Positions 1 through 64,000 of a stretch of 64,000 nt of DNA are shown piece by piece. The notes under the pieces were generated by a model. The model searched no databases, was not told the origin of the DNA, and saw only the letters and a list, made by a program, of their open reading frames with translations. The position numbers and the translations under genes are program-made. The stretch is from Coleofasciculus sp. B1-GNL1-01 (GTDB lineage: Bacteria; Cyanobacteriota; Cyanobacteriia; Cyanobacteriales; Coleofasciculaceae): the NCBI GenBank assembly GCA_040220235.1, contig JAVJTO010000013.1. The stretch is one strand, 5' to 3'. The stretch's first letter is position 1. The number at the start of each line of letters is the position of its first letter.

Positions 1-211
1 GACAATAGTGACTCATTCCCCGATAATGGTAAGCCTGCGCCAAATCGGGATTAATCTGCAAGGCTTGATTCAACGCCGCGATCGCACGGCGATAGTCCCC
101 TTGCTGAAACGACGCGATTCCCTGACTCAAAAAGGTATCGGCGTCAGATTGCACATCCTCCATCCCTGCTGAGGGATTCTCGGATAGTTTAGAATTCCCT
201 GATACAACCAT
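1..211 (-). CDS. TPR-repeat protein, N-terminal fragment (gene continues past the window start)
   Basis: Minus-strand ATG at 211. My translation is MVVSGNSKLSENPSAGMEDVQSDADTFLSQGIASFQQGDYRRAIAALNQALQINPDLAQAYHYRGMSHYC, which contains a canonical TPR unit. The frame is open to the window edge, so it is absent from the ORF track. Confidence 0.6.
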   Translation of the reverse strand, partial: MVVSGNSKLSENPSAGMEDVQSDADTFLSQGIASFQQGDYRRAIAALNQALQINPDLAQAYHYRGMSHYC

Positions 212-296
212 AGTCTCGTCCTGCTGATGCTTGTCGCTAGTCATGTCCGTTAACCGAACAAGTTCTCCTCTTCTTGTTTCGCAGGTGCGATCGCTT

Positions 297-385
297 CATC
301 CGGATTCGTCATTTGTCTTATGTCATTCGTCATTCGTCATACTCGCTATCGCGAGAAGCAAGCTAGGTCATTCGTCATTTGTCGA
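297..385. repeat. STRR-type heptamer array (CATTCGT/CATTTGT) flanking a ~27-nt core (ACTCGCT..GAGAAGCAAGCTAGG)
   Basis: Period-7 repeats read directly. The core recurs at 35.55, 52.3, 54.3 and 61.6 kb. The overlapping + ORF 231..419 is a translation artefact of the array (SSFVLCHSSFVI). Confidence 0.85.
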
Positions 386-424
386 AACGCCCAACTGCTC
401 ACTGATAACTGCTCACTGATAACT

Positions 425-952
425 TCACGGTGCTAATTTCCTGACACTAAGGGTTTGCCATTTGTCCACATCGTCCCGACTCCGAACCGGTTCTGGTGTG
501 GAAATGGCTCTGACTTCATCAAAGAAAACCTGACTGTAGGGAATAACCACCTCTGTGGCTAATTTTTTTTGAACGGCTTGATCAAGATGCTGGTAAAGCA
601 AACTTAAATGGGGATTGAGAACATAAGCCGAGGGGTGAGCCGAGTTACGACGCAATGTTTCTGATATCTGCGTCAGAATTGCCGAGGAGGAAAATTGCAC
701 AAATAATGTCTTGGTATATAAATCGCTATAGCCAACCTGACCAATATCTAGCATAAATCCAGTCACATTTTTTACAGCCGTTTCGATTAATTCATCAATT
801 GATTCATCAGCCGTATAGTTACCAGAATAGATGGTGACGTGAGGCTCAAACCTGGGCGCATTATGGGCTTGAGATAGAGAATTTATCATCTCTTGAAAAA
901 AGGGTCGATAAGCGACTGACGGGATCAGCCAAAACGATATTTTAGTATTCAT
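425..952 (-). CDS. 2H phosphoesterase superfamily protein (2'-5' RNA ligase / cyclic phosphodiesterase-like)
   Basis: Two H-x-T/S motifs (FEPHVTIYSG and NPHLSLLY) about 80 aa apart. The ORF-track ORF runs to 1033, but I prefer the Met at 952 (MNTKISFWLIPS) because the upstream 27 codons look non-native. Confidence 0.7.
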   Translation of the reverse strand: MNTKISFWLIPSVAYRPFFQEMINSLSQAHNAPRFEPHVTIYSGNYTADESIDELIETAVKNVTGFMLDIGQVGYSDLYTKTLFVQFSSSAILTQISETLRRNSAHPSAYVLNPHLSLLYQHLDQAVQKKLATEVVIPYSQVFFDEVRAISTPEPVRSRDDVDKWQTLSVRKLAP

Positions 953-1090
953 TGGGTATCTAGGGCTTGCTGAATAAGCAGCCAGAAAAACAACCGATGG
1001 ATTAATTAGTGATTTAAGGATGAAAGCCCCCACGCTCGATTCAGAGTGAGGTCAAGCGGATATCTTTAGGATGCGATCGCGGTTAGGATT

Positions 1091-1154
1091 AGGGCGGGTT
1101 GCGTTGTTTAGTTTGAGGTGGGTTTCCTCATTTTATCCCTAAACCCGCCCCTAC
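1091..1154. repeat. Small dispersed hairpin repeat (AGGGCGGGTT ... AAACCCGCCCCTAC)
   Basis: Inverted arms read directly. The same arms recur at 14.8, 29.0, 44.8, 47.8 and 61.4 kb. Confidence 0.8.
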
Positions 1155-1181
1155 AAGTAACTGATGATTGTATGGGTAAAT

Positions 1182-4100
1182 TCATAACTCATCCTCAGAG
1201 AAATCTGACAAATCCGGTGGAATCACAACCCGATCAACCGAAACTTTATGACTTTCCCGTTCACTGTTTAAATCGACAGTAATGGCTTCAAACCGAATTT
1301 CCACTGTACCAAAAGGTACAACTAACTGGGTTAATGCTTCTAATTCCCCCGATTTATTTGGGCTTAAATCCATTAACCAACGGGGTCCATCAAGTAGGGA
1401 GCGACTTTGACGATCTTGAACCCATAATTTAACGCCTAAGCGAGCCGAATGAGGATTCAATTTAATCTTTACTAGCACAGGTTCCCCAGCCGCTAGTTCC
1501 TGAGTCGGGATGAATAGTTGTGGTGTGGGTAAGGGCGTCCCTAAGTCGAGTTGAGCCATGTCAGACGTTCTCAGGTGCGATCGCGCTCCTGTTTCTGTCT
1601 CAACGGTTCTTGAACCAACTGGCTGAGACGCTGAAGATTCGGTAATCGAGGGTTCATCCTCAACCACAATTTCTCGCTCCAACAATTCCTCACGATTCAA
1701 GGGAGGATGATCGGGTTGGACAGGGGGTTCAAGTTTCGGGATCTCCTCATGATTTAGACTCCCCACCTCCTCGGTGTCTTCATCCCACATCGATTCATCA
1801 AAGCCATTTAATTCTTGATCGTCATCATCAGAGGATGGTGGAATTTCTTCAGGTTGAGCAAATAATGGATCAACCTCTGGCTCGGATAGTTCCCCTTCCA
1901 ACTCAACCAAGTCCTCCCTAGGGGGTAACTCCACTTTCAGCCATTCGGCTAAATCCGTATCCGTCATTAACGCATTTAAACGCCCCCAGAATCGCTCATT
2001 CAGGTTGAGTTCAGTGAAAGCGCGATCAACCGCGATCGGATCTTGCTCCGGGGGTGCAGCATTGGACATGGCGGCTGTTTTCCACTCGGATAAGTCTGGA
2101 TTCGCTATCTCCTCTCCCTGGGAGGATTCGGGTTCCGCCTCTGGTGTTGAGATCCAGACATCGGATATCTCGGTGGACTCTGTAGAAACCTGTTCAGATG
2201 TTTCTGCTAAGGCGGCGAGATTGTCCTCTAGGAGGGGCGTTTCATTTGAGGGTTCAGTAGACTCAGTTCTGCTTTCCGCCTGCACAGAGGCTTCAGTGAC
2301 AGCCGTATTAGGAACAGAGATAGTCTCGTTGGTTTCCCCCTCGCCTGTTTCCTGTACCAGAGATTCGGTGACTGATGAGTCTATTACGAAGTCTTCTGTT
2401 GTAGCGTCGGGTGCTGAAGGTGTTGTTTCAGTTGTCGGTTTATCGGTGGGTTCAACAGCTTGCGATCGCGTTTCTGTTTCTGGCTGGATTTCCTCAAGGG
2501 ATTCTGATGCTTTCCCTGGGGTTGGTTTGGGCTGAGAAAAGGTAGGCAAATCCAGCGATTTGGTTAATCCGGGCTGGGATTGGGGGTGATAAAGCTGTGG
2601 GGGTAACGGTTGATGGGATGAGGGTTGGTAGATTAAAGGCTTACGGCTGTTCGGATTATCAACCAAATCAAGAAATATCTGATTCAGAGAAATTGACTGT
2701 GACTTGGGTTGTGGGGTAGAAACCCCAGGAGTTGTGTCTTCCGATTTTGTCCAATTTCCTGATTGAACCGCAACTAACAATTCATCTAAATCTACCGTGA
2801 CTGTAAACGGTTGACTGGCTAATGCTGTCCCCGTTGATTCGTACAGGTTAAGTTTTCCTAGTAATAAACAGGTTTTGCTGTCTGAGGGAATCTCTAGAGT
2901 CTGGCTAAACGTGACAGGAAATGCGGGTGCAGCTATGGGGGTTCGGACATCCACGACAACCTCTCCGGTTTGCGGATGACGTAATTCGTAGTGTAGGATG
3001 CCCTGAAACTGATTTGTCTCACTTAGGACAGTTTCCCTAGGGTCTAGCGGATGCACCTTTAACTGATCCACCTGTCCGGCTACAGTCAGAGATTCTCCCC
3101 GTTGCGTGACTAAAGCTTCCTCCTCTAGGGTTACGATTAATCCTTGCCATGACGTATCTTCCTCTGGGGAAAATTCGGATTCTGGGGAGATGGGAATAGG
3201 CAATTCTGAGGACTCAGACGCTTCAAATTCTTTGATTACAGGATCGAGTACCTGTTGCAACACTTGCTCTAGCACTTGCAGGGATTGATCCAAGATGGGA
3301 TTGGAGATAGGAGATTGGGAAGAGGTAGAGGTTGGAATCGGGATATCGGGTTCAGGATTCTCCAACTCAGGTAATGCTTCCGGTGAGGGAGAGGTGGCTT
3401 TTGTTTCTGAGGGTGTCGTTTCCTCTCTATCGCCGATTTTGCCATTTGTTGGCTGGGAAACGGCGTGTTCTGTATCCGTTTGAGAGGTGTCTGTCGCCGC
3501 TATAGGGGTATGGGTTTGGGGTAATGTGATTGTCTCAGTTAGAGTAGGTAACTCAGATGGAGAGGGGGATGGGGTGGATTGGGCGACAGGGTGAGATAAG
3601 TCGAGTGAATCATTATCCACATCCGCGATCGCAGGTTGCTCTTGTGTGGGAAGAACCTCTTCTGTCTCTGGGCTATGGAGGGACGTGATCAATGGGGAGT
3701 GACGTTCCTCAGGATGCGCGGAGTCATTATTGACCGTTTCCGGAGTGATCTGATGTCCTTGTGCCTTCTCTGCGCTTTCTGCCTTATGTCCTCTATAGTC
3801 TGCCTCTAAAGAGTCTTCTACCTTCGCGCTGAAGCCTTCTACCTTATTGAAAACCTCACTCACCTTAGGTACAACCGATAACTGTACCGTTTCCTGCCAG
3901 GAATTGCCCAGAAAATCGGACATAATATCGCCACAGCAGCGCAACTCCCATAGACCGGGCTTAAGATAGGTAAAGGGAATAATCACCATTAACCCATCAG
4001 GGTTAGTACGGCGCGATCGCTTTTGATACCGTCGCTTGGGTGGTGTTTCATTCGTATCGGTATGCGTCACGCAAATTTCCACATCGGTATTGGCGCGACT

Positions 4101-4211
4101 CGAATGAGCCACTACCCGGTATCGACCCACATCCAAGTCAAGCTTAGGGGATTTGATCGGTAACCAAGTGCGATCGCCCTCTTTTTGGAGTAGAAATTCC
4201 CAATAGTCCAT
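1182..4211 (-). CDS. Large (1009 aa) acidic P/S/T/E-rich protein of unknown function
   Basis: Longest ORF in the region. The N-terminal (aa 1-115), central (~350-480) and C-terminal (~870-1000) segments have ordinary beta-rich composition and are separated by long acidic low-complexity tracts. No signal peptide. A 19-nt gap separates it from the upstream ORF. The + strand ORFs inside it are composition shadows. Confidence 0.75.
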   Translation of the reverse strand: MDYWEFLLQKEGDRTWLPIKSPKLDLDVGRYRVVAHSSRANTDVEICVTHTDTNETPPKRRYQKRSRRTNPDGLMVIIPFTYLKPGLWELRCCGDIMSDFLGNSWQETVQLSVVPKVSEVFNKVEGFSAKVEDSLEADYRGHKAESAEKAQGHQITPETVNNDSAHPEERHSPLITSLHSPETEEVLPTQEQPAIADVDNDSLDLSHPVAQSTPSPSPSELPTLTETITLPQTHTPIAATDTSQTDTEHAVSQPTNGKIGDREETTPSETKATSPSPEALPELENPEPDIPIPTSTSSQSPISNPILDQSLQVLEQVLQQVLDPVIKEFEASESSELPIPISPESEFSPEEDTSWQGLIVTLEEEALVTQRGESLTVAGQVDQLKVHPLDPRETVLSETNQFQGILHYELRHPQTGEVVVDVRTPIAAPAFPVTFSQTLEIPSDSKTCLLLGKLNLYESTGTALASQPFTVTVDLDELLVAVQSGNWTKSEDTTPGVSTPQPKSQSISLNQIFLDLVDNPNSRKPLIYQPSSHQPLPPQLYHPQSQPGLTKSLDLPTFSQPKPTPGKASESLEEIQPETETRSQAVEPTDKPTTETTPSAPDATTEDFVIDSSVTESLVQETGEGETNETISVPNTAVTEASVQAESRTESTEPSNETPLLEDNLAALAETSEQVSTESTEISDVWISTPEAEPESSQGEEIANPDLSEWKTAAMSNAAPPEQDPIAVDRAFTELNLNERFWGRLNALMTDTDLAEWLKVELPPREDLVELEGELSEPEVDPLFAQPEEIPPSSDDDDQELNGFDESMWDEDTEEVGSLNHEEIPKLEPPVQPDHPPLNREELLEREIVVEDEPSITESSASQPVGSRTVETETGARSHLRTSDMAQLDLGTPLPTPQLFIPTQELAAGEPVLVKIKLNPHSARLGVKLWVQDRQSRSLLDGPRWLMDLSPNKSGELEALTQLVVPFGTVEIRFEAITVDLNSERESHKVSVDRVVIPPDLSDFSEDEL

Positions 4212-4230
4212 AATCGTTAACGATTCTTCA

Positions 4231-4482
4231 TTAAGTTTTGAGTAGGTTATAGTGGGTCAAAATTTGGTTAACTCGTTCTTGACTCACCACATCCGAATCA
4301 TCAGCATGTTGAATCCATAACCCCTCTACTTGACTTTGATTGTAATCAAACGTCTGGGACATTTGGGGGATTAGCTCAACGTCTACTCCTTCTACTTGCC
4401 GTAAATGAGCCGCCACCTCTCGATAAACGGCTAAAGGTAATCTCGAACCAGATACATAGTATCGTAGTGATTGGCTGGTCAC
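4231..4482 (-). CDS. Small hypothetical protein (83 aa)
   Basis: ORF with normal amino-acid composition, tightly spaced between two co-directional genes. No motif recognised. Confidence 0.5.
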   Translation of the reverse strand: MTSQSLRYYVSGSRLPLAVYREVAAHLRQVEGVDVELIPQMSQTFDYNQSQVEGLWIQHADDSDVVSQERVNQILTHYNLLKT

Positions 4483-4548
4483 AGGCTATACGTTTCAATT
4501 CAATCGTTGACTTTCTCTTACCCAATACTACTCCCAGTGAGATCACAA

Positions 4549-4571
4549 AGAGACGCGCCATGGCACGTCTC
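4549..4571. repeat. Palindromic repeat AGAGACGYGCCATGGCACGTCTC
   Basis: Near-perfect palindrome. Related copies lie at 23.9, 33.7, 47.0 and 63.5 kb. Confidence 0.8.
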
Positions 4572-4609
4572 CCAAAATACACTCATTAGCAGGTAAGCCT
4601 AACCAACGA

Positions 4610-5536
4610 TCACGCGGGTGGTGGTGGCAAAGCGGTAGAGGATTCGGCTTGTGCTGGAGTTCCCGCAGGTCCTTCACCAACCTGTCTAGCCACTTCTTGA
4701 CCATATTGCTCCAGAACAACCACTGGTGTCGGACCGCGATTCACTTCAATCCGTTTAACCAGAACTTGTCCGTTGGAAATCCTTTGTCCTTCTTGGACGT
4801 AGCGGCTTGGTTCATTGGGAACTTTGACAATAGCTCGAGGCACATTGCCAACTTGGACTACGCCCTCAACTTCCACTTGCCTAGCTAGTGTAGGATCTGG
4901 TAATTTTGGCAGTTCGGGAACCAAGGGAGGAGGTTGCGGAACCGGACTGCCACTGGCTGTCGCACTACCTGGTTGCCCACCATTACCACCATTACCACCA
5001 TTACCACCGTTGGCACTCGTTCCCCCTGGTGAGGTTGCGGCTCCTGGTACTACATTGGAACCGTTGCCACCTGTTCTTCCTGTGCCACCTGTGCCACCTG
5101 CTTCTCTGCTTTGATTGCCACCGCCTGGACTACCTGGACTACCATTACCCGTCCCCCTCTGAACTGGAGGCGAGGGGACTCGCGGAACAACAGGTACAGG
5201 TCTAGATCCTCCTTGTGCTTGAGGATTAGGCGATACGGTTACTTCCGGTTTTAGGGTCAGGGTAGCAAAGGGATCGCTGCGTCCTTTTTCTACTTTTCTC
5301 ACTTGCTCCTGGGGTGACCGACTTCCAATCAACCCGGCTGCTGCTGGCAATCTTGGCTGTGCGCCTACATCAGGATTGGCAAAGGGCGCTACCTCTGGTG
5401 CAGCGGGTGACTCGCTTGGCGATTCCTCTGTCGTCGGCTCTGGCACTTCGCCAATTTGTTCAGTATCGTCCCCCTGACAACCTCCTATGTACAATGCTAA
5501 TACTGTGATCAACCCAACTAATAATTTTTTATGCAT
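4610..5536 (-). CDS. Lipoprotein with Pro-rich and Gly/Asn-rich tracts and a PilP-like C-terminal domain
   Basis: Met at 5536 gives MHKKLLVGLITVLALYIGGC, a signal peptide plus lipobox. Contains a low-complexity GGNGGNGGNGG tract. The C-terminal ~75 aa (VEVEGVVQVGNVPRAIVKVPNEPSRYVQEGQRISNGQVLVKRIE) resemble the PilP-type beta-sandwich pattern. The ORF track starts it at 5581. Confidence 0.6.
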   Translation of the reverse strand: MHKKLLVGLITVLALYIGGCQGDDTEQIGEVPEPTTEESPSESPAAPEVAPFANPDVGAQPRLPAAAGLIGSRSPQEQVRKVEKGRSDPFATLTLKPEVTVSPNPQAQGGSRPVPVVPRVPSPPVQRGTGNGSPGSPGGGNQSREAGGTGGTGRTGGNGSNVVPGAATSPGGTSANGGNGGNGGNGGQPGSATASGSPVPQPPPLVPELPKLPDPTLARQVEVEGVVQVGNVPRAIVKVPNEPSRYVQEGQRISNGQVLVKRIEVNRGPTPVVVLEQYGQEVARQVGEGPAGTPAQAESSTALPPPPA

Positions 5537-5694
5537 GATCGAGTCCCCCCATAGTTTTACAGAAGACACCAGACAGAACACCCCAATTAGAAATAAATTT
5601 CAATTATTTTCTCTACTTACTATTATAGTGAAAGGGTTGGGGAGGCTTTGACTACAACTGTTAGTAGCGATCGCGCCATCATCTTTGATCCTTA

Positions 5695-6474
5695 CTATTC
5701 CCCACCATTCATAATATTTTTCATGGCGTTGAGTCCTTTTTTCAGGCGGCGAGACACGGTTACCACACTAATATTCAACACTTCTGCCACTTCTTTCTGA
5801 GTTAAGTCATGTAAAAAGACAAATTCCAAAACCTCGCGAGTCCGTTGTTCTAAGTGAACCAGCGCTTGTTGCAGGCGAATTTGGTCTTCTTGTGCCAGTT
5901 GAAAACTGCGATATTGCGGATCAGGGACAATATCACCCAAACTGGTTGTGCCGTCTTCTTCGTCACCAACAGGCGTATCTAGGCTCAGAGGTTCTCGATT
6001 CTGATGCGCTAGCTTAATTTCTTGCCATTCAGCTAGAGGAATGTCCAGAGCTTCCGCTACTTCTGCATCGGTGGGTTGGCGATTGAGTTCCTCTCGTAAC
6101 TGGCGAATAATAGCGATAGACTGCTGTTGTAGGGCTAACCAGCGCCGGGGGATACGAATACAACCGCCGCGATCGCGCAAATAGTGTTGAATTTCACCAC
6201 GAATGTAGGGAATAGCAAAGGAACTAAAGGCATTACCCTTGCTGGGAGCAAATCGCTCAATCGCTCGAATTAGACCTAGACAGCCAACCTGTAGCAAGTC
6301 TTCATAGCTTTCGGTGCATTGATTGACCCAATAATGAGCTTCTCGTCTAACTAGCCCAATATTGAGATACACTAGCTGGTTGCGAGTCTCTGCGGATTTG
6401 GATTGCTGATAGTCTCGCAGCAATCGCAGGCTTTCGTGTTTTAGTTCTTGTTCGTGGGTAATGGAAGTCAGCAT
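5695..6474 (-). CDS. sigF: Group 3 RNA polymerase sigma factor (SigF-like, sigma-70 family)
   Basis: 259 aa. Region 2 is YEDLLQVGCLGLIRAIERFAPSKGNAFSSFAIPYIRGEIQHYLRD. Region 3/4 has the HTH LTQKEVAEVLNISVVTVSRR. There is no region 1.1, as expected for the SigB/SigF-type group 3 sigmas of cyanobacteria. Confidence 0.8.
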   Translation of the reverse strand: MLTSITHEQELKHESLRLLRDYQQSKSAETRNQLVYLNIGLVRREAHYWVNQCTESYEDLLQVGCLGLIRAIERFAPSKGNAFSSFAIPYIRGEIQHYLRDRGGCIRIPRRWLALQQQSIAIIRQLREELNRQPTDAEVAEALDIPLAEWQEIKLAHQNREPLSLDTPVGDEEDGTTSLGDIVPDPQYRSFQLAQEDQIRLQQALVHLEQRTREVLEFVFLHDLTQKEVAEVLNISVVTVSRRLKKGLNAMKNIMNGGE

Positions 6475-6886
6475 AGCAAAAGTAAGGGGGTAGAAGCGTA
6501 CTTTGAGTGAGAACCCTTAACTCAAGCCAGCGGTTCGGTGGGAAATTTGCTGCTGGAATCTAGAGGTTCGGATCACTACAGGTCAGGATCACTAATAGAT
6601 TAGCCAGCTACAGCCGTTTTTCGCAAGTACGGCTACCACAACGCCAGGAAGCAGGAGTAGGGTAAACCCATGAGCTAACGTTTTGGCTAATCTCCAAGGA
6701 AAGCAGTCAGTACACCCTAGTATCGCACTATGTTACAGCAGGACTCCAGTTTTTGGAACAAAATGTAGCTGAAAGTTCTGAGCTTGTATAGTAGTTTGTC
6801 GAAAGCATACCCCATTCAGTTAAGTATAACTCATATTTGCGATCGCTCCAGAGAAGCCTAGTGCAGTGAGCAGGTAAATAACTGAA

Positions 6887-6959
6887 CAGCTCCCCCAGCT
6901 CCCCCAGCTCCCCCAGCTTCCCCAGCTTCCCCAGCTTCCCCAGCTCCCCCAGCTCCCCC
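6887..6959. repeat. Tandem 9-mer array (CAGCTYCCC x ~8)
   Basis: Period-9 repeat read directly. It abuts the stop codon of the gene at 6963. It is G-rich on the minus (sense) strand. Confidence 0.9.
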
Positions 6960-6962
6960 TAA

Positions 6963-7418
6963 CTAATTTCTTGCCAACCATTTCTGGGCGTTCAATCGCT
7001 GTATGGTATAAAACACCAGCAGATCGAGAGACACCTTGCGTTCGTCAATCATGAATGACTCAAGGGTACTGGGTTTGGCTCCCTTGGGCGCACAGGAGAA
7101 GGCTTTTTGCTCCTTTATATCCTCATCGGGGAAATATACGTTAAATTGACGCTGACCATTAGCGAAGCGACCAATGACTTGCCAGCAGTCTGGCTGGGTA
7201 CTTAAACCGGGAATCGGATATTTTTCCTTGACAAAATTCACCTCTACATCATCGACACCTTGTTCGCTAAAGGCAGTCTTTAACGCGGGTAGGTACTCTT
7301 GTTCGATAAATTCCGGGAACGGTTTGTCCTCAGGTGCTGGCGGTTTCTCTTTTTTGGCTTTAGAGGATTTAGATTTAGCCCCTTGAGCGTCCGGATTAGA
7401 TTGGTTTTTTTCTGGCAT
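6963..7418 (-). CDS. Conserved cyanobacterial hypothetical protein (resembles the DUF2996 family, from memory)
   Basis: 151 aa with a Lys-rich N-terminus and a globular remainder (FPEFIEQEYLPALKTAF...). The family assignment is recollection only and was not searched. Confidence 0.55.
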   Translation of the reverse strand: MPEKNQSNPDAQGAKSKSSKAKKEKPPAPEDKPFPEFIEQEYLPALKTAFSEQGVDDVEVNFVKEKYPIPGLSTQPDCWQVIGRFANGQRQFNVYFPDEDIKEQKAFSCAPKGAKPSTLESFMIDERKVSLDLLVFYTIQRLNAQKWLARN

Positions 7419-7523
7419 AACGACTCACTTGCAGGTTTTTCTGATAATTTCTCTTTATATTTTTACAGAAAAAGGAGCCATCAATTAACCTGTTGCCCAT
7501 CTCTTCGCCGAAATTCCTAGGGA

Positions 7524-7784
7524 TTAACCGCCACTGACAGGGGGGATTAGGACAACCTCATCTCCTGCTTGCAAAATCGTATCCGGTTCAACAAACTGGA
7601 GGTTGATACCAAAACGAGTCAAATCCCGCCAGGGTTTCAGTTGAGGATGTTCGGCAATTAAGCTATCCAGAAGGACAGATACAGGGGTTTGGGCGGGGAA
7701 CTCCCGTTGAAGTTCAGGGACGCCGTAAGCGTCTTGATAAGCAGCGAATAGTTTGATGGTGACACAAATCAAAGGTTCAGACAT
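7524..7784 (-). CDS. moaD: MoaD/ThiS-family sulfur-carrier protein
   Basis: 86 aa with beta-grasp-like size and a C-terminal ...DEVVLIPPVSGG diglycine. Confidence 0.7.
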   Translation of the reverse strand: MSEPLICVTIKLFAAYQDAYGVPELQREFPAQTPVSVLLDSLIAEHPQLKPWRDLTRFGINLQFVEPDTILQAGDEVVLIPPVSGG

Positions 7785-7841
7785 CCAGCTTAATCCGCTA
7801 AAGCTCCAATTTTTTCTTGATCCTAACCCGTCTGTGGAAAT

Positions 7842-7988
7842 TCTCCCTCATCTCCCCCATCTCCCTCATCTCCCTCATCTCCCTCATCTCCCCTCCTCTG
7901 CCACACTACTCTAGTGCAAGACGGCAGAAATAACTGAACAGCTAATATCTCCCCCTGCTTCCCCTGCTTCCCCTGCTCCCCCTGCTTC
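7842..7988. repeat. Two 9-mer arrays (TCTCCCTCA, CCTGCTTCC) flanking the core TCTAGTGCAAGACGGCAGAAATAACTGAACAGCT
   Basis: Read directly. The core plus array recurs, reverse-complemented, at 47,006-47,105, and partially at 6,876-6,891. ORF 7823..8140 is an artefact of this repeat. Confidence 0.85.
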
Positions 7989-8030
7989 ATCGTATCTACG
8001 AAGCTGCTCAAGTATTTCCGCAGCACTACT

Positions 8031-8483
8031 CTAGGCTGTGCGACGCACTTTGATAACCGTTTGAGGCAAGACTCCCACCAACAGAGAAAAAGCCTCATTC
8101 GGTAATTTAGCAATTGTTTCCCCGTCAAAGAAGCCCTCAAACTGCTCTAGCATCTTTTGGGCGCGTTGCACGGGAACTGGGTTATCAGTAATTTGCATCG
8201 TTAATCTCACCCACTGTCGTCGAATCAGATATGCCCGCTTTCGTTCGTCTGACGATTCTGGAGAGAGTAAAGAAATATTCCCCACAGGTAGTACCCTTTG
8301 ACAGTCCAAATCGAATACTCCGCCTACCGCAGAACCGGGTCCGGCAAATTCAGCATGATAGCGCTTGAAGAGAATTAAGCCATTCCGACGCCGAGGATTA
8401 ACGATCAGCAACTGTGGATCGTGAAGCTGCTGAAGAATTTTTCCTTCCGGTGAGTCGTGGGAATTTGGGCTTTGTTTATTCAT
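8031..8483 (-). CDS. Hypothetical protein
   Basis: ORF with ordinary composition. I prefer the Met at 8483 (MNKQSPNSHD) over the ORF-track start at 8561. No motif recognised. Confidence 0.5.
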   Translation of the reverse strand: MNKQSPNSHDSPEGKILQQLHDPQLLIVNPRRRNGLILFKRYHAEFAGPGSAVGGVFDLDCQRVLPVGNISLLSPESSDERKRAYLIRRQWVRLTMQITDNPVPVQRAQKMLEQFEGFFDGETIAKLPNEAFSLLVGVLPQTVIKVRRTA

Positions 8484-9016
8484 GCCACTAGAGCCTTGAG
8501 CGTTGGCGAAACTATTGGGGGGGCCAGCACCTCCTCTTCTTCGTAAAGAGCTGTTTGGCAACGCTGGTTATTTTCGCTCTCCATTTCAACTCGTATCGCT
8601 TAATTTCAAGGGAGCAGGGATGCACCCAGGTTGAACGCACAACTAATCAATTTATTTGGTTATCAGTCTTTGATAATAACCAAGAAGAGAAGTTTTGGTG
8701 ATCATCTATGTTGAATTACCCTATCAAACAAACTCAGATCGGCGTCATTTGTTGCTTCTCGACAAATTTATAACTCTATTTTATGGCATACGGTTACAGG
8801 TATAGGTTAGGTCAATTCCCTACAGATGCCTGAATTGGGACAACATACGCCTCTTTGTTAAGAAATTTTATGAAGATTCTGTGAAGAAGCGGGAACGTTT
8901 TTTAAAGAAATGGTAAAGCTGGATCGAGACACTCGATTCCCAAAGGCGGCAAAGTGGAGATTATTTCCCCAACTGTGTCACTTACCGTCGTGAGGAAAAA
9001 AATCGTCTTAGGGTGG

Positions 9017-9652
9017 TTATCCAGGTGTTCCCGTATTTAAACGCTTGCGTAATAACAAACGTTGAGGATGGCGTCGCCAGAGACTGTAACTCGGCTCTAG
9101 ATGATGCAGTTGATAGCCCATTTTCAGGTAAAGTTGCCGCGCTTGATCGTTACTATCTAGGACATGAAGGTAAAGATTGGGAAAGCCCCATGCTAAGGAT
9201 TGACGCTCGCAAGCTAGCAGTAATTGTCCAGCCACACCCCGTCGCCGACAACACCTTCTGACCGCTAAATTAGAAATGTAAGGGTAGTGGTGACCTTGAG
9301 GTTGCCAGGATGGGGGAGAACGGAGGGCAATTTCGACAGTGCCGACGAGTAGCCCGTCAGTACTATCGCCAGAAACATCAGGGTTGAGAGCAACAAAACA
9401 GGCATAATGGGGAGAATTGGCACGCAGTCGATTCCGCAGATCTTCATAAATTCCTAATCGCCAAATTGGATAAACCAAACGCCAGAGTCCCCGTTGCGAG
9501 TGAAAGCTATCCGCTAGAATTTCCGAGAGCGCCATTAGATCTGGGTCTTTTGCTCTCCGGATCATTAAGCGGGAAGCATCCACAGCCAGCGTTTGCTGAG
9601 CTTCAGAAGCAACTTTGTGGGACGTCACAAAAGAAAAGCAGGGGTTCACCAT
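9017..9652 (-). CDS. GNAT-family N-acetyltransferase
   Basis: Acetyl-CoA binding motif A region ISNLAVRRCCRRRGVAGQLLLACE, followed by LYLHVLDSNDQARQLYLKMGYQL. Confidence 0.8.
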   Translation of the reverse strand: MVNPCFSFVTSHKVASEAQQTLAVDASRLMIRRAKDPDLMALSEILADSFHSQRGLWRLVYPIWRLGIYEDLRNRLRANSPHYACFVALNPDVSGDSTDGLLVGTVEIALRSPPSWQPQGHHYPYISNLAVRRCCRRRGVAGQLLLACERQSLAWGFPNLYLHVLDSNDQARQLYLKMGYQLHHLEPSYSLWRRHPQRLLLRKRLNTGTPG

Positions 9653-10215
9653 CGCAAAAATATAAAGAGCGCCATCACCACTCCCTTGGGATTAACACTT
9701 AACCAGAAATCATCGTCTTTCGTTTCTAGAACGATAGTATTGTACAAGTAGAGCATTGACGAATCACTTCTTCCCACAGCGCTTTCCCAGGGGCATGACA
9801 CCATCATAAAGCCGATCAAGGCGCAGCGCTTTGCGTCCTCAAGGTATGCTCGACCCCCTAAATTTTCATGATTCGCCCAAAATAGAGGAGTTAGGCGCGA
9901 TCGCATGACTCTTATGGTAAACCAAAAACCAAGACGCTCAGACCAAACATGACTATTCGGCAACTTGAGGCAGAATACAACCATACTGGAAAACAAAAAT
10001 TAAAATCAATTGGGGTGTACCACTAACTACCGTCACAATAGCCAAATTGCCGTAGGACAAGTAATATGCTTCCTTTAGCCCGTCGTGATAATCGAACTAC
10101 ACATCCCTGGAGTCAGAGAGTTCTCATCGAGCCAGTCATTGCCAGCCGTAAAAATCTCTAACGTGCGTGCAAACTGTTTTTATTCGCAAAAGCTCTGGCA
10201 GCAGGAGAGCGGTGC

Positions 10216-13200
10216 ATGAGATCTCAATCCACACGAAAGCCTAAACTTCTGGTTGTTGATGACGAACCCGACAACCTGGACTTGCTATATCGAACATTCC
10301 ATCGCGACTATAAAGTCTTGCGGGCGGACAATGGTCCTGCCGCCCTAGAAATTTTGGAAGCTGAAGGAGATGTGGCTGTCATTATCTCCGACCAGCGTAT
10401 GCCACTAATGAGTGGTACGGAGTTTCTCAGTATCACCGCTGCTCAATACCCTGATATTATCCGGATTATCTTGACAGGGTACACCGATGTTGAAGACCTG
10501 GTTGAAGCCATCAATGCGGGTAAAGTATTTAAATACGTCACCAAGCCCTGGAATGCCGAGGAACTCAAGTCAGTCGTGCGGCAAGCCATGGACACTCATA
10601 ATGTCCTTAAGTCCCGCACCAGTGAACTCTGTCGGGCGTTGCGTCGGGAAACCCTGCTGAATACCGTAACCAATACCATTCGCAATGCTCAGTATGACAA
10701 AAGTGGTAGTTCCCCGCTTAAAGACGTTCTCCAGCGGATTGTTGAAACGGTGGGTCACTTGCTAGAAGTCGATGTATGCATTCTTCGTCCCTTCCAGCAA
10801 GAGCAGTTGGTCGATGAATGGTTTGTCTATCAACGGCAACTGAGCGACTCAGGTGGCGAAACTTCAAGGTTTAGAGACAATGGTAGGCAACCCTTATCAC
10901 CGAACCATTCACCATTCGACTTAGCACAGCCGCAACCCAACTCCTGTACCATACAAACCACGGGTGAAGATACAAACGCGACCTCATCGCTACCGCCGCT
11001 TTTAACTCAGACAGTTTGGCAAACCCATGAAGTTACCGTTATTCACGATGTATTGACAGATGAACGATTTAATCAGGATAGTCCTGAAGGCGAAGCTCGG
11101 CTACAGGCGTATCAACAGGCGAATATTCGCTCTAGCTTAGTCGTCCCCCTGATTAGTCAACAGGAATTGGTGGCTGTCATGGCATTACACCAGTGTGTAG
11201 AACCCTATAGCTGGCAAGATGACGAAATTCAACTCGTCGTGATGGTGGCAGACCAAGCTGCCATGGCAATTTCCCAGGCACGGGCGTATGAACAGCTACA
11301 CGCCTTAGCGACGCAGCAAACTTTAATCAACACAATTACTCGCGCTATTCGTTCTAGTCTTGATCCCCAAGAAATTTTTACCGCGATTACTCAACAATTA
11401 GGCGTTGCTCTCAACGTTGATGGTTGTGTTCTGTCTTTGTGGAGTGAAGACGATGAGTTTGTTCAATGTGTGGGCTTGTATGATGGGAAATCGACAAAAG
11501 TAGTGGGAACGTCGGTTAATCATCATGATCAATCTCCAGAGAATAATCAAGTCACTCTGACTCATTCCCCTACTTCCTCCATTGAATCTGTTTCCTCCAC
11601 TCAACTTCCTCTGTCAGCTGTTCCGATTGTCGGCAATCCCGTATTACGGCAGCTTATTGATACCCAAGCCCCAGTGGTGCTTGATGATTTGGCAGCCAAT
11701 CCCCAAATGAATGGGTCTGACCTACCCCTGCGCCAAAATGCCCGCGCCCTTTTGGTGGTGCCTTTATTAGTTGATGGCAAAATTATTGGTAGCATTAGCC
11801 TGCGACAAACCGACACCCCACGCCACTGGTTGCAATCCGAAATTGAACTTACCCAAGCGGTGGCATCCCAAGCGGCAATTGCGGTTCAGCAATCGCGACT
11901 TTATCAAAAAACGCGACAGCAAGCCGAGCGGTTAATGGAATTAGATCGGCAGAAAACGGAATTTTTCCAAAATGTTTCCCACGAATTCCGCACGCCCCTA
12001 ACCCTGATGATTGGACCACTAGAATCGGCAATTAATCAACATCAGGGATTACCGTATGAACAAAGTTCAATCGCACTGCGGAATTCGCGCCGCTTGTTGC
12101 GATTAGTCAATCAGCTATTGGATTTACAGCGACTCGATGCAGGACGGATGCAACCGAGTTTCCGTCCCTGTAATTTAATTGAATTTATTCATCAAATTGT
12201 TGAAACATTTAAACCCTACTGCGAGAAAAAAAATATTAATCTCTTGAGCCAGGTCATCCCTTGTCCTGAGATTTATTTAGATATAGAAAAATTTGACAAG
12301 GTATTATATAATCTCCTGTCAAATGCGATGAAGTTTACCAATGCTGGGGGAAGTATTACCATTACCGTTAAATCGACGGACAATAAAGTTTGTCTAAAAA
12401 TTTCCGATACGGGTATTGGTATTAGTAAAGAACAACTTCCTCATTTATTTGAACGGTTCCGACAAGCAGAAGGCTCAGTCAACCGCAGTTATGAAGGCAG
12501 TGGTTTAGGATTAGCGTTGGTGAAAGAATTAGTAGAACTCCATGGGGGAGAAATTGACGTATCCTCGGAACAGGGAAAAGGAACAACATTCACGATTCAT
12601 TTACAACAAGGAAAAGCTCACCTCCCCGTCGAGCAGATTGTAGATGTTGCCACAGAAATCCAGTCCAGTCGGGCATTGGTGGAACTGGCGGACTTGGAGT
12701 TGAATTCCGTCGGGGAACTCCAAGAGCAACCCGAAGCCGAACCTCAAGAGCCGGGAGATGCTTATTTGATTGTTGATCCACATACACCTTTGGCGGCGAA
12801 AGTAGCGCGAATTTTGGTCGTTGATGATAATTCCGATTTACGGGCTTATGTGGGCAGTATTTTAAAGCAATCGGGGTATCAGGTATGGACAGCACGGAAT
12901 GGGGAAGAGGGATGGCAAATGACGCAGAAGTGCCATCCTCAGCTTATCGTGACTGATTTGATGATGCCTGTGATGTCAGGACTGGATATGATTCATACTA
13001 TTCGGGGTTCCCAGGACTTTAAGGGAATACCGATTATATTGCTCACGGCAAAAGCGGATGAAGCCAGCCGGATTGAGGGAACAGAAAAGGGGGCAGATGC
13101 CTATCTGTCGAAACCGTTTAATGACCGGGAATTGTTGGCAGAAGTCCGGAATTTGTTAGCGCTTAAAGAACAAGAGCAGCGCGTGGTTGAGTTAAATCGA

Positions 13201-13905
13201 TATCTAACTGAGTCGGTACTGAAGCGCTTTTTACCCCCAGCTATGGTTCAGAAAGCAGCACGGGGAGAATTGGCACTGGATTTACATCCAGAACCTCGCT
13301 TGGTTACCTCGTTGTTCAGTGATATTGTTGGATTTACCGAGTTGTCGAATACCTTGCGATCGCGTCGAATTGCCGAGTTGCTGAATGAGTATCTGGCAGC
13401 CATGACCCGTGCGGTGTTTGATAATGGGGGTACAGTGGATAAGTTTATGGGGGATGGTATTTTAGCGATTTTCGGCGCTCCTGAAGAATTAAGTCCTCAC
13501 GAACAAGCTCGACGGGCAATTGCCTCGGCACGACAAATGTTGCGATCGCTCGATGAGCTGAATCAACAGTGGCAAGCGAGGGGATTGGTGGGTAATGGAG
13601 GACCCCCGCCTGTACGATTCCGCTGTGGGATTCATCAAGGAACGGCGGTAGTGGGCATGTTTGGCGGAAATGAACGAACCGACTATACCGCGATCGGTCC
13701 TTCGGTGAATATCGCCGCCCGACTGCAAGAAGCCGCTGAACCGAATTCAATCCTGGTTTCGGCGTCAGTTGCCGATTGGTTAGACGATGACGCGATCGCT
13801 AAGTATCGTTCTCTTAAACTTAAAGGGGTAGATGAGACAGTCTTAACCTTTGCCGTTAACCCTGTGCCAGTAAATGCCAATTCACCCGATCAGGGGAGTC
13901 GTTAG
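10216..13905 (+). CDS. cyaC: CyaC-type multidomain adenylate cyclase (REC-GAF-GAF-HisKA-HATPase-REC-class III cyclase)
   Basis: REC1 is LLVVDDEPDNL...ISDQRMP...KP. H-box is SHEFRTPLT. ATPase boxes are LLSNAMKFT, DTGIGI and GSGLGLALV. REC2 is ILVVDDNSDLR...VTDLMMP...SKP. Cyclase motifs are SLFSDIVGFTELS, DKFMGDGILAIFGAP and YTAIGPSVNIAARL. The domain order is that of Spirulina/Anabaena CyaC. Confidence 0.9.
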   Translation: MRSQSTRKPKLLVVDDEPDNLDLLYRTFHRDYKVLRADNGPAALEILEAEGDVAVIISDQRMPLMSGTEFLSITAAQYPDIIRIILTGYTDVEDLVEAINAGKVFKYVTKPWNAEELKSVVRQAMDTHNVLKSRTSELCRALRRETLLNTVTNTIRNAQYDKSGSSPLKDVLQRIVETVGHLLEVDVCILRPFQQEQLVDEWFVYQRQLSDSGGETSRFRDNGRQPLSPNHSPFDLAQPQPNSCTIQTTGEDTNATSSLPPLLTQTVWQTHEVTVIHDVLTDERFNQDSPEGEARLQAYQQANIRSSLVVPLISQQELVAVMALHQCVEPYSWQDDEIQLVVMVADQAAMAISQARAYEQLHALATQQTLINTITRAIRSSLDPQEIFTAITQQLGVALNVDGCVLSLWSEDDEFVQCVGLYDGKSTKVVGTSVNHHDQSPENNQVTLTHSPTSSIESVSSTQLPLSAVPIVGNPVLRQLIDTQAPVVLDDLAANPQMNGSDLPLRQNARALLVVPLLVDGKIIGSISLRQTDTPRHWLQSEIELTQAVASQAAIAVQQSRLYQKTRQQAERLMELDRQKTEFFQNVSHEFRTPLTLMIGPLESAINQHQGLPYEQSSIALRNSRRLLRLVNQLLDLQRLDAGRMQPSFRPCNLIEFIHQIVETFKPYCEKKNINLLSQVIPCPEIYLDIEKFDKVLYNLLSNAMKFTNAGGSITITVKSTDNKVCLKISDTGIGISKEQLPHLFERFRQAEGSVNRSYEGSGLGLALVKELVELHGGEIDVSSEQGKGTTFTIHLQQGKAHLPVEQIVDVATEIQSSRALVELADLELNSVGELQEQPEAEPQEPGDAYLIVDPHTPLAAKVARILVVDDNSDLRAYVGSILKQSGYQVWTARNGEEGWQMTQKCHPQLIVTDLMMPVMSGLDMIHTIRGSQDFKGIPIILLTAKADEASRIEGTEKGADAYLSKPFNDRELLAEVRNLLALKEQEQRVVELNRYLTESVLKRFLPPAMVQKAARGELALDLHPEPRLVTSLFSDIVGFTELSNTLRSRRIAELLNEYLAAMTRAVFDNGGTVDKFMGDGILAIFGAPEELSPHEQARRAIASARQMLRSLDELNQQWQARGLVGNGGPPPVRFRCGIHQGTAVVGMFGGNERTDYTAIGPSVNIAARLQEAAEPNSILVSASVADWLDDDAIAKYRSLKLKGVDETVLTFAVNPVPVNANSPDQGSR

Positions 13906-14026
13906 AGCCGGGGAAGTTGGAGAGTAGGGGGAGCAGGGGGAGGATGTCAAATACTAGATTAGGAATCTTTGCAGCGCTCACTACGTCTATTTTTGAATGT
14001 AGAAATTTTCGACAACCACACTAATT

Positions 14027-14800
14027 ATGAAACGTTTACGATGGCTCAACGTTGGAGTTCTAACGACGGCATTTCTACTCACCGTCGGATCTTCAAGTTC
14101 CCTAAAGGCAGGCACATTTGATAGTCAAGAAGTCAATTCTGATAATTTTATTGCCGTTGCTGCTCCTTTCGGGGATAACAAGTATCAATTACTGATTATC
14201 GAACAGCGCTCAACCCAACGCGCTTGCTGGCAGGAGGTGGGAAGTAATCCCGCGATCGTTGACCCGTTACTGCTCAATTTTGACTTTACAGGCATTTGCG
14301 GACGTAGCACTGATAGTAATGGTTATTCGATTCGCATGGAGGGTCAAGATTTAGGATTAGACTATTTGCTCAGACTTGTCGAGCGTGACGGCGAGTTAGT
14401 TCTCATTGGTACAAATCGGATGAATCGTCAAGCTCCCAAGGTAGAAATTGGCAGAACTCGAGGATTGAGTAATGGCAATTTCCTCAAAATTGAACTTGAT
14501 CCCGGTTGGCGGTTCACGCGACGTGCTTATCAAGGTCGAGCATTAGGTCATATCTATCTAACAAGCGATACAACGGTTCCAGCAACACCAGCCGTGAGTC
14601 CTCCAAACCCGGTAACGCCAGCAGTACGAGAACCTGCACCCGCAGAAACTGAGCGGGAGTTTATTTTCACAAAGCCAAGCGAGGAAAATACTCCACCCTC
14701 CGTAACTGTACCAACCCTAGACAATCCAGCCACTAATCCTCAAACCCTACCCCCTCCTGCTTCCAATCAGACTGTGCCAATTTTGGAAGAGTTAAGGTAA
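14027..14800 (+). CDS. Secreted protein (resembles the cyanobacterial DUF3747 family, from memory) with a Pro-rich tail
   Basis: Signal peptide MKRLRWLNVGVLTTAFLLTVGSSSSLKA, a Cys-containing globular domain (ACWQEVG...FTGICGRSTDSNGYSIR) and a P/T-rich C-terminus. Confidence 0.6.
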   Translation: MKRLRWLNVGVLTTAFLLTVGSSSSLKAGTFDSQEVNSDNFIAVAAPFGDNKYQLLIIEQRSTQRACWQEVGSNPAIVDPLLLNFDFTGICGRSTDSNGYSIRMEGQDLGLDYLLRLVERDGELVLIGTNRMNRQAPKVEIGRTRGLSNGNFLKIELDPGWRFTRRAYQGRALGHIYLTSDTTVPATPAVSPPNPVTPAVREPAPAETEREFIFTKPSEENTPPSVTVPTLDNPATNPQTLPPPASNQTVPILEELR

Positions 14801-14806
14801 GTGTTG

Positions 14807-14969
14807 TGTAGGGGCGGGTTTCACGACTAATTATTTCTTGCCTCACCTATAGCGCTACGCGCTGGCGTATTTACACATTAGAAATGGAGGCTTTATCAGG
14901 AGTCCTTTAGAACATTTGTACTGTAACTACGCGAGAGGATACTGCTATAGATGTGACTAAACCCGCCCC
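14807..14969. repeat. Long variant of the GGGCGGGTTT hairpin element
   Basis: TGTAGGGGCGGGTTT at 14,807 and AAACCCGCCCC at 14,959 are inverted arms around a ~135-nt loop. Confidence 0.7.
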
Positions 14970-15003
14970 AAGACTGCTCGGATAAGCTCCAATTTCATTT
15001 ACT

Positions 15004-15112
15004 CTCCCCTGCTTCCCCCGCTTCCCCTGCTCCCCCTGCTTCCCCCGCTTCCCCCGCTTCCCCTGCTCCCCCCGCTTCCCCTGCTCCCCTCGCTTCCCCC
15101 GCTTCCCCTGCT
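15004..15112. repeat. Tandem 9-mer array (CYGCTYCCC x ~12)
   Basis: Period-9 repeat read directly. It ends 5 nt from the ftsW stop codon and is G-rich on the ftsW sense strand. Confidence 0.9.
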
Positions 15113-15117
15113 AACCG

Positions 15118-16332
15118 CTAATCTCTCATCCTCTGTAACTGCGTTCTCTGTCGCCTACGCCGCTGAGGTGGTGATTGGCGACGGGCTTGTAAAGAAACGA
15201 CTTGAGCCTCACTACTTTCTCTGGCTACCCGAATCAACAATCCAGCCGAACACAAATTGGCAATCATGGAACTTCCCCCATAACTAAAAAATGGGAAGGG
15301 TAAACCCGTAGTCGGGAGAACCCCTGTGGCGACACCAATATTCAACAGCGACTGACCGACAATTACAATCATCGCTCCGATCGCGACTAACCGATGCACA
15401 GGATGACGGGTTTTCAATGCCACAATTGTTGCCAAGGTAGCATAAGCTACGATCAGCAGCAGCAACAACGTACTGCCGACAAAGCCAAATTCTTCAGCAA
15501 ATACGGCAAAAATAAAGTCGGTATACTGAATCGGTAAATAAAACAACTTTTGTTGGGATAGACCAAACCCTGAACCCCATGTCCCTCCCGAACCCACCGC
15601 CAGCAGGCTTTGAATCAATTGATAGCCGTCATTCATCGGATCAGCCCAGGGATTAAGAAATGACATCACCCGACGCCGCTGATACTCTTTGATGCTGATA
15701 CTAATCGTTGCCAGTAACACGCCTCCCAAGGCGGTTCCTCCTAAGTAGGAAAAGGGCAACCCCGCCGCCAGTGCAATGAGCCACAGCGTCATCCCACATA
15801 GCGCCGTTGTACTCAGATTGGGTTGGAGCAAAATTCCCAACAGCACTAGGGCAAACATCCCTAGCCAGAACAGGCGTACTCGCACGGAAATCTGTTGCCA
15901 TTGCCCAAAGATGCAAGCACTCTGAAGGATCAGAAACGGTTTAATTAATTCCGAGGGTTGTAGGGGAACAGGACCCAGGGATAGCCAACGGGTTGCGCCA
16001 TTCACCGTCGTCCCCACACCGGGAATTAGGATGATCAAGATCAACCCCAATAACACCAGCATTATCCAATGGGCAATTTTGAGGATATACCGTAAAGGCG
16101 ATCGCACAAAAAAGTTAAAGGCGATCATGCCCAGGGTAATCCAGATGAGCTGTCGCTTAAAGTAATATAAACCGTCACCAAACTCAGCATCGGCACTGGG
16201 ATAGGATGCCGAGAACAGCACCGCTAAACCCACCAATAGCCACAGAAAGGTTAACCAGCGCAATAGACGGGCATCGATTCCCCAGTCCTTAGCCGAAGGA
16301 TGAATCCATGAAATCAGGTTACGTAGAGTCAC
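15118..16332 (-). CDS. ftsW: SEDS-family peptidoglycan polymerase / cell-division protein (FtsW/RodA/SpoVE family)
   Basis: Polytopic membrane protein with the SEDS signature TTGLPFPFFSYGGSSM. The N-terminus is ARLLRWLTFLWLLVGLAVLFSASY. The FtsW versus RodA assignment is tentative. Confidence 0.8.
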   Translation of the reverse strand: MTLRNLISWIHPSAKDWGIDARLLRWLTFLWLLVGLAVLFSASYPSADAEFGDGLYYFKRQLIWITLGMIAFNFFVRSPLRYILKIAHWIMLVLLGLILIILIPGVGTTVNGATRWLSLGPVPLQPSELIKPFLILQSACIFGQWQQISVRVRLFWLGMFALVLLGILLQPNLSTTALCGMTLWLIALAAGLPFSYLGGTALGGVLLATISISIKEYQRRRVMSFLNPWADPMNDGYQLIQSLLAVGSGGTWGSGFGLSQQKLFYLPIQYTDFIFAVFAEEFGFVGSTLLLLLIVAYATLATIVALKTRHPVHRLVAIGAMIVIVGQSLLNIGVATGVLPTTGLPFPFFSYGGSSMIANLCSAGLLIRVARESSEAQVVSLQARRQSPPQRRRRQRTQLQRMRD

Positions 16333-16696
16333 TAATCGTCAAATGATTACTCTCAATTAGGGTAACGCAACCGGAGGCTACCATCCAGTAAGGGAGCTGC
16401 GTAAAAATAAAGTACCAGTGAGGAAAGCTGTCTTCATCAACTCAGCTAAGCTTGATTGGTATATTATTAAGCCGCAAGTCCCTAATCCTTCGTGTTCGTA
16501 GTTGCGCTGTCTTCGTCGATTTGCCTCAGATCACCAAAATGCTCAAACCTATATTGTTATCGCGATCGTGTATCGATGGATTAATCCTACTGCTTCTAGC
16601 CAGAGTAACGCCTCTAGATATTGGCTTTTTTGTGAATTCAGGGTTAAATCGGGTGAACAAGGATTCCTCGGTTATCTATGGCTGAGTGCAACATTT

Positions 16697-17362
16697 CTAC
16701 TGCCAGGAGAGAAATAAATGAAGCAGGTTTATCGAAGAGTTCTGTTTGTTTTGACGATGACGAGTGCGATAAAGGTTGGAATATTCGCCAAAGCTATTCT
16801 CTGACATCAAACTTTCCTCGATACAAGTTTCTTGTTTTGTTTGTTCTAGTCGGTCACCAATTCGATCAATACAACCCTTGGTGTTACCATCAATCACAAA
16901 ACCTAACATAGCAGCACATCCATGACGAGGACAGTAAATACCGTTAACAAAACGCACAATGCCTTCTGTAATATATTTTTTGGCTAACTCTCTGTCTTTA
17001 CCTGTTGTCCTGCTACTCACTCGTTTACACTCCATACCGAAGTATTCTGCTTCATCAAAGCTATAGATAATTTTTATATCAATTCTGCCTTCTGGTTCAA
17101 CTGAATCTGGTGAAGACAAAGTGCCAACTTCTGGTTCAATTCGGAGCTGGCTTTTTAACCCCGGACGAGAGTTCTTTTCGGATGTCATCGCTCTCCGTAA
17201 ATAGCCAGCGATTTTGGGTTCGAGCATTGTTGGAATAACCTCATCAATAGTTATGACCTTTGACCAAGCAACCACAGTGATATTTAAAATTGTGGCAATA
17301 ATATCTACAGATATGTTTATGGTCGCTTGTCCAACTGCACTCGGTTCATCCAATGGGAGCAT
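16697..17362 (-). CDS. PD-(D/E)xK nuclease-fold candidate (putative restriction endonuclease partner)
   Basis: GRIDIKIIY...(10 aa)...FGMECKR gives D95 ... E111-x-K113 spacing, typical of the restriction-endonuclease fold. It overlaps the stop of the upstream methyltransferase by 17 nt. AT-rich codon usage. Confidence 0.55.
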   Translation of the reverse strand: MLPLDEPSAVGQATINISVDIIATILNITVVAWSKVITIDEVIPTMLEPKIAGYLRRAMTSEKNSRPGLKSQLRIEPEVGTLSSPDSVEPEGRIDIKIIYSFDEAEYFGMECKRVSSRTTGKDRELAKKYITEGIVRFVNGIYCPRHGCAAMLGFVIDGNTKGCIDRIGDRLEQTKQETCIEESLMSENSFGEYSNLYRTRHRQNKQNSSINLLHLFLSWQ

Positions 17363-20300
17363 GACTTGTTCTTAAATACTCAGACAGTATAGTATCTGCA
17401 TCATTTAAACCAGCAGAACGAGTCCAATAAATACGTTTAGCTGGTTTGACGATGTAGATATCTTTTCCTACATAAATTCGCAAGTTTCGACGAGTATAAA
17501 TGCGGTCAGCGATTTGCTGCGGTAATTGTTCAGCAATTCTCTTAAGAACTGCTTCTAATTTATGTCCTGAAATAGTTTGTACAATAGGTGGCTGATTAGA
17601 GACAGGAACTATACTGAACTTGACCACCTGTAATGGTGCTTTACCAACATCAATAACCTCAGCAACTATTTGCCTTTCATTTAGTGTTTGTAGAAATGGT
17701 TGAATGACTCCGATTAACTGTGTGGCATACCGGGTTAACTCATCATATTGAGTTCGTATCAATGCTAGAGACTGCTCCCTATTCATATAGAAGTCGATAG
17801 TTATTTTATTTGTATCTTCAACTAGAATTCGTTCGGTTTCATCCAATTCATAAAGCTGAAACACTAATTGATCTAAAGTGAGTTTTAAATTAACCTCTGA
17901 AGAACTGCCATGTAACTTGCACAATTTTCCTTCTATATCAATGATCTGATTAACTAAAGTTGAATTTTTAGAGGTAATTTTAGGAATAGGCAGACGCGAT
18001 AAATCCTGTGTCATAATTTTCTTTCTTTCTACGCCCCAAGAAGAAGCCGTCATAAATATAAAATAACTTGTTACTGATGAATTAAGAACAGCATTTAGAT
18101 AATGGGCTGTAAATTCTGAGTTAACTGGAATGCCAGAATAGCTCATCGTATAAACTATATCTTCAGAGCTAAAAGCAGCTATAACATTACTCGATTCGAT
18201 TTTTTCTGAAACAACTATCAGTGGACTTCTATAAATATTGGAATTTCTCGGCGATTCTAATTTGGAATAAGCAAACTCTTCCAAGTCATTGGGATTAATT
18301 TTATATCTCTGCATCAGGCTGGAAGCAAGAATCTTTTTCCCATATAGATAGGATGGAGATTTTTTTCTTTTATTGCCAACTTTCAGTCCAGCCTTAGGCG
18401 GACTACCTGCTATTTGCTCAATCTTTTCATAGGATGTCCGCAAACGTTGAATGAGTGATAAATCTCTAGCAGATCCCCATGTAGCAATCTTAAACATATC
18501 AGCATCATGTGCAACATCATATGCTGATAATTTCTTTATATTTTCTGATCCCATTTCGATAATTCCATGGCGTCTAAAGTCTACAGATCGTTCTGGACAT
18601 ACAAAATAAAACGAATTATTATGTTTCGTTTTATTTAATTCTGCAATCAACACTATAGCTGGCGCTTCAGACTTGGGAAATAGGTTATCTCTGTATAGCT
18701 TCAGCAGGTTAATAATTACCTTTGGTTTATATCTCGTTAAAATTTTTTTCTTGGCTTCTTGAGCATCTGGATGATTACTAAAAAAACGTTGACCGTGTAA
18801 AATTAGACCAATTTGAGTACGAGTATTCGCAAAATCACCTATACGCCACAAAAATGCTTGATCCGGTGGTGTACCGTAAGCTGTAGGATATCCTTCGGGG
18901 TATCCCATTTCAGGACGCTTACGATTACAGTATGCTGATGCCGATTTAGTTGCTCCCGACTTTGTCCAAGGTGGATTGCCCACAATTGCACTAAACTGCT
19001 TATGAGCAAAAGGTTCTATTCTATTGAATTCTGCCCCTTCATCAAAAGCATCACCAATAAACAAATTTTTCCCAATAATTTTTTCAAATTGTAAATCCTC
19101 TGAAATACCAGGATTTCGTTCTAATTCATAATCTAGCTCTAAAGCTGTAAGATATAAACTAAACGCAGCAATTTGAATAGCTTTTTGTTTTATATCTACA
19201 CCATAAATTTGATGATAGAGAGTGTCACGAACTAGCTGACGGTAATTCTGCTCTCCACTAGCCAAACGCTTCACCACTAATCGTCGTAAAGCGTCTACTA
19301 AAAACACGCCTGAACCACAAGCAAGATCGAGAACTTTGGCATTGCCATCAAGTTCTTTAAAGACTTCTGATAGAACTATGTCAACTAAATTAATTGGTGT
19401 ATAGTGGGTACTATGCTCTTTAGCTGACTTGGTATCTTCTGCATAAATAAACTTCTCGTAAATCGCACTAATTAACTCAACAGGAATTACTTTAAAGTTA
19501 TAGGCTCGCCAAAGGCGTAGTTGACCTGTTTTCAATTCTTGCAGCCCACCGATAAAGTTTTTGAGCACTTCTAAATGCTTTAGCTGCACTCGATTTATCT
19601 CTTCGCTGGATAAGCTAAATAAGTCTCCATTAAATGTTCTTTGTATCCAGGAAAATAAATGCTCAGTGGCTGACTTATTCTCTAGGATTTCTGTAAAACT
19701 ATTGAATCCGAATTGTCGCTGTAACAACTGAGAATCAAGGATTTCTCTATCTTGAAGATAAGCGACAAAGATAGACTGAATCAAAAGACTCTGAGCAACC
19801 GAACGGTTTAACCTTTTATCCTCGACTAAAATCTCTTCCGTATCGGTTAAATCTTTAACCAAAACCGCATCAACTCTTTGCTTGCGATCAATTTGCTTAG
19901 CTTTTTCCCATTGCCAAAATTCACCTGACTCAATTTGGATACGGCTGGCATACTGATTTAATTGCTTCAATCCAGTTTCAGTCTGCTGAAAAATCTCAAT
20001 CAGATGTCGCTCTGGATTATTTCTATCGTTTTCTGTCGGTTGAGAATAGCAGTTATAGAGTAAAACCTTAGTTGGAGTCACAACCCACAACATTGGAGCT
20101 AAACCATGATTCCAAGACAATTGATGCAACCGAGCTAGTTCTTGAGGCTCAGGATCTGATTCTCGCAGTTGAGTAAAATAGATGCAAGGCGATCCACATA
20201 ACTCAAAAATTGCTGTAGCATTTAACTGTTCAGGGTTAATAACTGCACTGTATTTAATCCGTTTATCAAGTTGTTGAGGATTACTACGAAGTGATGCCGC

Positions 20301-20396
20301 TGGAATAACGCCAGATGTTGGAATGCCATTCCGATAGAAGCCTGTTGCTTCCATAACTTGCAAATATGAAGTTGTGACCGCAGTTTGGGAAGACAT
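17346..20396 (-). CDS. Large (1016 aa) gamma-class N6-adenine DNA methyltransferase (Eco57I/type IIG-like methylase module)
   Basis: Motif X-like STHYTPINLV, motif I VLDLACGSGVFLVDA and motif IV IVGNPPW appear in the gamma order. About 330 aa N-terminal and ~450 aa C-terminal carry no motif I can place. Confidence 0.85.
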   Translation of the reverse strand: MSSQTAVTTSYLQVMEATGFYRNGIPTSGVIPAASLRSNPQQLDKRIKYSAVINPEQLNATAIFELCGSPCIYFTQLRESDPEPQELARLHQLSWNHGLAPMLWVVTPTKVLLYNCYSQPTENDRNNPERHLIEIFQQTETGLKQLNQYASRIQIESGEFWQWEKAKQIDRKQRVDAVLVKDLTDTEEILVEDKRLNRSVAQSLLIQSIFVAYLQDREILDSQLLQRQFGFNSFTEILENKSATEHLFSWIQRTFNGDLFSLSSEEINRVQLKHLEVLKNFIGGLQELKTGQLRLWRAYNFKVIPVELISAIYEKFIYAEDTKSAKEHSTHYTPINLVDIVLSEVFKELDGNAKVLDLACGSGVFLVDALRRLVVKRLASGEQNYRQLVRDTLYHQIYGVDIKQKAIQIAAFSLYLTALELDYELERNPGISEDLQFEKIIGKNLFIGDAFDEGAEFNRIEPFAHKQFSAIVGNPPWTKSGATKSASAYCNRKRPEMGYPEGYPTAYGTPPDQAFLWRIGDFANTRTQIGLILHGQRFFSNHPDAQEAKKKILTRYKPKVIINLLKLYRDNLFPKSEAPAIVLIAELNKTKHNNSFYFVCPERSVDFRRHGIIEMGSENIKKLSAYDVAHDADMFKIATWGSARDLSLIQRLRTSYEKIEQIAGSPPKAGLKVGNKRKKSPSYLYGKKILASSLMQRYKINPNDLEEFAYSKLESPRNSNIYRSPLIVVSEKIESSNVIAAFSSEDIVYTMSYSGIPVNSEFTAHYLNAVLNSSVTSYFIFMTASSWGVERKKIMTQDLSRLPIPKITSKNSTLVNQIIDIEGKLCKLHGSSSEVNLKLTLDQLVFQLYELDETERILVEDTNKITIDFYMNREQSLALIRTQYDELTRYATQLIGVIQPFLQTLNERQIVAEVIDVGKAPLQVVKFSIVPVSNQPPIVQTISGHKLEAVLKRIAEQLPQQIADRIYTRRNLRIYVGKDIYIVKPAKRIYWTRSAGLNDADTILSEYLRTSHAPIG

Positions 20397-21005
20397 ACCG
20401 CTAACTCCATGGGATATCTAATTCGTCACTAACTTGTCAACTGGATTTATAGCTCCTAGACGAGTCCGCTTGTCAAAGTCTAAAACTTGATTCTTTTCAG
20501 CTTCCCGGTATAGCTCAGTAATTACATCACCAACTGGACCAACTTCCCGAATAACAACCCGTCAAGGCTATGGTTTCCGGTCGGTTAAATCCGCTAACCA
20601 CAAAGAACTCCTGGATATCACAGTTAGGACAAGAATAACTCGATTGTTTTAATTTTAAACCGAAATTAAAACATTTATTTAAAATTTTTCACTAATGTAT
20701 AGGTATAACCCTCCTCAGTCCACCTCTACATCCCCGTGACAAACGTTTCTTTCACACATAGCGATCGCGTCTCCACAACCCAAACTCTTCATAAATCCAC
20801 CAGCCATACCAGCGCCAGAATCATCCTCACCTGTACCATAAAGTTGAGAGTATTACCCAACAGCCAGAGAATCGCGATCGCAGGATTCAAGGTTAGCCGT
20901 TTCACCGAACAGGTAGATCCCCTTAGACTGTATAGAATAGTACGATTTCTGAGATCTGACGACCAGCGACTAAACTAAAAAGTAACTACCTTCCTTAGTG
21001 TTCCT

Positions 21006-21788
21006 ATGACGCCTAGCCAGAGTTCAGACGCCACAACTGAAAAAACTGCCCAAATTGAACCCGAAGAGATTATTATTCCACCATGGGATTTGTGGAGTGA
21101 TGAACCGCCCTTGGAAAGCGATCGGCATCGAGATCAAATTGAACTACTTTTGGCTTGCCTGAAATGGTGGTGGCGAGAACGTACTGACTTTTATGCCACT
21201 GGGAACCTTACCATTTATTTTAGTCCTGACCACATCACCACAAGAGACTTTCGCGGACCTGATTTTTTTGTCGTGTTGGGTGTGGAAAACCGACCTCGAA
21301 AAAGTTGGGTTTTGTGGGCAGAACAAGGAAAATATCCCAATGTGATCATTGAACTGCTTTCGGATAGCACAGCGAAGGTGGATCGAGGGGATAAGAAAAC
21401 ACTGTATCAGGATACCTTTCGCACACCCGAATATTTTTGGTTTCACCCTGACACCTTAGAGTTTCAAGGATTCTGCTTAGTTCGAGGTGAATATCAGCCA
21501 CTGGAATCAAATCAGCAAGGCTGGTTATGGAGTCAACAGTTACAATTATTTTTAGGAGTGCATCAATCAACCCTGCGATTTTTCAGTTCAGAGGGACAGT
21601 TAGTATTAACGCCAGCAGAGAGGGCAGAATTAGCCCAACAGCAGGCTGAAGCTGCACAACAGCAGGCTGAAGCTGCACAACAACAGGTTGAGTTAGAACG
21701 ACAACAACGAGAACTGGCACAACAACGGGTTGAGGAATTACTCGCTAAACTCAAGGAGCTAGGGATTGACTCTGATACAGAAAATTAA
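21006..21788 (+). CDS. Uma2-family (DUF820) PD-(D/E)xK endonuclease with a C-terminal coiled coil
   Basis: GPDFFVVLGV...PNVIIELLSDST...KKTLYQDTFRTPEYFWFHP is the characteristic Uma2 core. The tail is AELAQQQAEAAQQQAEAAQQQVELERQQRELAQQRVEELLAKLKELG. Confidence 0.85.
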   Translation: MTPSQSSDATTEKTAQIEPEEIIIPPWDLWSDEPPLESDRHRDQIELLLACLKWWWRERTDFYATGNLTIYFSPDHITTRDFRGPDFFVVLGVENRPRKSWVLWAEQGKYPNVIIELLSDSTAKVDRGDKKTLYQDTFRTPEYFWFHPDTLEFQGFCLVRGEYQPLESNQQGWLWSQQLQLFLGVHQSTLRFFSSEGQLVLTPAERAELAQQQAEAAQQQAEAAQQQVELERQQRELAQQRVEELLAKLKELGIDSDTEN

Positions 21789-21799
21789 GTAGCTAAATA

Positions 21800-22013
21800 G
21801 GGGCTGCTGAATAAGTCTTGTGGTGGGGAGAGGCAATAGGGAATAGGCAATGGGCAATGGTTTTAACCCTCTGTCGAGGGAAAATTCGGCGCTGACGTAG
21901 GCAAAAATTCCAGGATGCAAGAGAGTGGTAGTGTAAAAACCTTGCACTTGTTGGGTCAAAAAATGGCTTGAAACCCCTATCTAGTCTACCTTACACACTT
22001 ATGCAGCAAGCCC
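21800..22013 (+). mobile_element. MITE family A, full copy 1 (~214 bp, imperfect 15-16 bp terminal inverted repeats)
   Basis: Starts GGGGCTGCTGAATAAG and ends CTTATGCAGCAAGCCC. It aligns along its whole length with the reverse complement of 52,095-52,307, by eye ~85% identical. No ORF of its own. Confidence 0.8.
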
Positions 22014-22094
22014 TAAATATAAATTCTGTATTCTGTATGTTATCTTGTCCTAACCTCAATGTGTAGCGCTATACGTTCTGACAATTTTCCAATC

Positions 22095-22118
22095 AAAAAG
22101 GGGTCATCGCGACCCCCC
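22095..22118 (-). terminator. Intrinsic terminator of the apc operon
   Basis: The minus strand reads GGGGTC-GCGAT-GACCCC followed by TTTTT, about 25 nt after the apcC stop codon. Confidence 0.8.
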
Positions 22119-22141
22119 ACCTTTGCCGTAGAAGCTATTTT

Positions 22142-22345
22142 TTAAAGCAATCCAGTATTTGTACCTTGTTTGCCAGTCGCTAGCTTCACATTGATAATTT
22201 TGCCGCCCATTTTCATGATCCGCTGTTGTTCGCGGAACCAGTTGTCGTAGGGAACTAACTTAGTGAAATAGGTGTTTTGCAACTCCCGTTGAGTTCGGGT
22301 TCTAGTTTGGCTGGGGACGCAAGCCGTCACCTGAAACATTCGCAT
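22142..22345 (-). CDS. apcC: Phycobilisome core linker LC7.8 (allophycocyanin-associated)
   Basis: 67 aa, MRMFQVTACVPSQTRTRTQRELQNTYFTKLVPYDNWFREQQRIMKMGGKI, a CpcD-like domain. It sits downstream of apcAB. Confidence 0.95.
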   Translation of the reverse strand: MRMFQVTACVPSQTRTRTQRELQNTYFTKLVPYDNWFREQQRIMKMGGKIINVKLATGKQGTNTGLL

Positions 22346-22547
22346 GATTGAAGTTCTCCTAATTAAAACTCAAAAACTTTATATTGCAATCAGGTTTGGG
22401 ACTCAACTGTCAATACTAGATTGTCAAAACTCATCTGCTTAACTAAAAAGTCAGACGTGCCTTTAACAAGCTAGCACTCACAATTGATTTCCCAAACCTT
22501 GAAAAAATGACCGACTACAGGTTCACAAGGGAACGTTCCAGAATTTT

Positions 22548-23033
22548 CTAGCTCAAACCCGAGCAAATGTAGTCGAAGTAAACACCCATTTCCTTGCCAG
22601 CATCAGCACCAACCAAACTGGCGGTAACTTCTTTCATGGCTTGGATGGCTTGTACGGTTGCACTAATGGGAACACCTAGAGAATTATAGGTTTCCTTGAG
22701 TCCATTCAGTACACGCTCATCCAGGATGGAGGTGTCACCCGCCAACATGGCATAGGTGGAGTAGCGCAGATAGTAGTCCAAGTCGCGGATACAAGCAGCG
22801 TAGCGGCGAGTGGTGTACATGTTGCCACCCGGACGAGTGATATCCGAGTAGAGCAAAGACTTGGCAACAGCTTCTTTAACGATAGTTGCTGCGTTAGCAC
22901 TGATTGTGGTTGCCGCACGCACCCGCAATTCACCCGTGGCGAAATAGCCCTTGAGCTTGTCCATCGCAGAGGCGTCCAGGTATTTTCCTTGAACGTCGGA
23001 AGAGTTAATAACAGAGGTAATTGCGTCTTGCAT
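22548..23033 (-). CDS. apcB: Allophycocyanin beta subunit
   Basis: 161 aa, [20 protein letters not shown]...[22 protein letters not shown], with the chromophore Cys in the CIRD context. Confidence 0.97.
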
Positions 23034-23138
23034 CGATTCTATTTTCCTTATTTCACCTAGTCTCTCGAATCCTTAAGACAGACGTGCAACGTCCAGGTGT
23101 GGAAGCGTCATGCTACGTCTTTCCCTGTAGGATAGGGT

Positions 23139-23624
23139 CTACTGCATTGCTCCGATTACATAGTCGAAGTAGGAGCCAGCTTCAGCCGCATCTTCCCCAG
23201 TCATCATACCGGTAGCAGCGGTTTTCATGGCACGAACGCCTTCGACAACAGCGTCAACGGGAGTTCCTAAAGACTTGTACATTTCCCGCACGCCGACTAA
23301 GCCAATTTCTTCAATTGGGGTAACATCGCCAGCGACAACACCATAAGTGATTAGGCGCAGATAGTAGTCCAAGTCACGCAGACAAGTTGCTGTCATTTCT
23401 TCACCGTAGGCATTACCACCGGGAGAAACAACATCAGGACGCTTCTGGAATAACTGGTCTCCAGCTTGCTTAACGATGCGCTCACGAGAGTCTGTCAACG
23501 TTTGAGCAACCCGTAGGCGACGATCACCAGAGGTCACAAACGACTTGATCCGGTCTAATTCACCAGGGCTTAGGTAACGAGCCTCGGCATCGGCATTCAC
23601 GATTGATTTCGTGACTATACTCAT
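23139..23624 (-). CDS. apcA: Allophycocyanin alpha subunit
   Basis: 161 aa, [29 protein letters not shown]...[23 protein letters not shown]. Confidence 0.97.
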
Positions 23625-23920
23625 TTACAGGATTCCTCCTCCAAGAATGTAACCAGGTGTGTGTACTTAAACTGGCTTATTGTAACTGTTGAAACGCTGA
23701 AACGCTTCCCAATGGGCTAGACTTTCTAGCTTAATGGCTGACTCTGCCCGATCTTGAAACGACTTAATCGACTCAAGGTTGGTGAGAGTAGCTAGCGATA
23801 CATTAGGTCAGTGAGACAGCTCTCTTCCGCAAATATTTTGCGATAGATTGTTCACATTTTTCCTATGTTCGCAACATTTTGTAACATTTGTCCTCAGATT
23901 TAGGGGTAGGGAACGCTGAT

Positions 23921-23985
23921 TGTAGAGACGTAGCATCCTACGTCTCTACACCCTATCTTGCTCAGAGACGTGCCATGGCACGCCT
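23921..23985. repeat. Two adjacent palindromic repeats (TGTAGAGACGTAGCATCCTACGTCTCTACA; AGAGACGTGCCATGGCACGCCT)
   Basis: Read directly. They lie in the apcE-apcA spacer, 19-80 nt after the apcE stop. Confidence 0.85.
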
Positions 23986-24003
23986 GGAACATTACCCTAA
24001 TCC

Positions 24004-27315
<3,312 letters not shown>

Positions 27316-27670
27316 TCAAACGCTCCCATCGACAATTGCTACTGACTGTGTTAAGCCTGACCAGGGGATTCATCTCGATCACTTTCGTTTACATTCTTAG
27401 GCTCAGTACATTAAGGTTTTCTCCCAGACCTACTTGTTCAGGGAATGGGATATCCTGTGTTACCTTGCCCTAAATCAACCAGTGACCTCGCTAAACCTGG
27501 TCAGAATCTAGATTAAAACGTTTCTGATCTGCTTAACGGCTTTATTAAGAAGTGTATAGAATACATGCCAAAATTTTACAGTGTCATAACAGAGTCATCA
27601 TAGTGGATTAATCTCACTCACTGAGAAAAAGCATAAGTTTTGTTACATTAGTTCGGGTTCCGAGGGGTGA

Positions 27671-27786
27671 AGGAGCTGGGGGAGCTGGGGAAGCTGGGGA
27701 AGCTGAGGGAGATGGGGAAGCAAAGGACGAATAACAAATGACAAATGACAAATGACAAAGGACAAATGACGAATGACGAATGACAA
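27671..27786. repeat. 9-mer G-rich array (GGAGCTGGG-type) directly followed by a 9-unit STRR heptamer array (ATGACAA/ATGACGA)
   Basis: Read directly. The start codon of the gene at 27773 lies inside a heptamer unit. ORFs 27614..27808 and 27648..27926 are artefacts of the arrays. Confidence 0.9.
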
Positions 27787-28993
27787 TACCAGCACCGCTG
27801 TAGCCCAATTGTATGACGCTTACCCCTTTCCCCCAGAACCCCTGTTGGATGAACCGCCGCCTGGGTATAATTGGCGCTGGAATTGGTTAGCCGCCTATAG
27901 TTTCTGCACGGGTCAAAAACCCTCAAGGCAGGATATTCGGATTTTAGATGCTGGTTGTGGTACTGGGGTAGGTACCGAATATTTGGTTCACCTGAATCCC
28001 CACGCCTCGGTAGTGGGTATCGATTTGAGTGCTGGGGCGTTGCAGGTGGCGCAGGAACGCTGTCATCGTTCTGGGGCGAATCGGGTTGAGTTTCATCACT
28101 TGAGTCTCTATGATGCCCAGGAACTGGACGGAGAGTTTGATTTAATTAACTGTGTGGGCGTATTGCATCATTTGCCTGATCCGATTCGCGGTATTCAGGC
28201 ATTAGCACCCAAGTTAGCACCAGGGGGCTTGATGCATATTTTTGTCTATGCTGAATTGGGGCGCTGGGAAGTGCGGCTAATGCAACAGGCGATCGCACTT
28301 TTGCAAGGGGATCAGCGTGGGGATTACCACGATGGTGTGCAAGTCGGACGCCAGGTGTTTGAGTCTTTACCAGAAAAAAACCGAATTGTCAAGCGAGAAA
28401 AAGAACGCTGGTCATTGGAAAATCAACGGGATGCGAATTTCGCGGATATGTATGTGCATCCTCAAGAGATTGACTACACAATTGATAGTCTATTTGAGTT
28501 AATTGATGCGTCGGGGTTAGAATTTATCGGCTTTTCTAATCCTGGATATTGGCAATTGGATCGGCTATTGGGGAAAAATCCAGGGTTAATGGAACGGGCG
28601 AGTGGGTTGAGCGATCGCCAACGGTATCGTTTAATTGAATTGTTAGATCCAGACCTGTCTCATTATGAGTTTTTCTTGGGGCGTCCACCTTTACCAAAGG
28701 TTGATTGGTCACAGGATCAGGAGTTATTAGCAGCGATTCCAGAACGCAATCCCTGTATGGAAGGGTGGCCCAGTCAATGTCTATTTAACTACGATTATCA
28801 GATTATCAATTTATCAGATGCCGAGTTTGCTTTTCTGCAAGCTTGTGACGAGAACAGTAGTCAACAGCGCACTGTGGCAGAGATTTTAAGGGAGGTAGAA
28901 TTAGGATTAGATGGAGTGCGATCGCTCCAACAACAGCAGCTTATTATCTTAAGTGAGGGAACAGGGAACAGGGAACAGGGAACAGGAAAATGA
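27773..28993 (+). CDS. Class I SAM-dependent methyltransferase with a C-terminal extension
   Basis: Motif I ILDAGCGTGVGTEYL, post-I VVGIDLS, and FDLINCVGVLHHL. The last 11 codons (GTGNREQGTGK) are encoded by a GGGAACA x4 heptamer array at 28,957-28,984. Confidence 0.8.
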   Translation: MTNDNTSTAVAQLYDAYPFPPEPLLDEPPPGYNWRWNWLAAYSFCTGQKPSRQDIRILDAGCGTGVGTEYLVHLNPHASVVGIDLSAGALQVAQERCHRSGANRVEFHHLSLYDAQELDGEFDLINCVGVLHHLPDPIRGIQALAPKLAPGGLMHIFVYAELGRWEVRLMQQAIALLQGDQRGDYHDGVQVGRQVFESLPEKNRIVKREKERWSLENQRDANFADMYVHPQEIDYTIDSLFELIDASGLEFIGFSNPGYWQLDRLLGKNPGLMERASGLSDRQRYRLIELLDPDLSHYEFFLGRPPLPKVDWSQDQELLAAIPERNPCMEGWPSQCLFNYDYQIINLSDAEFAFLQACDENSSQQRTVAEILREVELGLDGVRSLQQQQLIILSEGTGNREQGTGK

Positions 28994-29025
28994 GGGAGAT
29001 AAGGGAGTTAACTCAACACTTAATC

Positions 29026-29090
29026 AGGGCGGGTTTTGTAGAAACGTTATCATCAATAGCGACAAGAAAGTCCCTAAACCCGCCCCTACA
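29026..29090. repeat. GGGCGGGTTT hairpin element
   Basis: AGGGCGGGTTTT ... AAACCCGCCCCTACA inverted arms. Confidence 0.8.
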
Positions 29091-29162
29091 GATTCACGCG
29101 CCATACCCTCGAACAAAGTGAAGGATCAAAATTCAAAATTCAACACTCAAAACTTATTGTAA

Positions 29163-29609
29163 ATGCGCGTTATTATCCAGCGAGTTAAATCCTCTCAAGT
29201 AACCGTTAATGGTGAAGTCGTTGGCAAAATTGGTCAAGGGCTAAATTTACTCGTGGGGATTGCGGATAGCGATACGGAAGCTGAATTAGATTGGATGGCG
29301 CGAAAATGCTTGGATTTGCGGTTATTTCCCGGAACCGATAGCAGTAGCGATCGCTGGGAAAAATCGGTTCAGGAAATTGGCGGCGAATTGTTGGTGGTGA
29401 GTCAGTTTACCTTGTATGGGGATTGTCGCAAAGGGCGTCGCCCGTCGTTTTCGCGATCAGCGAATCCAGACCAAGCCGAACAGCTTTATCAGCAGTTTGT
29501 AGAAAAGTTGCGTCAAAGTGGGTTACGAGTGGAAACCGGGGTATTTGGGGCGATGATGCACGTCTCGATTGAAAATGATGGACCCGTGACATTGCTCTTG
29601 GAGCGGTAA
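29163..29609 (+). CDS. dtd: D-aminoacyl-tRNA deacylase
   Basis: 148 aa, MRVIIQRV..., with the SQFTLYGD and [10 protein letters not shown] signatures. Confidence 0.92.
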
Positions 29610-29767
29610 ATTGACCAATTGCTTACACCAATGAGGGTAGGCATTTTGTCTAGCGATCGCTCAAACTATTACAGGATAATATTTTCGATTGGATATAACT
29701 ATTTTGTATAGAGGGAACTTCCGAAAATCACCCTCAACCAACAGAGAGATAATTGACACCCAACTAT

Positions 29768-30157
29768 CTACGCCTCCTTTGAGGAATATTGCCTCAACCA
29801 CTGTGCCAACTCATCTTCAGAGAGTTCCCCCGCCGCCAGCGATCGCATCACCAGCACCACCTCTGGCTCCGGTGCATCCAATTCCCAACTATTCACCTTC
29901 AAAAACACATACATCACCTGAAACGCCGTGCGCTTATTGCCATCAATAAACGGATGATTTCTAGCAATTCCATAGCCATAGTCCGCCGCCAGTCGATAAA
30001 TATCTGCCCCTTCATACCCATAGCGATTACGCGCACGGGCAAGGGCGCTCGCCAGCAACCCCTCATCCCGTAACCCATACACCCCACCATGGGTCGCAAC
30101 TTGATCATCATGAATCACCTGCACCATCGCAGCAGTAATCCAAATCGGTTCAGCCAT
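29768..30157 (-). CDS. doc: Doc (death-on-curing) / Fic-family toxin
   Basis: Fic-Doc motif HPFIDGNKRTA. The Met at 30157 (MAEPIWITAAMV) overlaps the antitoxin stop (ATGGCTGA). The ORF track starts 21 nt further upstream. Confidence 0.85.
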   Translation of the reverse strand: MAEPIWITAAMVQVIHDDQVATHGGVYGLRDEGLLASALARARNRYGYEGADIYRLAADYGYGIARNHPFIDGNKRTAFQVMYVFLKVNSWELDAPEPEVVLVMRSLAAGELSEDELAQWLRQYSSKEA

Positions 30158-30374
30158 CTGCCAACTCTCGCATGGCATTACGATACTGCGACGCCCCCTG
30201 CTTGTAAGCCGCCATCACCTGCTCAAACTCAGGATCATAAGCCATCAACTTAATCCCATCCTCCATCACCACCAGAGTCAGCGTATCCCCTTCCCTCAAA
30301 TTAAATTTGTCCAAGATTTCTTTAGGAAACGTGGTGCCAATGGAGTTGCCCACTTTCCGTAGTTTTATCTCCAT
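30150..30374 (-). CDS. AbrB/MazE/SpoVT-family antitoxin (Phd-equivalent partner of Doc)
   Basis: 74 aa. MEIKLRKVGNSIGTTFPKEILDKFNLREGD is the swapped-hairpin AbrB/MazE motif. It sits immediately upstream of doc and overlaps it. Confidence 0.8.
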   Translation of the reverse strand: MEIKLRKVGNSIGTTFPKEILDKFNLREGDTLTLVVMEDGIKLMAYDPEFEQVMAAYKQGASQYRNAMRELADG

Positions 30375-30514
30375 GATTTAATTCTCCGCTGACGTTATTA
30401 CTATTGTAATCACGCCAATTACCAGACAAGCCAGCCAAAAACGAATCGAGTCCAGTGCGATCGCTCCAACAGCAGCAGCTTGCTACCCCCGTTATAACCT
30501 AGTCCGTGCAGGCA

Positions 30515-33500
30515 TTACAGGTTCGGCGTTGACGTTAGGGGAACACTGTTCCCTGTTTTTTGTTCCCCGTTCCCTACTCTCTGTAAATTCAGTTCTTGGA
30601 AAGGTTCAGATGTGCGGGTTAAAATTAAGGTTAAAGGGTCTACCGATTTACCATTAACGTTTAATTGATAGGTTCCTTGAGTTAGCGATTCTAGATAGTA
30701 AACCCCGGCTGCATTGGTCACTGAAAAAATCCGTTTCCCTGACTCGGTATGAATCGCTTCTACTCTCGCCCCCGCGATCGCACGTCCAGCCGCATCAGTA
30801 ACAACGCCAGAACGGGTATAGGAGGGGATTAGGGGAACGTCAACCGGGGTATAGCTTCCCGCCACGACATCCACCGCATAAGCCGTCTCAGGCGCTTGCC
30901 AATCCACCGGAAAGCCAGCCGGATCAAGGTCGAGGCGATAGGTTCCTGGGGGGAGGCGCATCATGATCCGATCATCTTTAATATCGGGTCGTAATGTGCT
31001 AACCAATTGGCTGTTGAGAATCACTAAATTTGGGTCACTAAATCCTTTTTCAGCGGGGTCTTTTTGACCATTTTGATTGTCGTCGAAAAAGGGTTGAATC
31101 ATCACACCGCCTTGGGTGCGGAGGTAGTTGGTGCGGGCGTCGCCTGCGGTGAGTCCACGTTGTAGATTTAAACTAGAGACTAATTGTACACTAAAACTCG
31201 ATTCATCAGAGGTCGCGGAAATGCCTTGATAACGTCCCCGTACTTGTAAACCGGGGATAATTGTAGTTCCTACTGAAGCAATTAAACCCGAACCACGAGA
31301 ACCAACACCATATCCTAGTTCTGCATCCCACAGAGGAATTCCATTGCGGGATTCTTGATGGGAACGATAGCGCCAGGATAGGGTGGTGAGGTGGTCATTT
31401 TGGCTTTGGTTATAGGTGTCAAGTCCCAAAGCAAGGGAGTGACCTTTGTCAAAATTATTTCTGCCAAAATTATATCGCAGTTCCGATTGAGTATTCACTT
31501 CATTGCCAATCGAACGCAGTTCAAATTGATGGAGACGTTGCCATAAATTCCAACGCAAACGGCTTTCACTATCGAAGGTTACTCGGGCAAAGGTAAAGGC
31601 ATTTTTGCTACTAAAGGCGAATTGTACTCCCCCAGCCGTCCCATTGCGACTATCTGTACTTCCGAGTAAGGTAAAACCTGGAGAGATTTGCCAGGAGAGG
31701 TTGAGTCGATCCGAAAAGCGATCGCGAGTAAAACGGGCGGTAAAATTAGAGGAGGGTTCGTATAAAATATCGGCTAAAATATCGGCGTTAATGTCCCAAT
31801 CGGATTCCTCTGTACCGCTTAAGGCGGAAACCGCAACTTTTAAGGGAAAGCCTTCCGGTTGAAAAAAGACTTCCCCTAATCCCCGCAACGATTCATCGTA
31901 AACCGCACCAACGCCCACCGTTAAACTATTGGATACCCCCCAGCGCCCCAACACACCCCCTTGAAAATTGCTAAAATCGCCCAAAATTCCCGAATCAACG
32001 GCTGATAACTGTCGCCGCCACCCCCCAGAGGCAATAAATGCTGTGGTTCCGGTGGGAATGCGCCCAGGTACATTAGAAAACGTGGCATCCCGAATTTCCG
32101 GTTGTTCGGTGAGGTTCGCTTGAGGATAAAGCAAAACCCGATAATAACCGCCTACGCCTTGAGGGTCAAATTCAATGTTTTCAAAGCGATAAACGCCAGC
32201 GGAATCCACCAAGACTTCGGCAATAATTTGGTCACTTAATCCCTGTACCAATCGCACCAAGGTTCCTGGTTCCGCTTCCCCAGAAATTGTGCGACTCATT
32301 TGCGCCGCTTGTAGGCGTTGATTAGGATTATTTTCCCCATAGAGTTGTAGTTTTGGAATAAACCCTTGGCGCTGAATTGTGGTAAATCCCCAATAATCCC
32401 CAGCACTTTGGCTACGCCAAAAGGGAGGTTGAGATCCCAGAATATAATCAGAGGCATCAGTTTGACGTTGATATTGTACCTCCGCTAGACGCCAGGTTTC
32501 TCGGTCAAAAAAATCCGGCTGATTTGCCCGAATTAACCAACTTCCCCCGAAAATACTGCCAACGGCGGTTAAATTTCCTCGGTAGCTAGGGGAGAGAGTT
32601 TGACTCCCATTGGCATCAATCCGTTGTTCTACAGCCGCCAGAGAAAACCCATTCGCCGCAATGCGGGGTAATCCTTCGGTTTGAATGGGTATACGTTGGG
32701 GGCGGGTGGGATTGCGTTGGTTTAACCACGGTGCGGTTATTTGAATCGCGTATTCGATAATATCAAATTCTACCTCAACTTGGAACAGTTCCTGCACTTG
32801 GGCGACAGAAAACACCAGTCCCAATTGGGGGTCAGTTTGCAGTTTGCTGGGGTTAATTCGCACTGTTTGAACAGAGGAACTTAATTCAATTTGATTATCG
32901 GGTAATACTTTTGTCGTTAATTTCAACGCCCGCACTAGGGCATCATAAGGCAAAAACCATTGGTCAAAATTAATCGCAGCGCTGCCATCTTCTTGTCCTC
33001 GGATTAATAAGCCAGAGACAATGTTGCGTTTATTTACATTTAATCCCACCGGAAAGACTATAAACCCGTCGGGAATTTGTGCCACGGGGGAGAGGGAAGG
33101 GTCAAGGGTTAAGGGTTCAGAGTCAGTGGGTGTGGAGGAGTCACCAGAAGTTGTCGCTAGTTCAGGGATAGATGGTGTCGGTTCAACAATATCATTTTTC
33201 TCATCTTCGTGATTTAGTTTTTGAGTCGGAGGCGGTATAATTTCTGGGGGTACTGGGGGTGCGATCGCGTGATTTAAATTAACCGGATTAGACTCAGGTA
33301 CAGCAAGGGTTTCAGGTTCTATGGCAGGGTTAGAAACACTTACGCCCATGGGAGAACCTAATTGTTCAGTACCAGAATATTCCCTATTAAAAATATTAAC
33401 ATCGGTCGAATAATAGTAACCTGCGCCCTTTCCATGTCCAGATGCTTCTGAGAACTCCGGCGCGTTAGCCACAGAGGATTCAGGCGTGAACTGTTCTGGC

Positions 33501-33661
33501 GGCGTCGGTTTAGCTGAATCTAACGCCTTCTGTGGGGAAGTAGTCGCAGGAATTGAATGGGATTTTAATCCTAAAGATGGTGTTACCTGGGTTGTTTGTT
33601 GAGATAGAGAAAAATTGATAATTGCAGGTGGATGAGGAGGGGGCGTGTGAATCATGATCAA
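30515..33661 (-). CDS. Usher-like outer-membrane assembly protein candidate with carboxypeptidase-regulatory-like domains
   Basis: 1048 aa, positioned after the pilin and chaperone genes. A long stretch of alternating beta-strand-like sequence runs through ...RFSDRLNLSWQISPGFTLLGS...RWNLWQRLHQFELRS...LSWRYRSHQE.... The C-terminal GVVTDAAGRAIAGARVEAIHTESGKRIFSVTNAAGVYYLESL is a CarboxypepD_reg-like motif. The usher call rests on context and composition only. Confidence 0.5.
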   Translation of the reverse strand: MIMIHTPPPHPPAIINFSLSQQTTQVTPSLGLKSHSIPATTSPQKALDSAKPTPPEQFTPESSVANAPEFSEASGHGKGAGYYYSTDVNIFNREYSGTEQLGSPMGVSVSNPAIEPETLAVPESNPVNLNHAIAPPVPPEIIPPPTQKLNHEDEKNDIVEPTPSIPELATTSGDSSTPTDSEPLTLDPSLSPVAQIPDGFIVFPVGLNVNKRNIVSGLLIRGQEDGSAAINFDQWFLPYDALVRALKLTTKVLPDNQIELSSSVQTVRINPSKLQTDPQLGLVFSVAQVQELFQVEVEFDIIEYAIQITAPWLNQRNPTRPQRIPIQTEGLPRIAANGFSLAAVEQRIDANGSQTLSPSYRGNLTAVGSIFGGSWLIRANQPDFFDRETWRLAEVQYQRQTDASDYILGSQPPFWRSQSAGDYWGFTTIQRQGFIPKLQLYGENNPNQRLQAAQMSRTISGEAEPGTLVRLVQGLSDQIIAEVLVDSAGVYRFENIEFDPQGVGGYYRVLLYPQANLTEQPEIRDATFSNVPGRIPTGTTAFIASGGWRRQLSAVDSGILGDFSNFQGGVLGRWGVSNSLTVGVGAVYDESLRGLGEVFFQPEGFPLKVAVSALSGTEESDWDINADILADILYEPSSNFTARFTRDRFSDRLNLSWQISPGFTLLGSTDSRNGTAGGVQFAFSSKNAFTFARVTFDSESRLRWNLWQRLHQFELRSIGNEVNTQSELRYNFGRNNFDKGHSLALGLDTYNQSQNDHLTTLSWRYRSHQESRNGIPLWDAELGYGVGSRGSGLIASVGTTIIPGLQVRGRYQGISATSDESSFSVQLVSSLNLQRGLTAGDARTNYLRTQGGVMIQPFFDDNQNGQKDPAEKGFSDPNLVILNSQLVSTLRPDIKDDRIMMRLPPGTYRLDLDPAGFPVDWQAPETAYAVDVVAGSYTPVDVPLIPSYTRSGVVTDAAGRAIAGARVEAIHTESGKRIFSVTNAAGVYYLESLTQGTYQLNVNGKSVDPLTLILTRTSEPFQELNLQRVGNGEQKTGNSVPLTSTPNL

Positions 33662-33722
33662 AGCAATTTTTCAATTAAAAAATTTTCCAGGAATGACGTA
33701 ATATGGAATATAACCTTCAGGT

Positions 33723-33809
33723 TGTAGAAACCTTGCATGCAACGTCTCTACAATATTTGTGCCGAAATTGTAGAAATTGTAGGGTGCGTTAGCGCAGCGT
33801 AACGCACCA
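33723..33809. repeat. Two palindromic repeats (TGTAGAAACCTTGCATGCAACGTCTCTACA; GGTGCGTTAGCGCAGCGTAACGCACC)
   Basis: Read directly in the chaperone-usher spacer. The second family recurs at 38,771-38,797. Confidence 0.85.
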
Positions 33810-33854
33810 TTAATCTGTAATACTTTACCGCTATCGCCTAACCCTGATTGAATA

Positions 33855-34679
33855 TCAGCTATTTGGAATCGTGAAATTCAGATCAAACGGAATAGAATTG
33901 TTATTCCCCCAGGTTAAGCTTCCCGTGAGTTGATAGTTCCCCGGAGAAAGGGGAGGAAAATCTGGGCTGAAGAGATTTAAAGGCAAATTACGCTTACTTT
34001 CAGCAATAACCGTACTCGGTAGTAAATGACCTGAATGAATCACTCGTTCTCCTTGACTGAGTGACCAATCTACCTTTGCTTGAGTTGAAGCATTCCCCGT
34101 ATTTTGCACTAAAAGTTGCAGTTGATTAATTGTTTGATTAAAGCTGGCATTCTCAACGCTAATATTAGGCATGACATTGCCTTTCCGGATATAGATATTG
34201 GTGGCGACTCGTGTGGTAATCCCCATAAGATTACTCTTCCCCGCCGCTGCTTCATTCAAGGTTTCAGTAAAAATAGCAGCACGATATTCTCCATCGGGAA
34301 GATTCGGTGCAAGTCGTGCGACTAAGCGCACTCGTCGGGTTGTATTCGGCGGAACCGTGAGTTCTCTGGGAGAGAATTGTAGATAAGAACCTAGATAGTT
34401 TGTAATTGAAGGGAGGGTTTCAAATCCTCTATCACTGTAGGTAAAGGGTTCACTATAAATTCTGGCACGTAAGGGAGTATTAGTGGGATTAATTACATTA
34501 ATTACCGCGTCCACTTGACCCCGATTTGCCTGTTCCTCAATGACTAACGGTGAGGCTCCCATTTGGGCTTGAGCAGGAGGTGTTAACCAAAAGGCGGTGG
34601 ATAATGCCAATGTGCCGATTTGTAGGGCTTGAAGAAGACGGCGAGAATACGTCTTGGATTTTTGTAGAGAAAAGACCAT
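33855..34679 (-). CDS. PapD-like periplasmic fimbrial chaperone candidate
   Basis: Signal peptide ending PPAQA|QMG. SPLVIEEQANRGQVDAVINVINPTNTPLRARIY and LQFSPRELTVPPNTTRRVRLVARLAPNLPDGEYRAAIF match the two conserved strand regions of PapD-family chaperones. Two Ig-like halves. Confidence 0.6.
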   Translation of the reverse strand: MVFSLQKSKTYSRRLLQALQIGTLALSTAFWLTPPAQAQMGASPLVIEEQANRGQVDAVINVINPTNTPLRARIYSEPFTYSDRGFETLPSITNYLGSYLQFSPRELTVPPNTTRRVRLVARLAPNLPDGEYRAAIFTETLNEAAAGKSNLMGITTRVATNIYIRKGNVMPNISVENASFNQTINQLQLLVQNTGNASTQAKVDWSLSQGERVIHSGHLLPSTVIAESKRNLPLNLFSPDFPPLSPGNYQLTGSLTWGNNNSIPFDLNFTIPNS

Positions 34680-34728
34680 TTTTCTTATCCTGAAAGGGTT
34701 GATTTATGTCTTGAATTCGAGAAATAAT

Positions 34729-34761
34729 CTAGGGGAAACGTATTCCCTGGATTTCCCCTAG
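34729..34761 (-). terminator. Strong hairpin between the pilin and chaperone genes (possible attenuator / partial terminator)
   Basis: CTAGGGGAAA-N13-TTTCCCCTAG, a 10-bp stem, lies 35 nt after the pilin stop. It is followed on the minus strand by ATTATTTCT. Confidence 0.5.
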
Positions 34762-34795
34762 AATCATCACTCAAAGCTTGGTAGACGCGATTGAT

Positions 34796-35284
34796 TTATA
34801 ACGCTGTAGCGGTCATGGTCACACCGAATTGATAATCACCTGCTGGCAGTACGGTTCCATGATCAGCGCTCATATCAACAGTTAGGTTGGTATCACCTAG
34901 GACTAATGCCCCCGTCGCTACGCCAAGGGTGTCATCTACGGTAATATTTAGTGAGGCAGCTCCTGTACCCGCCACCGTAGCGCTTTTGACGGTAGTGGCG
35001 TCATTGTAATCTACGGGTGCTGTTTTAATTGCTGGAGCATTGACATTTAGCGTTGCGGGTCCAGAACAGGTTACGGTTACGGTACCAGGGGTTGCTCCTG
35101 TGCTGGTCAGGGTACTATTAGTTGGCGCGGTTAATGTGCCATCTACTTTGTTACTGAATGTGCAAGAGTTGGTGACAGTTCCCCCAAATAAAACCTCTAC
35201 GGGGTTGGCTTGAGCGGTTGATACAAATGCTAGAGTGCTGCTGAGAACAACGGCGGAAGCTATTAAAGTTTGACGAATCATCAT
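34796..35284 (-). CDS. Secreted fimbrial-subunit candidate (spore-coat-U / Csu-type pilin-like)
   Basis: Signal peptide ...VSTAQA|NP, a Cys pair (NSCTF ... VTCSG) and Thr/Val-rich beta composition. The C-terminus LPAGDYQFGVTMTATAL resembles the AGxYxxxvTvTv end of SCPU-domain subunits. Confidence 0.6.
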   Translation of the reverse strand: MMIRQTLIASAVVLSSTLAFVSTAQANPVEVLFGGTVTNSCTFSNKVDGTLTAPTNSTLTSTGATPGTVTVTCSGPATLNVNAPAIKTAPVDYNDATTVKSATVAGTGAASLNITVDDTLGVATGALVLGDTNLTVDMSADHGTVLPAGDYQFGVTMTATAL

Positions 35285-35935
35285 TTACTCCTTGAATTGA
35301 TTGAATAAGAACAGTGAAAGGTACACCCTGAACTTGTTTGATTTGTCTGTGTCTGTGCTTGCGTGGGAGTCAGATTTGACTGACAATCACAATTTAACAA
35401 GGCGTCAATGATGGAAAAATCCGCAGGATCTGGTATCTTTTGTCAGTACGTAAGTTCCCCTAATGCTGTACCTACGTAGTCCCTACGTAGACATTTTTAG
35501 GTAAGCCTACTGAGTAGGCGTAGCAGTTTCCAAGTGTATGAAGTACACGCAAGCGAGTATGATGGAGCTTGCTTCTCAAAGGCAGCGAGTTCTCAACCGT
35601 TAACTTTTATTGTCCCTACCTACTTACCTTGATTTGACCCATCGCTAACCCTCCATTTGTCAACCCCACCCTAACCCTTCCCTTATCAAGGGGAGGGAAC
35701 TCGAATGGCTTTGGTTAGGGGGGTTAAGGTTAAGGCAATGAGAGTTCAAACGTCTCACACGGAAAAGCTTTTCACCTTGAATTGGCACGGATGAAAGCTT
35801 GCGCCCCCACCGATTTACTATGCCTGAGGAAGAATACGTCAAGACCGTTGAGCGTATATAATTAGGAACTCGTTGTTTAGATAAAAGAGTCGAAGGTAAT
35901 AAAAGAGCTGCCTAGCTGACTACCCGAATATTGAA

Positions 35936-37081
35936 ATGAGTCATCAACCGATAGAACCCTCAAGCTTAAAGAATGAACAGTGTTTCCGGACAATATTTGA
36001 GGCAAGCCCTCTGGGGATCGCCATAGTAGGATTGAACCAGCACTTCATCAAAGTCAATCCCCTGTTTTGTCAAATTGTGGGTTATTCAGCATCGGAATTA
36101 ACTCAACTCAGGTTTACAGATATCACGCATCCTGATGATCGCAAACTGAGCCTTCAACGTGAACAGCAGCTAAGCCAGGGTAAACTTTCACGCCACCGGA
36201 TTGACAAACGCTACATCCGCAAAGATGGAGAAGTCGTTGAAGTTCATTTGTCGGGGTCTATCATTCGAGATCAACAGAATAACCCCCTCTATTATTTAAA
36301 GATGATTGAGGAAATTAGCGAACGCCAGCAAACTCAGCCTCAAGCCTTACTCAAAGAACAGGAATTCAAGACACTCAAATCTCGCTTTATCGCCAGAGTA
36401 TCCCATGAGTTTCGTACCCCTCTTAGTCAAATTTCCCTGTTTACCCAGTTATTAGAGCGTTACGATGAACGCTGGTCAATTGAGCAAAAAGCTGACTATT
36501 TCCGGCGAATTCACACCTCGATCACATCCATGACCCAATTATTGGATGATGTGCTGTTTATCGGCAAAGCCGACGCTGAAAAGGTGAGAAGTACCACAAA
36601 ACTATTTGATCTGGCAAGCTTTTTGGAGAGGATGATCACTGAAGTCCAACAGCGAACGCAGCAGAAATGCTCGATTCAATGGCGCAATCCCAGCTTCAGC
36701 CTACCCGTCTATCTCGATCCCACCCTCGTTGAGCGTATCATGATCAATTTACTCGATAATGCGGTTAAATATTCCGTTTCAGGAGATACAGTATATATAG
36801 GCTTAACCCGTGATCATGAACAGGTGACTCTCCAAATCCAAGACCAAGGGATTGGTATCCCTGCTGAAGACTTGCCATACCTGTTTGAATCGTTCCATCG
36901 CGGCAAAAATATCGGGAACCGTCCGGGTACAGGTTTGGGATTGACGATTGTTAAGCAGTGTGTGGACGTACAGCAGGGACAGATTGAAATCACCAGTGAA
37001 ATCGGGGTTGGTACAACTGTCACTCTTATCTTTCCTGTAACCTCCTGGAATTCTAGTCATGATCAAGATTTTGGTAATTGA
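35936..37081 (+). CDS. PAS-domain sensor histidine kinase
   Basis: PAS region (FRTIFEASPLGIAIV...), H-box SHEFRTPLS, N box LLDNAVKYS, and G boxes DQGIGI and GTGLGLTIV. Confidence 0.9.
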   Translation: MSHQPIEPSSLKNEQCFRTIFEASPLGIAIVGLNQHFIKVNPLFCQIVGYSASELTQLRFTDITHPDDRKLSLQREQQLSQGKLSRHRIDKRYIRKDGEVVEVHLSGSIIRDQQNNPLYYLKMIEEISERQQTQPQALLKEQEFKTLKSRFIARVSHEFRTPLSQISLFTQLLERYDERWSIEQKADYFRRIHTSITSMTQLLDDVLFIGKADAEKVRSTTKLFDLASFLERMITEVQQRTQQKCSIQWRNPSFSLPVYLDPTLVERIMINLLDNAVKYSVSGDTVYIGLTRDHEQVTLQIQDQGIGIPAEDLPYLFESFHRGKNIGNRPGTGLGLTIVKQCVDVQQGQIEITSEIGVGTTVTLIFPVTSWNSSHDQDFGN

Positions 37082-37754
37082 AGATGATGATAACTTGCGG
37101 GCGGGTATGTTGGCATTACTGGAAGCTGAACAATTCCAAGCCTTCGGTGCAGAAAATGGTCGAGTGGGTTTGGAGTTGGTGCGACAACATTTACCCGATG
37201 TGATTATTTGCGATATCATGATGCCAGATTTAGATGGGTATGGCACTCTACAAGCGCTCAAACAAGACCCAGTAATGGCTCAAATTCCGTTCATCTTCTT
37301 AACCGCTTTAACCGATCGCGTGGATATGCGTCAAGGGATGGAATTGGGGGCGGATGATTTTTTAACCAAACCCTACAGTATCGACGAACTGCTCAACGCT
37401 ATCGCCTCAGTTCTAGGTAAACAGGCAATCCATCAGCAGCGTACCACAAGCGAACGCGATCGCGCCGAGTCCCTCCAACAACAATTACAGGCGCTGCAAG
37501 AAATTAGTGCGACGAAAGATGATCTGTTAGAAAAATTATTGGAAGATTTGGCAGATCCAATATCTACCATCACAATAACGATTGAATTGCTAGAGTCAGC
37601 CCCCACCGAACCCCGTCGTCAGGTCTATTTGAAAAGTTTACGAGAAGAATTTAATCGTCAAGTTGAACTGATTAATCAAGTGGCTGAACTGAAAAAACTA
37701 CTCACACCGGAAAATATTAAACTCTTGCGTAAACTTCCCCTGCTGAAGCGATGA
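37059..37754 (+). CDS. Response regulator: REC domain fused to a His-less DHp-like helical domain
   Basis: REC is ILVIEDDDNLR...ICDIMMPDLDG...TKP. The C-terminal LLEKLLEDLADPISTITITIELL aligns with an H-box (fxSHELRTPLTxI) but has E in place of His. There is no ATPase domain. It overlaps the upstream HK by 23 nt. Confidence 0.85.
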   Translation: MIKILVIEDDDNLRAGMLALLEAEQFQAFGAENGRVGLELVRQHLPDVIICDIMMPDLDGYGTLQALKQDPVMAQIPFIFLTALTDRVDMRQGMELGADDFLTKPYSIDELLNAIASVLGKQAIHQQRTTSERDRAESLQQQLQALQEISATKDDLLEKLLEDLADPISTITITIELLESAPTEPRRQVYLKSLREEFNRQVELINQVAELKKLLTPENIKLLRKLPLLKR

Positions 37755-37808
37755 AAAACACCATCGGTAGGACGTCGTACTCTGATTTCGATGACTGTGG
37801 TACACTAG

Positions 37809-38468
37809 ATGATCGACAATGAATGCAGTGGTTCCCAACAATTCATAGTTTATCTAAATCATTCAGATTTCGTGCTGTTATTAATTAGCGATTATCCCAA
37901 CTTTTTAACTACCGCCAAAGACTATTTGCAAGACCAAGGCAACTATCAAGTCACTGCCTTCAGCAATTATCAGGATGTTTTGCCGATGCTATCGAGTGGT
38001 CTTCCTGATTGCATTATCGGTGATCTGAGGGGGCGACATCAAGAGAGTTATGCATTCGTCAAATCCCTTCGAGACAATCCGCGCACTCGTTCCATTCCCT
38101 TCATTTTCCTGCATTCCCCAAACGGACTACCGGACTCGATTCAGGCTTTAAGTGCAGGGTGCGATCGCTATCTGATGAAACCCTTTTTACCGAAAAATTT
38201 ACTCACCGAAATAAAAACGGCTCTCAGCTCAATTGTGACAATTCAACCGACTCAAGAATTGAGTTCCCCAGTCAATGATAGCGTGCGCTTAACGCCTACG
38301 GAAAAAAAAGTTCTCGCTTTAATTGTGCAAGGGCTATCGAATCGGGAAATTGCCGCGAACCTCTCAATCAGCCTGCGTACCGCCGAAACCCATGTCAGCA
38401 ATATTTTGGGCAAAACGGGATTACCTAATCGGACTAAACTTGCAGCCTGGGCGTTAGGTGAACATTGA
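37809..38468 (+). CDS. LuxR/NarL-family response regulator
   Basis: REC-like domain (IIGDL...MKPF) plus a C-terminal HTH, LTPTEKKVLALIVQGLSNREIAANLSISLRTAETHVSNILGK. Confidence 0.85.
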   Translation: MIDNECSGSQQFIVYLNHSDFVLLLISDYPNFLTTAKDYLQDQGNYQVTAFSNYQDVLPMLSSGLPDCIIGDLRGRHQESYAFVKSLRDNPRTRSIPFIFLHSPNGLPDSIQALSAGCDRYLMKPFLPKNLLTEIKTALSSIVTIQPTQELSSPVNDSVRLTPTEKKVLALIVQGLSNREIAANLSISLRTAETHVSNILGKTGLPNRTKLAAWALGEH

Positions 38469-38583
38469 CATGGCTACTGGAGCGTTGATACTCACCCGGT
38501 TAAAACGTGGGTTATTCTTAGGCTGATTTTGCCTTAGTTCATCCGCTCAACAAGGTAAAATAGCAGCATACCCCCAACTGGAT

Positions 38584-38712
38584 AAGCTGTTCGGCATTTA
38601 AACCTTAATGTCAATAATGACGAAATCCTTGTAGTAGTGCGTTTAGCGAAGCCATGCCGCAGGCTTTGCATCTTGCTCGCTACCCATTCCCAATTTAAAT
38701 GCATGACAGCTT
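38584..38712 (+). mobile_element. MITE family B, copy 1 (~129 bp)
   Basis: Terminal inverted repeats AAGCTGTTCGGCATTTAAA ... TTTAAATGCATGACAGCTT. Other copies lie at 42,437, 43,092 and 43,258. Confidence 0.8.
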
Positions 38713-38714
38713 AA

Positions 38715-38764
38715 CTACGCCCTTGAGGAATATTGCCTCAACCACTGCGCCAACTCATCTTCAG
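38715..38764 (-). pseudogene. Remnant of a second doc toxin gene (last ~16 codons plus stop)
   Basis: The minus strand encodes EDELAQWLRQYSSRA*, matching the C-terminus EDELAQWLRQYSSKEA of doc. The nucleotide match to 29,768-29,817 is nearly continuous. There is no upstream ORF. Confidence 0.7.
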
Positions 38765-38920
38765 TTATATGGTGCGTTACGCTATCGCTAACGCACCCTA
38801 CATATAGAACATATAGAGCCTTTGCGTTAGTTCTCAGGTGTGCCACGCCAGTAGGTTTTGACGTTTCACGGGAGCTAGGGCGGTAGAATAGCAGGATGCC
38901 CTCAACTTGATAGATATCCC

Positions 38921-39322
38921 ATGTATCGCTTACGTTCTCTCCCTTGGCGATCGCTACTCGAAATCTCAGGGATTACCACTGCGATCGCGATCGTCCTTGA
39001 AATTATCATCGGCTTAGGCGTCACCCAATCCGCCGCGATCCGCGAGATGATCCAGTTTCTCTATACTCCTCCCCTAGGGATGATCATCACCTTAATGGCT
39101 GCGGCGGGATTTGGAGTTCTCGCGGTTTATATTCTAGAACGCTTTTATCCTCAAGTTTTGATCAACAATAGCAGCTTGTGGGCATTAATCCCCTGTTTAG
39201 CCCTGACGTTGGGGTTAAAATCACTGTTGCCTGTACCTGCTTTCTTGGTAAGTTTAAGTTATACCAACTTATTTGCCGTTCTCGTTGGTGTATTTTGGAA
39301 AGGGCGTCCCTATTGGCGCTAG
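38921..39322 (+). CDS. Small integral membrane protein, unknown function
   Basis: 133 aa with about four hydrophobic helices. No motif recognised. Confidence 0.5.
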   Translation: MYRLRSLPWRSLLEISGITTAIAIVLEIIIGLGVTQSAAIREMIQFLYTPPLGMIITLMAAAGFGVLAVYILERFYPQVLINNSSLWALIPCLALTLGLKSLLPVPAFLVSLSYTNLFAVLVGVFWKGRPYWR

Positions 39323-39390
39323 CAAACTGAGTTCAAGATTAGCCGTAAATCAACAATAGACTTAGACATTGCCCATTGCATAAGACACAC

Positions 39391-39509
39391 CGAGCGTGTT
39401 ACTGAGCGTGTTACTGAGCGTGTTACTGAGCGAAGCCGAGGTAAGTCGAGGTAAGTCGAGGTGTTGCCTATTGCCTGTCTCTATCACAAGACTTATTCAG
39501 CCACCACTA
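39391..39509 (-). repeat. Short family-A-related element with internal 12-mer x3 and 10-mer x2 tandem repeats
   Basis: In gene-sense orientation it reads ATTAGTGGTGGCTGAATAAGTCTTGTG ... CACCTCGACTTACCTCGACTTACCTCGG ... (CTCAGTAACACG)x3. It starts 1 nt after the antiporter stop. An inverted counterpart lies at 42,411-42,635. Confidence 0.75.
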
Positions 39510-39510
39510 A

Positions 39511-41163
39511 TTAGCAAACCCTGCGGCTTTTTACCGCCAATTCGCTTTGCGGATCTTCTACTAAGATAACCGGGATAGAACTTACTTCTAGAACGGCTTG
39601 CGATACGGAACCGACTCGCACCTGTTGCCAACGTTGATGTCCCCGTTTTCCCATGACAATATCTGCCACTTGATACTCTTGCGCCACCCGAATAATTTCT
39701 TCTGGAATGGAACCCTTGATCGTGATAAATTTATAGCGAATATCACTGAGTAATCGTTGAGTGCGATCGCGCAGCTTTTCTATGTCCTCTATCTCATCAC
39801 TATTGATCACATGTAATACAATCACTTCACCATCCGTGCGTCGAGCAATACTGGCTACTTTCCTTAAAACCTCTGTCGCCAAGGGAGAGGTATCCACCGC
39901 CGCTAACAACACGGTATGAGTCACTACCGTTACTTTTGTTGGATCAACCTCTCCCCGTTCTAATAATTTTGGCGCAAACGTAGGAATCGCCCAAGCACCA
40001 ATGGGTGCTGTGGTCAAAATAGAAAGTGCTGCAATGGCTAAAATAATTTCTCCCCCTTCAATCCCCCTGGCTAAGGGAATCGCACCAATTGCCGCTTGAA
40101 CCGTTGCTTTTGCCATATTTCCCGGCAGCAAAAACAGCCGTTCTCGCCCTGTCCAATTACTTCCCACTGTCGAGAGATACCAACCCACGGGACGACCAAC
40201 AAGCAAGCCAATGGCTAACACTAAAAGTCCTGGTAAAATTGTATTCCTTAATACTTGCAGTTGAACACTAGCGCCCAATAAAACAAATAAAACAATCTCC
40301 GCCACAACCCAAAGGCTATCAAATCCACCGCGTAGGCGTCGAGCCAACGGTGCATCCAATTCAATCAAAAAGAACCCCATTCCCATAGCGGCTAAGTAGC
40401 CAGAGTAGGGCAATACTTTTTCTACAATCACCAATAACAACGCAATTCCAGCGGCAATTAAAACATCTTGAACCGTATTTTGGGTCCAGTTTTGTTCCGT
40501 TAATAGCGAGACGATTAAACGAGCCGCCACGTAGCCAATCAAGATACCCAGTCCGATTTCAAGGAATACTTGCAACGGTAGTAATTGCAACGCCGAAAGC
40601 GTAAATCCTCCAGGAAAGGTGAGGGTTTCAATTCCGCCCTGACCTAAAAAACTTAATAGTAAACTGAATAAAAGTAATAATAGAACATCAGATAAAGCAC
40701 TCCCTGTGAGAATGGTATCGGGAATTCCCTTCGTCACTCCCCAACCCAAACGTTTTAGCCGCAGCATTCCCGGAACAATTACCGCCGGAGATTCTGCGCC
40801 AATGATGCAACCTAAAAGTAATCCCGTGGGAACGTCAAACTGAAAAATCCAGATGGCGGCTAACGCGATCGCAATTGCTTCAAACCCCGCAGGCAAAAAG
40901 CCTAGCCGCAGCGCTACACTTCCCTGAGAAAGCAGCTTTTCCCGATCCAGCCCTAGTCCCGCCTTCATCAAGATAACCATCACGGCAACCGTTCGCAAAC
41001 TATCCGCCGCTTCCAGCACATCTGAACTGATCACATTGCCAACTTGTGGTCCGAGGACAATTCCCACCAAAATCATACCGATTAACGGTGGCGCACCTAA
41101 ACGACGGGCAATTTGACCCCCAAAAAAGCCCATCAATAAAATCCACAATGCGCTGGTTAACAT
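39511..41163 (-). CDS. Cation/proton antiporter (Na+/H+ exchanger family) fused to a C-terminal universal stress protein domain
   Basis: About 11-12 TM helices with Gly-rich packing motifs. The C-terminal ~140 aa (VLLAAVDTSPLA...VADIVMGKRGH...GSVSQAVLEVSSIPVILV) is UspA-like. Confidence 0.85.
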   Translation of the reverse strand: MLTSALWILLMGFFGGQIARRLGAPPLIGMILVGIVLGPQVGNVISSDVLEAADSLRTVAVMVILMKAGLGLDREKLLSQGSVALRLGFLPAGFEAIAIALAAIWIFQFDVPTGLLLGCIIGAESPAVIVPGMLRLKRLGWGVTKGIPDTILTGSALSDVLLLLLFSLLLSFLGQGGIETLTFPGGFTLSALQLLPLQVFLEIGLGILIGYVAARLIVSLLTEQNWTQNTVQDVLIAAGIALLLVIVEKVLPYSGYLAAMGMGFFLIELDAPLARRLRGGFDSLWVVAEIVLFVLLGASVQLQVLRNTILPGLLVLAIGLLVGRPVGWYLSTVGSNWTGRERLFLLPGNMAKATVQAAIGAIPLARGIEGGEIILAIAALSILTTAPIGAWAIPTFAPKLLERGEVDPTKVTVVTHTVLLAAVDTSPLATEVLRKVASIARRTDGEVIVLHVINSDEIEDIEKLRDRTQRLLSDIRYKFITIKGSIPEEIIRVAQEYQVADIVMGKRGHQRWQQVRVGSVSQAVLEVSSIPVILVEDPQSELAVKSRRVC

Positions 41164-41202
41164 GGAGGATTCTGGTTCTGAGGAAGGATAAGGGACGAAT
41201 AA

Positions 41203-41586
41203 TTAATTGGATTGACTATCACGACGCCCTAGTTCATAAACAGCGCCACTGATACAAGCCAGAAGCCCCATACTAATTGCCCAACTCGAACCCAGAGTGA
41301 GTTCAACACCCCAGTTGCAGCCAGCGCCAACGATTAAAAATGGCACAATGCTGAACAGGGAAGCATAGAAAGCATTTTGGGCTTCTCTTCCCCGACGAGT
41401 GCGTTCATATTCCTTCATGGAAGTGTAGAGCGATCGCTCGGCAAAGTTAAACCAGCGATTCAGTTGTTCCATGATCCAGTGGCTTAACGTCGAGAAGCCC
41501 CAGTACAGCGCTAGCGCCCACAACGATGCACCCGCGATCGCTGTCGTATTTAACTCGAATTGAAAGGGCAAAAGTTCAGTGATCAT
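41203..41586 (-). CDS. Small membrane protein, unknown function
   Basis: 127 aa with about three hydrophobic helices. It sits 39 nt upstream of the antiporter. Confidence 0.5.
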   Translation of the reverse strand: MITELLPFQFELNTTAIAGASLWALALYWGFSTLSHWIMEQLNRWFNFAERSLYTSMKEYERTRRGREAQNAFYASLFSIVPFLIVGAGCNWGVELTLGSSWAISMGLLACISGAVYELGRRDSQSN

Positions 41587-41676
41587 GAGTTGTTTGGTAA
41601 AATAGGGCGACTATTGACTCATTAATGTATCTTAACAAAAAGCAGTTTAACGGGTGAGAGGTAAGGTGCAAAGGTG

Positions 41677-41727
41677 CGGGGGAAGATGAGGAAGATGAGG
41701 GAGATGAGGGAGATAGGGGAGATGGAG
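41677..41727. repeat. 9-mer G-rich array (GAAGATGAG/GAGATGAGG)
   Basis: Period-9 repeat read directly. Confidence 0.85.
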
Positions 41728-41865
41728 CCGTTGTGATTTAACTCCAAACTCTACCTTACCCGATTGCCTATTGCCTATTCCCTGACAAATGACGAATGAC
41801 AAATCCCAGCTTGCGGCAAAATAGGTAAGTTAGACCCCATCAGTTTTAAATGTCAAGAAGAAACG

Positions 41866-42408
41866 ATGACTAATGCGAGCCAAAAACGAACCGAAAACAG
41901 CCCCAGTAAAAAAGCTGGGAAACGTTTAGCCATTGGAATAGGATTATTGATTGCACTTTTCGCGTGGATTGTAGATTTGCCTAGCGCGATCGCACAGGAG
42001 AATAGCGTCAACTATACGCTTACTGAATTACACTATCGAGATTTTTCTAATCAAAATTTAGAGGGAACCTCGTTTGCAGGTGCAGATCTACGCGGTGCCT
42101 CTTTTCGAGGCGCTTCTCTTCAAGGATCAATTCTCACCAAAGCGGCATTTTTTGAGGCGGATTTAACCGGAGCTAACCTGTCCGAGACTTTAGCCGATCG
42201 CGTTGTCTTTGACGGCGCTAATTTAACCAATGCTATTTTTACTAATGCTATTGCCAGTCGAAGCCGCTTTTTTGATACAACGATTACAGGGGCTGATTTT
42301 TCCGGTGCAATCCTTGACACCTATCAAATATCGTTAATGTGTCAATGGGCAGATGGCGTTAATCCTGTCACTGGCGTTTCCACGCGGGATAGTTTAGGGT
42401 GTCATTAA
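41866..42408 (+). CDS. Pentapeptide-repeat protein with an N-terminal signal/anchor (lumenal or periplasmic type)
   Basis: Hydrophobic N-terminus, then tandem A(D/N)LxG-type pentapeptides ([36 protein letters not shown]...). Confidence 0.85.
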
Positions 42409-42410
42409 TT

Positions 42411-42635
42411 AGGGGCTGCTGAATAAGTGTTGTGGTAAGCTGTTCGGCATTTAAACCTTAATATCAATAACGGCGAAAGCCTTGTAGTGCGAGCATCTTG
42501 CTCGCTACTCGAGCATCTTGCTCGCTACTCGAGCATCTTGCTCGCTACTAATACCCAATTTAAATGCATGACAGCTTAAGGGGGAGTTGGGGGACACCTC
42601 GACTTACCTCGACTTCGCTCGGTAACACGAAAGTT
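42411..42635 (+). repeat. Short family-A-related element interrupted by a nested MITE-B copy
   Basis: AGGGGCTGCTGAATAAGTGTTGTGG (42,411-42,436) and ...CACCTCGACTTACCTCGACTTCGCTCGGTAACACG (42,578-42,635) together mirror 39,391-39,509. They are split by the complete MITE-B at 42,437-42,577. Confidence 0.7.
42437..42577 (+). mobile_element. MITE family B, copy 2, with an internal 20-mer x3 tandem expansion
   Basis: Same TIRs as copy 1. GAGCATCTTGCTCGCTACTC is repeated three times (42,491-42,550) where copy 1 has one unit. Confidence 0.8.
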
Positions 42636-43091
42636 TATTACTGGTACACCCCAACCCTCAAAGATTTTGTCTATTAAAAAACAACAGCAACGTTTACATT
42701 TCTGCCAGTAATTTCCTCGGCTGACACAATTGGTTTTAGAGTTGCGCTGACTTACCTCACACCTTTGAGTCGCATGGCTCCGTGTCTTTTAGTTGAGGAA
42801 ATATGAACAATACAGTTAATCGTTGCTGTTGTTTGTTGACGAGACAGATATTCGGGTATACAGATGGTTTGACCTCGTTATCGTTCAATATTGGAGTTAC
42901 ACTAGACTAGACTCGGTTATCTGTCAGGGAAGCTTTATGGCTTCACTTTATAACTTTACTCCGTTCTGGTTTTTGTGGACTAGCAATGATACAGAAGTTT
43001 GTTTATTGAAAAATAAGGTAATAAATCGATATAAGAGTTCACGGATCATCCAACTCTTGCCTAAATCCCTCCAGAGAAGCCGAAGTACGAT

Positions 43092-43222
43092 AGCTTACGC
43101 CGTTATGCATTTAAATGGGGTATTAGTAGCGAGCAAGATGCAAAGCCTTCGGCATGGCTTCGCTAAACGCACTACAAGGCTTTCGCCATTATTGACATTA
43201 AGGTTTATATGCCGAACAGCTT
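43092..43222 (-). mobile_element. MITE family B, copy 3 (reverse orientation)
   Basis: Reverse complement of copy 1 with a degenerate left TIR. It is followed by an ATTGCCY x4 heptamer array at 43,223-43,250. Confidence 0.75.
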
Positions 43223-43257
43223 ATTGCCCATTGCCTATTGCCCATTGCCTAGCGCGT

Positions 43258-43314
43258 AGCGCACTACAAGGATTGCGCCATTATTGACATTAAGGTTTAT
43301 ATGCCGAACAGCTT
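43258..43314 (-). mobile_element. MITE family B, partial copy 4
   Basis: It duplicates the last ~57 nt of copy 3. Its terminal ...CAGCTT runs into the ald stop codon (43,313-43,315). Confidence 0.7.
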
Positions 43315-44410
43315 ACACCTTCGCGTTACTTAAATCAGGAAAAACCTCCCGCACCGCTGAATGAACCAACTGATGATTCTGGACATTCACGCCCTTTGCC
43401 AACGCCACATCTGAGGCGACAGCCTTAATTCCTTCATTGGCTAACTTGAGGACATAGGGTAACGTACTATTATTGAGGGCTTGAGTCGAACTCCAAGGTA
43501 CAGCACCGGGCATATTGGGGACACCATAATGGACAACCCCTTCATCTATATAGGTGGGATTCGTGTGTGAGGTAGATTTCAAGGTTTCAATACATCCTCC
43601 CTGATCCACCGCCACATCAACAATTACAGCACCCGGATGCATTTGTTGCACCAAGCCACGAGGAACCAGAATTGGCGCTCGACGCCCCGGAACTAATACC
43701 GCCCCAATCAGCAAATCGGCTTGGGGAACGACGGCTTCAATTTGGGCTGAATTACTGTAAAGGAGTTCAACTCTGGAACCAAACAGGGTTTCTAAGTAGG
43801 CGAGACGTTCAACATTAATATCCAAAATCTGGACTTGAGCGCCCATTCCTACCGCTATTTTCGCCGCTTCTGTACCGACAACGCCACCCCCAAGAATCAC
43901 CACCTTACCGCGTCTCACCCCAGGAACACCTCCTAAAAGCACCCCGCGCCCACCTTGCTGGCGTTCCAGAAATCGAGCGCCAAATTGGACAGAAAGACGA
44001 CCCGCAATAATGCTCATTGGTGTCAGCAAGGGGAGGCGGCGATCTGGAAGTTCCACAGTTTCATAGGCGATCGCACAAACACCACTATCGATTAAACTTT
44101 CAGTCAATGGGCGATCCGCCGCCAAATGCAGGTAGGTAAACAGTAATTGTTCTTTCTGTAAATAGGGATACTCCGACGTTAGCGGTTCTTTCACCTTAAC
44201 CACCAGTTCCCGATTCCACGCCTCGGCTGCTGTGGCGACAATCTTAGCGCCACTATGCTGATAGTCTTCATCGGTAAAGCCAGCACCCGCCCCCGCCTGG
44301 GTTTCAATCCAAACCTGATGTCCTGCTTCCTGTAAGACGCGAACACTACTAGGACTTAAGCCGACTCGAAATTCTTGGTCTTTTGTCTCTTTGGGTACAC
44401 CGATTTCCAT
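43313..44410 (-). CDS. ald: Alanine dehydrogenase
   Basis: MEIGVPKETKDQEFRVGLSP N-terminus and the NAD Rossmann motif ILGGGVVGTEAAKIAVGMGAQV. 365 aa. Confidence 0.93.
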   Translation of the reverse strand: MEIGVPKETKDQEFRVGLSPSSVRVLQEAGHQVWIETQAGAGAGFTDEDYQHSGAKIVATAAEAWNRELVVKVKEPLTSEYPYLQKEQLLFTYLHLAADRPLTESLIDSGVCAIAYETVELPDRRLPLLTPMSIIAGRLSVQFGARFLERQQGGRGVLLGGVPGVRRGKVVILGGGVVGTEAAKIAVGMGAQVQILDINVERLAYLETLFGSRVELLYSNSAQIEAVVPQADLLIGAVLVPGRRAPILVPRGLVQQMHPGAVIVDVAVDQGGCIETLKSTSHTNPTYIDEGVVHYGVPNMPGAVPWSSTQALNNSTLPYVLKLANEGIKAVASDVALAKGVNVQNHQLVHSAVREVFPDLSNAKV

Positions 44411-44598
44411 CGTTTTCCTTTATGTCATGCAGTTTTCAGACGTTGTGCCATAAGAACTAAGCTTATACTCCTTGCGCGATCGCACAACACTGTTGTTGAA
44501 TTTGGTATCACTTAACTGTATTAATTCTGTCCTTGCTTGTTTAAATGTTAAACTTAGTAAAGAAATATAACTAAATCATTACACCATCCTTGGCAACT

Positions 44599-44769
44599 AT
44601 GACACAACCCCAACCCACAACCACTCCCCAACTCGCCGAACCTAAGTTCGGTTTCAATGAATATGCTGAACGTTTGAATGGTCGAGCCGCGATGATTGGC
44701 TTTGTCTTGACACTGGCTATTGAATATGCTACTGGTCAAGGACTGCTAAGTTGGCTAGGTTTGCAATAA
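44599..44769 (+). CDS. hli: High-light-inducible protein (HLIP, one-helix CAB family)
   Basis: My translation is [56 protein letters not shown], which contains the ExxNGRxAMxGF chlorophyll-binding motif. At 56 aa it falls below the ORF-track cut-off. Confidence 0.85.
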
Positions 44770-44802
44770 TACTCTGACTCTTACGTCTCACGTCAATTGT
44801 AG

Positions 44803-44867
44803 GTAGGGGCGGGTTTAGCCACTGAAGCTAGCTTACCTGCCTATAACGGATAAACAAAACCCGCCCT
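44803..44867. repeat. GGGCGGGTTT hairpin element
   Basis: GTAGGGGCGGGTTT ... AAAACCCGCCCT, 34 nt after the hli stop. Confidence 0.8.
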
Positions 44868-45004
44868 CCTCCACCCCTAACTGATTGCAACTATAGAGTA
44901 TTAGTGTTAAAGAATAATGGGTTGTCAGTTAATCTGTCGATTAATCGGATACCCTAGAAGTAGATTAAGCACTTACGTGGAATAGAGATAAATAGCAAAC
45001 CGTG

Positions 45005-45301
45005 ATGAATGCCTTAGGACCTCGATTCTGGAAGTTAGCCTACCGCAAAGAACCAATTTCTAGCTTTATTGTCACTGTCGGCGCTGTTGATGCCGTCATT
45101 GGTGGAGTTGGCGAACGCTGGTCACTGCTAACCTTTGGGTTAATGATGGTCATGTTAGCCGTTGGTATCCGCTGGTGGCAAAGCCAACGCCGCCAAACAG
45201 AACTGGCTGAACAACCTGTAACTCATCATTATCTGCCATCAAGTCCTTCCCGTCCACCCTTACCGATGCTCAGTACCAGCAAGCGTCATCCCCATCGCTG
45301 A
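45005..45301 (+). CDS. Small membrane protein, unknown function
   Basis: Two hydrophobic helices and a basic Pro-rich tail. Weak support. Confidence 0.4.
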   Translation: MNALGPRFWKLAYRKEPISSFIVTVGAVDAVIGGVGERWSLLTFGLMMVMLAVGIRWWQSQRRQTELAEQPVTHHYLPSSPSRPPLPMLSTSKRHPHR

Positions 45302-45363
45302 TCCGGTTTTGGTGCAAGTCGGGTGTAATTGATCGGAAACTCAGGGCGAGACAGGAAGGCGGA

Positions 45364-45798
45364 TTGGCGAGAATGACGAGCAAAACACCATTAGAGCGAT
45401 TGTATAAAATTGGCGAAGTTGCCAATCAAAGTGGATTATCCGTAAAAACGATTCGGTATTACGAAGAAGTGGGTTTACTGACGCCAACGACAACCCGTTC
45501 CGAATCAGGTTATCGCCTGTTTACCGAACAAACCCTGAATCGGTTAGCCTTTATCAAGCGATCGCAATCCCTCGGACTTAGCCTGAGTGAAATCCACGAA
45601 ATCCTCGAGGTTCACGACTCCGGGAAATTACCCTGTGGTGCAGTGAAGCAACACTTGCTGCATAAAGTCGAGGAAATTAACCAGCAAATTCAAGCCCTAG
45701 AACTACTCAAATCAGAGCTTATCGGCTTACTCTCAGGATGGCAAGAGCAACCGCCGCGCGATCGCGTCGCTCAAACGATCTGTCCCAACATTCAATAA
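45364..45798 (+). CDS. MerR-family transcriptional regulator
   Basis: HTH YKIGEVANQSGLSVKTIRYYEEVGLL, a coiled-coil dimerisation helix, and C-terminal Cys residues (LPCGAV, TICPN). The ORF-track start is TTG, and an ATG lies 9 nt downstream. Confidence 0.85.
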   Translation: MARMTSKTPLERLYKIGEVANQSGLSVKTIRYYEEVGLLTPTTTRSESGYRLFTEQTLNRLAFIKRSQSLGLSLSEIHEILEVHDSGKLPCGAVKQHLLHKVEEINQQIQALELLKSELIGLLSGWQEQPPRDRVAQTICPNIQ

Positions 45799-45810
45799 GT
45801 TCTGATAATT

Positions 45811-45859
45811 CCCTGTTCCCTGTTCCCTGTTCCCTGTTCCCTAACAAATGACAAATGAC
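45811..45859. repeat. Heptamer arrays (CCCTGTT x4, then AAATGAC units)
   Basis: Read directly. The start codon of the WD40 gene (45,848) lies inside a heptamer unit. Confidence 0.9.
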
Positions 45860-46978
45860 ATAAGGGCAGTTTTAATCGGAGTGATGATAGGTTTGGCGAC
45901 TATAAGCCATAAGGCAATAAGTCAGCCTTTACCTGTACCCGTTGCGCCGCCACCTCCGGAAAATCCTGCCCAACCGCCGCCTCCTACACCAACCAATCCA
46001 CTCAATCCCGATAATTTATCTCCACCTCAACCTCTCTCCTCTCCTGAAGCCTGGAGAAATCCGCGACTAATTTACACGTTGACAGGTCATAACACAGCCG
46101 TTGATTCATTGTTCTTTAGCCTCGATGGAACAATTCTAATTAGCGGCGGTAGTCATAACGATGGCAAAATTAAATTCTGGCAGCTAAAAACAGGTCGAGA
46201 AATCGATAGTCTGCGAGCGCAACGAACTTCAGTATCTGTCCTAGGCTTATCACCCGATGGAGAAACCTTGGTCAGTTCGGGTACAGATTCTGCGGTTAAT
46301 CTCTGGAACTGGAGAACCGGAGACTATATCCATCAGTTTCGTGATCATACCAGCAATGTTTTATCCTTGGCAATCACGCCAGATGGTCGCACCTTAGTCA
46401 CAGGTGCTTTAGATGGAATTCGACTATGGGATTTAACCAAACAACGTCGAATGTATACCTTAGCGCGTTTCGATAACCAGACCTATGGACTGGCGATTCA
46501 CCCCGATGGAGATATCCTGGCAAGTGGTCATAAGTTTGGTTCAATTAAACTTTGGAATGTAAAAACAGGACAGTCACTCAATCGGATTAGCGCCCATCGT
46601 GGTTCAGTTAATGCCTTGGTGTTTACACCCGATGGACAAACATTAGTCAGTGGTAGTTACGATCGCACGATTAAAATCTGGAATCTTAGAACGGGACAAT
46701 TAGCACGGACTCTTTCGGGACATACCGGGCGAGTCTGGGCTGTGGCGATTAATCCCGATGGTGAAACTCTCGCTAGCACCAGCCGTGACGGGGTGCGGTT
46801 ATGGAATTTAAGAACGGGTGAACTGTTAGCGTTACTGACAGCCCATGACGATTGGGTGCATTCCGTTGCCTTTAGTCCTGATGGTACACTCCTAGCAACA
46901 GGTGGATTTGATCGGCAAATCAGGATTTGGCAAATTTCTCCCGTGAGAGGTGAAGAGTTGGCACAAGGTTCTCAGTAG
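45848..46978 (+). CDS. WD40-repeat protein with an N-terminal anchor and Pro-rich linker
   Basis: Hydrophobic N-terminus and a PPPPENPAQPPPPTP linker. Seven WD repeats (e.g. SGSYDRTIKIWNL, ATGGFDRQIRIWQI). Confidence 0.85.
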   Translation: MTNDIRAVLIGVMIGLATISHKAISQPLPVPVAPPPPENPAQPPPPTPTNPLNPDNLSPPQPLSSPEAWRNPRLIYTLTGHNTAVDSLFFSLDGTILISGGSHNDGKIKFWQLKTGREIDSLRAQRTSVSVLGLSPDGETLVSSGTDSAVNLWNWRTGDYIHQFRDHTSNVLSLAITPDGRTLVTGALDGIRLWDLTKQRRMYTLARFDNQTYGLAIHPDGDILASGHKFGSIKLWNVKTGQSLNRISAHRGSVNALVFTPDGQTLVSGSYDRTIKIWNLRTGQLARTLSGHTGRVWAVAINPDGETLASTSRDGVRLWNLRTGELLALLTAHDDWVHSVAFSPDGTLLATGGFDRQIRIWQISPVRGEELAQGSQ

Positions 46979-47005
46979 GGGCTTGGTTACTAAGCCCTTA
47001 CTTCA

Positions 47006-47105
47006 CTGGGGAAGCTGGGGGAGCCAATGTAGAGACGTGCCATGGCACGTCTGGAAGCTGGGGGAGATAGTAGCTGTTCAGTTATTTCTGCCTTCTTGCA
47101 CTAGA
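47006..47105. repeat. Composite: 9-mer units, GTAGAGACGTGCCATGGCACGTCT palindrome, 9-mer units, and the core AGCTGTTCAGTTATTTCTGCCTTCTTGCACTAGA
   Basis: Read directly. It is the reverse complement of the composite at 7,842-7,988. ORF 46950..47150 is an artefact. Confidence 0.85.
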
Positions 47106-47445
47106 ATTTCTCCGGTACAGGCGTGTTCACTTAAAGGAAATCTAGTATAAACTAGAGGACAAAAGCGATAAAAGCTTAGCTTACTATAAAGCCAAGTTAA
47201 TCTTTGGAAAAGAAAAGCTAATCAGCCGGAGAAAAGGACGCTCACAGAAGACGCGATCGCGAATCATCCAAGGGTCTGTTGTAATTAAAACAGTAGACGG
47301 AAAAAGTCAAGCAAAATTCATTTTTATTCAGAAATAACCATCTGATCAGTAGGCTAAGTTACTTCTGTTCGTCCGTTTTGATGTCAAAACATTTAACCCT
47401 AGAACCTTGGTCTCTTGTTTCATTGATAATTCCGATAGTCTATCC

Positions 47446-50400
47446 ATGGCGACGGTGATTGAGTTGTGCCAAGCCATCTCTGGAGAAATTAGACTACAGC
47501 CCTTGCTCTCAACTTTAATCCAGATAGCCTTTGAGACGACAGATGCTCAAAGCGCTACCCTGATTTTGCCTCAGCCAGAGGGTTTAGTTGTAGCGGCTAG
47601 GGGGGTAAGGGGTACGAACCCCACCATTTTGCCCCTGACTCCCATCGAATCCAGCCCGGAGATTCCCCTGATGCTGGTTGAATATGTATGGCATCATCCA
47701 GACATTTTGATCGTCTCAGATGATACGACAGATGTTAAACGATGGTCAATGATCGCACTGAATCCGGGAGATGAGGGAAGTGAGGGCGGGTTTAGTACCA
47801 TCAGGGCGGGAAACAACGATAATAATGAAACCCGCCCCTACAACCTCAACATTCAAAACTCAACACGTCCCCAATTGAGTGTATTATGTGCGCCATTAAC
47901 AGTTGGTAATCAGGAAATTGGTATTCTTTACCTAGAAAATAATCAAACCAGAAGCGTATTTACGCGCGATCGCGTGGCGATTGTCCAACTCCTGTGCGTC
48001 CAAGCGGCATCGGCGCTAAAGAATGCTCAAGCCTACAACCATCTAGAAAACCATTCGCGAATCCTGGAGAACACTGTAGAACAGCAAAAGCAGCAGTTAC
48101 AACACAGTGAATCCCGCTATCGTGCGATTATTGAGGATCAAAGTGAACTGATTTGTCGTTACAGCGCCAATGGCATACTCACCTTTGTTAACGAAGTCTA
48201 TTGTCGCTATTTTGGCAAAACTCCCGAAGAACTAATTGGACATCGCTTTTTCCCCCTGATTCACCCGGATGATCAAGCGGTGTTAGAAGGCTTTATTGCG
48301 GAGTTGAACCCAGACAACCCTGTAGGTATAGTCGAACACCGTGTCATTCTAGAGAGTGGTGAGATTCGCTGGCAACAATGGAGCGATCGCGCTATCTTTG
48401 ACGAGCAAGGACAATTACTGGAATTCCAGGCAGTTGGACGGGATATCACTGATTGCAAATTAACTGAAGCACGCCTGCGCCACAGTGAAGCCAGACTCCA
48501 CGCCGTTGTTACCAGTACCTCCGACGGGATTATGATTGTCGATCGCCAAGGTCAAGTTCGCTTCACCAACCCAGCCGCCGCCAATCTCTTAAATCAGGAT
48601 GTAGAAGAATTACTCAACTATAACTTTGGACTACCCGTTGGTGTGAATCAAACCACAGAATTGGGAATTGTTCGTGCCGATGGACAACTCAGCTTTGCTG
48701 AAATGAGTGTGGTGGAAACGGAATGGGAAGGTGAATCGGTTTTTGAGATTTGCTTGCGCGATGTCACCGAACGTCAACGGGCGGAAGCCGCATTACGAGA
48801 AAGTGAAGAACGCTTCCGGGCAATATTTGAACAAGCCGCCGTGGGCATTGCCCTGGGGACACCATCGGGACAGTTAATTCGGGTCAATCAGCGATTTTGT
48901 GACCTGGTAGGATACGAGGAATCGGAATTATTACAGCTTAGTTTCCCCGACATTACTCACCCTGATGACCGAGGCGCAGAACTTAATGATTTAACTCAAT
49001 TATTAGCAGGTCAACGTTCCACCTATTCTAGAGAAAAACGCTTTATCCGCCAAGATGGTCAATGGCAATGGGTCAATGTTGCTGTATCCCTGGTGCGAAC
49101 TTGGATGGATACCCCTAATTATATTATTGGCGTCGTTGAGGATATCCAACAGCGCAAGCAAACGGAAGTCGCCCTGCAACAGGCTTTAGATGCAGCAGAA
49201 GCGGCTAATTATGGCAAAAGCGAGTTCTTGGCAAATATGAGTCATGAACTGCGTACTCCCCTCAATGCTATCCTGGGCTTTACTCAACTCATGGCAAGGG
49301 ATGCATCTCTAAATCAAGATCAGCAGGATTATTTGGGCATTATTATTCGTTCGGGTGAACATTTGCTGGATTTAATTAATAATGTCCTGAATATGTCCAA
49401 AATTGAGGCGGGTAGGATTTCCCTATCAGAAAATAGCTTTGACCTTTACAGTTTGGTCGATTCCATTGCCGAGATGTTGCGCTTGAAAGCCTTATCAAAG
49501 GGGTTACAACTTATGGTTGAGCGCACGGCAAATGTACCTCGCTATGGGGTGGCGGATGAGGGAAAATTGCGGCAGATCTTGATTAATTTAGTCGGTAATG
49601 CGGTTAAATTTACGTCACAAGGTAGGGTTATTTTGCGCGTGCAAGGGATATCCGATAGGATAACCACACCTACGAACACCGATACTCAATCCCGGCTGTT
49701 TTTTGAAGTTGAAGACACAGGCGTTGGCATTCCGGCGGAGGAACTGGATACCCTGTTTCAGGCTTTTGTGCAAACGAAAACCAGTCAGCGATCGCAGTCG
49801 GGAACGGGTTTAGGTTTAGCGATTAGTCGTCGATTTGTCCAGTTGATGGGTGGGGACATTACCATTAACAGTACTCCAGGTCAAGGTACATTGGTAAAAT
49901 TTGATATCCCTATTGGCATTGTTCCCCAAGACCAGACTCCTAGCCAACCCTTAAGTCAACAGGTTATTGGCATCGCACCCGACCAACCCAACTATCGCAT
50001 TTTAGTGGTTGAAGATCAATGGGCAAATCGCAAACCCCTGGTTAAGTTTCTGGAATCCTTAGGATTAGACGTGCGAGAAGCCGATAATGGTCAAGTGGCA
50101 GTGGCTATTTGGGAACATTGGCACCCTCATCTGATTTGGTTAGATATGCGAATGCCGGTGATGGATGGGTATGAAGCCACCCAATTAATTAAATCCCATC
50201 CTCAGGGAAAGACAACCGTGATTATTGCCTTAACCGCTAGCGCTTTTGATGAAGAACGAACCGCTATTTTAGATGTCGGTTGTGATGATTTTGTCGCCAA
50301 GCCCTTCCGAACAGATGCGATTTTAGAGAAAATGGGACAACATTTAGGACTCCGTTATCGCTATGAAAATGCTGATCCACTCTCATCTGATGCCGATACA

Positions 50401-50613
50401 CCAATATTAACCCCTGAGGATTTAAAGGTGATGCCGACAACTTGGATTGCCCAGTTGCACCAAGCCGCCATTCAGCTCAATAGCAAGCAGATTATTCAGC
50501 TTATCGAACAAATTCCCCCAGAACAGACATTATTCGCCAAGGCGTTAACTGATTTAGTTAATAATTTTCGTTGTGATGTCATTATGGAGATAGCTCACCA
50601 AGCTATCTCCTGA
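47446..50613 (+). CDS. Hybrid sensor histidine kinase (GAF - 3x PAS - HisKA - HATPase - REC - C-terminal helical domain)
   Basis: H-box SHELRTPLN, boxes LVGNAVKFT / DTGVGI / GTGLGLAIS, and REC ILVVEDQWANR...WLDMRMPVMDG...AKP. I prefer the ATG at 47,446 over the TTG at 47,407. Confidence 0.9.
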   Translation: MATVIELCQAISGEIRLQPLLSTLIQIAFETTDAQSATLILPQPEGLVVAARGVRGTNPTILPLTPIESSPEIPLMLVEYVWHHPDILIVSDDTTDVKRWSMIALNPGDEGSEGGFSTIRAGNNDNNETRPYNLNIQNSTRPQLSVLCAPLTVGNQEIGILYLENNQTRSVFTRDRVAIVQLLCVQAASALKNAQAYNHLENHSRILENTVEQQKQQLQHSESRYRAIIEDQSELICRYSANGILTFVNEVYCRYFGKTPEELIGHRFFPLIHPDDQAVLEGFIAELNPDNPVGIVEHRVILESGEIRWQQWSDRAIFDEQGQLLEFQAVGRDITDCKLTEARLRHSEARLHAVVTSTSDGIMIVDRQGQVRFTNPAAANLLNQDVEELLNYNFGLPVGVNQTTELGIVRADGQLSFAEMSVVETEWEGESVFEICLRDVTERQRAEAALRESEERFRAIFEQAAVGIALGTPSGQLIRVNQRFCDLVGYEESELLQLSFPDITHPDDRGAELNDLTQLLAGQRSTYSREKRFIRQDGQWQWVNVAVSLVRTWMDTPNYIIGVVEDIQQRKQTEVALQQALDAAEAANYGKSEFLANMSHELRTPLNAILGFTQLMARDASLNQDQQDYLGIIIRSGEHLLDLINNVLNMSKIEAGRISLSENSFDLYSLVDSIAEMLRLKALSKGLQLMVERTANVPRYGVADEGKLRQILINLVGNAVKFTSQGRVILRVQGISDRITTPTNTDTQSRLFFEVEDTGVGIPAEELDTLFQAFVQTKTSQRSQSGTGLGLAISRRFVQLMGGDITINSTPGQGTLVKFDIPIGIVPQDQTPSQPLSQQVIGIAPDQPNYRILVVEDQWANRKPLVKFLESLGLDVREADNGQVAVAIWEHWHPHLIWLDMRMPVMDGYEATQLIKSHPQGKTTVIIALTASAFDEERTAILDVGCDDFVAKPFRTDAILEKMGQHLGLRYRYENADPLSSDADTPILTPEDLKVMPTTWIAQLHQAAIQLNSKQIIQLIEQIPPEQTLFAKALTDLVNNFRCDVIMEIAHQAIS
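47783..47842. repeat. GGGCGGGTTT hairpin element inserted in frame within the kinase GAF domain
   Basis: AGGGCGGGTTT ... AAACCCGCCCCTAC is 60 nt, or 20 codons. It is translated as (E)GGFSTIRAGNNDNNETRPYN. Confidence 0.8.
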
Positions 50614-50767
50614 TAAAAATCTCCCTTTTTCCCGGTAGTTTAGATAGGGGACATACTTCAATAGAATATTAGTTGGATACACTCTAATTTAATTCCAGCT
50701 CCCTCTGCTCCCCCTAGCCCTTGCCGTATTACACTATCCGCCATTCTTATGGCAGCCAGACTCGCTT

Positions 50768-52075
50768 ATGAATAGTTATCAGCAAAAAACAGCAAAAGGA
50801 ATTATTTTAATCGTTGATGATACACCCGATAGCTTACGTCTGTTGGAAGCCGCACTAACAAGATATGGCTATGAAGTTCGCAGCACAGTCAACGGCAGCA
50901 TGGCATTAATGGCGGCAAAAGCGGTAGCACCTGATCTGATTTTGTTGGACATTAAAATGCCCGACATGAATGGCTATGACGTTTGTTCAGCCTTGAAAGC
51001 TTCACCTGTCACTCGTGATATTCCGATAATTTTTATTAGCGCGTTGGATGAAGTCTTTGATAAAGTCAAAGCCTTTGCCTTGGGAGGAGCTGACTATATT
51101 ACTAAACCTTTTCAATTTGAAGAGGTTTTGGCGCGTGTTGATCATCAACTGACGATTCGCCAACTTACCCAGGGTTTAGAGCAACGAGTTGAAGAACGAA
51201 CCGCCCAATTAAAACAAACCTTACAGGAGTTACAACAAGCCCAAGTTCAGCTTGTACAAATTGAAAAAATGGCAACCTTGGGTCAACTGGTAGCCGCCGT
51301 AGCTCATGAAATTAACAATCCTGTAGGATTTATTAATGGAAATCTCAGTTGTGCCAAGGATTATACAAACGATCTGATTTCCCTGCTGCGTCTGTATCAA
51401 GACAAATTTCCCCATCCCGGGACTGAAATCGAACAAGAAAGTCAGGATATTGAACTTGATTATTTAATTGAAGATCTGCCCAGTATTTTATCCTCAATGA
51501 AAAAAGGAGTTGATCGTCTCTTTCAGTTAAGTAGCTCTTTGCGAACCTTTTCTCGTTTGGATGCTCATACCAAGGTAGTCTTTAACATCCATGATGGAAT
51601 CGATAGTACACTATTAATTTTAAAGCACCGCCTTAAGGCAAATGATAAACGTCCAGCAATCGAAGTGATTAAAAACTACGGCGAATTACCGCCTATTGAA
51701 TGTTATCCTGGGCAATTAAACCAAGTTTTTATGAATCTTATTGCTAATGCGATAGATGCATTAGATGAATTACAGACAAAGAAGTCCAAGGACTTGAATA
51801 AAGACTATCTGCCTCAAATTAAAATTGATACCGACATTCAGTACGATCAAGAAATTGTTATTATTCGGATTCGCGATAATGGAATAGGAATGCCAAGTCA
51901 GGTAAAAGACTGCATATTTGATAATTTTTTTACCACCAAGCCTGTGGGTAAAGGAACGGGTTTAGGCTTATCGATTGCGCGTCAGATTGTAGTCGAAAAG
52001 CATGGAGGTTCCCTAAATTTTAGTTCCGCACCCGAGCAAGGAACCGAGTTTGTGATTGAGTTGCCCATGTCATAA
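50768..52075 (+). CDS. Response-regulator/histidine-kinase hybrid (N-terminal REC, AHEINNP-type HK)
   Basis: REC ILIVDDTPDSL...LLDIKMPDMNG...TKP, H-box VAHEINNPVGFI, and boxes LIANAIDAL / DNGIGM / GTGLGLSIA. Confidence 0.9.
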   Translation: MNSYQQKTAKGIILIVDDTPDSLRLLEAALTRYGYEVRSTVNGSMALMAAKAVAPDLILLDIKMPDMNGYDVCSALKASPVTRDIPIIFISALDEVFDKVKAFALGGADYITKPFQFEEVLARVDHQLTIRQLTQGLEQRVEERTAQLKQTLQELQQAQVQLVQIEKMATLGQLVAAVAHEINNPVGFINGNLSCAKDYTNDLISLLRLYQDKFPHPGTEIEQESQDIELDYLIEDLPSILSSMKKGVDRLFQLSSSLRTFSRLDAHTKVVFNIHDGIDSTLLILKHRLKANDKRPAIEVIKNYGELPPIECYPGQLNQVFMNLIANAIDALDELQTKKSKDLNKDYLPQIKIDTDIQYDQEIVIIRIRDNGIGMPSQVKDCIFDNFFTTKPVGKGTGLGLSIARQIVVEKHGGSLNFSSAPEQGTEFVIELPMS

Positions 52076-52094
52076 GTCTTTTGGTCTATAATTT

Positions 52095-52307
52095 GGGCTT
52101 GCTGCATGAGTGTGGAAGCTAGACCAGATAAGGGTTTTAAGCCATTTTCCTACCCAACAAGTGCAAGGTTTTTACATCATAACCGTCAAAACCCTGGAAT
52201 TTGTGCCTCCGCCAGCGCCAAATTTTCCCTCGACAGAGGCTTGAAACCATTGCCCATTGCCTATTCCCTATTGCCTCTCCCCACCACAAGACTTATTCAG
52301 CAACCCC
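52095..52307 (-). mobile_element. MITE family A, full copy 2 (inverted relative to copy 1)
   Basis: Its reverse complement aligns end to end with 21,800-22,013. ORF 52106..52333 and ORF 21759..21959 share the peptide SLDRGLKPLPIAYSLLPLPTTRLIQQPL only because both translate this element. Confidence 0.8.
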
Positions 52308-52310
52308 TAA

Positions 52311-52354
52311 TTTGTCATACTCGCTTCCCTTGAGAAGCAAGCTACGTCCTTTGT
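52311..52354. repeat. Core element CATACTCGCTTCCCTTGAGAAGCAAGCTACGTCCTTTGT
   Basis: One of five copies of the GAGAAGCAAGCTACGTC core. It lies between MITE-A copy 2 and the stop of the kinase at 52,361. Confidence 0.8.
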
Positions 52355-52360
52355 AAGAAT

Positions 52361-53812
52361 TTAAAAGCCTTTCGGTAAAGTTACTGTAAAAGTTGTACCG
52401 ACACCAACCGCACTGGTCAATGTAATTTCTCCCCGATGAAGTTCCACACATTTTTTGACGATGGATAACCCCAATCCAGTGCCACTAATTGCACCAACAT
52501 TACTGGCGCGATTAAAGGATTGAAATAATCGAGCTTGGTCTTCTGGGGGAATGCCGATTCCAGAATCCGAGACTTGTAATATGATTTGTGAGTCTTCACA
52601 GGTTAAGTGAACGCCAACATTGCCGCCATCGGGTGAATATTTAATCGCATTGGAGACTAAATTTGTAATAATCTGGCGCAATAACTTAGCATCGCCGTTC
52701 AATTGGTTACCATTCCCCTGATTGCTAAAAACTAACCGATAGTTATCCTCCTGTCCCACTTGCACCTGAGAGACTAACTCCTGAGTAAATGGGATAATCT
52801 CAATCGGTTCTGGCTTAAATTCTAACTTATTCAATTCTGCTTTACTAATAAATAAGACATCATCGACTAAGGCGGTTAAATGCTCGACGGCTGACTTAAT
52901 TCGTCCTAAATGCTGCTCTTGCTTGACATCACTTAACCGCTGACGATATCGACTTAACATTTCTGCACTGGAGAGAATTACAGTCAACGGTGTTCGGTAT
53001 TCATGAGACACCACACTAATAATTTGGGATTTGAGTTGATTGAGGTGTTTTTCGGTATCTAAGGCGCGACGCAGGCTTTCTTCGGCTTGTTTACGGGGAG
53101 TAATATCTCGCAGGGAGGCGAGATAGGCTGATTCACTATTCCAGTTCATTTGCACCAATCGCATTTCCACAATTACTGAGTCCCCGGATGGCTGTTGAAT
53201 CGTTAGTTCCGTGGTTTCCTGATGGGTAAAGGGAAAGCCTAAGACGGCTGCATTGAGTTGATTAGCGGGACAACCCAACAGCGATTCGGCGGCTGGGTTA
53301 GCAAATACAACGATACCCTGGGGATTAATCATCACCATACCATCGGCGTTTTGGCTAATAATGGTGCGAAGTTGTGCTTCTTTGGCTTGGAGTTCCTGAT
53401 TCTGTTGCTTAAGTCTTAAGCTGAGGTGCTGACGCTCAATTCCATAGCGGATAGAACGAGATAGTAAATGGCTATCAAATTGTCCTTTCACTAAATAGTC
53501 CTGCGCTCCCGCTTGCACGGCGGCTAAGGCAATATCTTGATCTGCTAAACCCGATAGAACAATAATTGGGATATCAGGATAGTGAGAGGATAGGCTGAAA
53601 AACGTATCAAGTCCTTGGGTTTCAGGTAAAAATAAGTCTAACAGTATAATATCATAACTCTGCTGTCGAAGATAGTTAATTGCCTGCTGAAGCGTCTCCG
53701 CTTGCTCGATGTCAACCGTGAGGTATTGCGCCTTTTGTAGTAATCTTTTTAGTAAAAATGCATCGTCTTGATCGTCTTCGATTAAAAGGATTTTAGCAGA
53801 TATATTTTCCAT
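52361..53812 (-). CDS. REC-PAS-histidine kinase hybrid
   Basis: REC ILLIEDDQDDA...LLDLFLPETQG...VKG, a PAS region, H-box SHEYRTPLT, and boxes LVSNAIKYS / DSGIGI / GTGLGLSIV. Confidence 0.9.
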   Translation of the reverse strand: MENISAKILLIEDDQDDAFLLKRLLQKAQYLTVDIEQAETLQQAINYLRQQSYDIILLDLFLPETQGLDTFFSLSSHYPDIPIIVLSGLADQDIALAAVQAGAQDYLVKGQFDSHLLSRSIRYGIERQHLSLRLKQQNQELQAKEAQLRTIISQNADGMVMINPQGIVVFANPAAESLLGCPANQLNAAVLGFPFTHQETTELTIQQPSGDSVIVEMRLVQMNWNSESAYLASLRDITPRKQAEESLRRALDTEKHLNQLKSQIISVVSHEYRTPLTVILSSAEMLSRYRQRLSDVKQEQHLGRIKSAVEHLTALVDDVLFISKAELNKLEFKPEPIEIIPFTQELVSQVQVGQEDNYRLVFSNQGNGNQLNGDAKLLRQIITNLVSNAIKYSPDGGNVGVHLTCEDSQIILQVSDSGIGIPPEDQARLFQSFNRASNVGAISGTGLGLSIVKKCVELHRGEITLTSAVGVGTTFTVTLPKGF

Positions 53813-53847
53813 TGTATTTCATTTAAAGTGGCAAACGACTGTAAGAA

Positions 53848-54270
53848 TTAAAAATTAGGAAGATGAACAATTGTAAACCAAAACTCTCTAATTGATTGAA
53901 CGACGGATGTAAATTGTTTCAACCCAATAGGTTTACTGACATAGCAATTCGCACCGAGTTTATAGCTTCTAAACACCTCGGATTCATCATCACTGGTGGT
54001 GAGAATCACCACGGGGATATGCTTAAGCCGCTCATCGGTTTTGATTTGGTGCAAAACCTCTCGTCCATGTAATCCTGGCAAATTCAGATCCAGTAAAATT
54101 AAGTTGGGATGGGTAGCTTGATTGTAGTCACCCTCTTGGCGTAAGTAAGCCAGCGCTTCTTCACCATCAGAAATGACGGTGAGACTGGATTTAACTGGTG
54201 ATTTTTTCAGCGCCGCTTCCGTTAAATCGGCATCTCCTGGATCATCTTCGATTAAAAGGATTTGAATCAT
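53848..54270 (-). CDS. Single-domain CheY/Rcp1-like response regulator
   Basis: 140 aa, ILLIEDDPGDADL...LLDLNLPGLHGREVL...SKP, the pattern of phytochrome-associated Rcp-type regulators. Confidence 0.9.
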   Translation of the reverse strand: MIQILLIEDDPGDADLTEAALKKSPVKSSLTVISDGEEALAYLRQEGDYNQATHPNLILLDLNLPGLHGREVLHQIKTDERLKHIPVVILTTSDDESEVFRSYKLGANCYVSKPIGLKQFTSVVQSIREFWFTIVHLPNF

Positions 54271-54365
54271 TGGTTATTGGTCATTGGTCATTGGTCATTG
54301 GTCATTGGTCATTGGTTCTTTGTTATACTCATTGCTCTTGAGAAGCAAGCTACGTCATTTGTTAT
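54268..54365. repeat. STRR heptamer array (CATTGGT = TTGGTCA register, 7 units) plus the GAGAAGCAAGCTACGTC core
   Basis: Read directly. It fills essentially the whole 110-nt spacer between the kinase stop (54,381) and the regulator start (54,270). Confidence 0.9.
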
Positions 54366-54380
54366 TTGGGATTAGTCCTC

Positions 54381-55949
54381 CTAAGTTTTTCTTAGTGTAA
54401 AATAAAAGGTTGTACCTTGACTAAATTCTGATTCTAACCAAATCTTTCCCCCCTGACTCTCGACAATTTTACGGACAATGGCTAACCCAATCCCGGTTCC
54501 GGGATATTTACTGCGACTGTGAAGACGTTGGAAAATTTCAAAGACTCTATCTTGGTATTGAGGTTTAATTCCAATCCCGTTATCCGATACCCTAATTAAC
54601 CAGGAGTCTTTCTGGGATTCAGCGCGAATCTGAATCTGGGGTGGAATATCTTGACGGAATTTGATTGCATTACTAATTAAGTTCTGAAATAACTGTCCCA
54701 TTTGGCGAGAATTTGCCGGAACGGTTGGTAAAGACTCAGCGATGATTTGAGCCTGATTTTCGTCAATACATACACTTAAATCCTCCAGCGTCTGGGCTAA
54801 AACTGTATTCAAATCTGTTGCTCGAACTTCTCGGTTATCCCGACCGACTCGTGAATAGGTCAATAGGTCTTGAATCAGGGTTTCTAGGCGAGTCACTCCA
54901 TCGGTAATATAATGAATATATTTATCCGCCATTTCATCCAGTTGTCCCTGGTAATCTTCTGCCAGTAATTCGGTATAGCCTTTAATTTTTCGCAAGGGTT
55001 CGCGCAAGTCGTGGGAGGCAATGTAAGCAAATTGTTCGAGTTCTTGATTGGAAAAGGTCAGTTCTCGGTTGGCGTCTTGTAGTTTCTGTTGTGCCTGTTT
55101 TAATGGGGTAATTTCCACAACTAAGCTGCCAATTTCATCAACTGTGTGTTTTGGGAAAAAAATGGGAAAGTAAGAGGCTAACCAATAGCGGGCAACTCCC
55201 GGATTGCTGGCAGTTTCTCCAGTTATTTCTTGATTGATTAGCGGTTTTCCGGTGGTGAGTACCTGGTGTAAAATTGGGGTAATGGTAGACGCCAGATGAG
55301 GTAAAACCTCTTCTGTAGTTTTACCCAGATGCTCATCTACAGATAAACCATTAATTTCTGCCAATGCCTGATTAATCTGCTTAAATTTTAGGGTTTTATC
55401 CTGAATTGCTAGTCCAACATTGGCATTTGAAGCCGCATAAAAAAACTCATTCAGTAACTGTTCCCGTAAAATTACGGCTTGGGTTTGCTCCTGAACGCGC
55501 CGTTCTAATTCTTGATTGGCTTGATGTAGCGCTTGTTGGGTTTGCCGCAATTTTTGCTCACTTAAGCTGCGCTCAATCGCATAACGAAGGGAACGAACTA
55601 ATAAATCTGGAGTAATTTGTCCCTTGACTAAATAATCTTGCGCCCCTTGGCGAATAATGTCAACGGCAAAGTCCTCATCGGCTAATCCGGTTAATACTAC
55701 GATGGGGAGTTTGGGGTGATGATTCTGTAGGTCTTTGAGGGTATTTAATCCGTTACTATCGGGTAAACAAAGGTCTAATAACACCACGTCAAAGGGCTGG
55801 TGATGTAAACGCGCGATCGCACTGTCTAAATCTGTCGCTGCTTCCACTTGAAACTTGGGCGTTTTGACTTGAGCGAAGATGACGTTAATTAAGTCTACAT
55901 CGCCGGGGTTATCTTCCACAATTAAAACAGTAATGAACGGCTTATGCAT
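54381..55949 (-). CDS. REC-PAS-histidine kinase hybrid (phytochrome-type HK core)
   Basis: REC VLIVEDNPGDVDL...LLDLCLPDSNG...VKG, H-box ASHDLREPLRKI, and boxes LISNAIKF / DNGIGI / GTGIGLAIV. Confidence 0.9.
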   Translation of the reverse strand: MHKPFITVLIVEDNPGDVDLINVIFAQVKTPKFQVEAATDLDSAIARLHHQPFDVVLLDLCLPDSNGLNTLKDLQNHHPKLPIVVLTGLADEDFAVDIIRQGAQDYLVKGQITPDLLVRSLRYAIERSLSEQKLRQTQQALHQANQELERRVQEQTQAVILREQLLNEFFYAASNANVGLAIQDKTLKFKQINQALAEINGLSVDEHLGKTTEEVLPHLASTITPILHQVLTTGKPLINQEITGETASNPGVARYWLASYFPIFFPKHTVDEIGSLVVEITPLKQAQQKLQDANRELTFSNQELEQFAYIASHDLREPLRKIKGYTELLAEDYQGQLDEMADKYIHYITDGVTRLETLIQDLLTYSRVGRDNREVRATDLNTVLAQTLEDLSVCIDENQAQIIAESLPTVPANSRQMGQLFQNLISNAIKFRQDIPPQIQIRAESQKDSWLIRVSDNGIGIKPQYQDRVFEIFQRLHSRSKYPGTGIGLAIVRKIVESQGGKIWLESEFSQGTTFYFTLRKT

Positions 55950-55953
55950 CAGA

Positions 55954-56412
55954 TTAATTCCCCTTAGGTGGTAATTGAACGCGAGTTAACCAAAAGGCTT
56001 CAATCGACTGAATCACTTCCAGAAAATCCTCTAGCTTCAGAGGTTTAGTCAAATAGCAATTGGCATGGAGTTGGTAAGTTTGACGAATATCGACCTCCGA
56101 GGCAGAACTGGTAAAAATAATCACCGGAATGGCTTGGAAATTGGGGTCAAATTTAATCTTTTGCAACACTTCGCGACCATCCATTAAGGGGAGATTCAAA
56201 TCCAAGAGAATGAGGTCAGGGCGAGGCACATCGGTATAGGGTTCCTCATGGGATAAAAATGCCAACGCCGCTTCCCCATCTGCCACCCCATGTAATCGAT
56301 TCGGGATTTGGCTGGTTCTCAGGGCAACTCGGGTTAAATCCACATCTCCTGGATTATCTTCAACTAACAGAATCTCGACTTGTTTATCCCCAGACGAATG
56401 AGTCATCGGCAC
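55954..56412 (-). CDS. Single-domain CheY/Rcp1-like response regulator
   Basis: 152 aa, ILLVEDNPGDVDL...LLDLNLPLMDGREVL...TKP. It overlaps the stop of the upstream photoreceptor kinase by 10 nt. Confidence 0.9.
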   Translation of the reverse strand: MPMTHSSGDKQVEILLVEDNPGDVDLTRVALRTSQIPNRLHGVADGEAALAFLSHEEPYTDVPRPDLILLDLNLPLMDGREVLQKIKFDPNFQAIPVIIFTSSASEVDIRQTYQLHANCYLTKPLKLEDFLEVIQSIEAFWLTRVQLPPKGN

Positions 56413-59117
56413 AATCCCCCGGACTCAGGAATGGTAAAGTAAAATGTCGCGCCCTGACCGAATTCTGACTCCACCCATATCCGCCCTCGGTGACGTTCGA
56501 CAATCTTTTTACAAATTGCCAATCCTATCCCGGTTCCTGGATATTTTTGCCGTGTGTGCAGGCGCTGAAAGATAATAAAAATTCGCTCTTTATGTTTAGG
56601 CGCAATACCAATCCCGTTATCCTTCACCCAGAAGCACCATTCCCCATTTTCTAGCCTAGCCCCCACGTCAATGACCGGAGGCTGTTGACTGCGGTATTTA
56701 ATCGCATTACTCATCAGATTTTGAAAAAGCTGGATGAGTTGGGTTTCATCTGCCATCACCGATGGTAAAGTGTTAGAAGTGATCCGAGCATCAGTCTCCT
56801 GGATGATCATCTGGAGATTGGCGATCGCAGAATTTAATGCGGCATTACTATCAGTTAAGCGAAAGGCTCTGCCTTTTCTATCTACTCGCGAATACAGCAG
56901 CAAGTCATTGAGTAGGGTTTGCATCCGTTCTGCCCCATCAACAGCATAGTTGATGAATTTATCTGCTTCTGCATCTAAGCGCCCCTGATACAACTGTGCC
57001 AAAAGTTTTGTATAACTGGCGACCATGCGTAACGGTTCTTGCAAATCATGAGACGCTACATAGGCAAACTGTTCCAGTTCCGCATTCGAGCGTTCTAATT
57101 CCTGGCGTTGATGAACTTCTTGTTCCAGCAGTTGGGCTTGACCTAAAGCAATGCCCACCTGATCTGCCAATTGGCGGAGTAAATCAATTTCTCCACTCGT
57201 CCACTCTCGCCCAGATTGACACTGATGTACGATTAACAGACCCCAAAGGGCTGACCGTTGCAAAATTGGCACCACCAAATTGGCTTGCACATCAAACTGT
57301 TGCAGCAAGTCCCGATAACAGGGTTTAATATCTGCCTGGGCTACATTCGCGATCGCGGCAACTCTGCCGTTGCGGTATATCTCTCTGTATTGACGATCAA
57401 AGCACGGATCAGCGATGGTTTGTCCTAGAATAGCCGGAAAATCTGGCATCACCGCTTCTGTGACCACGGTTCCAGTACCATTGGTATCAAATTGATAAAT
57501 AATCACTCGGTCAGCTTCCAGAATTGTCTGGATTTCCTTCACCGTCGTTTGCAGAACCTCTTCGATTTGCAATGACTGACGAATCTTTTGGGTCATATCT
57601 ACCAGCAATTTCACTCGCCGATTTTGGCGCAATAGTTCAGCTTCAGTGTGCTGGCGTTCGACAATTTCACACTCCAGTTGCTGATTGGCTTGGGTAAGGG
57701 CGGCGGTGCGTTGGCGAACCCGGGCTTCGAGTTCTGTGTTCAGTTGCTTTTCCCGTTGATAAAGCTGATTTTGCATCACCGCCATGGACAGGTGCAGCCC
57801 CAAAGCCTGGATTAATTCAATGTCGTCTTCTGCCCACGGATTGACTTGACCCTGTTTAATTTCTCGCCACTCCTCAAAGGATTGCCGCACTCGGTCATTG
57901 CGTTCATCGGGATCAAACCGTCCTGCCCAAAGGATATCGGTTTCCATTTCATCCCGAAATAGGCTTAAAACCCCTAAGTAGTCTTCACCATACCCCAATG
58001 GCATCAACAGTAAACTGCGAATGGGCGTGTCTTGGAAGGCGTCGGTGACTCCAGCCAGTAGGGGTTCTTGATAGAGGTCAGTTAGGGTAAAAACCGGATG
58101 GGTGGTTGGTTGACCCCTGAGGGAGAGGCTTGTCGTCTCACCCATACAAGTTAAATCCGCTTTAACCGTCTGTTTCTGCTGCGTCCACATCTCCCAGGCT
58201 GGTTTCATCTGTTGCCATAAGCCCATAGTTTCCAAATCAACGCTGGGTTGAGTGCCACAGGTATACAGGTTGACGCTAGGGGTGGGTTCCGATAACGGTA
58301 GGTATAGTCTGCCCCCCGACGCCCCAACTGCCGCAACCATTTGTTCTAAGACTTTCGGTAACGTGGCTGACACCTGCCAAGACCCATGTAGCTGGGTGGC
58401 AATTTGATTCAGCAGAATCTCCCGTTGCGCTTTGGATTCGGCTTGACTGAGGAGGGTGGATTGGGCAATGGCGATCGAGACTTGGTTTGCCACCAGTTGC
58501 GCTACTTCCAAGTCGCTGAGGGAAAAGGGTTTTGGTTGAGCATGATGGGAGATGAGCAATCCCCAGAGGTTCTGACGATTGAGAATCGGCACCACCAGCG
58601 TAGACTGCACCCCCATATTGGTCAGGTATTCGACATGGCAGGGGTCTACAGGGCGTTGTAAAATATCTGCGATCGCGGTGTCCCTGACCTCTTGTACCGT
58701 TAAGTTTCCTGTGGTTTGAGGATTTTCCAGGTAGTTGAGCGTCATCTGTTCAGACGCCACATCCACAATTGTGCGAACCCCTGCCTTAATGAAGAGTTCA
58801 CGGGCGTGGGGAGGAATATCTGCTGCTGGAAAATGTAACCCCAGCAGTGAGGGCAGGTGATTTTGATAGATGGACTCGGCAATGACTTCCCCTGTCCCAT
58901 CTGGCGCAAAGCGATAGACTTTTACGCGATCGGTCTGTAAAAACGATCGCATTTCTGCCACAGTCGCCGATAGAATATCCATCAAATCCAGAGACTGACG
59001 GATACGATCAGTCATCCGGTGTAATAAAGCTTCTTGGGTCAGGGATGGTGGAGTGGGGTCTGATGCTTTTCGCTTACTCACAGTATTGATTCCCTGTAGA
59101 AGTTTAGGAAGCGTCAT
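56403..59117 (-). CDS. Knotless phytochrome (GAF-PHY) fused to a DXCF-type cyanobacteriochrome GAF and a histidine kinase
   Basis: GAF1 has HFPAADIPPHARELF (the DIP motif) and VDPCHVEYLTNMGVQSTLVVPI (Cys160-His). The PHY tongue motifs are LWAG and VRQSFEEW (aa 396-417). GAF3 has ADPCFDRQY (DXCF) plus IKPCYRDLLQQFDVQANLVVPI (Cys600). H-box is ASHDLQEPLR, with boxes LMSNAIKY / DNGIGI / GTGIGLAIC. Confidence 0.85.
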   Translation of the reverse strand: MTLPKLLQGINTVSKRKASDPTPPSLTQEALLHRMTDRIRQSLDLMDILSATVAEMRSFLQTDRVKVYRFAPDGTGEVIAESIYQNHLPSLLGLHFPAADIPPHARELFIKAGVRTIVDVASEQMTLNYLENPQTTGNLTVQEVRDTAIADILQRPVDPCHVEYLTNMGVQSTLVVPILNRQNLWGLLISHHAQPKPFSLSDLEVAQLVANQVSIAIAQSTLLSQAESKAQREILLNQIATQLHGSWQVSATLPKVLEQMVAAVGASGGRLYLPLSEPTPSVNLYTCGTQPSVDLETMGLWQQMKPAWEMWTQQKQTVKADLTCMGETTSLSLRGQPTTHPVFTLTDLYQEPLLAGVTDAFQDTPIRSLLLMPLGYGEDYLGVLSLFRDEMETDILWAGRFDPDERNDRVRQSFEEWREIKQGQVNPWAEDDIELIQALGLHLSMAVMQNQLYQREKQLNTELEARVRQRTAALTQANQQLECEIVERQHTEAELLRQNRRVKLLVDMTQKIRQSLQIEEVLQTTVKEIQTILEADRVIIYQFDTNGTGTVVTEAVMPDFPAILGQTIADPCFDRQYREIYRNGRVAAIANVAQADIKPCYRDLLQQFDVQANLVVPILQRSALWGLLIVHQCQSGREWTSGEIDLLRQLADQVGIALGQAQLLEQEVHQRQELERSNAELEQFAYVASHDLQEPLRMVASYTKLLAQLYQGRLDAEADKFINYAVDGAERMQTLLNDLLLYSRVDRKGRAFRLTDSNAALNSAIANLQMIIQETDARITSNTLPSVMADETQLIQLFQNLMSNAIKYRSQQPPVIDVGARLENGEWCFWVKDNGIGIAPKHKERIFIIFQRLHTRQKYPGTGIGLAICKKIVERHRGRIWVESEFGQGATFYFTIPESGGLCR

Positions 59118-59285
59118 TCAGCCTAATTCTGTCAAACTATAACATAGTTTTCGTCTATTTAAATCCGTAATTCCACGGACAGACATAGCGAGAGTTCCGG
59201 TTAATATTACCTTCTATCAATGGTAAGCATCAGAAGTTTTGATGAACTAGAAAAATCAATCAAAATAGGATGATTCGCGACCCAA

Positions 59286-60332
59286 TCACTCCGTTTTTCC
59301 CTGTTCGCTAACAGGATTCAGGAACTGTGCGATCGCCTGATTGAGTTGAGTGCGATCGTTCTTGTCTCGTCCAAACGCCGCCGCATGACCATAAACTGAG
59401 TTTAGCACCATAACTTGGGCATGAGGAATGAGTGCAGCTTCTGCAGTGACATCAGCGACAGCAAAATAGGCATCCGTGCGAATAGGTAGAAAGAGAACCT
59501 TTGCTTTTATACTCTTCAAAGCCTTTTCTAAACATCCATCCATACCCGGCGTAAAACTAACATCATGATTCGCCCAAGTTTGAAAATGACATAATAGGTC
59601 ATTCGCATCTTTTTCATGATAGCGAGTACGCCACTTCGCCAAAAATTCATCCAGAGAATTCGCCTGAGTATCAGGATATCTTTGATATACCTGTAAAGAA
59701 TAAAACTCTGGCGAAAAAGCCCAAGGTGCCCAAGCTTCAGACATGCGTGACAATCCCAGTAAGGGAGGTTCTGTATAATTCCCCTCTTGGAACGCCGGAT
59801 CAGAACGAATACAGGTGACTAAACTATTAAGAAATAGACGAACATGCCAAGTAGCGCGACAACTTCCGGCAATAACCACAGCGTTTTCTACCCTATCCGG
59901 ATAACTCACCGCCCATTGAATTGCCTGTTGTCCTCCCATACTCGCACCAACAACAGCACGAATCCTATTAACACCAAGATGATTGAGAAGTGCAGCTTGT
60001 AAATTCACATTATCCCGAATCGTTACCGCCGGAAAATTAGCACCATTAAACGGTGGCGACGTATTACTTGGAGAACTACTGCGCCCATTCCCCAACAACT
60101 CTGTATGAATAATCCAATTTTTTTTCGCATCTAACGCCAACTTAGCACCCCGCAGATAAGCCAAATCATAATAACTTTGTGCAAAAGCCGTACAAGTTAC
60201 AATTGGCGGTTGTGATGACGGTGTACCACTAATTCGATAAGCTAAATTCACATTAGGCAGTACAACACCAGATTCCAATTGAAAGCGCTCAAGTGTAAAC
60301 CTCTTAAACTTAGGTGCTGGAAAAATACCCAT
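59286..60332 (-). CDS. Alpha/beta hydrolase of the homoserine O-acetyltransferase (MetX) family
   Basis: 348 aa with the nucleophile elbow GASMGGQQA. The N-terminal ...FQLESGVVLPNVNLAYR resembles the MetX start. The substrate is not inferable. Confidence 0.7.
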   Translation of the reverse strand: MGIFPAPKFKRFTLERFQLESGVVLPNVNLAYRISGTPSSQPPIVTCTAFAQSYYDLAYLRGAKLALDAKKNWIIHTELLGNGRSSSPSNTSPPFNGANFPAVTIRDNVNLQAALLNHLGVNRIRAVVGASMGGQQAIQWAVSYPDRVENAVVIAGSCRATWHVRLFLNSLVTCIRSDPAFQEGNYTEPPLLGLSRMSEAWAPWAFSPEFYSLQVYQRYPDTQANSLDEFLAKWRTRYHEKDANDLLCHFQTWANHDVSFTPGMDGCLEKALKSIKAKVLFLPIRTDAYFAVADVTAEAALIPHAQVMVLNSVYGHAAAFGRDKNDRTQLNQAIAQFLNPVSEQGKTE

Positions 60333-60576
60333 TAGTTGTCATTCGTCAGTTGTTAGGGAACAGGGAATACCCACTTACAATGAGCATCAGCTTATATAAA
60401 GTTTATACTATAAAATTCAACCTCAAACATACCCAATTCCTCTGCGCCCCTCTGCGTTAACCTCTGCGTCCCTCTGCGTTGAAAAAATAGGTATAAATTT
60501 CCCATTATCGGGAACTTCCCAATAAAAAAATAGTCAACTTTATCCATAATCCTTTCCCTATAGCAGGTCTATTTCC

Positions 60577-61269
60577 ATGTTAAGTTATAATCGCTGGCGG
60601 TCAGAAATAGCTATCTTAATGGCGCTAGGCATAACCACAACAGCCTCACTTCCCATCCTCATCGCCATACCCGCAACAGCAAAACCCCAACCTTATCGTA
60701 TCGGGCAACTGTTTCCCTCACAACGGAACCCAGTCACCCCTCGTTCTACACAGGTCAGTGTACCATCAGGAACAGTCATTGCGGTTAAATCTGAGGACGC
60801 CGAAAAAATCGTCGTTACCCCCGATGAAACCGCACCCATCACCCTAACAATTACCCAGCCAATTCGTTCCTCAGCCGGAACAATTTTAATTCCCGCCGGG
60901 AGTCAAATTGAAGGAGAATTACGTCCAGTAGAAGGCGGAACTCAGTTTATCGCCAAACAGCTAATCCTGAAAACCAGTAATCGAGAATTGCCAATTGAAG
61001 CCACATCTGCGGTAATTACAGAAACCGAAACAATTGATAACGGAACTGATGTAAGTCGTATTCTCAAAAATGCCGCCATTGGTGCAGCCGCCGCCGGGGT
61101 TTTATCAGAACTATTTGGCGATATTGATTTAATTGAAGTTTTAGTCGGTGCTGGATTAGGCGCATTAGGCGGATTACTTTTAGGTGGAGGCGAACAAGCC
61201 GAAGTTTTCGTGATTTACCCAGAAACCGATTTAGAATTAACCTTAGATAGCGAATTAGTCTTGAGATAA
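60577..61269 (+). CDS. Secreted/anchored hypothetical protein with a glycine-zipper segment
   Basis: N-terminal hydrophobic segment and a beta-rich middle. Contains AAIGAAAAGVLSELFG...LVGAGLGALGGLLLGGG. Confidence 0.5.
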   Translation: MLSYNRWRSEIAILMALGITTTASLPILIAIPATAKPQPYRIGQLFPSQRNPVTPRSTQVSVPSGTVIAVKSEDAEKIVVTPDETAPITLTITQPIRSSAGTILIPAGSQIEGELRPVEGGTQFIAKQLILKTSNRELPIEATSAVITETETIDNGTDVSRILKNAAIGAAAAGVLSELFGDIDLIEVLVGAGLGALGGLLLGGGEQAEVFVIYPETDLELTLDSELVLR

Positions 61270-61376
61270 GGCTTGAGAGAAGGCAGAAGGTTCCAAGGGG
61301 AGGAGTAAGGTAGTAAGGAAAAAGTAGCCACGTCTTAAAGAGGGTGACAAAAGCTGATTTGTATAACAGGTTTAGT

Positions 61377-61439
61377 TGTAGGGGCGGGTTTTACCGTTAT
61401 CGGTTATGAGTAGACACAGATGTAAATAAACCCGCCCTT
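61377..61439. repeat. GGGCGGGTTT hairpin element
   Basis: TGTAGGGGCGGGTTTT ... AAACCCGCCCTT. Confidence 0.8.
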
Positions 61440-61493
61440 GCCCAAGGTTTATCCAGAAATAAAACCAAATTTTATAGCTCTAACTAACCTGGA

Positions 61494-61553
61494 GGTGGGC
61501 AAGAGCCAGAAACGATAACATAAGCACTTCAGGATTGATCACTCTTGCCCACC
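61494..61553. repeat. 12-bp inverted repeat GGTGGGCAAGAG - N36 - CTCTTGCCCACC
   Basis: Perfect arms read directly. It is a single copy in this window. Confidence 0.7.
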
Positions 61554-61583
61554 CTACATCTACATGAAATAACCGGGATATCC

Positions 61584-61721
61584 AAAGGACAAAGGACAAA
61601 TGACGTAGCTTGCTTCTCAAGGGAGCGAGTATGACGAATGACGAATGACAAAGGACAAATGACAAATGACAAATGACAAATGACAAATGACAAATGACAA
61701 ATGACAAATGACAAATGACCA
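61584..61721. repeat. Longest STRR array in the window (3 + 13 heptamer units ATGACAA/AAGGACA) around the GTAGCTTGCTTCTCAAGGGAGCGAGT core
   Basis: Read directly. It ends 2 nt from the stop codon at 61,724. ORFs 61480..61722 and 61529..61714 (CHLSFVICHLSFVI...) are artefacts. Confidence 0.95.
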
Positions 61722-61723
61722 AT

Positions 61724-63061
61724 TTATCCCCAAAACAAAGCCGAAAAAAGACAAGCCATAATTAATCCCGTTGCATCTGCCAATAAAGCCGCCACCAGTG
61801 CATAACGGATACGAGTAATACCAACAGCGCCAAAATAAACCGCCAACACATAAAACGTTGTTTCCGTACTCCCCATCATTGTCGAAGCCAAAAACGCACT
61901 ATAGGAATCGGGCGCCCTTTCCACAATTTCACTCATAATCCCAAACGCCCCTCCCCCAGAAAGAGGACGGATTAACGCCATTGGTAAAACTTCAGCAGGC
62001 ATCCCAATTAAACGGGTTATCGGATTTAATAAAGTCGAAAGCGCCTCCATCGCCCCTGACGCCCGAAACATACCAATTGCCACTAAAATAGCGACGAGAA
62101 ACGGAATAATCCGAATCGCAATCTCGAACCCCTGAACCGCTCCCTCTGTCACCGCTTCATACACTTTCACCCCGCGTCCAACCCCATAGGTGATAATCAA
62201 TAAAATTAATGTCGGAATCAGCCAATAGGAAATAAAATCTTGGTTGAAGAAACCACCTAAACTTTGACGGGTTATCACGCCATAAATCATGGAAAAGATG
62301 AACCCTGCAATAAACCCCCAGGCGATAATTTTAGAAATTCGACCTGCTGGATACAACAAATGGGAAAAATCTGGTTCTTCAACGGGCTTAACCTCATCCT
62401 CGGTTTGCAGCACCGTTTCTTGTTCTAAACTATCAGCAACAGTCGTATCCGATACTTGACTCCGTTTGCGTAAAAACAACGCCACTAACACCCCAACCAG
62501 CGTCGAACAAGTCGTAGACAAAAATGTCGGTAGCCAAATGGCAGCAGGATCACTACTATTTGCCGCCGCCCGCACCCCAATGACACCTAGAGGAAATAGA
62601 GCCACACTCGATGTATTAATCGCCAGAAACAGACACATCGCATCCGTTGCGGTTCCCGGAAATGGATTCAACTTATTTAACTCCACCATCGCCTTAATGC
62701 CAAACGGAGTCGCCGCATTCCCCAACCCCAGCATATTGGCAGAAATATTCAGAATCATCGCCCCCATCGCCGGATGGGTAGGGGGTACATCAGGAAAAAG
62801 TTTCACCATCAAGGGTTTGAGCAGAGTTGCCAGATTGTACATCAGCCCTCCGGCTTCCAAAACCCGCACTAATCCTAACCAAAGCGCCATAACCCCAATC
62901 AAACCAATGGCTAACTCGACAGCCGTTTTAGCCGATTCAAAACTGGCGTCAGTAATGGCTTGCATCTTGTCGGTATACCCGGCAAATAGGATAGCGACAG
63001 CAATAAAGCCGACAAAAACAATGTTGATAGCGCTGGGCTTCCTCGATGGTTGGGAGGACAT
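61724..63061 (-). CDS. Nucleoside-recognition-domain membrane protein (SpmA/SpmB-like fusion)
   Basis: Polytopic, with duplicated Gate-like halves (LIGVMALWLGLVRVLEAGG... and ...IRPLSGGGAFGIM...). I prefer the Met at 63,061 (MSSQPSRKPS), while the ORF track starts at 63,103. Confidence 0.75.
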   Translation of the reverse strand: MSSQPSRKPSAINIVFVGFIAVAILFAGYTDKMQAITDASFESAKTAVELAIGLIGVMALWLGLVRVLEAGGLMYNLATLLKPLMVKLFPDVPPTHPAMGAMILNISANMLGLGNAATPFGIKAMVELNKLNPFPGTATDAMCLFLAINTSSVALFPLGVIGVRAAANSSDPAAIWLPTFLSTTCSTLVGVLVALFLRKRSQVSDTTVADSLEQETVLQTEDEVKPVEEPDFSHLLYPAGRISKIIAWGFIAGFIFSMIYGVITRQSLGGFFNQDFISYWLIPTLILLIITYGVGRGVKVYEAVTEGAVQGFEIAIRIIPFLVAILVAIGMFRASGAMEALSTLLNPITRLIGMPAEVLPMALIRPLSGGGAFGIMSEIVERAPDSYSAFLASTMMGSTETTFYVLAVYFGAVGITRIRYALVAALLADATGLIMACLFSALFWG

Positions 63062-63227
63062 ACTCAATAACCGTAAATAGACAGACTCATAGAATAACGG
63101 CAAAAGACCGAAGGCAAAAGCCCTCAGTCTTTTAATGGCTCTATAATAATCAGTTCTAGATGCCTGTCGGCTACCAACAGTTCAATCAGTTCATAGGGAA
63201 ACGAAGCGTTTTCGTTAGAAGGATTAA

Positions 63228-63371
63228 CTACATTAAGCCGAGTTGTTGGAGAATGCCTTGCCCGGTGAGCAATTCGGTAGCGATACCAATGACGAAGCCC
63301 AGCATTGCCAAGCGACCATTCCAGGTTTCGGCAAATGAGGTAAAGCCAAACTTAGTTTCTTGTTCTTGCAT
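63228..63371 (-). CDS. hli: High-light-inducible protein (HLIP)
   Basis: My translation is MQEQETKFGFTSFAETWNGRLAMLGFVIGIATELLTGQGILQQLGLM, which contains the ExxNGRxAMxGF motif. At 47 aa it falls below the ORF-track cut-off. Confidence 0.85.
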   Translation of the reverse strand: MQEQETKFGFTSFAETWNGRLAMLGFVIGIATELLTGQGILQQLGLM

Positions 63372-63490
63372 GAGTGGTGTCTCCTGTATCTGTCTCTGTA
63401 ATAAAATTTAACTTAATTTTTCTAAAGCTGCAACATTTCTTTAGATTCATGAGCCACATGATATGATATGCAGATGATTGATGCTGCTTA

Positions 63491-63516
63491 TGTAGAGACG
63501 TGCCACGGCACGTCTA
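63491..63516. repeat. Palindromic repeat TGTAGAGACGTGCCACGGCACGTCTA
   Basis: Same family as the copies at 4.55, 23.9 and 47.0 kb. Confidence 0.8.
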
Positions 63517-63740
63517 GGATCAGGGGAAAGCAAGTGAAGGGTTAAGCGTAAGCCCCGACACCCGCCCGGAGTTCAAACTCCGGGCTAAAAGCTTAAGTCC
63601 ATTAAAATGGACTAAAACTAGAGATGCATTACTGCAAGCTTTTGGTTCCTTGGGGTGAAACCCAAGGCGGTTGGTGAGACTGGTGCAAGATGTAAGTTCA
63701 AACCGATTCAAAAAACGAGCGATCGCGCACAACTGTGATC

Positions 63741-64000
63741 ATGAAAATCCCTTTCATTCTCCCATTCAACACTGAAAACGTCGGTCGAGGCAGGTTGAGT
63801 CACATCGAGGTAGGAAAAAACACGATAAGAGTCAAACCCGTCCCTACAGTCCTGAAAACGCTTGTCTTAGCGATTTCCCTCGCCATCACTACAGGGTTCA
63901 CCCACACCACCCATGCAGCGAACCCCCAACACTTAGAACAACTCAAAACAACCAATAGTTGTCCTCAATGTGACTTAACTAATGCTGATTTAACCAATGC
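63741..64000 (+). CDS. Pentapeptide-repeat protein, N-terminal fragment (continues past the window end)
   Basis: ATG at 63,741. The sequence LVLAISLAITTGFTHTTHA|ANPQHLEQLKTTNSCPQCDLTNADLTN is the usual signal peptide plus NP..L.QL....C..CDL..A.L lead-in of cyanobacterial pentapeptide proteins. Confidence 0.7.
   Translation, partial: MKIPFILPFNTENVGRGRLSHIEVGKNTIRVKPVPTVLKTLVLAISLAITTGFTHTTHAANPQHLEQLKTTNSCPQCDLTNADLTN

Follow-up and report, generated by a model that had tools for sequence, protein, structure and literature searches.

The stretch of DNA analysed here, referred to as the window, comprises 64,000 nucleotides of Coleofasciculus sp. B1-GNL1-01. Between ftsW and apcC, at the allophycocyanin genes, it carries an AT-rich island whose features are collected in Table 1. 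An earlier note on this DNA had placed the island at 16440-20700, which agrees within ~45 bp with the module limits defined against the sister allele L081 (16483-20701), and had regarded a methyltransferase and a nuclease-fold ORF, the only intact genes, as a defence module. Both ORFs are indeed intact and form a methyltransferase plus nuclease module of restriction-modification type, but a third gene had been overlooked, a MerR-like regulator disrupted by a 307-bp deletion.

Table 1. Features of the ftsW-apcC interval in window coordinates
Feature	Coordinates	Strand	Basis or remark
Junction filler, 106 bp, this window only	16388..16493	.	blastn-short matched only itself
Whole strain-variable segment	16392..22067	.	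From ftsW upstream region to apcC terminator hairpin; breakpoints by alignment with L001, L027, L004 and L003
Module 3' untranslated tail, with degenerate HIP1	16494..16696	-	Alignment including L081, L090 and L093
Stand-alone PD-(D/E)XK-type nuclease candidate gene, 221 aa	16697..17362	-	Motif and model topology
Gamma-class N6-adenine DNA methyltransferase gene, 1016 aa	17346..20396	-	Pfam, PADLOC, motifs in translation
TRD-coding hypervariable cassette of the methyltransferase, aa 551-900	17697..18746	-	Allele comparison
MerR-like HTH regulator pseudogene	20418..20601	-	Alignment with L081 and L093
Perfect 29-bp dyad TGTTTTAATTT-N7-AAATTAAAACA	20645..20673	-	~45 bp upstream of regulator start
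Host-like segment, GC ~0.45, two HIP1 sites	20702..22067	.	Part of variable segment
Uma2-family gene	21006-21788	+	Pfam Uma2 2e-24

The start of the nuclease gene overlaps the stop of the methyltransferase gene by 17 nt. Residues E77, D94 and E110-C-K112 are invariant in 45 homologues of the small protein, and its AlphaFold model (pLDDT 86, pTM 0.85) displays the order alpha-beta-beta-beta-alpha-beta, in which D94 opens beta2 and the ExK sits in beta3. Foldseek with this confident model returned no significant match (best E 0.055), the weak fold matches being OkrAI and EcoRV (the latter with a probability of 0.5-0.75 over 66 columns); the call therefore rests on motif and topology, and we regard the protein as a candidate PD-(D/E)XK nuclease with a predicted activity. 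Searches of Pfam, NCBIfam, PADLOC and PHROGs gave no hit for it, and a single profile recognises ~1500 clusters; judged by this profile, the protein is a member of a large family that none of these databases annotates. A dN/dS of 0.12-0.23 indicates that the gene is under purifying selection. Along the window lineage the nuclease has acquired 7 synonymous and 2 nonsynonymous changes and the methyltransferase core 7 and 5, with no excess relative to sister lineages.

The methyltransferase consists of an N-terminal region of ~300 aa, a methyltransferase core, a TaqI_C-type TRD and a C-terminal region. Motif I (VLDLACGSGVFL) and motif IV (NPPW) are both intact in the translation, Pfam matches are to N6_Mtase (4e-17), Eco57I (4e-15), TaqI_C (8e-10) and MmeI_Mtase (7e-8), and the PADLOC model REase_MTase_IIG (PDLC03603) matches at 4e-76 over nearly the full length. 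Between Coleofasciculus alleles the TRD is 42-84% identical in amino acids and the rest of the protein 87-97%, and nucleotide identity dips at 17500-18750; the most divergent TRD alleles reach a dS of ~2.0, as against 0.14-0.29 in the rest of the gene. Where TRDs are 42-53% identical, the nuclease is 91-96%, the regulator 95-98% and the N-terminal part of the methyltransferase 89-97% identical. Divergence of the TRD alongside such a constant nuclease argues that DNA specificity lies in the methylase and that the nuclease most probably serves as a catalytic subunit that is recruited.

The intact regulator is a protein of 165 aa, whose family bears the name 'MerR family transcriptional regulator' in its sources and of which an intact homologue matches Pfam MerR_1 at 8e-7. 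In the window, a GTG start and 15 codons precede the frameshifting deletion, which lies at ~20560-20563 between GGT microhomologies and leaves the last 47 codons in another frame. Dyads equivalent to the one upstream of the pseudogene are found before regulator homologues in L087 (TGTATTAA..TTAATACA) and in L084, L088 and L089 (TGTTTAAA..TTTAAACA), the arms changing in compensating fashion between these loci, and we consider the dyad a putative operator of the MerR-like protein. At the dyad, scanning for sigma-70 promoters gave no canonical one. As the regulator is dead here and missing from distant two-gene versions of the module, its role is uncertain. Elsewhere, the triad of regulator, methyltransferase and nuclease is present in 7/7 cyanobacterial contexts that lie outside the hotspot's sister alleles and include upstream DNA. 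The methyltransferase and nuclease pair is kept at 45-47% identity in more distant homologues and at 26-31% on alphaproteobacterial plasmids, where the methyltransferase aligns end to end; in Agrobacterium the methyltransferase (739 aa) is devoid of the N-terminal domain and retains its nuclease partner. Homologues of the module have defence neighbours, namely a Type I R-M system (L088) and DpdD/PLD/DndB genes (L089).

The composition of the island bears out the abrupt drop in GC and the A/T-rich third codon positions that had been noted by eye. Its GC is 0.379 against 0.464 in the remaining window, of which it is the lowest-GC 4.26-kb stretch (next lowest, outside the island, 0.415; minimum inside, in 500-bp windows, 0.326), and GC3 is 0.27 in the methyltransferase and 0.34 in the nuclease gene, as against 0.44-0.56 in ftsW, apcB, apcA and the histidine kinase gene. 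The suggested tetranucleotide check also found a deviant profile: the 4.2-kb stretch from 16501 has the largest distance in the window (0.0274; median 0.0135; 95th percentile 0.0201) and a TETRA correlation (0.46-0.48) among the lowest (median 0.68). As to short repeats, there is no tandem array from 15112 to 21636 and no GGGCGGGTTT unit inside the island. HIP1 is likewise missing between the flanking sites at 16098 and 20761, but by itself this gap is not significant: its 4663 bp make it the second longest in the window (longest 6025 bp), the composition-corrected expectation is 1.4 sites (P(0)=0.25), and a one-mismatch HIP1 within the module (GCGATCGT, 16562-16569) is an intact GCGATCGC in the L081, L090 and L093 alleles. 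In all hosts examined (host GC 0.37 to 0.63) the flanks exceed the module by 5-15 GC points. AT-richness is intrinsic to the module and, being an offset in every host, does not date its arrival.

What does the distribution of the module reveal about its age? Synteny across Coleofasciculaceae shows an ancestral state with ftsW adjoining apcC at a distance of ~170-300 bp. The variable segment measures 5.7 kb here, ~170-300 bp in other Coleofasciculaceae and 0.6-1.5 kb in the three close relatives from which the module is missing, whose ftsW-apcC spacing is 589 bp (L027), 981 bp (L001) and 1493 bp (L004), all three with other cargo. The proposed search for an empty site thus yielded module-free loci, but the module is also found at this very position in at least five further Coleofasciculus-type contigs (L081/82, L090, L091, L092, L093). 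Nucleotide identity of the module core among such contigs is 93-99%, similar to that of the flanks, its dS (0.14-0.25) is not below that of ftsW (0.05-0.29), carriers and non-carriers are interleaved on the ftsW tree, and the locus has been lost repeatedly among strains. The shared site and the interleaving indicate that presence or absence of the module is a long-standing polymorphism, set in an ftsW-apcC cargo hotspot, and not the mark of a recent arrival. An accessory insert in an ancestrally short spacer survives from the original reading; 'recently acquired' does not. The analysis found neither an integrase nor a tRNA nor terminal repeats.

How would such a module operate? We propose that the island is probably an accessory restriction-modification-type operon, polymorphic among Coleofasciculus and housed in the ftsW-apcC hotspot, in which the methylase guides the nuclease and whose regulator has been lost here. 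The intact operon would contain three genes under one promoter, encoding the MerR-like regulator, the TRD-bearing methyltransferase and the small PD-(D/E)XK nuclease. The methylase would read a short DNA motif via its swappable TRD and methylate host sites, while the nuclease, devoid of its own specificity, would be recruited by or act with the methylase and cut unmethylated incoming DNA, an arrangement that may be described as 'split Type IIG' or helicase-less Type III-like. A MerR-like dimer would bind the dyad in the operon promoter and set expression. With its regulator destroyed and its methylase ORF, nuclease ORF and putative operator intact, the system is probably still encoded in this genome and no longer regulated. 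We infer both the cooperation of methylase and nuclease and the defence function. A precedent is the proposal of Morgan et al. 2009 (PMC2731913) that endonuclease-less MmeI homologues modify the host and provide separate cleavage subunits with their specificity.

The module shares traits with several known systems. Like Type IIG/IIL enzymes (MmeI, Eco57I and BpuSI families), for which the PADLOC model stands, it has a large gamma-class N6-adenine methyltransferase with motif I and NPPW in an Eco57I/MmeI_Mtase-type core, a swappable TaqI_C-type TRD in the same chain and no companion methyltransferase or HsdS gene; however, this chain lacks a recognisable nuclease domain or PD-ExK motif, and the candidate nuclease is a separate protein from a translationally coupled downstream gene. 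Sequence similarity to MmeI or PglX structures is weak and confined to the motif I-IV region. YeeA/DnmA-YeeB-YeeC also combines an MmeI-like methyltransferase/TRD subunit without its own nuclease with conserved, always flanking partner genes, but that subunit is partnered by an SF2 helicase and a GIY-YIG/T5orf172 protein (PMC2731913; PMC9973331), whereas the module has no helicase, a PD-(D/E)XK protein, a MerR-like regulator and another N-terminal domain in its methyltransferase. Type III R-M (Mod + Res) is comparable in that specificity resides solely in the methylase subunit, the nuclease subunit depends on it (as would be the case here), one operon has the order mod then res, and Mod TRD alleles are swapped between strains; in contrast, Res is a ~900-aa helicase-nuclease and the module partner has 221 aa and no ATPase, and Mod is beta-class, as opposed to the gamma-class methyltransferase with its TaqI_C TRD. 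C-protein-controlled Type II operons likewise begin with a gene for a small HTH protein whose own promoter contains a dyad operator (a putative one in the module), but classical C proteins are XRE-type HTH proteins of ~80-100 aa, while the 165-aa MerR_1-type regulator has an extra C-terminal domain and is missing in distant family members. BREX PglX and MADS MAD2 are weakly similar to the methyltransferase around the AdoMet-binding motifs, with scores far under NCBIfam cut-offs (40 vs 500), and no PglZ, BrxC, BrxL or other BREX/MADS gene occurs in any module context examined.

Two further interpretations strike us as unlikely. The first is a single-chain Type IIG enzyme, in which the N-terminal domain of the methyltransferase cuts the DNA and the 221-aa protein has an accessory role, for instance as another nuclease, a repair factor or a modification-dependent enzyme. 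The PADLOC match is in its favour, as is the conserved, unexplained N-terminal domain, which is modelled at pLDDT 55 and could hide a catalytic domain. Nevertheless, large methyltransferases are often labelled Type IIG mainly by size (PMC8262939), Pfam gives no match at E<=10 for the N-terminal 335 aa, MmeI N-terminal/nuclease families do not match, no conserved D...(D/E)xK is seen among the invariant residues, the Mameliella homologue has another residue in place of E65, the sole acidic position that is invariant within the first ~130 aa, and the Agrobacterium protein keeps a nuclease partner without this domain. The second is a decaying or domesticated remnant that no longer restricts after loss of the regulator, leaving the methylase as an orphan epigenetic methyltransferase, cf. 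B. subtilis DnmA. The pseudogene and the repeated loss of the locus agree with it, and the analogous, MmeI-like dnmA-yeeB-yeeC cluster, which confers neither restriction nor phage protection in B. subtilis (PMC9973331), is a precedent; yet both ORFs are full length with intact motifs, promoter and dyad are intact, the substitutions of the window lineage show no excess, and natural two-gene versions appear to function without a regulator gene. We give still less credence to a classical two-enzyme Type II system, whose 221-aa protein would be an independent sequence-specific endonuclease for the same site as the methylase. Its size and PD-(D/E)XK motif, typical of Type IIP enzymes, the faint echoes of EcoRV and OkrAI and the adjoining genes would fit, but an enzyme that reads this site by itself would be bound to co-vary with the TRD, and the nuclease does not, remaining 91-96% identical where TRD dS is saturated; moreover, its family is broadly conserved, while similarity between Type IIP endonucleases is rare except between isoschizomers (PMC2731913). 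Least credible, and already largely refuted, is a recent acquisition of foreign DNA, recognisable by its low GC and missing HIP1 and host repeats, since the deviant composition, the missing repeats and the module-free relatives that suggested it are outweighed by the shared site, the dS values, the interleaved carriers, the constant GC offset, the insignificant HIP1 gap and the lack of integration hallmarks.

The borders differ between strains. The 106-bp filler matches no fetched locus and nothing in the rest of the window; at its place in L081 and L093, 0-17 bp separate the ftsW-proximal DNA from the module junction. On the right, where the earlier note had drawn the border at the Uma2 gene, the extra segment relative to module-free relatives extends to ~22067 and includes this gene. 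The host-like segment is present in L092 and L093, absent from L081 and L090, and fragmented in L091.

Based on comparisons among alleles and a predicted structure, we propose that the AT-rich operon between ftsW and the Uma2 gene is probably a defence operon of the restriction-modification (R-M) type. The large methyltransferase (MTase), with its target-recognition domain (TRD), would be the sole reader of DNA and would protect the host, a small PD-(D/E)XK protein would act as its cutting subunit, and a MerR-like protein would autoregulate the operon in cyanobacteria. In the window genome the regulator has been lost, with both enzyme genes and the putative operator kept. The earlier note had read the segment as foreign DNA whose cargo looks like a defence module; our results support it in part, namely as an accessory defence-type module. 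The two intact ORFs are as the note described them, but it missed a third gene, the remnant of the regulator.

Features of the ftsW-apcC interval in the window
Feature	Coordinates	Strand	Size	Remarks
Small nuclease-candidate ORF	16697-17362	minus	221 aa	intact
MTase ORF	17346-20396	minus	1016 aa	intact
Regulator remnant (pseudogene)	20418-20601			GTG start and 15 codons, frameshift, last 47 codons in other frame
Perfect dyad TGTTTTAATTT-N7-AAATTAAAACA	20645-20673		29 bp	about 45 bp upstream of regulator start
Uma2-family gene	21006-21788			

Where does DNA specificity lie? In a classical Type II pair the nuclease reads its own site, and must therefore change whenever the specificity of the methylase changes. 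Sister alleles at the same chromosomal site display a different pattern. The TRD, a hypervariable block at MTase residues 551-900, is 42-53% identical between the window and L090 (Coleofasciculus sp. G2-EDA-02), between the window and L091 (another sister allele), and between L090 and L081 (Coleofasciculus sp. A1-SPW-01), with a dS of about 2.0. Across same-site alleles the nuclease is 91-96%, the regulator 95-98% and the N-terminal part of the MTase 89-97% identical, and dS for the MTase gene outside the TRD is 0.14-0.29. As the TRD has diverged while the nuclease has stayed constant, TRD cassettes must have come in by recombination, with no matching change in the nuclease. This lack of co-change speaks against a classical Type IIP pair. 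Judged from these alignments, DNA specificity lies in the methylase. Purifying selection acts on both the MTase and the nuclease gene (dN/dS 0.12-0.23). Changes on the window lineage number seven synonymous and two nonsynonymous in the nuclease and seven and five in the MTase core; because there is no nonsynonymous excess, the deletion in the regulator is probably recent.

The MTase matches the Pfam families N6_Mtase, Eco57I, MmeI_Mtase and TaqI_C, the last at residues 695-804 (E 8e-10), and its translation retains AdoMet motif I VLDLACGSGVFL and motif IV NPPW intact. It belongs to a large family (>1800 matches), whose members carry no annotation beyond 'N-6 DNA methylase' or 'HsdM family'. 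The N-terminal 335 residues and about 200 C-terminal residues match nothing in Pfam at E<=10, and inspection of the first 300 or so residues revealed no conserved D...ExK. One acidic residue is invariant in the first 130 or so, E65; a Mameliella homologue, otherwise alignable over its whole length, has another residue there. The model of the N-terminal domain is unusable (pLDDT 55), its alignment being too shallow, and kinship of this domain with the nuclease family is rejected (hhalign probability 0.2%). A search of PDB sequences with the single MTase sequence returned nothing; with the MTase profile, PglX, BrxX and MmeI matched solely around the AdoMet motif. On the Agrobacterium tumefaciens plasmid pAtA74a_a (L096:4798-7687), a 739-aa MTase, shorter by an N-terminal domain of about 280 aa, still has a small-nuclease homologue as its partner, the stop and start codons of the two genes overlapping. 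This hints that the N-terminal domain may be dispensable for the MTase-nuclease partnership, or that the Agrobacterium copy is truncated.

The nuclease and MTase ORFs share 17 nt, the start of the former overlapping the stop of the latter. The 221-aa protein has no match in Pfam, NCBIfam, PADLOC, PHROGs or PDB sequences. Its family has the invariant residues E77, D94, E110-C-K112, H146, H201 and H214, and its predicted structure is of good quality (pLDDT 86, pTM 0.85). The model orders its elements as alpha-beta-beta-beta-alpha-beta (H47-64, E73-75, E95-98, E106-114, H125-138, E148-155), with D94 opening the second strand and E110/K112 within the third. In the model this is a PD-(D/E)XK arrangement, and Mg2+-dependent DNA cleavage is predicted. 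A Foldseek comparison of the model with the PDB gave no significant hit (best E 0.055); EcoRV and OkrAI recur weakly, with probabilities of 0.2-0.75. An exhaustive profile search against 1.8 billion representatives recovered about 1500 clusters (clustered at 50% identity), of which 644 have E<=1e-10. All of the top 150 matches are stand-alone proteins of 70-290 aa, free of domain fusions, and phage genomes contained no homologue.

How does this operon compare with known systems? The nearest published parallel comes from MmeI homologues of the second group (YeeA/DnmA), which lack a nuclease motif and invariably have partner genes alongside, and for which Morgan et al. put forward the same division of labour (PMC2731913). 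The partners differ: a helicase and a GIY-YIG/T5orf172 protein in that group, a PD-(D/E)XK candidate here. No restriction was observed for the YeeA/DnmA cluster of B. subtilis (PMC9973331), which calls for caution in inferring restriction by the present module. With Type IIG enzymes the module shares a gamma-class N6-adenine MTase core with motif I and NPPW, and a TRD within the MTase polypeptide; moreover, the PADLOC model REase_MTase_IIG (PDLC03603) covers the MTase nearly full length (4e-76). The fused endonuclease of that type, however, was not found by Pfam at E<=10 or by motif inspection, the N-terminal model being of low confidence, and the 'Type IIG' label is therefore not confirmable. 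Large MTases are sometimes named Type IIG mainly by size (PMC8262939). Type III is rejected since the partner is a 221-aa protein without a helicase domain and the conserved unit has no helicase gene, and Type I since the module has no HsdS or HsdR and scores 19 against a cut-off of 243 for the hsdM model TIGR00497. BREX (BREX_1_MTaseX of NCBIfam, 40 bits against a cut-off of 500; PglZ, BrxC and BrxL in no context) and MADS (PADLOC and NCBIfam profile searches) are likewise dismissed. In the literature searched, no triad of MerR-like regulator, MTase and nuclease was described. It is possible, though we say so tentatively, that the operon represents an unnamed R-M class, a helicase-less two-subunit enzyme with a gamma-MTase/TRD chain as sole reader, a detachable PD-(D/E)XK cutter and, in cyanobacteria, a MerR-type switch. 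The cutter of such a class would be the universally conserved small protein, whose family of about 1500 clusters has no annotation, and strains would exchange TRD cassettes with no change of nuclease.

A MerR_1-type helix-turn-helix gene of 157-168 aa precedes the MTase in Coleofasciculus sp. A1-SPW-01 and in Anabaena/Dolichospermum (L083-85); the intact homologue scores 29.4 bits for Pfam MerR_1, against a cut-off of 21.6 (E 8e-7). The window copy has lost 307 bp, in a deletion flanked by GGT microhomologies, and is broken as a result. Of the three proteins, the MerR-like one is the best conserved (64-80% among cyanobacteria). The dyad upstream of it resembles the operator of a dimeric helix-turn-helix protein and is a candidate operator. 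Dyads of the same span lie in the homologous promoters of other genera, with both arms altered together: TGTATTAA..TTAATACA in L087, and TGTTTAAA..TTTAAACA in L084, L088 and L089, all module contexts elsewhere in cyanobacteria. By eye, the hexamers TTAAAT and TAAAAT flank the dyad 19 bp apart, from which we infer a spacing as in MerR-type promoters. A sigma-70 scan with 16-18-bp spacing found no canonical promoter at the dyad, and its total counts were under the shuffled expectation.

The triad is present in all seven cyanobacterial contexts with upstream DNA, sister alleles of the hotspot aside. Two of the seven are defence neighbourhoods, one with a Type I R-M system that forms a separate operon adjoining the module (L088), the other with DpdD, PLD and DndB genes (L089). 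In the latter, a Calothrix contig (JACJQG010000116; L089:8242-14697), the immediate neighbours of the triad are PLDc_2, DpdD and DndB-family genes together with large helicases, and the region resembles a DNA-modification/defence island. Among homologues with 45-47% nuclease identity the MTase-nuclease pair is kept, without the MerR-like gene; at 28-31% the pair is found on Agrobacterium and Mameliella plasmids, the Mameliella plasmid being conjugative.

Did the module arrive recently, as the earlier note supposed from its composition? The deviant composition itself was borne out by computation at the coordinates given in the note. GC is 0.379 in 16440-20700 against 0.464 in the rest of the window, which makes this the lowest-GC 4.26-kb stretch of the 64 kb (the next outside it is at 0.415), and 500-bp windows within it fall to 0.326. 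GC3 is 0.27 in the MTase ORF and 0.34 in the small ORF, compared with 0.44-0.56 in ftsW, apcA, apcB and the upstream histidine kinase. Tetranucleotide distance peaks at the 4.2-kb stretch from 16501 (0.0274; median 0.0135, 95th percentile 0.0201), whose TETRA correlations are among the lowest in the window. In line with the note on short repeats, there is no tandem array from 15112 to 21636 and no GGGCGGGTTT unit inside the island. Sites of the host-type octamer HIP1 at 16098 and 20761 bracket it with none between, as the note had stated, but this gap is not independently significant: one gap elsewhere in the window is longer, and with host HIP1 enrichment and the base composition of the module 1.4 sites are expected (P(0)=0.25). 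Inside the module, GCGATCGT at 16562-16569 differs from HIP1 by one base. At the homologous position the sister alleles L081, L090 and L093 have an intact HIP1 (GCGATCGC), and L091 and L092 carry other mutations, so HIP1 arises or persists inside the module and turns over quickly. Module GC lies 5-15 points under the flanks in each host checked (Coleofasciculus 0.38 vs 0.47; Nostocales 0.32-0.35 vs 0.37-0.43; others 0.42-0.44 vs 0.51-0.53; one Chloroflexia contig 0.48 vs 0.63). AT-richness is a property of the module itself. Directly downstream of the ftsW stop, at 15005-15112, stands a 9-nt/27-nt tandem array of 12 TCCCCCGCT-like copies; alignments of the window with relatives break or gap at 14796-15119, so the length of the array differs among strains.

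Synteny argues against a recent arrival. FtsW places the organism of the window in Coleofasciculus (97-99% identity to several MAGs). In nearly all fetched Coleofasciculaceae, about 170-300 bp separate the ftsW start from apcC, after which come apcB, apcA and apcE. L001, L027 and L004, close relatives, lack the module. Homology with them ends at about 16391 and is picked up again by the apcC terminator hairpin, at about 22068. Given these breakpoints, the extra DNA amounts to 5.7 kb and includes the Uma2 gene, so that the variable segment extends to about 22067, beyond the AT-rich 4.2 kb, whose right border is not the insertion end that it had been taken for. At the ftsW-side junction, a 106-bp stretch (16388-16493) is unique to the window, unmatched in sister alleles, other fetched loci or the rest of the window. 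The module occupies exactly the same site in L081/L082, L090, L091, L092 and L093. Outside the TRD its nucleotide identity to L081 is 93-99%, similar to that of the flanks; dS of the module core (0.14-0.25) is not below that of ftsW (0.05-0.29), and module-bearing and module-free strains are interleaved in the ftsW tree. An integrase-mediated genomic island is rejected: 16392-22067 has no integrase or transposase ORF, 12000-26000 has no tRNA, and direct or inverted repeats at the borders are short chance-level matches, none bracketing the module. By these comparisons the module is an old presence/absence polymorphism, kept or shuffled by homologous recombination, rather than a recent acquisition. 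A widely made inference is corrected here: low GC and absent host repeats did not signal a recent arrival, given the constant AT offset in every host and an old, recombining polymorphism.

The spacer holds other cargo in the relatives (L001:8961-9942, L027:9355-9944, L004:8453-9946). It carries a pair of small toxin-antitoxin-like ORFs in L001 and L027, which we take to be DUF433-like and PIN/DUF5615-like, and a remnant of a TnpB/OrfB_IS605-like ORF in L004; in L002, another locus compared, it is rearranged. The ftsW-apcC spacer is a cargo hotspot with recurrent integration or replacement. The Uma2 gene is also present in L092 and in L093, where the regulator is intact. Its protein is fully conserved in L092 (100% identity) and nearly so in L093 (98%); the gene is fragmented in L091, and a 94-bp piece is left in L001. 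A 21-nt in-frame repeat (21636-21691) gives the C-terminal tail of the protein its QQQAEAA-type heptads.

What are the implications of a split enzyme? A large unannotated family, that of the 221-aa PD-(D/E)XK partner, gains a testable function. The results suggest that many large methylases labelled 'Type IIG' in cyanobacteria and on alphaproteobacterial plasmids serve a split enzyme as its subunit for specificity and modification. Were this confirmed, it would alter how these systems are counted in R-M and defence inventories, and would provide a naturally modular enzyme whose specificity is reprogrammable via TRD swaps. For the genetics of Coleofasciculus and Nostocales, the operon is a likely transformation barrier of strain-dependent specificity.

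The window as a whole is also marked by an extreme avoidance of certain palindromes. GGCC occurs twice (8522 and 28767) against about 171-177 expected (O/E 0.01) and CAGCTG once against 15, which implies a putative long-standing restriction pressure of HaeIII and PvuII type in the lineage. ACGCGT, ACTAGT, CACGTG and CCGCGG are absent from the window, with 2-5 expected of each.

Follow-up and report, generated by a model that had tools for sequence, protein, structure and literature searches.

Three adjacent genes in a 64,000-nucleotide stretch of cyanobacterial DNA (the window) very probably form a chaperone-usher module for the assembly of a thin, homopolymeric fibre on the cell surface. We recognise this module by its predicted folds, its motifs and gene order, and the remote homology of its subunit and chaperone to sigma-type proteins. 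By descent it is, in all likelihood, a deeply branching relative, confined to cyanobacteria, of the archaic (sigma, Csu/SCPU) systems, with an usher whose sequence has diverged past recognition. It is related to the sigma type, yet lies beyond current family models.

Locus, host and conserved gene neighborhood

The ORF list of the window places all three genes co-directionally on the minus strand at 30515-35284, with exactly the limits given in the initial annotation: a subunit gene, A (34796-35284; 162 aa, with an ATG start and an AAGGAG Shine-Dalgarno sequence immediately 5' of it), a chaperone gene, B (33855-34679; 274 aa), and an usher gene, C (30515-33661; 1048 aa when read from TTG 33661). 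The ATG at 33655 is the likelier start of C, and an in-frame stop lies four codons 5' of its first start. The spacer between B and C bears, on the minus strand, a hairpin with a perfect 9-bp stem (GGTGCGTTA cgctgcgc TAACGCACC; 33783-33808, from sequence and fold), which occurs in full only once in the window, with a partial copy at 38785-38801. It may lower the expression of the usher relative to that of the subunit and chaperone; the length of this spacer varies among related loci. The host is a mat-forming, Coleofasciculus-type cyanobacterium, and the product of A matches a protein from a Coleofasciculus sp. MAG at 100% identity. Elsewhere in the window, the ORF at 24004-27309 encodes what we take, from its sequence, to be an ApcE-like phycobilisome linker.

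Genes for relatives of B occur in 213 species-level genomes. Across a sample of 80 fetched loci, all cyanobacterial, the chaperone gene is universal (80/80), co-directional subunit genes precede it in 71 (one to seven each, 135 copies), and a large usher gene follows it in 70; the missing subunit or usher genes are accounted for by contig ends. Only these three families are kept across the 80 loci, in a strictly conserved subunit(s)-chaperone-usher order, and the arrangement is far beyond chance. There is no conserved tip-adhesin gene in this sample and no CsuE-like gene after the usher; likewise, the window's own locus has one subunit gene and no adhesin. The chaperone homologues are already annotated as PapD-like (NCBI name 'P pilus assembly protein, chaperone PapD'), whereas the ushers and subunits are not.

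The putative fibre subunit

Profile-profile comparison identifies the subunit as a remote homologue of the sigma-type (SCPU) pilins, bearing out the earlier description of A as an SCPU/Csu-like subunit. The mature family, comprising 134 sequences gathered by synteny, aligns with SCPU pilins in hhalign at 93.8% (E 1.7e-7; 88.1% in the reciprocal run) with both cysteine positions and the GxY...T.T motif in register, as against control runs scoring at most 15.5 and alignments with other beta-sandwich families of at most 6%. Against the SCPU Pfam model itself, just 4 of the 134 members get as far as E 0.008. Protein A has a Sec-type signal peptide cleaved after AQA (...STAQA|NPVEV), two cysteines (C41 and C73) and the C-terminus LPAGDYQFGVTMTATAL, with an AGDY...TMTATAL strand at its end. 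G-x-Y stands 12 residues from the C-terminus in 98 of the 134 subunits, as it does in 19 of the 21 sigma-type reference sequences; the last residue is Pro in 101 subunits, instead of an aromatic one. The cysteines covary strictly, with 94 members having both, 40 neither and none a single one.

The signal peptide of A is followed by a 14-residue segment (NPVEVLFGGTVTNS) with a V-x-F-x-G-x-V donor-strand pattern. In an N-terminal logo, this pattern of the family matches the segment before the first Cys in FimA, SfmA, ElfA, YraH and FimG, which is their donor strand. At 15 loci there are subunit paralogues that lack the N-terminal segment, and in every case these lie directly before the chaperone gene, the position expected of a tip or initiator subunit.

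The chaperone

The chaperone is likewise identified by profile comparison as a remote homologue of the sigma-type chaperones (hhalign 91.3%, with a score of 50.8, where shuffled controls reached at most 25.8). Against the whole PDB, its family profile has just two matches, CsuC (E 0.002) and EcpB (E 0.008). B has a signal peptide (...PPAQAQ|MG) and, in an AlphaFold2 (AF2) model with a pLDDT of 88.9, two Ig-like lobes (residues ~41-166 and 173-271), as had been proposed for a PapD-like two-lobed protein. Foldseek matches this model to CsuC, CfaA, FimC and PapD with E values between 1e-10 and 1e-8, the alignments to these and Caf1M spanning 230-260 columns; its strongest matches, at E 1e-12, are to Enterococcus WxLIP proteins. 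An invariant Arg133 lies in strand F1, ahead of a long flexible F1-G1 loop (141-156), and its counterpart in the alignment is Arg89 of CsuC, which serves that chaperone as carboxylate anchor (PMC4654587). For Tyr196 and Arg174, the anchor residues in D2 of CsuC, the profile alignment shows no evident conservation in the B family.

The predicted usher

An AF2 model of C residues 190-1048 (pLDDT 81.8) predicts the barrel with a plug that the initial annotation had asked of an usher, and indeed the full usher layout. As delineated by DSSP in full-length numbering, a Pro/Ser/Thr-rich variable extension without a signal peptide (~1-195) precedes an N-terminal domain (~200-315), barrel strands 1-6 (~339-432), a plug (~446-525), the remaining ~18-20 barrel strands (~540-832), and C-terminal domains 1 (~851-935) and 2 (~937-1029). 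The barrel total of ~24-26 strands was counted on the DSSP string rather than on coordinates. These boundaries are close to those of FimD, which has an N-terminal domain at 1-125, six strands, a plug at 257-336, a barrel continuing to 643, and the CTD1 and CTD2 domains. FimD and PapC account for all 18 of the best Foldseek matches of C in the PDB, with E from 1e-22 to 5e-10 and alignments of as many as 939 columns, whereas porins and TonB-dependent receptors score E 1e-5 or weaker. Pfam recognises a CarboxypepD_reg domain at 951-1011, within C-terminal domain 2, a weak Big_6 at 451-493 and nothing else. In profile-profile comparisons the C family reaches at most 12% with sigma or classical ushers, i.e., without sequence similarity, whereas these small alignments link sigma with classical ushers at 99.9%. 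Because a sequence-profile link to ushers is absent, only the predicted fold identifies C as an outer-membrane usher, diverged past standard sequence models.

The predicted folds, the profile links of subunit and chaperone and the conserved synteny together support the earlier reading of a chaperone-usher-like fimbrial operon. Its 'archaic sigma-type' label holds for the profile links of the subunit and chaperone, but not for the Pfam models, the usher sequence or a CsuE-like adhesin. The Pfam SCPU, PapD_N, PapD_C and Usher models, which had been put forward as a check, gave zero matches to the window's proteins, as did NCBIfam.

Alternative explanations

The chaperone and usher could instead export the subunits into an amorphous layer, be it a coat, a capsule or a sheath, as in the non-pilus chaperone-usher systems of the Yersinia Caf1 capsule and Myxococcus spore-coat protein U; single-subunit systems such as Caf1 yield capsule-like polymers. 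The Myxococcus system is named in PMC3610870. The lone subunit gene of the window's locus, its lack of an adhesin, the closest sequence relatives being SCPU proteins, which owe their name to a spore coat component, and the chiefly filamentous, sheathed or mat-forming carriers all fit such a product. We nevertheless consider it unlikely: the structurally characterised SCPU systems, Csu and CupE, are thin pili (PMC4654587, PMC10104325), and many loci have two to seven subunit paralogues, including the class without an N-terminal strand, a pattern that suggests an ordered fibre having a defined tip. Pilus and coat are inseparable by sequence alone.

That the locus is no assembly system at all, with C a porin- or transporter-like outer-membrane barrel bearing Ig-like domains and A and B unrelated secreted Ig-fold proteins that have only their fold in common with chaperone-usher parts, as in the WxL/WxLIP-like surface complexes of Gram-positives, appears scarcely credible. 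It would accommodate the WxLIP proteins at the top of B's structural matches, the missing sequence link between C and ushers, and a stand-alone ~470-aa cyanobacterial family that has the barrel of C and no chaperone or subunit gene nearby. However, C reproduces the complete usher order, with a plug inserted behind strand 6 and with both C-terminal domains, and has ushers as its 18 top structural matches; A and B are profile-linked to sigma-type pilins and chaperones and to nothing else tested; the N-terminus of the subunit resembles a donor strand and its C-terminus has a fixed length; and the gene order is strictly conserved. The N-terminus of C bears both on this reading and on a decaying or silent copy that, having lost the export signal of its usher, no longer assembles anything. 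A Sec signal peptide is absent from the window's usher and from about one third of its family, an oddity for an outer-membrane barrel, whereas about two thirds of the homologues have clear ones; the first 200 residues of C contain no hydrophobic segment (maximum 11-residue hydropathy 1.04), and we found no convincing promoter for the module. Yet all three ORFs are intact, a copy 96-97% identical is present in another sample, and, within a Pro-rich extension varying across the family from 19 to >500 residues, the signal-less N-terminus M-x-x-x-PP-x-x-PP-A/E-I is itself kept in the ushers of Coleofasciculus, Nostoc, Lyngbya and Trichocoleus, at an overall identity of just 53-62%. Such conservation speaks for selection rather than decay, and we regard decay as very improbable.

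Relationship to known systems

The module shares its gene order of subunit(s), chaperone and usher with Acinetobacter baumannii Csu (CsuA/B-A-B-C-D-E) and Pseudomonas aeruginosa CupE (PMC4654587, PMC10104325). Its subunit is Csu/CupE-like in its ~135 mature residues, in the Cys that comes after an N-terminal strand, in a second Cys in 'V.V.C' and in a G-x-Y 12 residues from the C-terminus, and its chaperone has the sigma-like blocks 'SPP..pG..RL', 'YR...E' and 'R(Y/V)..P(L/V)(F/Y)', with the Arg89 equivalent invariant. It differs from both systems in that its proteins fall short of Pfam and NCBIfam models, its usher being unrecognisable by sequence; the two-domain tip adhesin gene after the usher is absent; the subunits have Pro in place of a C-terminal Phe, Tyr or Trp, have lost both cysteines in 30% of cases and carry the classical-type V-x-F-x-G-x-V motif in their N-terminal strand; and the usher has the variable Pro-rich extension.

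Chaperone-usher assembly had been called essentially uncharacterised in cyanobacteria. This needs some tempering for the canonical sigma-type clusters, since Synechocystis sp. PCC 6803 CccS (Slr1667)/CccP (Slr1668)/Slr0019 and the Nodularia clusters, which have the same three roles, have been discussed (PMC4390875, bioRxiv 10.1101/130278, PMC5853447, PMC3610870): CccS reaches the cell surface in a CccP-dependent manner (PMC4390875), and adhesion is lost in Synechocystis mutants (bioRxiv 10.1101/130278). The models SCPU (PF05229), PapD_N (PF00345) and Usher (PF00577) recognise those proteins (PMC4390875, PMC5853447), whereas none of them recognises ours, which sets the present locus apart as a different, more divergent family. 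Furthermore, the Synechocystis usher gene is unlinked, whereas all three genes are adjacent here, and upstream of the module we found no CRP-like site, such as the SYCRP1 site of the Synechocystis operon.

The usher resembles FimD and PapC of the classical pili (E. coli type 1 FimA-I-C-D-F-G-H and P pili) in predicted fold and domain order, the chaperone has a fold like FimC and PapD, and the Gly-containing donor-strand-like motif recalls FimA and FimG, but profile-profile similarity is absent (subunit 1.4%, chaperone 13.5%, usher 3%). With the E. coli common pilus of the 'alternative' pathway (EcpA-B-C-D-E), the chaperone aligns to EcpB/EcpE at 59.3% (hhalign) and shares non-classical chaperone features described in PMC4654587; the subunit (0.1% with EcpA) and usher (0.5% with EcpC) are unrelated by profile comparison, and the second chaperone and polymerised adhesin genes are absent here. 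The Microcystis cyanobacterial tubular (CT) pilus is, like the fibre proposed here, a cyanobacteria-specific beta-rich surface fibre, for which an outer-membrane protein has been proposed as the assembly platform (PMC12397347). The CT cluster (pilin, pilin-like gene, O-GlcNAc transferase, FkbM methyltransferase, adhesin and cell-surface protein; PMC12397347) has no PapD-like chaperone, and none of its genes occurs here.

Proposed assembly and role

We infer that the fibre would be assembled by donor-strand complementation and exchange. Subunit and chaperone would be exported via Sec, and in the periplasm the chaperone's G1 strand would fill the subunit's incomplete Ig-like fold while the invariant Arg133 grips its fixed-length C-terminus. 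The complex would then dock at the periplasmic N-terminal domain of the usher, where the 14-residue V-x-F-x-G-x-V strand of the next subunit would displace the chaperone strand. With the plug displaced, the growing polymer would exit via the usher barrel, the two C-terminal domains retaining the most recently added subunit. Such a fibre would probably function in adhesion or in the bundling of filaments in mats.

A three-gene module with conserved order in cyanobacteria

The ORF listing gave three co-directional genes on the minus strand, with exactly the limits assigned to them in the initial annotation, which had read the region 30515-35284 as an archaic (sigma-type) chaperone-usher-like fimbrial operon. 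These are gene A for the putative subunit (34796-35284 (-), 162 aa), gene B for the PapD-like chaperone (33855-34679 (-), 274 aa) and gene C for the putative usher (30515-33661 (-), 1048 aa when counted from a TTG, with an ATG two codons in). The window holds one copy of each. An AAGGAG lies ahead of gene A, typical Sec signal peptides are present in A (ending in AQA) and B (ending in AQAQ), and the base composition of the operon is that of its flanks. The genome is that of a cyanobacterium; a gene that we take, from its own sequence, to encode an ApcE-like linker lies 3 kb from the operon.

Scanning one genome per species, we recovered relatives of B in 213 species-level genomes, some of which contain two or more loci. 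The 80 loci that were fetched are all cyanobacterial; most belong to Nostocales and Coleofasciculaceae, and a few carry the label Chroococcales. All 80 have the chaperone gene; 71 have subunit genes upstream on the same strand (135 genes, one to seven per locus) and 70 have the usher downstream, with the remaining loci stopping at contig edges. All-against-all clustering of the proteins from the 80 loci found no fourth conserved family. Several variations on this arrangement were observed: a Rivularia locus (L077) has seven tandem subunit genes, one Calothrix contig (CAXTCQ010000090.1) bears two complete modules a few kb apart (L058 and L070), and in L080 a second, inverted chaperone gene (5588-6415 (-)) lies 1.5 kb upstream of the main one.

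The chaperone

B has about 100 close homologues, of which every one bearing an organism name is cyanobacterial, and many of them are already named “P pilus assembly protein, chaperone PapD” by NCBI. A profile of the family built from 49 sequences retrieved just two proteins from all PDB sequences, namely CsuC (E 0.002) and EcpB (E 0.008). The AlphaFold2 model of B is a confident (pLDDT 88.9), two-lobed, all-beta structure with a low-confidence loop at residues 141-156 between the strands 130-140 and 157-166. Foldseek searches with this model matched CfaA, CsuC, YadV, FimC, CupB2, Caf1M and PapD over both lobes at E 1e-10 to 1e-8. Ranked slightly above the chaperones in this search are the WxLIP proteins of Gram-positive bacteria, likewise built of two Ig domains (PMC10599100). 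B accordingly combines a signal peptide with two predicted Ig-like lobes, as in the PapD fold.

At the level of individual residues, R133 of B (in “GEYRA”) is invariant in the 49 sequences, falls within the predicted F1 strand (130-140) and aligns in both the HMM and the hhalign alignments with Arg89 of CsuC (in “SYRLIVDELP”), the super-conserved anchor of the subunit C-terminal carboxylate in non-classical chaperones (PMC4654587). The positions of B equivalent to the domain-2 anchors of CsuC, Arg174 and Tyr196, are not evidently conserved in the HMM alignment; other invariant domain-2 residues of the family (R230, Y249) might substitute for them.

The usher

Several hundred cyanobacterial homologues of C exist, with no annotation beyond “carboxypeptidase regulatory-like domain-containing protein” or hypothetical. 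In C itself, the Pfam search found a CarboxypepD_reg domain at the C-terminus, a weak Big_6 match and nothing else. We modelled residues 190-1048 with AlphaFold2 from an alignment of 67 sequences (pLDDT 81.8). In the numbering of this construct, the model begins with a mixed N-terminal domain (1-125) and six long strands (150-243), continues with a small domain of six strands (257-336) and about 18-20 more long strands (351-643), and ends in two beta-sandwich domains (662-745 and 748-840). FimD has this domain order too, with much the same boundaries and with its plug following strand 6 of the barrel. In Foldseek searches against the PDB, the 18 best matches of the model are all FimD or PapC (E 1.2e-22 to 4.8e-10, up to 939 aligned columns), followed by unrelated Ig-domain proteins and then by porins at E 1e-5 or weaker. 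The predicted fold of C thus has the usher layout with about 24-26 strands, as counted from the DSSP layout rather than from the coordinates. Of the two outcomes that the initial annotation named as refuting it, one was the absence of a PapD-like fold from B and of a plugged barrel from C in structure prediction; the AlphaFold2 models and Foldseek matches point to the presence of both.

At the sequence level, the usher family profile matched only spurious designed-propeller repeats in the PDB, and hhalign comparisons of C with sigma, classical and Ecp (alternative pathway) ushers, over the whole protein and domain by domain, gave nothing significant; against the sigma ushers the values were 12% for the whole protein and at most 9% for any domain. 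An exhaustive HMM search with the usher family gathered 202 representatives at E 1e-30 or better, and the 150 matches listed, all of them family members or fragments, included no bridge to the canonical ushers. This search also turned up a barrel family of stand-alone hypothetical proteins (~470 aa, within about 460-500 aa) from Pleurocapsales, the named instances being from Xenococcus and Stanieria. Their match to the usher, at E 1e-52 to 1e-70, is confined to the C-terminal two thirds of its barrel, and they have no Pfam domain (L088:6001-7431, i.e., P0362, and P0353, P0360, P0365, P0368, P0369, P0372 and P0376). In the one context examined, the gene for this protein stands alone, with neither a chaperone nor a subunit gene nearby.

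The N-terminus of C (start at 33655-33661; residues 1-195) presents a conserved Pro-rich MIHTPPPHPPAII... and a low-complexity extension of about 190 residues; the first ~195 residues are Pro/Ser/Thr-rich and unconserved. No Sec signal peptide was found in C, the maximal 11-residue hydropathy within the first 200 residues being 1.04. An in-frame TGA, four codons ahead of the first possible start, rules out a longer version of C. An overlapping upstream ORF of 26 aa (33658-33738) was considered as the site of a hidden signal peptide and rejected, being unlike one. In this respect, C departs from the Sec-exported usher of the chaperone-usher pathway. About two thirds of its homologues have a textbook signal peptide and about one third have no hydrophobic N-terminal segment. 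The latter include proteins of Coleofasciculus, Nostoc, Lyngbya, Trichocoleus and Fischerella-type strains and share conserved Pro-rich N-termini (e.g., MF.xxPP.xPPAI), a conservation that argues against decay as the explanation for the missing signal.

The subunit family

A Coleofasciculus sp. MAG encodes a hypothetical protein with 100% identity to A, and direct searches with A found only four close relatives. Because A evolves fast, the family was instead collected by synteny, resulting in 134 distinct sequences. The Pfam SCPU profile (PF05229) has no match in A and matches four of the 134 members below threshold (best E 0.008); besides these there are scattered weak matches to other fimbrial profiles, and the family profile found nothing in the PDB. 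An iterated subunit HMM recruited chaperones in its second round (E 1e-15 to 1e-4); this is probably an artefact of similar signal peptides, as the two families reach 3.5% without them.

The two cysteines of A, C41 and C73, are in register with the cysteine pair that is invariant in the SCPU pilin domain (PMC4654587, Fig. 1). Across the family both cysteines are present in 94 of the 134 members, both are replaced (A/V with S/T) in 40 and none has a single one. This perfect covariation indicates a disulfide and hence an extracytoplasmic subunit. The class without cysteines is usually encoded by the first gene of a multi-subunit locus. At the C-terminus, the distance from G-x-[YFW] to the last residue is 12 residues in 98 of the 134 members and in 19 of 21 sigma references. 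A tail fixed in this way, as seen in the sequences, would be expected if its length serves to place the terminal carboxylate in the chaperone cleft. The last residue is a proline in 101 of the 134 members, whereas sigma pilins end in an aromatic residue.

The stretch between the signal-peptide cleavage site and the first cysteine is exactly 14 residues long in 107 members. The logo of this segment reads Q-S/T-V-D-V-P-F-S/T-G-T-V, with alternate hydrophobic residues and a Gly or Ala in the fourth slot; in A it reads NPVEVLFGGTVTNSC. The pattern V-x-F-x-G-x-V also occurs ahead of the first cysteine in FimA, SfmA, ElfA, YraH, FimI and FimG; in the pilins of type 1 and P pili, this part of the protein forms the donor strand and contains the conserved P4 glycine. 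One of the paralogues in each of 15 multi-subunit loci is devoid of the segment, having just 1-6 residues before the cysteine, and its gene always adjoins that of the chaperone (e.g., L077:7500-7955, L050:7501-7950, L063:7501-7950, L060:7533-7982 and L070:7486-7956). Without the presumed donor strand, such paralogues look as a distal tip or initiator subunit would and are candidates for a single-domain one. The clade of the window (L001-L012) has a single subunit with the N-terminal strand, which predicts a homopolymer. The signal peptide, the V-x-F-x-G-x-V segment, the 12-residue G-x-Y tail and the presence of segment-less paralogues would, at the sequence level, be compatible with a chaperone-usher pilin, in which the Ig fold is incomplete.

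Relationship to known chaperone-usher systems

We compared alignments of the three families by hhalign with reference sets for the known systems, using whole alignments for the ushers and removing the signal peptides from the subunit and chaperone families. The sigma set was drawn from the Acinetobacter csu operon and plasmid loci of Klebsiella, Novosphingobium, Burkholderia, Sphingomonas and Acinetobacter, with its CsuA/B and CupE1 sequences verified against the PDB; the classical set from the fim, sfm, elf and yra operons of E. coli K-12; and the alternative set from its ecp operon. Against the sigma set, the hhalign probabilities are 93.8% for the subunit (E 1.7e-7, 124 columns), 91.3% for the chaperone and 12% for the usher. 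Against the classical set they are 1.4%, 13.5% and 3%, and against the Ecp set 0.1%, 59.3% and 0.5%, respectively. The sigma and classical sets compared with each other give 47.1% for the subunit, 88.7% for the chaperone and 99.9% (E 6e-32) for the usher. By these results, the subunit and the chaperone are remotely related to the sigma type, and the usher is recognisable by its predicted fold only.

The alignment of the subunit with SCPU brings both cysteines and the C-terminal “G-x-Y...T.T” strand into register, and the reciprocal run reached 88.1%. The SCPU reference alignment is small (21 sequences), and the link is visible only with it, CsuA/B alone as template giving 2.5%. The subunit score of 45.8 compares with at most 15.5 in forty column shuffles and 12.2 for the reversed alignment, and six other beta-sandwich alignments reached 6% or less. 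For the chaperone, the score of 50.8 compares with at most 25.8 for shuffles. Single-sequence searches of the PDB (phmmer) with A, B and C found nothing meaningful, and the profile searches of the PDB matched no chaperone, pilin or usher of the classical clades (beta, gamma, kappa, pi).

The predicted folds of B and C, the profile links of A and B and the conserved gene order support the chaperone-usher part of the initial annotation, and we regard this interpretation of the operon as probable. The narrower label of a sigma-type system stood only in part. The profile links of subunit and chaperone, the cysteine pair and the Arg89 equivalent favour it; the defining profiles, the usher sequence and the tip adhesin speak against it. 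The first check proposed in the initial annotation went against it: neither SCPU nor PapD_N, PapD_C or Usher was matched by A, B or C in the Pfam and NCBIfam searches (at E up to 10 for the Pfam PapD and Usher profiles), and the precomputed domain lists of the homologues of B and C include no PapD_N, PapD_C or Usher, and those of B no PapD domain of any kind. Five of six annotated sigma reference operons have a gene for a two-domain, CsuE-like tip adhesin after the usher; the window has none, and the 80 loci share no conserved family of this kind. We see in the module a deep relative of the sigma systems, which their defining profiles do not recognise, in which their tip adhesin is missing and whose usher has diverged strongly.

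The operon was compared with two sets of cyanobacterial systems. Synechocystis CccS, CccP and Slr0019 and the clusters of Nodularia have been described as matching SCPU, PapD_N and Usher (PMC4390875, PMC5853447, PMC3610870, bioRxiv 10.1101/130278). These descriptions make them canonical sigma-type systems and thereby set them apart from the family found here. In the CT pilus cluster of Microcystis, the CT pilin gene is accompanied by O-GlcNAc transferase and FkbM methyltransferase genes (PMC12397347); none of the genes of that cluster occurs in the neighbourhood of the operon in the window or is conserved in the related loci, and this identity was rejected. Full-text literature searches found no paper on the family.

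Neighbourhood and regulation

The operon is bordered by genes outside the module. A PAS histidine kinase, a receiver protein with a HisKA-like tail and a LuxR-type response regulator (35936-38468 (+)) are divergent from it across a spacer of 651 bp. These two-component genes were considered as part of the module and rejected: the same kinds occur near only the 8-9 closest loci and their positions vary. Downstream of the usher by 140 bp and on the same strand, genes for a MazE/AbrB-type antitoxin and, overlapping with it, a Fic/Doc toxin (29768-30374 (-)) are absent from all related loci and are therefore also outside the module.

The spacer between the chaperone and usher genes contains a perfect, strong hairpin, GGTGCGTTAcgctgcgcTAACGCACC (33783-33808 (-)), which could lower expression of the usher. 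Its 3' half with flank, GCGCTAACGCACCCTAC, has a second copy with one mismatch 5 kb away (38785-38801 (+)); owing to this recurrence, the hairpin could be a dispersed repeat of small size and not an element specific to the operon. The other related loci do not conserve the spacer. In the long spacer upstream of the subunit gene there is a G/C-rich inverted stretch, CCCCTCCCCTTGATAAGGGAAGGGTTAGGGTGGGG (35650-35760 (-)), inside a spurious 60-aa ORF, which looks like a repeat element. No Rfam family matched within 30000-36200, no CRP/SYCRP1-like site was found upstream of the operon, and promoter and terminator scans scored no better than shuffles, with no convincing promoter among their results.

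Implications

The mechanism suggested by this module is a familiar one and its chaperone homologues are already annotated; the usher was previously unrecognised. The interest of the family comes from its breadth in filamentous cyanobacteria, this usher and the signal-less lineage. We tentatively propose, at a little under even confidence, that it may form a clade of its own within the chaperone-usher superfamily, restricted to cyanobacteria and distinct from the six clades described so far, which would build an as yet unseen surface fibre on mat-forming and sheathed filamentous cyanobacteria. The marks of such a clade would be an usher beyond all current models, a variable Pro-rich N-terminal extension of the usher, the absence of a Sec signal from the usher of one lineage, pilins ending in proline and single-domain tip subunits without a donor strand.

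With the family included, the known sequence range of ushers is widened, and surveys of secretion systems that rely on profiles will probably overlook it. The lineage with no Sec signal on its usher is a small puzzle in outer-membrane protein targeting and, under the reading as a separate clade, would imply an unusual route or topology. More than 200 species carry the module, frequently with several copies in one genome and with as many as seven paralogous subunits, and its chaperone alone is meaningfully annotated. Recognising the “carboxypeptidase regulatory-like domain protein” as the usher, and the hypothetical small proteins as its pilins, points to a candidate new class of fibre in cyanobacteria that can be put to the test, with culturable carriers such as Chlorogloeopsis PCC 6912, Calothrix PCC 7103, Fischerella PCC 9431 and several Nostoc strains. 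In mat-building filamentous cyanobacteria, surface structures underlie bundling, sheath formation, adhesion and gliding, and those beyond type IV pili are poorly understood.
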